Positions 1 to 8,583 of a stretch of 8,583 nt of DNA are shown here, one piece after another; positions within the stretch are counted from its first letter, which is position 1; every line of letters begins with the position of its first letter. Location: the IMG/VR virus record IMGVR_UViG_2541047170_000019; one strand, 5' to 3'. Origin of the DNA: a virus. Taxonomy: Duplodnaviria > Heunggongvirae > Uroviricota > Caudoviricetes. The notes under the pieces are model-generated. The model saw only the letters and a list, made by a program, of their open reading frames with translations. It had not been told where the DNA came from and did no database searches. The position numbers and the translations under genes were made by a program.

Positions 1-139
1 CCATTATAATTTTACTTTCATTAGCAATTGGTTAGCTCAATTATAGCCCCAAAAGGTAAATTATCATCAACACATAAGCAAAGGACTGACAGGTGCCGCC
101 CCCCCCACCAGCCGCCCATTTACCACAAATAAAAAGCCT

Positions 140-460
140 TCAGGACTGAATGCGTCTGTAACAACCGCACTGATAGTCTGCCAGACCCGCCATAACCAGC
201 TGGGTCAGTATTAACTGGCAGCGTTCGCGTGAAAGGTAAGTATTCTGCGCAATCTCCCCGACTGTCGCCGGTTCGGTAACGCTTAATTCATTAAACACCA
301 CTCTGGCGGTTTCTGTCATATCCTGCTGTTTTAGCATGTCTTTTTCCCTTTTCCGGTTAACGTGACATACCAATAACTCTTGTCGAAAAAGCCAGCAAGT
401 TGAAAGACCGGTATTAGCAACCACCAGCGCGTTTAACGCCCCGTGCCGTTTTTCAGTCAT
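140..460 (-). CDS. hypothetical small protein downstream of the Q-like gene; C-terminal part resembles a winged-helix DNA-binding fold; start uncertain
   Basis: 106-aa ORF in the six-frame track. The ATG at 460 directly abuts the T-tract of the upstream terminator and has no Shine-Dalgarno; an internal ATG at 337 (65-aa product) is preceded by AAGGGA-like purine run about 9 nt upstream. No motif recognised with certainty. Confidence 0.4.
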   Translation of the reverse strand: MTEKRHGALNALVVANTGLSTCWLFRQELLVCHVNRKREKDMLKQQDMTETARVVFNELSVTEPATVGEIAQNTYLSRERCQLILTQLVMAGLADYQCGCYRRIQS

Positions 461-482
461 AAAAAAACCCGCAAAAAGCGGG
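461..482 (-). terminator. intrinsic (rho-independent) terminator after the Q-like gene; possible tR'-like element
   Basis: Minus strand reads CCCGC-TTTTT-GCGGG followed by TTTTTTT (plus-strand 468-472 cccgc, 478-482 gcggg, 461-467 A7). The stem is only 5 bp but GC-rich and followed by a 7-U tract. It lies about 80 nt downstream of the Q-like stop at 562. Confidence 0.5.
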
Positions 483-561
483 CTCTTTCAAATGTCCATG
501 TCTGCTATTCGCCTCGCGGTACAGCTTTGCGAAGCTTACCGGAATTGAAGCAGTTTTTACG

Positions 562-1116
562 TCAAAAAGCAATAACTTTTTTCTCTATACCAAAAGCCAT
601 AACCATTGGTTTGTACAAAATAAATTCTGCCACCTTTAGCCAATGCTCAATGCGTCTTTCACAGGTTCTTAAACTCCATTCCGGATGTGCATCATTCAGC
701 AATTCAGCCATTTTGCGCTTAGTCATCCCCCGCCCCACATAACGCTGACTCAGAACATTGAGCAGCCCGGGATAACCTGCCAGTACTTCACCAATAACCC
801 TGTCGATTATTAACGCCTCTGAATCGGTACAATGTGCCAGCCAGCTTTTTTGCTTGCCGTTGATCATATCCCGCAAAAAAGCCTCAAGTTTAGGTTTGTC
901 CAGACCTGCTTTTTTCATCCTCCGGAGCGCCTCGTTAATTGCCGTTTTTGTCAGCTTTTTAGAGGTCAGCAACTGGTTGAACATATTTCCCGTCTTACCG
1001 CCGCCAATATACGACCAGCGCCCCCACATACGTAGTTTCCCCTGAATCCAGACACTTTCCAGCGTGGTGAGACGAAGGTGCTCTCCGCTTTTTCCTGTGT
1101 TCGTTGGGTAAATCAT
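562..1116 (-). CDS. putative late-gene antitermination protein Q-like (lambdoid)
   Basis: The track ORF 562..1236 overlaps the upstream gene; the internal ATG at 1116..1114 overlaps the upstream TGA stop (ATGA), giving a 184-aa coupled gene. Position immediately after a YbcO-like nin gene and before a terminator matches the Q slot. The motif LRMWGRW...LLTSK resembles the WG-W / LITSK region I recall from QuuD/phage-82-type Q proteins (from memory, unverified). Confidence 0.5.
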   Translation of the reverse strand: MIYPTNTGKSGEHLRLTTLESVWIQGKLRMWGRWSYIGGGKTGNMFNQLLTSKKLTKTAINEALRRMKKAGLDKPKLEAFLRDMINGKQKSWLAHCTDSEALIIDRVIGEVLAGYPGLLNVLSQRYVGRGMTKRKMAELLNDAHPEWSLRTCERRIEHWLKVAEFILYKPMVMAFGIEKKVIAF

Positions 1117-1403
1117 AAATAACCGTCCTTTCTCCAGATCTCTTGTGTGCGAAAAACACCTTCTGCATGCATCAGGCGCAATTCTTCTTTGGTGTAATCG
1201 CTGGTTTTTACTCTCCCGTCGATTAAATCGTGGCATGAGTTACAGGCAATCGCTGCCTGCATATCGTGTGGCTTTATCGCTGTTCCGCACGTTCCCGCCA
1301 GCCTGTAATGCGCCAGCACAGAGGTTTCGGGATTGTGATTGCAGTAGCCAGGGATTCTGATCTGGCATATCTGGCCTTTAGCCGCTTTACGTAAATTCAC
1401 CAT
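1113..1403 (-). CDS. YbcO-like protein (DUF1364 family, Cys-rich putative nuclease of lambdoid nin regions)
   Basis: 96 aa, the same length as E. coli DLP12 YbcO, with a closely similar pattern (LRKAA.G..CQ.RIPG.CN.NPETSVLAH.RL.G.CGT..KP.D...IAC..CHD).  Start ATG 1403..1401 overlaps the upstream TAA stop by 1 nt. Confidence 0.75.
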   Translation of the reverse strand: MVNLRKAAKGQICQIRIPGYCNHNPETSVLAHYRLAGTCGTAIKPHDMQAAIACNSCHDLIDGRVKTSDYTKEELRLMHAEGVFRTQEIWRKDGYL

Positions 1404-2002
1404 TACGCAAACTCCAGTAGTTGTGCGGCCACATTTTCAACTTCCTCCTGAGAGGAGAATTTACGGAACAGAATCCAGTTCCACAGCACATTCAGTACAG
1501 ATTTATAAACCTGCTGAAACTCGACTTCGTCCATATTCGCAAAAGCGATGGATTTTGCCCGACGCCCACGGCTACCGTCCGGATAAATATGCTCGGTGTA
1601 AAATCCGGCCTGAATGGTTACCCACTCGCGGAAAGCCTCAAACGACTTTAGCAACGCCGTATCCCGGGTTCTACGAGTCGCAACGGTGTTAAGGTATTGC
1701 TCTGCGGCATCACTCAGGGCTGGCGTGTGTTCCCGACCAACTGATTCGCACAGGTAATCAACGAAACCAGACAGCAGTTCTCGTTCGCGAGGCGTGATCG
1801 CCCCACCGACCGGAGTCCAGTAATCGAATCCCAGTTGCAGGAGTTTGAAAAAACGCTTGTGGAATGCGTAGTTACGCACACGCTTAAAATCTGCGTGTAT
1901 CCACTCACCTATTTTGATTTGATGCAGAAAATCGCAACTCTCCGGCGTCGCCGGGAGAAGTAAACCAGAAGAAGTTTGTTTGACCAGTTGTATATGCGCC
2001 AT
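1403..2002 (-). CDS. conserved lambdoid nin-region protein, probably DUF1367 family
   Basis: Clean 199-aa ORF at about 45-50% GC by eye. GAGAGA Shine-Dalgarno about 7 nt upstream of the ATG at 2002. Lies directly upstream of, and coupled to, the YbcO-like gene. Family assignment is from memory of typical nin-region gene content. Confidence 0.65.
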   Translation of the reverse strand: MAHIQLVKQTSSGLLLPATPESCDFLHQIKIGEWIHADFKRVRNYAFHKRFFKLLQLGFDYWTPVGGAITPRERELLSGFVDYLCESVGREHTPALSDAAEQYLNTVATRRTRDTALLKSFEAFREWVTIQAGFYTEHIYPDGSRGRRAKSIAFANMDEVEFQQVYKSVLNVLWNWILFRKFSSQEEVENVAAQLLEFA

Positions 2003-2421
2003 TTCTCAATCTCTCGATGGCGCAGTGCAGCAGATGCCAGTTGTTCAAGCTAGCACGCAAATTGTAAACCAGAATGCCAGGAAAAAACAAAACCCGCCGA
2101 AGCTGGTTGTGTGCGGTTGCGTTGAAGTCTCCTAGCCAAAGAGTAGCGGTGACCACTCCCCGCCGATAATCTTAGTTGTTTAATTTCGTAAGCTAACTAG
2201 GCTAAAAGCTCTCTGTTGTCTGCCTGTTGTACAATTAACAAAATGAACAACGAACTAGATATACCAACGCCAGAATGGTGCAACAAATCCCAAACAACAC
2301 AGCAATGCAACAATAACATATGTTATTTTCCTCTCACGGGATTCAGTCCTGAATTCTCATAAAGCTAATCTTTTTTTAAAAACATACTGTTAGATCACAT
2401 GCACTTTCTTTCTTAACATCG

Positions 2422-2449
2422 TTGACTTCGCATGCGAAGCGTTTAAAAT
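2422..2449 (+). promoter_or_regulatory. candidate sigma70-type promoter for the GHKL ATPase operon
   Basis: TTGACT (2422-2427), 16-bp spacer, TAAAAT (2444-2449); A/T-rich upstream region. Predicted start site near 2456, about 45 nt upstream of the ATG at 2502. The spacer contains the perfect palindrome TTCGCATGCGAA (2427-2438). Confidence 0.4.
2427..2438. promoter_or_regulatory. perfect 12-bp palindrome TTCGCATGCGAA inside the promoter spacer; candidate operator or methylation-sensitive site
   Basis: Self-complementary 12-mer read directly from the sequence, overlapping the -35 hexamer and spacer of the candidate promoter. Confidence 0.3.
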
Positions 2450-2501
2450 CAACAATTTGCACTTAAGGTATTTATTTTCCCAAACACATAGAGAGTAAAT
2501 T

Positions 2502-3893
2502 ATGACTGAGAACACGACTCCAACAGCAGACTTTAGTCCTAGTAAAAGATTTTTTGTAAGTATGCTAACTCGAGATATCGACTTAAACGATGCCATACTT
2601 GATCTGCTTGATAACTGCGTCGATGGGGCTTTACGTACAATAAAAGACACAAAAAAAACTTCAAAACCATATGAAGGATTTTATGCGAAACTTACGATTA
2701 ATAAAGATGTCTTTATTATAGAAGACAATTGCGGAGGTATCCCTAAAAGCTTCCGAGAATATGCTTTTAAAATGGGACGACCCCATCAAAAAGAAGAAGA
2801 AAATGAAGGCACCGTTGGCGTCTATGGTATTGGTATGAAAAGAGCCATTTTTAAAATGGGTAGAGATTGCTCAATACAATCGAATAATCCCGATGGCGCA
2901 TTCACTGTAGATATAACACCTGATTGGATCGATGGTGATGGTTGGAAAATACCGATGCACGAGAGTGACTATGATAACAAAAATCCAACAGGCACAACTA
3001 TAGAGATAAAAAAACTCCATTCTAATGTGGCACAAAAATTTAATGAGAGCACATATCTTACTGATCTCTTTTTACAGATAAAACACTCATTGTCATTTAT
3101 TATTCAAAAAGGATTTAAAATAGAATTAAATGGAGTTGTTGTTGAACATAATCCGATTAACATCATAACTGATCATTCTAAAATAGAACCATACATATAT
3201 AAAGCTAAAATAGACGATGTTGATATCGATTTAGTTGTTGGCTTCTATAAAAATTTAGAAGATGACAATGATGATGTTTTAGAAAAAAGGAGTTCTGATG
3301 ATGCTGGATGGACTGTCATTTGCAATGACCGCGTTGTTCTATATTGTGATAAGACACATCTCACAGGTTGGGGCTTTGCTAATGTACCAAGGTTTCATAC
3401 CCAATTTATAGCAATTTCTGGGGTTGTTCGCTTTACCAGTAAAAACCCAGAAAAATTACCAATAACAACAACGAAACGAGGTGTCGATCTTAGTTCTACA
3501 TTGTACAATGATGTACGAAATAAAATGATTGAAGGGATGATGCATTTTATTCGATTCACCAATCAGTGGAAAGGTGAGCATCTTGAAGAAGGGAAAAAAT
3601 TACTTAAGTCAGCTCAGTCACATGAAGCTCAATCTTTATTTGAAATTACCCCACAATCAACTCCAGAAGATAAAAAAAATAACTGGTCCAACCCTAATAG
3701 AAACAAAAATGAGTGGCGATATACACCTAAGCTGCCTACCCCAGTAAAAAAAAGCTCTACTGTACGAATAATCTTCACCAGAGAGAAAGAAGATGTTAAA
3801 ATTTTATCTAAATATTTCTTTGGACATGAAGATGCTAGCGCTTCTGATGTGGGGATGCAATGCTTTGATACGGTGATTGAAGAGGTGAAGTGA
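2502..3893 (+). CDS. GHKL-superfamily (Bergerat-fold) ATPase, MutL/MORC/Hsp90-like N-terminal domain with a C-terminal region of about 290 aa of unknown function
   Basis: 463-aa ORF; GAGAG Shine-Dalgarno 6 nt upstream of the ATG. All four Bergerat motifs appear in canonical order: N-box DLLDNCVDGA (aa 34-43, nt 2601-2630), G1 box IEDNCGGIP (aa 73-81), G2 box GTVGVYGIGMKRAIF (aa 103-117) and G3 box PTGTTIEI (aa 162-169). The N-box has the N...D spacing of MutL/Hsp90/GyrB/MORC-type ATPases rather than histidine kinases. Confidence 0.8.
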   Translation: MTENTTPTADFSPSKRFFVSMLTRDIDLNDAILDLLDNCVDGALRTIKDTKKTSKPYEGFYAKLTINKDVFIIEDNCGGIPKSFREYAFKMGRPHQKEEENEGTVGVYGIGMKRAIFKMGRDCSIQSNNPDGAFTVDITPDWIDGDGWKIPMHESDYDNKNPTGTTIEIKKLHSNVAQKFNESTYLTDLFLQIKHSLSFIIQKGFKIELNGVVVEHNPINIITDHSKIEPYIYKAKIDDVDIDLVVGFYKNLEDDNDDVLEKRSSDDAGWTVICNDRVVLYCDKTHLTGWGFANVPRFHTQFIAISGVVRFTSKNPEKLPITTTKRGVDLSSTLYNDVRNKMIEGMMHFIRFTNQWKGEHLEEGKKLLKSAQSHEAQSLFEITPQSTPEDKKNNWSNPNRNKNEWRYTPKLPTPVKKSSTVRIIFTREKEDVKILSKYFFGHEDASASDVGMQCFDTVIEEVK

Positions 3894-4882
3894 TGTCTGG
3901 ACAATACATTCCCTATCACTTAAGGCATAATAAGTCTATTGATAGAGAGATTTTTCTCGAAAGCCTAAACCTCTTAAGCAAAAGACTAAATATTCAAGAA
4001 TATACATATATAGGTTTTGGTGGTCCGATGCTTGAAGATTTTAGAATCATGCATAATCGTATCGCTCTTTCTGATATGATTTCTCTCGAAGAACAAGAGT
4101 CTACTCACATCAGACAAAAATATAATTTGCCTTATAATTGTATTGATTGTAAGCTAATATCAGCTCATGACTTTATTCTTGATTATAGTTTTTCTAAACC
4201 ATCAATAACATGGTTAGACTATGCCTCCCCGAAAAAAATACAAACGGATCTAGATGATATACACTTACTAAGTACTAAAGTAAGCTCTTTTGATATTTTG
4301 AAGGTCACCTTCCCCATAAATCCTAGTTCTTATTACCAACGTAGAGTTGGAGAAAGTTTAGATATTTTTAAAGAAGCTTTTATTAATTCATTAAAATCAT
4401 TGCTTGGGAAAAAGTATCTTGATTTTAATCTTCAGATATCAAATGCAGATCTTTCAGATCGTAAGATTAAAGCTCTTTTAATACGAATTATTACAAACGC
4501 TTTTAGATCAGCAATAGAACGTGGTCTTTCAGGACGTAAGGATAAGATTCAGTATTACCCATTATCCTTAAATCAATATAATGATGGCAGTCATACCATG
4601 TTGACAATATCAGGTTTTTTCTCCTCAGAACAAGAATATATAGAGTTATCTAAGGCATGCGACCTTTCTAACTGGCAATTTTATTCAACAAATTGGGAAG
4701 ACGTGCAAGAAATAGCAATACCAACACTAACAATTAAAGAAAAGATAAATTTAGATAGTAAACTGCCTGATAAAGAAGCATATCAGGCAGCCGCTGAAGA
4801 GTTCTCTTTAAACGAAAATGAACGGGATAACTATTATAAATACTATAGGTTATACCCTAACTTCCAAAGAATTATGGTTTAA
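3893..4882 (+). CDS. hypothetical protein, translationally coupled partner of the GHKL ATPase; function unknown
   Basis: ATG 3893-3895 overlaps the ATPase TGA stop (3891-3893) as TGATG, with AGAGGTGA 5-8 nt upstream (the track's start at 3890 is a GTG). 330-aa (from ATG 3893; 331 codons from the track GTG 3890) AT-rich ORF. No canonical nuclease, helicase or Toprim motif recognised. The N-terminal YIGFGGP...RIALSD...NLPY is faintly reminiscent of a Rossmann-type SAM-binding motif followed by a degenerate (D/N)PPY (speculative). Confidence 0.75.
   Translation: MSGQYIPYHLRHNKSIDREIFLESLNLLSKRLNIQEYTYIGFGGPMLEDFRIMHNRIALSDMISLEEQESTHIRQKYNLPYNCIDCKLISAHDFILDYSFSKPSITWLDYASPKKIQTDLDDIHLLSTKVSSFDILKVTFPINPSSYYQRRVGESLDIFKEAFINSLKSLLGKKYLDFNLQISNADLSDRKIKALLIRIITNAFRSAIERGLSGRKDKIQYYPLSLNQYNDGSHTMLTISGFFSSEQEYIELSKACDLSNWQFYSTNWEDVQEIAIPTLTIKEKINLDSKLPDKEAYQAAAEEFSLNENERDNYYKYYRLYPNFQRIMV
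4745..4790 (-). terminator. candidate intrinsic terminator for the methyltransferase gene, embedded in the 3' coding region of the convergent partner gene
   Basis: Perfect 10-bp inverted repeat CTGCCTGATA (4763-4772) / TATCAGGCAG (4781-4790) with an 8-nt loop. On the minus strand it is followed by the U-rich run TTTACTATCTAAATTTAT. It lies about 60 nt downstream of the methyltransferase stop at 4850. The plus-strand side is not T-rich. Confidence 0.4.
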
Positions 4883-6001
4883 ATATTCGGGCTGTACTCT
4901 TTTATTTAATAAATTGTACAGCCCCTTTAATATATATTCAGCAACTATTGGTGACACGCTATTTCCTATTTGTCTGAAACTATGCCATTTAGTTACATGA
5001 AAGCGAAACCAATCAGGGAAGCCTTGTAATCTAGCAGCTTCTCTTGGTGTAATCACTCTTGGATGATAAGGGTGGATCGGCCTGACGGCTTGAAAGCTTC
5101 CTTTATCTCTAGCGGTTCCCGCCCTTAAAGTCGGGCAAAAACCATTTGGATCTAATCTTGTAGATCTTGAAATTTTATCAGTTTCCCCAAAAGATAAGGA
5201 AGCATAACGCTCTTGGACGATTTTGCTATGTAATGTTCCGGTACATCCAGATATGATATTATTTTTTAACTTAGCGATCGATTCTGTATCACCAACATTC
5301 CGAGGGATCTGCCCCCATAATTTTTCATAAAATCCCCCTTTTCGATCTTTTTTAATTGTTCGCCAACTCTCAGAGTCTGATTGCCAATTGGCATCGATAA
5401 TATCTGGTAATCCATACAAAGCATCTTTTACAGTAACCGGATCAATCATTTTAGGCATAAATACTTCATCTGAAATATCAAGCTTCAATGATTTTTTTAC
5501 ACCGATAAAAAAATATCTAGTTCGAATAGTTGGAGCACCATAATCAGATGCTTTTACCTTGATGGGATCAAGAATATCATAATCACCGCTAACCAAATTA
5601 AATGCTTTATTTCTAATGCCAGAATATTTCTCTTGCATAATACCTGGAACATTTTCTGCCAAAAAGAATAATGGCTGTAATTCTGATACTAAACGGTAGA
5701 AATGCATGTAAAGCTGATTCCTGCTATCATCAGGATTCCCCTTGCCTATTGAACTAAATCCTTGGCACGGAGGACCGCCAATAATACCATCTATGGGCAT
5801 ATCGTTTTTAAAAAAACCCTTAATTATTTCTGCATTTAGTAAAGAAACATCTTCTTGGACGTGCAAACTTCTTGGAAAATTAATTGCGTGAGTATTAATA
5901 GCATGTTGATCAATTTCAACTGCCATTTTAACATCAAATCCAGCACGTGCAGCACCAAGACTTAGACCTCCAACGCCAGAAAACAAATCTATTACATTCA
6001 T
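4850..6001 (-). CDS. DNA (cytosine-5)-methyltransferase
   Basis: 383 aa with canonical C5-methyltransferase motifs in order: motif I DLFSGVGGLSLG (aa 5-16), motif IV GGPPCQGFS with catalytic Cys79, motif VI FLAENVPG, motif VIII RTRYFFIG, motif X IGNSVSPIVAEYI. Target-recognition region between VIII and X is about 190 aa. Specificity cannot be read from the sequence. Confidence 0.9.
   Translation of the reverse strand: MNVIDLFSGVGGLSLGAARAGFDVKMAVEIDQHAINTHAINFPRSLHVQEDVSLLNAEIIKGFFKNDMPIDGIIGGPPCQGFSSIGKGNPDDSRNQLYMHFYRLVSELQPLFFLAENVPGIMQEKYSGIRNKAFNLVSGDYDILDPIKVKASDYGAPTIRTRYFFIGVKKSLKLDISDEVFMPKMIDPVTVKDALYGLPDIIDANWQSDSESWRTIKKDRKGGFYEKLWGQIPRNVGDTESIAKLKNNIISGCTGTLHSKIVQERYASLSFGETDKISRSTRLDPNGFCPTLRAGTARDKGSFQAVRPIHPYHPRVITPREAARLQGFPDWFRFHVTKWHSFRQIGNSVSPIVAEYILKGLYNLLNKRVQPEYLNHNSLEVRV
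4889..4924 (+). terminator. stem-loop downstream of the partner gene stop; candidate terminator for the ATPase operon, lying inside the methyltransferase C-terminal codons
   Basis: 9-bp inverted repeat GGGCTGTAC (4889-4897) / GTACAGCCC (4916-4924) with an 18-nt A/T-rich loop, followed on the plus strand by CTTTAATATATATTC. It starts 7 nt after the partner gene stop (4880-4882). The large loop and interrupted T-tract make it a weak terminator call. Confidence 0.3.
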
Positions 6002-6033
6002 ATAGTTGCAACGTCTCTTATTAGTTTCTATGT

Positions 6034-6063
6034 ATTATAACACAACTGTTCTTGATGTTTTAA
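6034..6063 (-). promoter_or_regulatory. candidate extended -10 promoter for the methyltransferase gene
   Basis: Minus strand reads TGTTATAAT (perfect TATAAT at 6039..6034 with TGn extension) with a weak -35 TTAAAA at 6063..6058 (18-bp spacer). Predicted start site near 6027, about 25 nt upstream of the ATG at 6001. Confidence 0.4.
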
Positions 6064-6173
6064 CCCCATAAGATAACCTCATAAAGGCTATCCCTTGAAA
6101 ATACCGGATCGCATAAATTTAATCTTTCAAAACTACTTGTCTATTAATCGAGCAATTTAAGGTTGTTTTAGTC

Positions 6174-6189
6174 ATGTCGATACCGACAT
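6174..6189. repeat. 16-bp palindromic element ATGTCG-ATAC-CGACAT in the noncoding region upstream of the methyltransferase
   Basis: Perfect 6-bp inverted arms with a 4-bp spacer read directly from the sequence; a second inverted repeat CCCATTT(n12)AAATGGG lies at 6201-6226. Confidence 0.3.
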
Positions 6190-6263
6190 AGTTAACTAAA
6201 CCCATTTCATCGTCCAACAAATGGGGGTAATACACTTTGATTTATAGTCGGGTGGGTTTTTCT

Positions 6264-6299
6264 CTATCTGCCTTTGGTGTTCATGCCCAAGGCAGATAG
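6264..6299. repeat. perfect 11-bp inverted repeat at the right edge of the AT-rich island
   Basis: CTATCTGCCTT (6264-6274) and AAGGCAGATAG (6289-6299) with a 14-nt spacer. Not flanked by a T-tract on the correct side in either orientation, so not a canonical terminator. It sits at the composition transition. Confidence 0.35.
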
Positions 6300-6352
6300 C
6301 CTCAAGCACCCGCAGCAATTCTACTTAACTATCCTTTTCCCGCAAATCGTTT

Positions 6353-6436
6353 TTATCCCCAGCGGCAAATCGAATACACAACCAGCGCCACCGCCATCGC
6401 AATTCCTACCGTTGTGAATGCTTCAGGCCAGGTCAT
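6353..6436 (-). CDS. small hydrophobic peptide (27 aa, single predicted transmembrane helix), translationally coupled to the DUF551 gene
   Basis: Absent from the ORF track because of its size. ATG 6436..6434 overlaps the upstream TGA (6435..6433) as ATGA, with AGGAGGT (plus 6443-6449) 6 nt upstream. Translation: MTWPEAFTTVGIAMAVALVVYSICRWG, stop TAA 6355..6353. Confidence 0.45.
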   Translation of the reverse strand: MTWPEAFTTVGIAMAVALVVYSICRWG

Positions 6437-6990
6437 TGATTCACCTCCTGCGGCGGTTCTGGTAGCGACATCCAGTGGGTTGCTTGCCTAAGATCATTAC
6501 CCGGACTAACTGCTATACCTCCGCGCCGGAACGTGCCTCCGAGATAGCGTGCGGAATATATTAATGGCCCAGCCTCGCTATCGATATTCATCGAAATAAG
6601 CACGTTCTGGCTCTTTTCAGGCATTCGCTCAGTACAGCTTATCCAGCCATCCAGAGTTATCGGAGATCTGGTTGACGTTTCCGAGATTTCCCGAAAATTG
6701 TTGGTTGACGAATTCTTATTTTCCCGAAAGTTTCCGGCCTGAAGCATGGCGACGCGGCAGGCGTTCCAGCCATCAGCATATGTTTTAGTTACACCGTCGA
6801 GATGGCAGGTAAGCAAATCCATTTCATCAGGCACTACCATTGCTATCGGCTCTGCTTCCAGTGATGCCAGCGCGATACGAAACACATTAGCCAGCAGGCT
6901 GTCTGAAGACTTGTTATCGTGCGCCGAGTCGCTCAGGAAGCCTGTGATGTATGATTTAATCTCCGCGCGTTCTCTGGTAATAGTGCTCAT
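6433..6990 (-). CDS. DUF551-domain protein (lambdoid prophage early/nin region)
   Basis: 185-aa ORF. The C-terminal segment DGWISCTERMPE...VLISMN...THWMSLPEPP matches the W...LP...hWMPLPepP signature I recall for DUF551. AAGGA Shine-Dalgarno about 9 nt upstream of the ATG at 6990. Confidence 0.7.
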   Translation of the reverse strand: MSTITRERAEIKSYITGFLSDSAHDNKSSDSLLANVFRIALASLEAEPIAMVVPDEMDLLTCHLDGVTKTYADGWNACRVAMLQAGNFRENKNSSTNNFREISETSTRSPITLDGWISCTERMPEKSQNVLISMNIDSEAGPLIYSARYLGGTFRRGGIAVSPGNDLRQATHWMSLPEPPQEVNQ

Positions 6991-6991
6991 A

Positions 6992-7210
6992 TCAGTTTTC
7001 CTTATACGGATTAATTTTATTGTGCAGTGCGCTGAATGATTCCCATGTCACATCGGTATATAGCTCAATAACTGGTTCAAATGTCCTTCCAATTATCCAG
7101 ACCAGTAATAGCGGGGATATCGGTATCATCAACACTATAAACAGAATGAAAAACAGAAACTCTGTTGTTCTGCTCTTTCGTGGGTAATTTTTTTCTAAAT
7201 AATGTTTCAT
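6992..7210 (-). CDS. small membrane protein (hypothetical, 72 aa)
   Basis: ORF with a hydrophobic core (FLFFILFIVLMIPISPLLLVWIIG); its stop lies 1 nt from the DUF551 gene start; ATG at 7210..7208. Confidence 0.5.
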   Translation of the reverse strand: MKHYLEKNYPRKSRTTEFLFFILFIVLMIPISPLLLVWIIGRTFEPVIELYTDVTWESFSALHNKINPYKEN

Positions 7211-7216
7211 TTCTTA

Positions 7217-7232
7217 CCGCCCTTTCGGGCGG
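7217..7232 (-). other. GC-rich hairpin CCGCCC-TTTC-GGGCGG between an AGGAGG motif and the start codon of the 72-aa gene
   Basis: Perfect 6-bp GC stem with a 4-nt loop. On the minus strand the order is AGGAGG (7238..7233), hairpin, TAAGAA, ATG (7210). No U-tract follows on either strand, so it is not a canonical terminator. Confidence 0.3.
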
Positions 7233-7337
7233 CCTCCTGATGTTCTGAGGGTGCAGGAATCCCTCCGGTTAAGGATTTAATAAAAATCGTTTCTGATTTA
7301 AATCTTCAGTATTTAGTTGTTAGTTGGTTTATCGCCT

Positions 7338-7649
7338 TTATGCTTCAGCCTTATTTCGCAACCAGACACAAACCGGGCCATCTTCCGTATCATGAATGGA
7401 ACCAATAAACCAGCCATCGCCCTCTGGTCGTTCCGGTTCCCATGCAGAAATATCAGCATCACACGCATCAAGGTCAGCACATCCTTCATCTCTGAAGCAG
7501 AGGACGTATTGAAGATTATTTTCCTCCATCCAGGCGTTAAACTCTTCCGTTGAAATATATTCCCGACCATCACAGAATTTTTCATATTCAGGATGTGTCC
7601 AGTAGCCATATCCGTCACGAACTACCGGCATTTCTTTAATTTCACTCAC
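7338..7649 (-). CDS. highly acidic small protein (hypothetical, 103 aa)
   Basis: GTG start 7649..7647 with AGGAGG 7 nt upstream, overlapping the upstream gene stop by 8 nt. About 25 Asp/Glu against 8 Lys/Arg, with 5 Cys. Preferred over the overlapping same-strand ORF 7313..7618, which lacks such signals. Confidence 0.6.
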   Translation of the reverse strand: MSEIKEMPVVRDGYGYWTHPEYEKFCDGREYISTEEFNAWMEENNLQYVLCFRDEGCADLDACDADISAWEPERPEGDGWFIGSIHDTEDGPVCVWLRNKAEA

Positions 7650-7869
7650 TGTTAACCTCCTGCAACGCTACACGATACGCCTTCTTTATCCACGCCTTAC
7701 TGCCATATAATTTCGTCTTCATAATAAACACACCTGCACGACTCGCCGATATCCCCGGACAGGTTAACAGCACAGCATCCACCACACGGTTATGCTTCCG
7801 AAACTCCATTACAGTACTGCTGATAACCACCTGCCCCACCGGGCCGTAATCCTGATACAGGATTTTCAC
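7642..7869 (-). CDS. hypothetical protein (75 aa)
   Basis: GTG start 7869..7867 with AGGAGGGTG about 8 nt upstream, overlapping the upstream TGA (7868..7866) as GTGA. Confidence 0.5.
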   Translation of the reverse strand: MKILYQDYGPVGQVVISSTVMEFRKHNRVVDAVLLTCPGISASRAGVFIMKTKLYGSKAWIKKAYRVALQEVNSE

Positions 7870-8147
7870 GCAGACACCCTCCTGTCGAAATAAACGTAGT
7901 TATTCACTATGCGCAGCGGCATGCCTAATTTTCTGGCAATTTCCCTTCTTTGCATGCCTCTCTGATGCAGTTGCCGCGCCAGCTCAATATCACGCTGAGA
8001 ATATTTTGCCGACGGGTGAAAATCACCACGTAACATCATGCTGATGCCCAGCTCCCGTGCCTTCGTTCTCACTGCCGCTTCAGTTCGTCCGATAAGTGCG
8101 CCAACGCTTTTTACCTTCATCGTTCCCGCACACTGCCGGAGTATCAT
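7866..8147 (-). CDS. putative helix-turn-helix DNA-binding protein
   Basis: Preferred start is ATG 8147..8145 (94 aa), 32 nt downstream of the upstream stop; an alternative ATG lies at 8120, and the track's longer start at 8270 is a GTG that would overlap the upstream gene by about 90 nt. Two HTH-like segments: GALIGRTEAAVRTKAREL and QRREIARKLGMPLRIVNNY. Confidence 0.55.
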   Translation of the reverse strand: MILRQCAGTMKVKSVGALIGRTEAAVRTKARELGISMMLRGDFHPSAKYSQRDIELARQLHQRGMQRREIARKLGMPLRIVNNYVYFDRRVSA

Positions 8148-8179
8148 GATTTCCGCCCGGCACCACGTCTTCCACCCAC

Positions 8180-8583
8180 TCACCGCTGCTGTTCTCTGGT
8201 GGCGGTAATATCCCGGAGAATATCCCGGCACTTGTTCAGCTCCCGCAGCGCGGCGCAGACTCGCTCCCACTTCTGAACCTGACCTTTTGCCCGGCGCAGC
8301 TCGCGGTTAGCCACATGCAGCGATGGTAAAATCAGACCATCCGGATGCTTTCTGGTGAACGACGGCTGTGACTGCACTGTGACCGCCACACTTTCCGTTT
8401 TTATTTCTTCCTGTGTTTCCGCTTCCCCGACTGGTAACGCAACACCTGCTGGCTGAGGAAAGGCTTTACCATCCGTTTCCGTTATGGATGCGGCTTTCGG
8501 CTCTGCCGGTAAATCAGCGCCCGGTATGCAGTACCGAAATTTACCGCCCTGATTCACGCGAATCAGACGCCCTTTGCTGATTG
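8180..8583 (-). CDS. hypothetical protein, 5'-truncated at the window edge
   Basis: The reading frame stays open from 8557 to the end of the window at 8583 with no in-frame stop, and the track's first Met is a GTG, so the true start is probably beyond the window. No motif recognised. Confidence 0.5.

What the first reader, a model, noticed from the sequence alone, without database searches (positions are those of the whole stretch)
2422..6063. Candidate undescribed restriction-modification-like or defence module: GHKL ATPase, coupled unknown partner and convergent C5-methyltransferase
Three AT-rich genes form a compact unit with their own promoter-like and terminator-like signals inside a prophage nin region, a known hotspot for morons and defence cargo. 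The ATPase carries all four Bergerat-fold motifs of the MutL/MORC/Hsp90 type, not the ABC, AAA+ or helicase ATPases typical of classical type I/III systems or McrBC. MutL/MORC-like GHKL ATPases linked to restriction-modification loci have been predicted computationally (Iyer, Abhiman and Aravind 2008), but I cannot match this gene trio to a named, characterised system. The coupled 330-aa partner has no recognisable nuclease motif and may be the effector.
Basis: partly seen in the sequence, partly recalled or inferred. Interest (0 to 1): 0.85.

Follow-up and report, generated by a model that had tools for sequence, protein, structure and literature searches.

The report
Conserved methylase–MORC ATPase–methylase-fold defence cassette
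A prophage of E. coli O157:H7 carries a three-gene cassette (a DNA cytosine methylase, a MORC-like ATPase and a methyltransferase-shaped partner) that recurs across many bacterial phyla and phages, looks like a restriction-modification-type defence system without any recognisable DNA-cutting enzyme, and has never been tested.

Summary
The three genes are real and lie at the stated coordinates. The window is prophage Sp10 of E. coli O157:H7 Sakai (ECs_1955, ECs_1954, ECs_1953), identical in EDL933.

**What each gene is**
- The ATPase is a GHKL+S5 module. Its best structural matches are MORC3, SMCHD1 and MORC2.
- The "unknown" partner belongs to Pfam PF20553 and has a class-I SAM-methyltransferase fold.
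- The methylase is identical to PDB 3G7U.

**Conservation**
- ATPase and partner are translationally coupled in 79 of 80 genomic loci and 70 of 73 viral loci.
- A co-evolving C5-methylase is present in 67 of 80 genomic and 72 of 73 viral loci, in three different gene orders.
- Vsr, found in 22 of 80 loci, is the only other recurrent gene. No nuclease is conserved.
- In two loci the pair sits inside a DISARM operon instead of next to a C5-methylase.

**Status**
- PADLOC, NCBIfam and the literature searched give no named system.
- The class (MORC-like ATPases with cytosine methylases) was predicted by Iyer et al. in 2008.

**Verdict:** a genuine, widespread, uncharacterised methylation-linked defence candidate. 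The mechanism is inferred, not shown. It is a new variant of a known kind. Interest 0.68.

The parts
2422..2449 (+). Promoter-like site (TTGACT-16-TAAAAT, 10/12) 53 nt upstream of the ATPase start. It contains a perfect 14-bp palindrome, CTTCGCATGCGAAG, at 2426-2439, which could be an operator.
   Evidence: This is a consensus match only, and such sites are not enriched over shuffles. The palindrome is not conserved upstream of homologous operons.
2502..3893 (+). [not shown]
3893..4882 (+). [not shown]
4850..6001 (-). [not shown]
   Evidence: PF00145 E 2.6e-61. PADLOC MTase_II E 2e-98. The matched residues 1-367 are 365/367 identical to PDB 3G7U, E 1.3e-254. Orthologues next to the pair share a median 52% identity over the full length, including the target-recognition region.
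6034..6063 (-). Promoter-like site (TTAAAA-18-TATAAT with extended-10 TG, 10/12) upstream of the methylase start.
   Evidence: Consensus match only.

Best explanation
A self-contained, horizontally mobile, methylation-based self/non-self discrimination cassette, here carried as lysogen-expressed cargo by prophage Sp10.

Shown:
- The three genes are linked and co-inherited.
- Their folds are established: a C5 DNA methylase, a MORC-like GHKL+S5 ATPase, and a SAM-methyltransferase-fold partner with the cofactor-site signature conserved.
- No nuclease is conserved in or around the cassette.

Inferred:
1. The C5-methylase marks a specific host sequence as self.
2. The ATPase and the partner form one complex.
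3. The partner acts as the DNA- or site-probing subunit, or as a SAM-dependent effector.
4. Unmethylated sites on incoming DNA license ATP-driven dimerisation or clamping of the MORC-like ATPase on that DNA.
5. Replication or expression is then blocked directly, or the DNA is handed to host nucleases. The system does not cut with an endonuclease of its own.
6. During lytic growth, phage early transcription on the - strand would raise methylase expression and run antisense through the ATPase-partner operon.
For: Linkage:
- The ATPase lies immediately upstream of the partner, with start and stop overlapping, in 79/80 genomic loci. The exception is cut by a contig end. The same holds in 70/73 IMG/VR loci.
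- A C5-methylase lies within 7 kb in 67/80 genomic and 72/73 viral loci. It occurs in three arrangements: convergent downstream, co-directional upstream, and co-directional downstream.
- Pairwise-distance correlations: ATPase-partner r=0.79, ATPase-methylase 0.40, partner-methylase 0.33, all Mantel p<=0.001.
- Methylase orthologues keep a median 52% identity, including conserved target-recognition residues.

Defence-type context:
- Sp10 prophage in E. coli.
- Filamentous phage PfAC20 carries the trio.
- Flanks include TniQ/TnsC, integrases and scattered R-M, DISARM and BREX genes.
- The pair is inserted inside complete DISARM operons in L054 and L084.

Folds.

No nuclease:
- Only Vsr recurs, in 22/80 loci.
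- No nuclease domain was found in either protein.
- All 150 best partner relatives are stand-alone proteins of 211-381 aa.

Expression in lysogens:
- ECs1954 and ECs1955 are co-regulated.

Prior prediction of the class: Iyer et al. 2008.
Against: - No experiment shows protection against phage or plasmid for any member.
- No nuclease or other recognisable effector is present, so 'restriction' is an analogy.
- Eight complete loci lack an adjacent C5-methylase: six cyanobacterial ones in housekeeping contexts, L037, and DISARM-linked L054. The pair therefore does not strictly need this methylase next to it.
- The predicted catalytic acid of the ATPase is Asp34 rather than the usual Glu, in at least 95% of 79 homologues. 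Hydrolysis may be slow or regulatory.
- The partner may be an active methyltransferase with an unknown substrate. The fold search cannot tell N-, C- or O-methylation apart, and cannot distinguish DNA, RNA or protein targets.
- The ATPase-partner complex is inferred from coupling and co-evolution. It was not modelled.
Confidence: 0.55

Rival explanations
1. A modification-only module. The C5-methylase and a second active methyltransferase (the partner), helped by an ATP-driven DNA clamp, install one or two DNA modifications. These would serve anti-restriction or epigenetic purposes, for example protecting phage DNA, with no restriction activity.
For: - The partner keeps an intact-looking SAM-site signature (G43, E66, D109) and resembles nucleic-acid methyltransferases RsmD, Trm1 and RlmI.
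- No nuclease is present.
- The methylase lies in the phage early transcription direction.
- Phage and prophage carriage is common.
Against: - The ATPase-partner operon is antisense to phage early transcription and is expressed in the lysogen.
- The module is also frequent in chromosomes that are not prophages, and occurs inside DISARM operons.
- Convergent, 3'-overlapping M and R-like units and shuffled gene order with retained adjacency are typical of R-M systems.
Confidence: 0.15
2. An infection-triggered abortive system. The methyltransferase-fold partner is a toxic effector that methylates rRNA, tRNA or a protein when the MORC-like ATPase senses foreign or unmethylated DNA. The C5-methylase sets the self state.
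For: - The best structural neighbours of the partner are rRNA and tRNA methyltransferases.
- The partner has many invariant polar residues beyond the SAM site, including Y8, H9, R11, K14, R18, R74, Y229 and D231, which suggests a specific substrate site.
- No nuclease is present.
Against: - Nothing here bears on toxicity or on RNA substrates.
- The tight methylase linkage is explained more simply by DNA-level discrimination.
Confidence: 0.12
3. A repair accessory for 5-methylcytosine. A MutL-like ATPase module would assist Vsr-type very-short-patch repair of T:G mismatches created by deamination at the sites methylated by the linked methylase.
For: - Vsr is the only other recurrent neighbour, in 22/80 loci.
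- MutL stimulates Vsr in E. coli. This rests on established knowledge and is discussed in PMC2292703.
Against: - Most loci, including this window, have no vsr.
- The structural match is closer to MORC and SMCHD1 than to MutL.
- The obligatory methyltransferase-fold partner has no role in such repair.
- The DISARM-embedded and methylase-less occurrences do not fit.
- Vsr accompanies C5-methylases in ordinary R-M systems too.
Confidence: 0.06

Closest known systems
paraMORC/MORC GHKL ATPases of predicted restriction-modification operons (Iyer, Abhiman and Aravind 2008, PMC2292703)
   Same: GHKL+S5 ATPase with intact ATP motifs. Sporadic, laterally mobile distribution. Neighbourhood with cytosine methylases and Vsr. 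The predicted role is ATP-driven DNA manipulation within R-M systems.
   Different: - The main text of that paper pairs these ATPases with SFII helicases and RE-fold, HNH or TIR domains.
- The obligatory PF20553 methyltransferase-fold partner and the absence of any nuclease or helicase are not described there.
MzaABCDE (Gao et al. 2020; NCBIfam NF041932 MzaB)
   Same: An experimentally reported anti-phage system that combines a GHKL-type ATPase with a cytosine methylase (as described in PMC9523054).
   Different: - The ATPase scores 12.4 bits against the MzaB model, whose cutoff is 850.
- There is no PADLOC Mza hit.
DISARM (DrmA/DrmB/DrmC with DrmMI or DrmMII)
   Same: A methylation-based defence system with no obligatory nuclease, and the C5-methylase hits the DrmMII and DruM models. 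In L054 and L084 the ATPase-partner pair is inserted within the DISARM operon: MmeI-like methylase, (SNF2), pair, DrmA, DrmB, (PLD).
   Different: The window has no DrmA, DrmB or DrmC. The pair is not a described DISARM component.
Eukaryotic MORC and SMCHD1 ATPases
   Different: Only about 15% sequence identity. No CW, coiled-coil or hinge domains. The MORC-specific S5 motif is only partly matched.
Shedu type I-D / paraMORC3 (VcSduA)
   Same: An N-terminal GHKL ATPase in a validated anti-phage protein (PMC12137116).
   Different: VcSduA carries a fused DUF4263 PD-(D/E)xK nuclease and needs no methylase. The protein here has no nuclease domain.

Membership tests
GHKL (Bergerat-fold) ATPases | Motifs I-IV: N-box acid-x3-Asn, DxGxG, the glycine-rich ATP lid, and the motif IV Thr | tested here: met
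   D34/N38, D75-G79, G106-K113 and G164-T165 are conserved in 28 and 79 homologues. PF13589 scores 37.5 bits against a cutoff of 25. The acid is Asp, not Glu.
GHKL+S5 clade (MutL, GyrB, Hsp90, MORC) | An S5-fold transducer domain that supplies a conserved basic residue | tested here: met
   [not shown]
MORC family sensu Iyer et al. 2008 | The GhXhhpXXRhl motif in the S5 domain | tested here: inconclusive
   The nearest match is G289-W-G-F-A-N-V-P-R297-F-H299. R297 is not conserved (Ser in cyanobacterial members) and the last position is His. The top fold matches are nevertheless MORCs.
paraMORC families 1-5 (Iyer et al. 2008) | GHKL+S5 without the MORC motif, in R-M-type neighbourhoods with Dcm or Vsr, plus subfamily-specific motifs | tested here: inconclusive
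   The general features are met. The subfamily could not be assigned. No paraMORC2 ExxxH motif is evident in the alignment, and the supplement holds no sequences.
Pfam PF20553 (Methyltransf_35) | Full-length match above the gathering score | tested here: met
   300.4 bits against a cutoff of 27, residues 2-329 on model positions 1-308/309.
Class-I SAM-dependent methyltransferases | Rossmann-like seven-strand fold with a glycine loop after beta-1, an acidic residue at the end of beta-2, and motif IV at the end of beta-4 | tested here: met
   [not shown]
C5 cytosine DNA methyltransferases | PF00145 with the PC catalytic motif and the ENV motif | tested here: met
   208 bits. P78-C79 and E116-N117-V118 are conserved. 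The matched residues are 365/367 identical to the solved structure 3G7U. The recognition site is unknown.
Classical Type II restriction-modification system | A methylase plus a cognate endonuclease with a recognisable nuclease fold | tested here: not met
   No nuclease domain was found in the ATPase or the partner with Pfam, NCBIfam, PADLOC, PDB sequence search or fold search. No nuclease gene is conserved in 148 flanking ORFs except Vsr.
[not shown]
   NF041932 scores 12.4 bits against a cutoff of 850. No PADLOC hit. No such genes are in the window.
DISARM | The DrmA and DrmB core | tested here: not met
   Absent from the window. Present around the pair only in L054 and L084.
Anti-phage defence system (functional class) | Measured protection against phage or foreign DNA | not testable with these tools
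   Only contextual evidence is available.

The most novel reading that the evidence does not exclude
The cassette is a nuclease-free immune system. An MTase-fold reader checks C5-methylation status, and a MORC-type ATPase then clamps or compacts unmethylated invading DNA to silence it. This would be a bacterial counterpart, and a possible ancestor, of methylation-coupled MORC/SMCHD1 silencing in eukaryotes. The same ATPase-partner module would plug into other methylation-based systems such as DISARM.
Probability: 0.2. Interest if true: 0.9.

Novelty: new variant of a known kind. Interest (0 to 1): 0.68.

Why it matters
- **Scale.** If it works as a defence system, it adds a widespread three-gene type to the methylation-based immune repertoire. 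The partner family alone has 2,127 clusters at 50% identity, and the system occurs in many phyla, prophages and a filamentous phage.
- **No nuclease.** Like BREX and DISARM it has no obvious nuclease, so solving its mechanism bears on the open question of how such systems stop phage.
- **Link to MORC biology.** The ATPase is structurally closest to MORC3, SMCHD1 and MORC2. A genetically tractable E. coli member linked to cytosine methylation would make the proposed bacterial origin of MORC-type, methylation-coupled chromatin ATPases testable.
- **Practical relevance.** It is lineage-I-specific cargo of E. coli O157:H7, expressed in the lysogen. It may shape phage and plasmid uptake in this pathogen.

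Tried and rejected
**Searches that gave nothing**
- PADLOC: no model matches the ATPase or the partner.
- NCBIfam: only sub-threshold hits.
- PDB sequence searches, single sequence and profile: nothing for the partner, and only a weak MORC3 hit (E 0.029) for the ATPase.
- Near-identical DNA in the GenBank phage collection: none.
- Rfam: no RNA family in the window.

**Leads that did not hold up**
- BFVD fold search of the partner returned only generic methyltransferases.
- The afdb50 fold library was unavailable.
- Terminator scan: no site belongs to the cassette. Promoter-like sites are not enriched.
- I tested whether the palindrome in the ATPase promoter is a conserved operator or methylase site. 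It is not conserved upstream of homologous operons.
- I tested whether the C-terminal extension of the longer GHKL paralogue is a fused PF20553 domain. It is not (hhalign probability 0.4%). Only the GHKL+S5 module is shared.
- A PD-(D/E)xK reading of D109...D134-x2-K137 in the partner was rejected. These residues fall on beta-4 and beta-5 of the Rossmann sheet, D134 and K137 are not invariant across the family, and the spacing is wrong.
- Chance adjacency of the three genes was rejected.

**Literature**
- Ten full-text searches covered PF20553, locus tags, accessions, 3G7U, and GHKL/MORC combined with defence or DISARM terms.
- None found a description of this trio.
Full report
**Observation**

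- 2502-3893 (+, 463 aa);
- 3893-4882 (+, 329 aa from the ATG that RefSeq uses; a GTG lies at 3890);
- 4850-6001 (-, 383 aa).

The ATPase stop codon and the partner start codon overlap by one base (TGATG), with GAGG 9 nt upstream. The partner and methylase genes converge and overlap by 33 nt. GC content falls to 0.31-0.41 across 2200-6200, against 0.46-0.52 in the flanks, so the cassette was acquired as one block.

Promoter-like hexamers sit at 2422-2449 (+) and 6063-6034 (-). Such sites are no more frequent than in shuffled sequence, and no terminator-like site belongs to the cassette.

**Identity of the locus**

It lies between the prophage replication genes and the Q-like antiterminator. The flanking genes are DUF551 on one side and DUF1367, YbcO and DUF1133/antitermQ on the other. 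This is the nin-equivalent region.

The methylase is transcribed in the direction of phage early genes. The ATPase-partner operon runs the other way.

Published data show that these genes are expressed in lysogens:
- ECs1954 and ECs1955 are co-regulated, down 2.6- and 3.2-fold on entry to stationary phase (PMC2241611).

**The three proteins**

*ATPase*
- It matches PF13589 HATPase_c_3.
- All four Bergerat motifs are present and invariant across 79 homologues. The N-box acid is Asp34 rather than Glu.
- It is therefore a MORC-like GHKL+S5 module. The invariant TTTK325RG loop sits where other family members place the phosphate-sensing lysine. That role is an inference.
- The helical C-terminal third (333-463) has few invariant residues and no nuclease signature.

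*Partner*
- It is not unclassified. It is a full-length member of Pfam PF20553, "Methyltransf_35, putative O-methyltransferase" (300 bits).
- The family-wide invariants include the cofactor-site signature: G43 in the GFGGP loop, E66 at the end of beta-2, and W107-x-D109 at the end of beta-4.
- There is also a striking N-terminal motif, Y8-H9-L10-R11-x-N13-K14-x3-R18, together with R74, Y229 and D231.
- This pattern fits an enzyme or a specific ligand reader better than a decayed domain. That is an inference.

*Methylase*
- It is a standard C5 enzyme (PF00145).
- Its matched residues 1-367 are 365/367 identical to the solved structure 3G7U.

**Are the genes functionally linked?**

A scan of one genome per species with the partner profile returned 80 loci. 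They come from Cyanobacteria, Proteobacteria, Firmicutes, Latescibacteria, Chloroflexi, Verrucomicrobia, Acidobacteria and other phyla.

- In 79 loci an ATPase homologue lies immediately upstream on the same strand, usually with overlapping stop and start codons. The one exception is truncated by a contig end.
- In 67 loci a C5-methylase lies within 7 kb, most often immediately beside the pair.
- The methylase occurs in three arrangements: convergent downstream as in the window, co-directional upstream, and co-directional downstream.

Adjacency that survives reshuffled gene order across phyla is strong evidence of a functional unit.

Starting from the ATPase instead, 73 IMG/VR viral or proviral contigs were found. 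Seventy have the partner directly downstream and 72 have the methylase.

Pairwise distances co-vary: ATPase-partner r=0.79, ATPase-methylase 0.40 and partner-methylase 0.33, all with Mantel p<=0.001. This control does not remove shared species history.

The methylase is the most conserved of the three, with median identity 52% against 42% for the ATPase and 31% for the partner. Its conserved residues extend into the target-recognition region. This hints at a largely fixed specificity.

The partner family has 2,127 representatives at 50% identity. All 150 best hits are stand-alone proteins of 211-381 aa, with no fusions.

**What else travels with the cassette**

Clustering the neighbouring ORFs, and scanning 148 flanking ORFs against Pfam and PADLOC, found only Vsr as a recurrent extra gene. 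It occurs in 22 of 80 loci and in 16 of the 148 ORFs scanned.

The remaining flanks hold TniQ/TnsC, integrases, occasional HNH proteins, scattered R-M, DISARM and BREX genes, and housekeeping genes. No nuclease or helicase is conserved.

Three further contexts are informative:
- Pseudomonas filamentous phage PfAC20 carries the trio as ORF1-3.
- In a Microvirga plasmid (L084) and a Myxococcota genome (L054) the pair has no C5-methylase. Instead it sits inside a DISARM operon. L054 reads MmeI-type methylase, SNF2 helicase, ATPase, partner, DrmA, DrmB, PLD.
- Six cyanobacterial loci and L037 hold the pair alone among housekeeping genes.

A longer GHKL paralogue of 560-610 aa shares the GHKL+S5 module (hhalign probability 99.7%) but has an unrelated C-terminal domain. 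It sits next to the methylase in eight genomic loci. In three viral loci it replaces the short-ATPase-plus-partner arrangement.

**Interpretation**

The best-supported reading is a mobile, methylation-based self/non-self cassette. The C5-methylase marks self. The MORC-like ATPase together with the methyltransferase-fold partner is the discriminating and effector part.

- Shown: the linkage, the folds, the conserved cofactor and ATP motifs, the mobile and defence-type contexts, and expression in lysogens.
- Inferred: that ATPase and partner form a complex, that unmethylated DNA is the target, and what happens to that DNA.

Neither protein nor any conserved neighbour is a nuclease. The ATPase is closest to the DNA-clamping MORC and SMCHD1 modules. 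I therefore favour ATP-dependent clamping or blocking of unmethylated DNA, possibly with hand-over to host nucleases, over direct cleavage. Confidence in that specific step is low.

The gene orientation suggests a regulatory logic. Phage early transcription would raise methylase expression and run antisense through the ATPase-partner operon during lytic growth. This too is an inference.

The rivals are:
- a modification-only module with two active methyltransferases;
- an abortive-infection system in which the partner methylates RNA or protein;
- a MutL/Vsr-like repair accessory.

Each is weaker, for the reasons given in the rival entries.

**Comparison with known systems**

The class was predicted by Iyer, Abhiman and Aravind (2008). 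They placed prokaryotic MORCs and paraMORCs in R-M operons with cytosine methylases and Vsr. Their main text does not describe a methyltransferase-fold partner or a nuclease-free trio. I could not assign a paraMORC subfamily.

Comparisons with named systems:
- **DISARM.** The window has no DrmA or DrmB.
- **Shedu/paraMORC3.** There is no DUF4263 nuclease.
- **The HEF_HK/Response_reg_2 system.** This is also linked to C5-methylases but has a different architecture.
- **Classical Type II R-M.** The nuclease criterion fails.

PADLOC-DB v2 has no model for either the ATPase or the partner. Ten full-text searches found no paper on PF20553, the locus tags or the protein accessions.

**Verdict**

- the partner belongs to a curated methyltransferase-fold family;
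- there is no terminator evidence;
- the general class was predicted in 2008.

It is a new variant of a known kind: a methylase-linked, GHKL-ATPase-containing, R-M-like system. The obligatory SAM-methyltransferase-fold partner, the absence of any nuclease and the modular use inside DISARM set it apart.

The interest is substantial. The system is widespread, sits in a tractable and heavily studied host, and is structurally tied to eukaryotic MORC biology. The interest is tempered because no phenotype has been shown and the association is not wholly unexpected.

Noticed in passing
window 2426-2439: A perfect 14-bp palindrome, CTTCGCATGCGAAG, lies between the -35 and -10 hexamers of the promoter-like site upstream of the ATPase gene. 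It could be an operator or a methylation-sensitive site. It is not conserved upstream of homologous operons.
   Followed up: partly
L054:239-12320; L084:1-10981: The ATPase-partner pair is inserted inside DISARM operons with no C5-methylase nearby. L054 reads MmeI-type methylase, SNF2 helicase, pair, DrmA, DrmB, PLD. L084 reads MmeI-like enzyme, pair, DrmA, DUF1998.
   Followed up: partly
L083 (PP058144.1) 280-3711: Pseudomonas filamentous (Pf) phage PfAC20 carries the same trio, co-directionally, as ORF1-3 at the accessory end of its 13.6-kb genome.
   Followed up: partly
L014:8064-9824; L152, L153, L155 (about 4965-6750): A longer GHKL+S5 paralogue of 560-610 aa has an unrelated C-terminal domain of about 230 aa. 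It sits next to the C5-methylase in eight genomic loci alongside the pair. In three viral loci it replaces the short-ATPase-plus-partner arrangement. This looks like a sister two-gene system.
   Followed up: partly
L003, L005-L009 (pair at about 5500-8000): Six cyanobacterial genomes hold the ATPase-partner pair with no methylase within 7 kb. In four of them (L003, L005, L008, L009) an NADH-dehydrogenase/antiporter-type membrane protein gene lies next to the pair. A cognate methylase, if there is one, must be unlinked.
   Followed up: partly
L013:3123-4733 and 5468-6961: Two ATPase homologues lie on the same strand about 730 nt apart, upstream of one partner gene, in a cyanobacterial MAG.
   Followed up: no
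window 2502-3893 (residue 34): The N-box acidic residue four positions before Asn38, normally the catalytic Glu of GHKL ATPases, is Asp in at least 95% of 79 homologues. This may mean slow or switch-like ATP turnover.
   Followed up: no
window 4850-6001: The methylase already has a solved crystal structure (PDB 3G7U, 365/367 identical over residues 1-367). No paper in the searched library mentions it, and its recognition sequence is not given by any tool used here.
   Followed up: partly
window 2003-6432, - strand: Phage early transcription on the - strand would pass through the methylase gene in sense and through the partner and ATPase genes in antisense before reaching the DUF1367 (ybcN-like) gene. 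This could switch the cassette from restriction to methylation during lytic growth.
   Followed up: no
window 6433-6990 and 6992-7210: The 185-aa DUF551 ORF is annotated only as an 81-aa protein in EDL933 RefSeq and is not annotated at all in Sakai. An intact 72-aa DUF4014 ORF at 6992-7210 lies just below a DUF4014 gene that RefSeq marks as frameshifted (window about 7194-7411).
   Followed up: no

What the first reader, a model, noticed from the sequence alone, without database searches (positions are those of the whole stretch)
4763..4924. Convergent gene pair with overlapping 3' ends and interdigitated terminator-like hairpins
The partner gene (stop at 4882) and the methyltransferase (stop at 4850) overlap by 33 bp at their 3' ends. 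Each candidate terminator hairpin lies inside the other gene's coding sequence: 4763-4790 inside the partner gene, 4889-4924 inside the methyltransferase. Convergent transcripts would overlap by about 160 nt, allowing transcriptional interference or antisense pairing to balance restriction-side and modification-side expression, as known for some convergent restriction-modification systems.
Basis: partly seen in the sequence, partly recalled or inferred. Interest (0 to 1): 0.5.

Follow-up and report, generated by a model that had tools for sequence, protein, structure and literature searches.

The report
Embedded 3'-end hairpins at overlapping genes
Two convergent prophage genes in E. coli overlap by 33 bases, and each hides inside its coding end a conserved RNA hairpin that most likely marks the end of the other gene's transcript; this is a compact variant of ordinary transcript-end signals, not a new kind of regulation.

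Summary
The + strand gene (stop at 4882) and the C5 DNA methyltransferase gene (stop at 4850) overlap by 33 bp. Inverted repeats lie exactly at 4763-4790 (H1) and 4889-4924 (H2).

Across 12 orthologous loci (partner protein 54-100% identical), H1 and H2 are the only conserved strong folds in 3.25 kb (z about -7.5). Both stems are kept by compensatory changes: 88.9% of cells paired against 22-42% in slid controls.

G.U wobbles and folding energies show each hairpin is tuned to one strand. H2 works in the + transcript, 7 nt after the partner gene's stop. H1 works in the - transcript, 59 nt after the methylase stop.

Close relatives without the overlap lack H1 and have one intergenic bidirectional terminator instead. 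A second clade (40-50 bp overlap) evolved its own embedded hairpins.

U-tracts are weak and not conserved, so these are not textbook intrinsic terminators.

Its "restriction side" label is unsupported: the partner is a Rossmann methyltransferase-fold protein co-transcribed with a MORC/Hsp90-like GHKL ATPase, and no nuclease was found.

Verdict: a real, functional, compact variant of a known kind.

The parts
2422..2449 (+). Promoter-like site for the GHKL-OMT operon: TTGACT, 16-nt spacer, TAAAAT. The spacer holds a CTTC-N6-GAAG inverted repeat.
   Evidence: Best + strand hit of the consensus scan, 10 of 12. TTGAC and TAAAAT/TATTAT are conserved upstream of the GHKL gene in the closer relatives: window, L064, L066, L067, L068, L086. 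Function is inferred.
2502..3893 (+). GHKL ATPase gene, 463 aa (paraMORC/Hsp90-like GHKL plus transducer module).
   Evidence: PF13589, E 2.9e-9. Model pLDDT 82, best folds TRAP1/Hsp90, SMCHD1, MORC2. Directly upstream of the OMT gene on the same strand in almost every locus long enough to show it, and in all 62 genome-contig loci.
3893..4882 (+). Partner gene, 329 aa (PF20553 Methyltransf_35, 'putative O-methyltransferase'). Its ATG overlaps the GHKL stop codon by 1 nt. H1 lies in its codons 291-300. Its last 10 codons plus stop are the overlap.
   Evidence: PF20553, E 2e-89, full length. Model pLDDT 88 with a class I Rossmann methyltransferase fold. The C-terminal NYxKYYRLYPNFQRIMV is conserved.
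4763..4790 (-). Hairpin H1: CTGCCTGATA / TATCAGGCAG, 10 bp, loop 8. Proposed 3'-end hairpin of the methyltransferase (- strand) transcript, 59 nt after its stop, embedded in the OMT coding sequence.
   Evidence: -18.7 kcal/mol, z -4.62. Present in 14 of 14 overlap-type relatives at about 50 nt after the DCM stop, -16.5 to -20.8 kcal/mol. Four pairs have changes on both sides. More stable on the - strand in 12 of 14 loci. Absent in non-overlapping relatives L072, L073, L074, L138.
4850..4882 (.). 33-bp coding overlap, codon-aligned. The DCM stop TAA is the antisense of OMT Leu320 codon TTA.
   Evidence: The same 33-bp overlap occurs in every clade-1 locus of this type, down to 54% OMT identity. 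It results from a 16-18 codon C-terminal extension of the methylase.
4889..4924 (+). Hairpin H2: GGGCTGTAC / GTACAGCCC plus 3 inner pairs. Proposed 3'-end hairpin of the GHKL-OMT (+ strand) transcript, 7 nt after the OMT stop, embedded in codons 360-371 of the methyltransferase tail.
   Evidence: -17.2 kcal/mol, z -4.96. Present in 14 of 14 relatives at 0-4 nt after the stop, -17 to -27 kcal/mol. Seven of 10 pairs have changes on both sides. 16 G.U against 1 A.C on the + strand. More stable on the + strand in 13 of 14 loci.
4850..6001 (-). C5 DNA cytosine methyltransferase gene, 383 aa. The last ~17 residues are a non-conserved extension running through H2 into the OMT 3' end.
   Evidence: PF00145, E 2.6e-61. 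PDB 3G7U is this protein, residues 1-366. The tail from the GNSV motif to the stop is 38-39 aa here, against 20-27 aa in most orthologues that do not overlap.
6034..6063 (-). Promoter-like site for the methyltransferase: TTAAAA, 18-nt spacer, extended -10 TGtTATAAT, 33 nt upstream of the ATG.
   Evidence: 10 of 12, with TG. The extended -10 (TGnTAnAaT) is conserved in 11 of 12 clade-1 upstream regions although the surrounding sequence does not align. Function is inferred.

Best explanation
H1 and H2 are two strand-specific RNA hairpins that define and protect the 3' ends of two convergent transcription units.

How it works:
- The GHKL-OMT mRNA (+ strand, probably from the promoter-like site at 2422-2449) ends at H2, just after the OMT stop.
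- The methyltransferase mRNA (- strand, from the conserved extended -10 at about 6034-6044) ends at H1, about 60 nt after its stop.
- The genes are packed so tightly that each hairpin has to sit inside the other gene's 3' coding sequence. On that other strand it is translated through and is a weaker fold.

Likely origin: a single intergenic bidirectional terminator, as still seen in relatives L074 and L073. The methylase ORF became extended by 16-18 codons through that hairpin into the OMT 3' end. The old hairpin stayed as the + strand element (H2). A new - strand hairpin (H1) arose in the first loosely constrained stretch of OMT downstream of the new stop.

Shown: the hairpins, their conservation by compensatory change, their strand specificity, and their link to the overlap.

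Inferred: that they stop or pause RNA polymerase and/or block 3' exonucleases. Because U-tracts are weak, termination is probably hairpin-dependent pausing helped by head-on polymerase collision, not classical intrinsic termination.
For: - Coordinates and energies.
- Only two conserved folds in 3.25 kb across 12 orthologous loci, z about -7.5, each stronger on its proposed strand.
- Covariation in clade 1: 88.9% of cells paired against 22-42% when the partner is slid; 11 pairs with changes on both sides against 3-7; score 0.350 against at most 0.124; 0 of 500 shuffles reach it.
- Wobble asymmetry: H2 has 16 G.U against 1 A.C on the + strand. H1 has 11 A.C (G.U on the - strand) against 7 G.U.
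- Energies: H1 is stronger on the - strand in 12 of 14 loci and H2 on the + strand in 13 of 14, by means of 3.7 and 4.4 kcal/mol.
- Position: H2 starts 0-4 nt after the OMT stop and H1 about 50 nt after the DCM stop in all 14 non-redundant clade-1 loci.
- Independent clade 2 (OMT about 33% identical, overlap 40 or 50 bp) has its own + strand hairpin 23-27 nt after the OMT stop. It is built from the methylase motif X codons, is 96.6% paired, and has 4 pairs changed on both sides.
- Control: relatives without the overlap lack any H1-type fold (-3 to -9.5 kcal/mol). L074 and L073 carry one palindromic terminator in the 28-nt or 58-nt gap.
- The methylase tail is an extension, and the crystallised construct lacks it.
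- Separate conserved promoter elements for both units.
- E. coli is reported to have bidirectional terminators between convergent genes that do not resemble intrinsic terminators, where the hairpin acts as a pause that positions head-on collisions (bioRxiv 10.1101/2022.10.23.513370).
Against: - No 3'-end mapping was available, so termination itself is not shown.
- T tails are weak and not conserved: 0.03-3.5 for H2 on the + strand and 0.7-2.9 for H1 on the - strand, against 3.2-3.4 for a canonical terminator. The consensus scanner called neither hairpin.
- H1 strand asymmetry in wobbles is modest (11 against 7).
- The sequences in the alignments are related, so shuffle statistics overstate independence. 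I count roughly 11-12 independent G.U events for H2.
- More distant tight convergent loci (L006, L017, L030, L031) show no outstanding hairpins, so the arrangement is not universal in the family.
Confidence: 0.65

Rival explanations
1. The hairpins do not terminate transcription. They only act as 3' exonuclease barriers that stabilise mRNAs whose synthesis ends elsewhere, by Rho, by polymerase collision at variable sites, or by run-off into the partner gene followed by trimming.
For: Weak, non-conserved U-tracts and no call by the terminator scanner. The stems are nevertheless strongly conserved, as expected for protective stem-loops. Strand specificity fits this reading equally well.
Against: The non-overlapping relatives carry what look like true terminators at the homologous place. 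In L074 this is an A-tract, stem and U-tract, which suggests continuity of function. Hairpins without U-tracts are reported to position termination at convergent junctions. The two readings are not mutually exclusive.
Confidence: 0.2
2. The roughly 170-nt 3' sense-antisense overlap is itself the selected feature. Transcriptional interference or RNase III cleavage of the duplex couples and balances expression of the GHKL-OMT pair and the methylase. In a prophage, anti-terminated read-through from phage promoters may also silence GHKL-OMT while boosting the methylase.
For: - The overlap length is fixed (33 bp) across clade 1 down to 54% identity.
- Overlaps arose independently in clade 2.
- In 9 of 9 lambdoid prophage contexts the methylase is co-directional with the flanking phage genes and GHKL-OMT is antisense to them.
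- Both units have their own promoter-like elements.
Against: - No expression data.
- The fixed 33 bp follows simply from a conserved Leu codon (TTA/CTA) in a conserved OMT motif.
- In 23 of 62 species genomes the three genes form one co-directional operon, and in 7 the methylase lies downstream on the same strand. Antisense coupling is therefore not needed for the system to work.
- The hairpins limit the antisense overlap; they do not extend it.
Confidence: 0.1
3. The palindromes act at the DNA level (protein-binding or recombination site, cruciform), or are chance or coding by-products.
For: They are perfect DNA palindromes in the window. GTAC lies at the core of H2.
Against: - Stem sequences change freely while pairing is kept, which argues against a sequence-specific binding site.
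- G.U pairs that would be A.C mismatches on the other strand, and in duplex-derived cruciforms, are 16 to 1 for H2.
- 0 of 200 shuffles fold as well.
- These are the only conserved folds in 3.25 kb.
- Protein constraints cannot explain H2, because the methylase tail is variable.
Confidence: 0.03

Closest known systems
Bidirectional terminators between convergent E. coli genes (Ju et al. 2019, as described in bioRxiv 10.1101/2022.10.23.513370)
   Same: Both sit at a convergent gene junction. Both have hairpins without canonical U-tracts. Both give overlapping 3' ends of the two transcripts. The hairpin is proposed to act as a pause that positions head-on polymerase collision.
   Different: Here there are two separate hairpins about 100 nt apart, each tuned to one strand (G.U asymmetry). 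Each lies inside the coding sequence of the opposing gene, and the coding sequences themselves overlap by 33 bp. The described elements are single and intergenic.
Classical Rho-independent (intrinsic) terminators, including the bidirectional A-tract, stem and U-tract type seen in relative L074
   Same: A stable G+C-containing stem-loop shortly after a stop codon. Relatives L074 and L073 have such an element at the homologous junction.
   Different: The U-tract is weak and not conserved. H2 has an 18-nt outer loop. The elements are intragenic with respect to the other strand.
Antisense-RNA regulation of restriction-modification systems (EcoRI, Eco29kI; PMC3141266, PMC12707154)
   Same: Opposite-strand transcription within a methylase-containing gene module could lower expression of the non-methylase partner.
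   Different: Those systems use reverse promoters inside tandem R-M genes, and the antisense RNA covers the 5' part or the Shine-Dalgarno of the R gene. Here any antisense pairing would involve only 3' ends, and no restriction nuclease is identified.
paraMORC/MORC GHKL ATPases linked to DNA cytosine methylases in predicted R-M-like operons (Iyer, Abhiman and Aravind 2008, PMC2292703)
   Same: A GHKL plus transducer ATPase genetically linked to a Dcm-type methylase, patchily distributed across phyla and on mobile elements.
   Different: The invariant partner here is a Rossmann methyltransferase-fold protein (PF20553), not a helicase or nuclease. I could not assign this GHKL to one of the named paraMORC1-5 families.

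Membership tests
Rho-independent intrinsic terminator | Stable stem-loop in the nascent RNA just downstream of the stop codon | tested here: met
   H2 is 7 nt after the OMT stop at -17.2 kcal/mol. H1 is 59 nt after the DCM stop at -18.7 kcal/mol. Both z below -4.6. Conserved by covariation.
Rho-independent intrinsic terminator | Run of U residues immediately 3' of the stem | tested here: not met
   4 of the first 8 nt are T after H2 (+ strand) and 5 of 8 after H1 (- strand) in the window. T-tail scores are 1.77 and 2.90, against 3.2-3.4 for the canonical L074 terminator. Relatives range from 0.03 to 3.5. Not called by the scanner.
Rho-independent intrinsic terminator | RNA 3' ends map to the element | not testable with these tools
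   No 3'-end data could be read here.
Collision-type bidirectional terminator of convergent genes | Lies between a convergent gene pair and encodes a hairpin that does not resemble an intrinsic terminator | tested here: met
   Convergent pair. Hairpins with weak U-tracts. Definition taken.
Collision-type bidirectional terminator of convergent genes | One shared element serves both directions | tested here: not met
   Two elements with opposite strand preference. A single shared palindrome is seen only in relatives L073 and L074.
Collision-type bidirectional terminator of convergent genes | Termination depends on convergent transcription, not on Rho | not testable with these tools
   Needs in vitro or in vivo transcription assays.
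Type II restriction-modification system | DNA methyltransferase | tested here: met
   PF00145 E 2.6e-61, TIGR00675, PADLOC MTase_II E 2e-98. PDB 3G7U.
Type II restriction-modification system | Cognate restriction endonuclease gene | tested here: not met
   Neither + strand protein matches a nuclease family in Pfam, NCBIfam or PADLOC. The folds are a Rossmann methyltransferase and a GHKL plus transducer module. A cryptic nuclease site cannot be excluded.
paraMORC/MORC-associated R-M-like systems (Iyer 2008) | GHKL ATPase with a C-terminal S5/transducer domain | tested here: met
   PF13589. The model aligns over about 400-440 columns with TRAP1/Hsp90, SMCHD1 and MORC2 ATPase modules.
paraMORC/MORC-associated R-M-like systems (Iyer 2008) | Conserved linkage to a DNA methylase | tested here: met
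   A Dcm homologue lies within 5 kb in 49 of 62 species genomes, in four different arrangements.
paraMORC/MORC-associated R-M-like systems (Iyer 2008) | Associated nuclease and/or superfamily II helicase | tested here: not met
   Not present in the island, which holds three genes. Some relatives carry a second, longer GHKL protein (608 aa) next to the methylase.
Antisense-regulated R-M (EcoRI/Eco29kI type) | Reverse promoters inside the regulated gene producing antisense RNA | tested here: inconclusive
   - strand promoter-like hits inside OMT (4607-4561, 4442-4413) score only 9 of 12, and the total number of hits equals that of shuffles (22 against 21.1).

The most novel reading that the evidence does not exclude
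The interdigitated pair is a split bidirectional terminator that forces a fixed 3' sense-antisense overlap of about 170 nt between the methylase mRNA and the GHKL-OMT mRNA, and the overlap serves as a switch.
- In the lysogen each unit is insulated by its own hairpin.
- On prophage induction, anti-terminated phage transcription reads through H1. It is always co-directional with the methylase in 9 of 9 lambdoid contexts.
- That read-through runs antisense across OMT and GHKL, shutting off the effector pair while over-expressing the methylase.
This would be a transcription-polarity control of a still uncharacterised, very widespread GHKL / methyltransferase-fold / Dcm module.
Probability: 0.12. 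Interest if true: 0.65.

Novelty: new variant of a known kind. Interest (0 to 1): 0.4.

Why it matters
- It is a clean natural case in which RNA structure and two overlapping reading frames share the same 160 bases. The RNA constraint visibly wins over protein sequence in the methylase tail, and in clade 2 it appears to shape the residues after methylase motif X.
- It gives a plausible evolutionary path from one intergenic bidirectional terminator to two embedded, strand-specific ones.
- It warns annotators that terminator finders restricted to intergenic space and strong U-tracts miss such elements.
- It draws attention to a three-gene module that is absent from PADLOC: a GHKL ATPase, a PF20553 methyltransferase-fold protein and a Dcm-type methylase. 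The module occurs in 173 of 5,426 complete E. coli genomes, mainly O157:H7 and O111, and across many phyla.
- Knowing its transcript architecture is a precondition for cloning and testing it.

Tried and rejected
- The consensus terminator scan called neither hairpin. That reflects its loop and T-run rules, not absence of structure.
- The Rfam scan found no known RNA family at the junction.
- PADLOC and NCBIfam have nothing for the GHKL or OMT proteins. PDB sequence searches were empty for OMT and GHKL.
- Literature searches for PF20553 and for the three RefSeq protein accessions returned nothing. A search for GHKL, cytosine methyltransferase and O-methyltransferase as a defence system gave only an unrelated jumbo-phage paper.
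- The first hairpin scan timed out and was rerun with sparser background sampling.
- My ORF extension gave a false -26 overlap for L074. The gene caller, the tail translation and the sequence itself show a 28-nt gap.
- All 173 E. coli copies are at least 99% identical, so they were useless for covariation. Relatives from other genera and metagenomes were needed.
- I tried to reach Term-seq evidence for EHEC. Only GEO deposits exist, and they are not readable here.
- A DNA-level palindrome function was rejected on wobble asymmetry. Chance was rejected on shuffles and conservation.
- The - strand hairpin at 5100-5143 (-18.6 kcal/mol in the window) is not conserved (mean about -9.8) and was dropped.
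Full report
**Where the window comes from.** It is the nin region of a lambdoid (Rac/CP-933R-like) prophage of E. coli. Positions 2200-6300 are 100% identical to E. coli O157:H7 PA20 and many other O157:H7 and O111 chromosomes. 172 of 5,426 complete genomes carry the whole island. A low-GC island (0.31-0.37, against 0.46-0.52 in the flanks) holds three genes:
- 2502-3893 (+), 463 aa
- 3893-4882 (+), 329 aa
- 4850-6001 (-), 383 aa

All flanking phage genes are on the - strand.

**Check of the observation.** The two convergent ORFs overlap by 33 bp, 4850-4882. As RNA, H2 on the + strand folds at -17.2 kcal/mol (z -4.96). H1 on the - strand folds at -18.7 kcal/mol (z -4.62). None of 200 dinucleotide shuffles does as well. 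Within the island they are the two strongest + strand 44-nt folds, and H1 is the strongest - strand fold. The simple terminator scanner did not call them.

**What the genes are.**
- The - strand gene is a C5 DNA cytosine methyltransferase (PF00145, TIGR00675). PDB 3G7U is this very protein, residues 1-366 plus a tag.
- The 'partner' is not a recognisable restriction enzyme. It is a full-length PF20553 (Methyltransf_35, 'putative O-methyltransferase', E 2e-89). A confident model (pLDDT 88) has a class I Rossmann methyltransferase fold.
- Its start overlaps the stop of the upstream GHKL ATPase (PF13589). That protein's model (pLDDT 82) resembles the GHKL plus transducer modules of TRAP1/Hsp90, SMCHD1 and MORC2.
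- PADLOC has no model for either protein.
- The GHKL family is very large: more than 5,400 clusters at E below 1e-20.
- The module recalls the paraMORC-methylase neighbourhoods of Iyer et al. 2008 (PMC2292703), but it has neither a nuclease nor a helicase.

**Comparative anatomy of the module.** In 62 species genomes from many phyla, including one archaeon, GHKL and OMT are always adjacent on one strand. The methylase position varies:

| Methylase position | Loci |
|---|---|
| Upstream, same strand (one operon) | 23 |
| Downstream, convergent | 19 |
| Downstream, same strand | 7 |
| Divergent | 1 |
| None within 5 kb | 12 |

Thirteen of the convergent loci are tight, with gaps or overlaps from +86 to -50 bp.

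Closer relatives were fetched from assemblies, viral contigs and metagenomes. They fall into two enterobacterial, mostly phage-borne clades.
- Clade 1 (OMT 54-100% identical to the window) keeps exactly the 33-bp overlap in every locus of this arrangement.
- Clade 2 (OMT about 33% identical, methylase about 62-66%) overlaps by 50 or 40 bp.

**Conservation of the hairpins.**
- In all 14 non-redundant clade-1 loci, a + strand hairpin starts 0-4 nt after the OMT stop (-17 to -27 kcal/mol). A - strand hairpin lies about 50 nt after the methylase stop (-16.5 to -20.8 kcal/mol). Each is in the top 0-0.3% of windows of its own locus.
- Averaged over 12 orthologous loci and 3.25 kb, these are the only two conserved folds. 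H2 averages -19.3 on the + strand and -14.9 on the - strand. H1 averages -18.1 on the - strand and -14.4 on the + strand. The next best position is -10.5 or weaker (z about -7.5).
- On the junction alignment, the two stems are 88.9% paired, against 22-42% when the partner is slid by 1-3 columns. Eleven pairs have changes on both sides (slid controls 3-7). The covariation score is 0.350 (at most 0.124 when slid). No shuffle out of 500 reaches these values.
- Examples for H2: GGGCTGTAC/GTACAGCCC (window), CGGTTGTGCA/TGTACAACCG (L066), AAGTTGCGCG/CGCGCAACTT (L067).
- Clade 2 has its own + strand hairpin 23-27 nt after the OMT stop, GGTAATAGC...GCTATTACC. It is made from the methylase's GNS (motif X) codons pairing with the MLLP codons 10 residues later. 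It is 96.6% paired, with variants GGTAACAGC/GCTGTTACC and GGCAATAGC/GCTATTGCC.

**Which strand matters.** A G.U pair in one RNA is an A.C mismatch in the complementary RNA.
- H2 shows 16 G.U cells against 1 A.C cell when read on the + strand. By my count this is about 11-12 independent events.
- H1 shows 11 A.C cells (G.U on the - strand) against 7 G.U cells.
- H2 is more stable on the + strand in 13 of 14 loci, by a mean of 4.4 kcal/mol. H1 is more stable on the - strand in 12 of 14 loci, by a mean of 3.7 kcal/mol.

So each hairpin is selected in the transcript whose stop codon precedes it.

**Link to the overlap, and likely origin.**
- From the GNSV motif to the stop, the methylase has 20-27 residues in most orthologues that do not overlap (21-22 in L073, L074 and L108). 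It has 38-39 in clade 1 and 35-38 in clade 2.
- The overlap is therefore a 16-18 codon C-terminal extension that runs through H2 into the conserved OMT end. The stop TAA/TAG is the antisense of OMT Leu320 TTA/CTA.
- The extension is variable in sequence, and the crystallised construct lacks it.
- Relatives without the overlap (L072, L073, L074, L138) have no H1-type fold at the homologous OMT codons (-3 to -9.5 kcal/mol).
- L074 has a textbook bidirectional terminator (AAAAGCTCTCA-ACTG-AGAGCTTTT) filling its 28-nt gap. L073 has a 13-bp palindrome in its 58-nt gap.
- In an OMT tree, L074 branches outside the rest of clade 1, and L108 (gap 0) branches outside the 40/50-bp overlap loci of clade 2. 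The overlaps therefore arose at least twice, each time with embedded hairpins.
- The simplest history is as follows. An intergenic bidirectional terminator was over-run by the methylase reading frame. It survived as the + strand element. A new - strand hairpin evolved in the first weakly constrained part of OMT downstream of the new stop.

**Are they terminators?** In the functional orientation the tails are somewhat T-rich. Window scores are 1.77 (H2, + strand) and 2.90 (H1, - strand), against 0.48 and 0.13 in the opposite orientation and about 1.0 for background. They fall short of a canonical terminator (3.2-3.4 in L074) and vary from 0.03 to 3.5 among relatives. The conserved element is thus the stem, not the U-tract. 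That fits two known behaviours:
- hairpin elements at convergent E. coli gene pairs that do not look like intrinsic terminators and act as pauses positioning head-on polymerase collisions;
- 3' stem-loops that block exonucleases.

I cannot separate these without 3'-end data.

Both transcription units have their own promoter-like elements. TTGACT-16-TAAAAT lies at 2422-2449. A conserved extended -10 (TGtTATAAT) lies 33 nt upstream of the methylase ATG.

**The regulatory idea.** Whether this is used for antisense or interference control is untested.
- Against a necessary role: in 23 of 62 species genomes the three genes form a single co-directional operon, and in 7 more the methylase lies downstream on the same strand.
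- One pattern is suggestive. In 9 of 9 lambdoid contexts (the window plus L064/65, L066, L067, L069, L071, L073, L139) the methylase points the same way as the phage's early/late genes, and GHKL-OMT points against them.
- The R-M antisense regulation described in the review I read works through reverse promoters in tandem genes (PMC12707154), not through 3' overlap.

**Verdict.**
- The structural half of the interpretation (each hairpin is the other gene's 3'-end signal) is well supported.
- The 'terminator' label needs the qualifier 'non-canonical'.
- The expression-balancing mechanism and the restriction-modification framing remain conjecture.
- This is a compact variant of a known kind of element, sitting in an uncharacterised and widespread three-gene module that is the more intriguing object.

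Noticed in passing
window 6187-6311 (- strand): Rfam match to the sok antitoxin RNA family RF01794: full model 1-157, 50.2 bits against a gathering score of 59, E 4e-9. It lies at the methylase-proximal edge of the low-GC island. The strongest hairpin of the whole window (13-bp stem, 6263-6300) lies inside it. No Hok-like ORF was obvious.
   Followed up: partly
window 2502-6001 and loci L002-L139: The GHKL ATPase, PF20553 methyltransferase-fold protein and Dcm methylase form a conserved module across many bacterial phyla and one archaeon. More than 5,400 GHKL homologue clusters exist. PADLOC 2.0 has no model for the first two proteins. It looks like an undescribed defence-like or epigenetic system without a recognisable nuclease.
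   Followed up: partly
L072 5208-8195, L138 4274-6990; also L007, L010, L013, L014, L018, L027, L057: In several relatives the methylase is paired with a second, longer GHKL protein (608 aa, PF13589, weak PADLOC hit to PD-Lambda-5_A) lying between it and GHKL-OMT. L007 has a second inverted GHKL-OMT-like pair on the other side of the methylase.
   Followed up: partly
window 4850-4903 (methylase residues 367-383): PDB entry 3G7U is this methyltransferase, identical over residues 1-366 and then a tag. The crystallised construct therefore lacks exactly the C-terminal extension that overlaps H2 and the OMT 3' end.
   Followed up: yes
window 2427-2443: A CTTC-N6-GAAG inverted repeat (cTTCgcatgcGAAg) sits in the spacer between the -35 and -10 of the GHKL promoter-like site. 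The CTTC/GAAG arms recur in L064 and partly in L066, L067 and L086. It may be an operator.
   Followed up: no
L089-L123, L011, L016, L019, L020 (clade 2), about 23-70 nt after the OMT stop: In clade 2 the + strand hairpin is built from the methylase's own motif X codons (GGT AAT AGC = GNS) pairing with the codons for MLLP ten residues later. Non-overlapping orthologues have HILRV or YILKG at that place. RNA structure thus appears to have shaped the protein sequence right after a catalytic-domain motif.
   Followed up: partly
L071 and L139 against the window, L067 and L073: The same three-gene island sits at different places in lambdoid prophages. It lies in the nin region upstream of Q in the window, L067 and L073, and between Q and the lysis genes (the position stx genes occupy in Stx phages) in L071 and L139. 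The methylase is always co-directional with the phage genes.
   Followed up: partly
window 6353-6436 (- strand): A 27-codon ORF encodes a hydrophobic peptide (MTWPEAFTTVGIAMAVALVVYSICRWG). It lies directly downstream of, and overlaps by 4 nt the end of, the 185-aa phage ORF at 6433-6990.
   Followed up: no
E. coli O157:H7 F6294, NZ_CP038372.1 2823822-2824283: One of 173 E. coli genomes matches only the first 462 nt of the 3800-5200 query, so its island is truncated or interrupted inside the OMT gene.
   Followed up: no
literature, PMC2907692: An EDL933 RpoS transcriptome lists Z2389, 'Prophage CP-933R protein', among genes up 9-fold in an rpoS mutant. From memory Z2389 is this methyltransferase, but I could not verify the locus tag with the tools.
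   Followed up: no

Follow-up and report, generated by a model that had tools for sequence, protein, structure and literature searches.

The 8,583-nucleotide stretch of DNA analysed here, referred to below as the window, carries on its minus strand a 27-codon open reading frame (ORF) at positions 6353..6436 (MTWPEAFTTVGIAMAVALVVYSICRWG), with its ATG at 6436-6434 and its TAA stop codon at 6355-6353, which is almost certainly protein-coding. The encoded peptide very probably forms a membrane helix, and codon-level comparison of homologues shows that purifying selection acts, with moderate strength, on its reading frame, length and amino-acid sequence. The reading favoured here, which is rather probable as a whole, is that phages carry the ORF as a genuine accessory gene, whose product, a 27-residue peptide, spans the inner membrane once and acts by the mechanism set out below.

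The original prediction described a short coupled ORF with a near-consensus Shine-Dalgarno (SD) sequence and an ATGA overlap, and these features are confirmed at 6436..6353. The minus strand reads ...CCGCCGC AGGAGGT GAATCA ATG ACC TGG ... GGA TAA. The SD sequence AGGAGGT (6443..6449, minus strand), read directly in the sequence, lies within the final codons (..QEV..) of the upstream gene and is separated from the ATG by a spacer of 6 nt (GAATCA). The ATGA at 6433..6436 (minus strand) contains both the start codon of the peptide gene and the TGA stop codon (6435-6433) of the upstream gene, and is the presumed site of termination-reinitiation coupling. The frame has no start codon farther upstream, which leaves the ATG at 6436 as the sole possible start. 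The upstream gene (6433..6990, minus strand) encodes a 185-aa protein with a C-terminal DUF551 domain (PF04448, E 5.3e-20), whose orthologue is called DUF551 domain-containing protein in RefSeq. This gene is the coupling partner of the peptide gene in this window only: the coupling to a DUF551 gene that had been proposed is true here but is no defining link, as the SD and the ORF follow unrelated genes elsewhere.

Other ways of reading these nucleotides were tried and rejected. The peptide is not a C-terminal extension or frameshift product of the DUF551 protein, because it lies in a different frame and a slippery heptamer was not seen, nor is it a part of that protein, since the same peptide also follows non-DUF551 genes. 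A programmed frameshift fusion was rejected because no slippery site was seen and because, upstream of the ORF, its frame stays open for only 5-19 codons, a stretch that is very short in the context of the 933W type. An antisense gene was rejected because the sole antisense frame with low pN/pS shares third codon positions with the ORF, an expected artefact, and has no start codon, while a plus-strand 47-aa ORF beginning with TTG was rejected as a gene because its frame has a pN/pS of ~1.

Homologues were gathered by two degenerate-pattern scans of viral contigs, by tblastn against phage and plasmid records, and by blastn against complete E. coli genomes. One scan of genome contigs, with 16 specified bases, gave 2 true matches out of 120, the remainder being almost all due to chance, and later served only as a null set. 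The homologues comprise 59 distinct 84-nt DNA versions and 36 distinct peptides, and are hosted by prophages, Stx phages, phage-plasmids and one virulent Vequintavirinae phage. Exactly 27 codons are present in 56 of the 59 distinct sequences. The three exceptions are L042, which has an in-frame 6-nt deletion that is the sole internal indel of the set, and L083 and L106, which have lost the stop codon at a mosaic junction. Where the stop codon itself has changed, a stop is retained (TAA to TGA).

On codons 8-27, which were left free by the first search pattern, pN/pS is 0.36 in the frame of the ORF; the other frames give 0.93-1.25, apart from the antisense frame whose third positions coincide with those of the ORF. 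Minimum-spanning-tree counts on three sets of codons not fixed by the search patterns gave omega values of 0.35 (p 5e-9), 0.31 (p 1e-5) and 0.47 (p 4.5e-5), with an overall range of 0.28-0.47 (p 5e-9 to 4.5e-5), and the same counts gave 0.96 and 1.78 in the shifted same-strand frames. Pairwise ratios are below 0.7 in all 21 comparisons among seven divergent members. The peptides of the window and of locus L280 are identical, while their genes differ by 9 synonymous and 0 non-synonymous changes and by a TAA-to-TGA change of stop codon, and the window differs from the virulent phage Av-05 by 12 synonymous and 5 non-synonymous changes. With omega at ~0.3-0.5, the constraint is no more than moderate, and many exchanges between hydrophobic residues are tolerated in the middle of the helix.

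Outside the set of 59 sequences, L108 is a truncated recombinant and L269 and L283 are frameshifted by 1 nt, so the peptide gene decays in some prophages (L283, L269), and the existence of these few frameshifted or truncated copies indicates that it is dispensable for the host. In L283 (E. coli MSB1_4E, 601-683) the 1-nt deletion falls in codon 2 of the small ORF, and an annotated hokD lies just downstream. The original prediction had proposed conservation and synonymous substitution across homologous prophages as one of its checks, and frameshifts or stops in this frame as one possible refutation; it withstood both, with 27 codons kept in 56/59 sequences, omega ~0.3 and frameshifts that are rare (L269, L283). 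The peptide is absent from the supplements of a Ribo-seq study of small genes in Sakai and of a survey of the Enterobacteriaceae microproteome; multi-copy prophage genes and ORFs that overlap annotated genes are of the kind that such screens may miss.

By blastn, 1634 of 5426 complete E. coli genomes (~30%) carry the peptide gene, with a total of 3110 copies, up to 7 copies per genome and 163 copies borne on plasmids. It is carried by 93 phage records, including 933W, VT2-Sakai, VT1-Sakai, BP-4795, Min27, ArgO145 and Shigella phage POCJ13, as well as the virulent phage Av-05 and further large Escherichia phages, whose records measure 77-134 kb. It is also found in 180 PLSDB plasmids, which are mostly non-mobilizable; those listed come from E. 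coli, Salmonella and Klebsiella and are mostly of ~90-105 kb, and the phage-plasmids of these hosts measure roughly 95 kb. The gene lies behind different early accessory genes (Ea22/DUF551-like, EaA-like and others), both in lambdoid and Stx phages, where it occupies the exo-xis and nin regions, and in phage-plasmids and the virulent Vequintavirinae phage.

The ORF had been described as unannotated, which holds for the RefSeq/PGAP and phage records inspected, where it is not annotated, but not for nr, in which a few GenBank entries name the exact peptide 'hypothetical protein' or 'bacteriophage protein' (e.g. AOM45384.1). Pfam, NCBIfam, PHROG and PADLOC gave no significant match for the peptide. 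The best profile matches, all far below cut-offs, were phrog_4612 (E 0.019), TIGR02115 KdpF (E 0.024) and PF19029 (DUF883_C, E 0.042), and the sub-threshold Pfam matches were DUF883_C and PTR2 only. The match to phrog_4612 was set aside as probably a generic transmembrane match, because the ORF has no N-terminally extended version. A search of the searchable literature and supplements did not find the peptide sequence, and a review that models all exo-xis proteins mentions no membrane peptide and does not list the ORF. In a 90%-identity cluster (P0001-P0015) the peptide is grouped under a representative 121-aa DUF551 protein of Shigella; a fusion with DUF551 was rejected here, as the two have no common sequence. 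A 31-aa fragment at a contig edge (GGESMTWPEAF...), named 'DUF551 domain-containing protein, partial', explains the DUF551 label of the cluster, and the grouping of the 27-aa peptide with DUF551 proteins looks like an artefact of clustering and naming.

The start signals travel with the ORF. Among the copies with enough flanking sequence, both the ATGA overlap and an SD-like core 5-11 nt upstream of the ATG are kept in 141 of 141, and in 128 of them the overlapping TGA terminates an upstream ORF that is 50 aa or longer. Codon 2 encodes T, S or N across the copies and always has A as its first base, which preserves the stop codon of the upstream gene. The upstream flanks fall into 12 sequence clusters and, by their C-terminal sequences, at least three unrelated gene types: DUF551/Ea22-like genes, an 81-aa type ending in ..GLISVEDxLR, and EaA/ea22-like genes. 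Otherwise unrelated upstream genes end in the same five residues, ..QEVNQ (window 6437-6451), followed by the stop, and those of another class end in ..EDxLR. The common ..QEVNQ tail is explained by the fact that those codons hold the SD of the small ORF; since unrelated upstream genes have these SD-bearing codons in common, the mobile unit is the SD together with the ORF. Judged from these shared endings, wherever the micro-ORF module joins a gene, it replaces the C-terminus which that gene had before.

The downstream flanks are more varied, with 26 sequence clusters and more than 10 unrelated contexts. A hok promoter follows the ORF in 61 of 116 copies, and other contexts include several G+C-rich hairpins followed by runs of T, a toxin-antitoxin pair on the opposite strand, and a gene that starts 2-4 nt past the stop codon. 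In the loci inspected, the ORF usually closes the series of cistrons, and a terminator-like hairpin, a hok/sok cassette or some other inserted element comes next. The ends of the mosaic segment are those of the gene, at the SD/ATG on one side and at the stop codon of the ORF on the other, and many megablast matches start precisely at the ATG. In Av-05, PhiR12_1 and pPK5086-95kb, the ORF exactly fills an unannotated gap between two annotated genes, and in CPS-53 of K-12, yfdS (DUF551) is directly followed by yfdT, with no small ORF between them. The ORF is found without hok and hok leaders are found without the ORF, and therefore the ORF does not belong to the hok system.

The window is a lambdoid prophage early-right region of the nin type, read on the minus strand, in the order DUF1627 protein, HTH protein, DUF4014, DUF551, small ORF, low-GC block and three further ORFs, which, from reading by eye only, we take to be NinB-like, DUF1364-like and Q-like. 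A hok promoter-like site (6318..6345, minus strand), with a -35 element TTGCGG at 6345-6340, a 16-nt spacer and a -10 element TAGAAT at 6323-6318, starts 8 nt past the stop codon of the peptide gene and is a neighbour, not a part, of that gene. Its role as a promoter is inferred from its place immediately before the first position of the Rfam hok/sok model; loci with an intact hok carry an identical site, and a generic promoter scan did not detect it. It is followed by a truncated hok mRNA 5' leader of ~74 nt (6238..6311, minus strand), which matches RF01794 from the first position of the model with an E of 4e-9 and 50.2 bits, short of the gathering score of 59. O157 prophages and Stx phages have this sequence too, and there it runs into an intact hok ~210 nt after the small ORF. 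The homology of the window to the intact hok loci L001 and L004 stops near 6237, at the start of a low-GC island (~2250-6237, GC ~0.35) where the GC content falls from ~0.50 to ~0.35; thus the island replaced most of the hok/sok cassette. The placement of the ORF at the right edge of this island was inexact, as the hok promoter-like site (6345-6318) and the leader (6311 to ~6238) intervene, and the true edge, at ~6237, is ~115 nt from the ORF.

The island carries a C5 DNA methyltransferase gene (6001..4850, minus strand), which is the sole PADLOC match there (type II MTase), a Methyltransf_35 'O-methyltransferase' gene (3890-4882, plus strand) and a HATPase_c_3 GHKL ATPase gene (2502-3893, plus strand), and these three genes may form a module for modification or defence that is so far uncharacterised. 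The same three genes, for the methyltransferase, the O-methyltransferase and the ATP-binding protein, also follow the small ORF in EDL933 (L282) and in strain 25-06685 (L002), both of which carry a different upstream gene from the window; the ATP-binding gene is cut off at the end of L282. At the other side of the window, the Q-like gene (1236..562) is closely followed by a weak isrK-like Rfam match at positions 462-535 (minus strand; 19.8 bits, E 0.81, far below the gathering score), at the end of which there is a strong terminator hairpin (GCCCGCTTTTTGCGGGCTTTTTT-like). This segment may hold a short pR'-type leader transcript and its terminator.

The peptide had been described as a hydrophobic single helix, and the prediction is borne out by the divergent members, all of which are hydrophobic over residues 6-24. 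This single hydrophobic stretch has a 19-residue Kyte-Doolittle mean of 2.11 in the window peptide and of 1.85-2.29 in seven divergent members. The Hessa biological-scale values of the window peptide sum to approximately +0.2 kcal/mol, which is compatible with a membrane helix. The window peptide has just two charged residues, E5 near its N-terminus and R25 near its C-terminus, and most variants have no charged residue between them. By the positive-inside rule this placement suggests that the topology is probably N-out/C-in. The divergent members, such as MNWPEAFTAVGVAIAVAFILYSLFRWG, MSWPDAIVTLGMVFAAAFVVYSICRWG and MSWPEAFTTVGIVMAAALGLYSICRWW, follow the pattern M-[TSN]-W-[PS]-[ED]-..-G11-..-A15-x-A17-..-Y21-S22-x-[CF]-R-W-G, in which W3, P4, A6, G11, A15, A17, Y21, S22 and W26 are invariant or nearly so. 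A test for alpha-helical periodicity of conservation found none (p = 0.60), and an alternating pattern of small residues (G11, A13, A15, A17) is only suggestive and not significant (p = 0.08), so that one conserved binding face is not supported.

Hydrophobic ORFs of 27-34 aa that start with MTWPEAF were observed in unrelated non-enterobacterial viral contigs with GC of 0.56-0.66 (L018/L092, L051, L062 and L103), and those of L051, L062 and L103 have an ATGA overlap with the next gene. Short and hydrophobic ORFs account for 4 of 9 viral matches outside the family (L051 being just below the cut-off) versus 2 of 118 chance matches in bacterial genomes. No common theme was found among the genes neighbouring these ORFs. 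They may represent a wider peptide family or an artefact of composition. It is distinctly unlikely that the window peptide is the founding member of a widespread, uncharacterised family of phage microproteins with an N-terminal W-P-E/D head and a transmembrane helix, reaching beyond enterobacterial phages, and with a specific membrane target through which it would influence how the phage develops early on or, in Stx phages, the hok/toxin cargo next to it.

In the mechanism proposed for the accessory phage gene, the peptide gene would be transcribed only with the early operon of the phage, after derepression or infection; a consensus scan found no promoter-like site directly upstream of the ORF. 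The peptide would be translated by termination-reinitiation from the upstream gene and would insert into the inner membrane with its short W-P-E head outside and its R-W-G tail in the cytoplasm, as expected from the positive-inside rule. There its helix could pack against another copy of the peptide or against a membrane protein of the host, with contacts made by the conserved small residues G11, A15 and A17 together with the invariant Y21-S22 and W26; that it packs with a partner early in infection is a tentative step, less probable than not. The peptide would thus be a non-essential host-takeover or membrane-modulating factor of early lytic growth.

The original prediction suggested a membrane-active toxin, a lysis modulator or a superinfection-exclusion factor, which are at most candidate roles, and the gene lies in early accessory regions, away from any lysis cassette. 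The same peptide could instead damage the membrane and kill the host, as a kil-like or type I toxin-like product that oligomerises in the inner membrane and depolarises or permeabilises it when the early operon is derepressed and is silent in the repressed lysogen. Small membrane toxins such as Ibs, ShoB and DinQ resemble it in size and hydrophobicity, its SD is strong, the ORF often adjoins toxin-antitoxin or hok cassettes, and the small residues 11, 13, 15 and 17, on two faces of the helix, could permit packing of several helices; however, the alternating small-residue pattern is the one that falls short of significance, and charged or polar residues that could line a pore are absent. An antisense RNA and a dedicated promoter were looked for and not found, and a genome may hold as many as seven copies of the gene, which also occurs in a virulent phage and in phage-plasmids; a toxin is therefore considered unlikely. 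Small prophage membrane proteins can also act in exclusion or defence, and the peptide could be made in the lysogen to block DNA entry or to trigger abortive infection from the membrane. Its gene adjoins cargo of the defence type (hok/sok, toxin-antitoxin pairs and the methyltransferase island), but it has no PADLOC match and lies within repressor-controlled early operons. An exclusion factor expressed in the lysogen is very unlikely because the consensus scan found no promoter-like site directly upstream, of a kind that such a factor would probably require, and because the gene is also present in the virulent phage Av-05.

Two further explanations dispense with the peptide. It could be that translation itself matters and the ORF is a terminal 'spacer' cistron, which prevents Rho-dependent polarity or tunes read-through into a terminator or hok. 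The ORF is always coupled to the upstream gene and is usually the last cistron ahead of a hairpin terminator or a hok promoter, as such a spacer would be, but in more than 10 downstream contexts that are unrelated to each other its amino-acid sequence and exact length are conserved (omega ~0.3; invariant W3, Y21, S22 and W26), even where the next gene begins within 2-4 nt, which makes this explanation highly improbable. Strongly disfavoured, and hardly credible, is that the ORF is accidental and the conserved DNA is a cis element, for instance an upstream part of hok/sok or a recombination hotspot. Although the hok promoter follows more than half of the copies examined (61/116) and curated annotation pipelines make no call, the synonymous excess is specific to one frame, the ORF and the hok leaders each occur without the other, the mosaic boundaries match the SD/ATG and the stop codon, the only internal indel of the analysed set is in frame and changes of the stop codon keep a stop (TAA to TGA).

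As an accessory phage gene for a membrane peptide, the ORF is a widespread gene (~30% of complete E. coli genomes) that standard annotation skips in medically important Stx phages (933W, VT2-Sakai, VT1-Sakai and BP-4795). With this peptide, the exo-xis and nin accessory regions gain a predicted membrane component; these regions are poorly understood and have an influence on the choice between lysis and lysogeny and on the induction of Stx prophages. The module is also a clean example of a mobile unit of ribosome-binding site and micro-ORF that imposes its own last five codons on the preceding gene, and the peptide gene is easy to test, being only 84 bp long and under repressor control.

Among known systems, the peptide is a new small-protein family that resembles the small single-pass inner-membrane proteins of bacteria, as a functional kind and not as a homology family. 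It has no more than 50 codons with a ribosome-binding site, is under selection at the protein level and has one hydrophobic stretch of membrane-spanning length, as predicted by Kyte-Doolittle hydropathy. KdpF, AcrZ, MgtS, CydX and YohP (up to 50 aa) are of the same size class, with a single hydrophobic helix and flanking aromatic or positive anchors, and small inner-membrane proteins have likewise been missed by annotation pipelines. Where their function is known, these proteins act by binding larger membrane proteins. They have no sequence relationship to the peptide, which, unlike them, is phage-borne, belongs to an early operon, is coupled to the preceding gene and occurs in multiple copies per genome.

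The peptide is not a member of the Hok family, a type I toxin, a holin or a leader peptide, because one defining feature fails for each of them. Type I toxins (Hok/Gef, Ibs, ShoB, DinQ and TisB) are likewise short and hydrophobic, and the peptide gene often adjoins hok/sok, but it lacks an antisense RNA partner, a promoter of its own and a long structured 5' UTR, and its start codon overlaps an upstream stop. A Pfam scan gave no match to Hok/Gef (~50 aa, Pfam Hok_Gef), and the sole Rfam match near the ORF is the separate hok/sok leader downstream. A holin or antiholin was rejected because all inspected loci are early accessory regions, either exo-xis with xis/int alongside or nin flanked by the replication genes and ninB/Q, and not lysis cassettes under late control with endolysin and spanin genes. 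A regulatory leader peptide acting by attenuation, which would have a constant terminator/antiterminator partner downstream and a largely variable sequence, was rejected given the 26 downstream sequence clusters and the conserved sequence and length of the peptide. The accessory genes of the exo-xis and nin regions (ea22, ea8.5, orf60a/61/63 and the nin genes) are like the peptide gene in their neighbourhood and in their mosaic and dispensable character, and the peptide gene directly follows genes of the Ea22/DUF551 type in these regions. Within this accessory set, its product would be the sole predicted membrane peptide.
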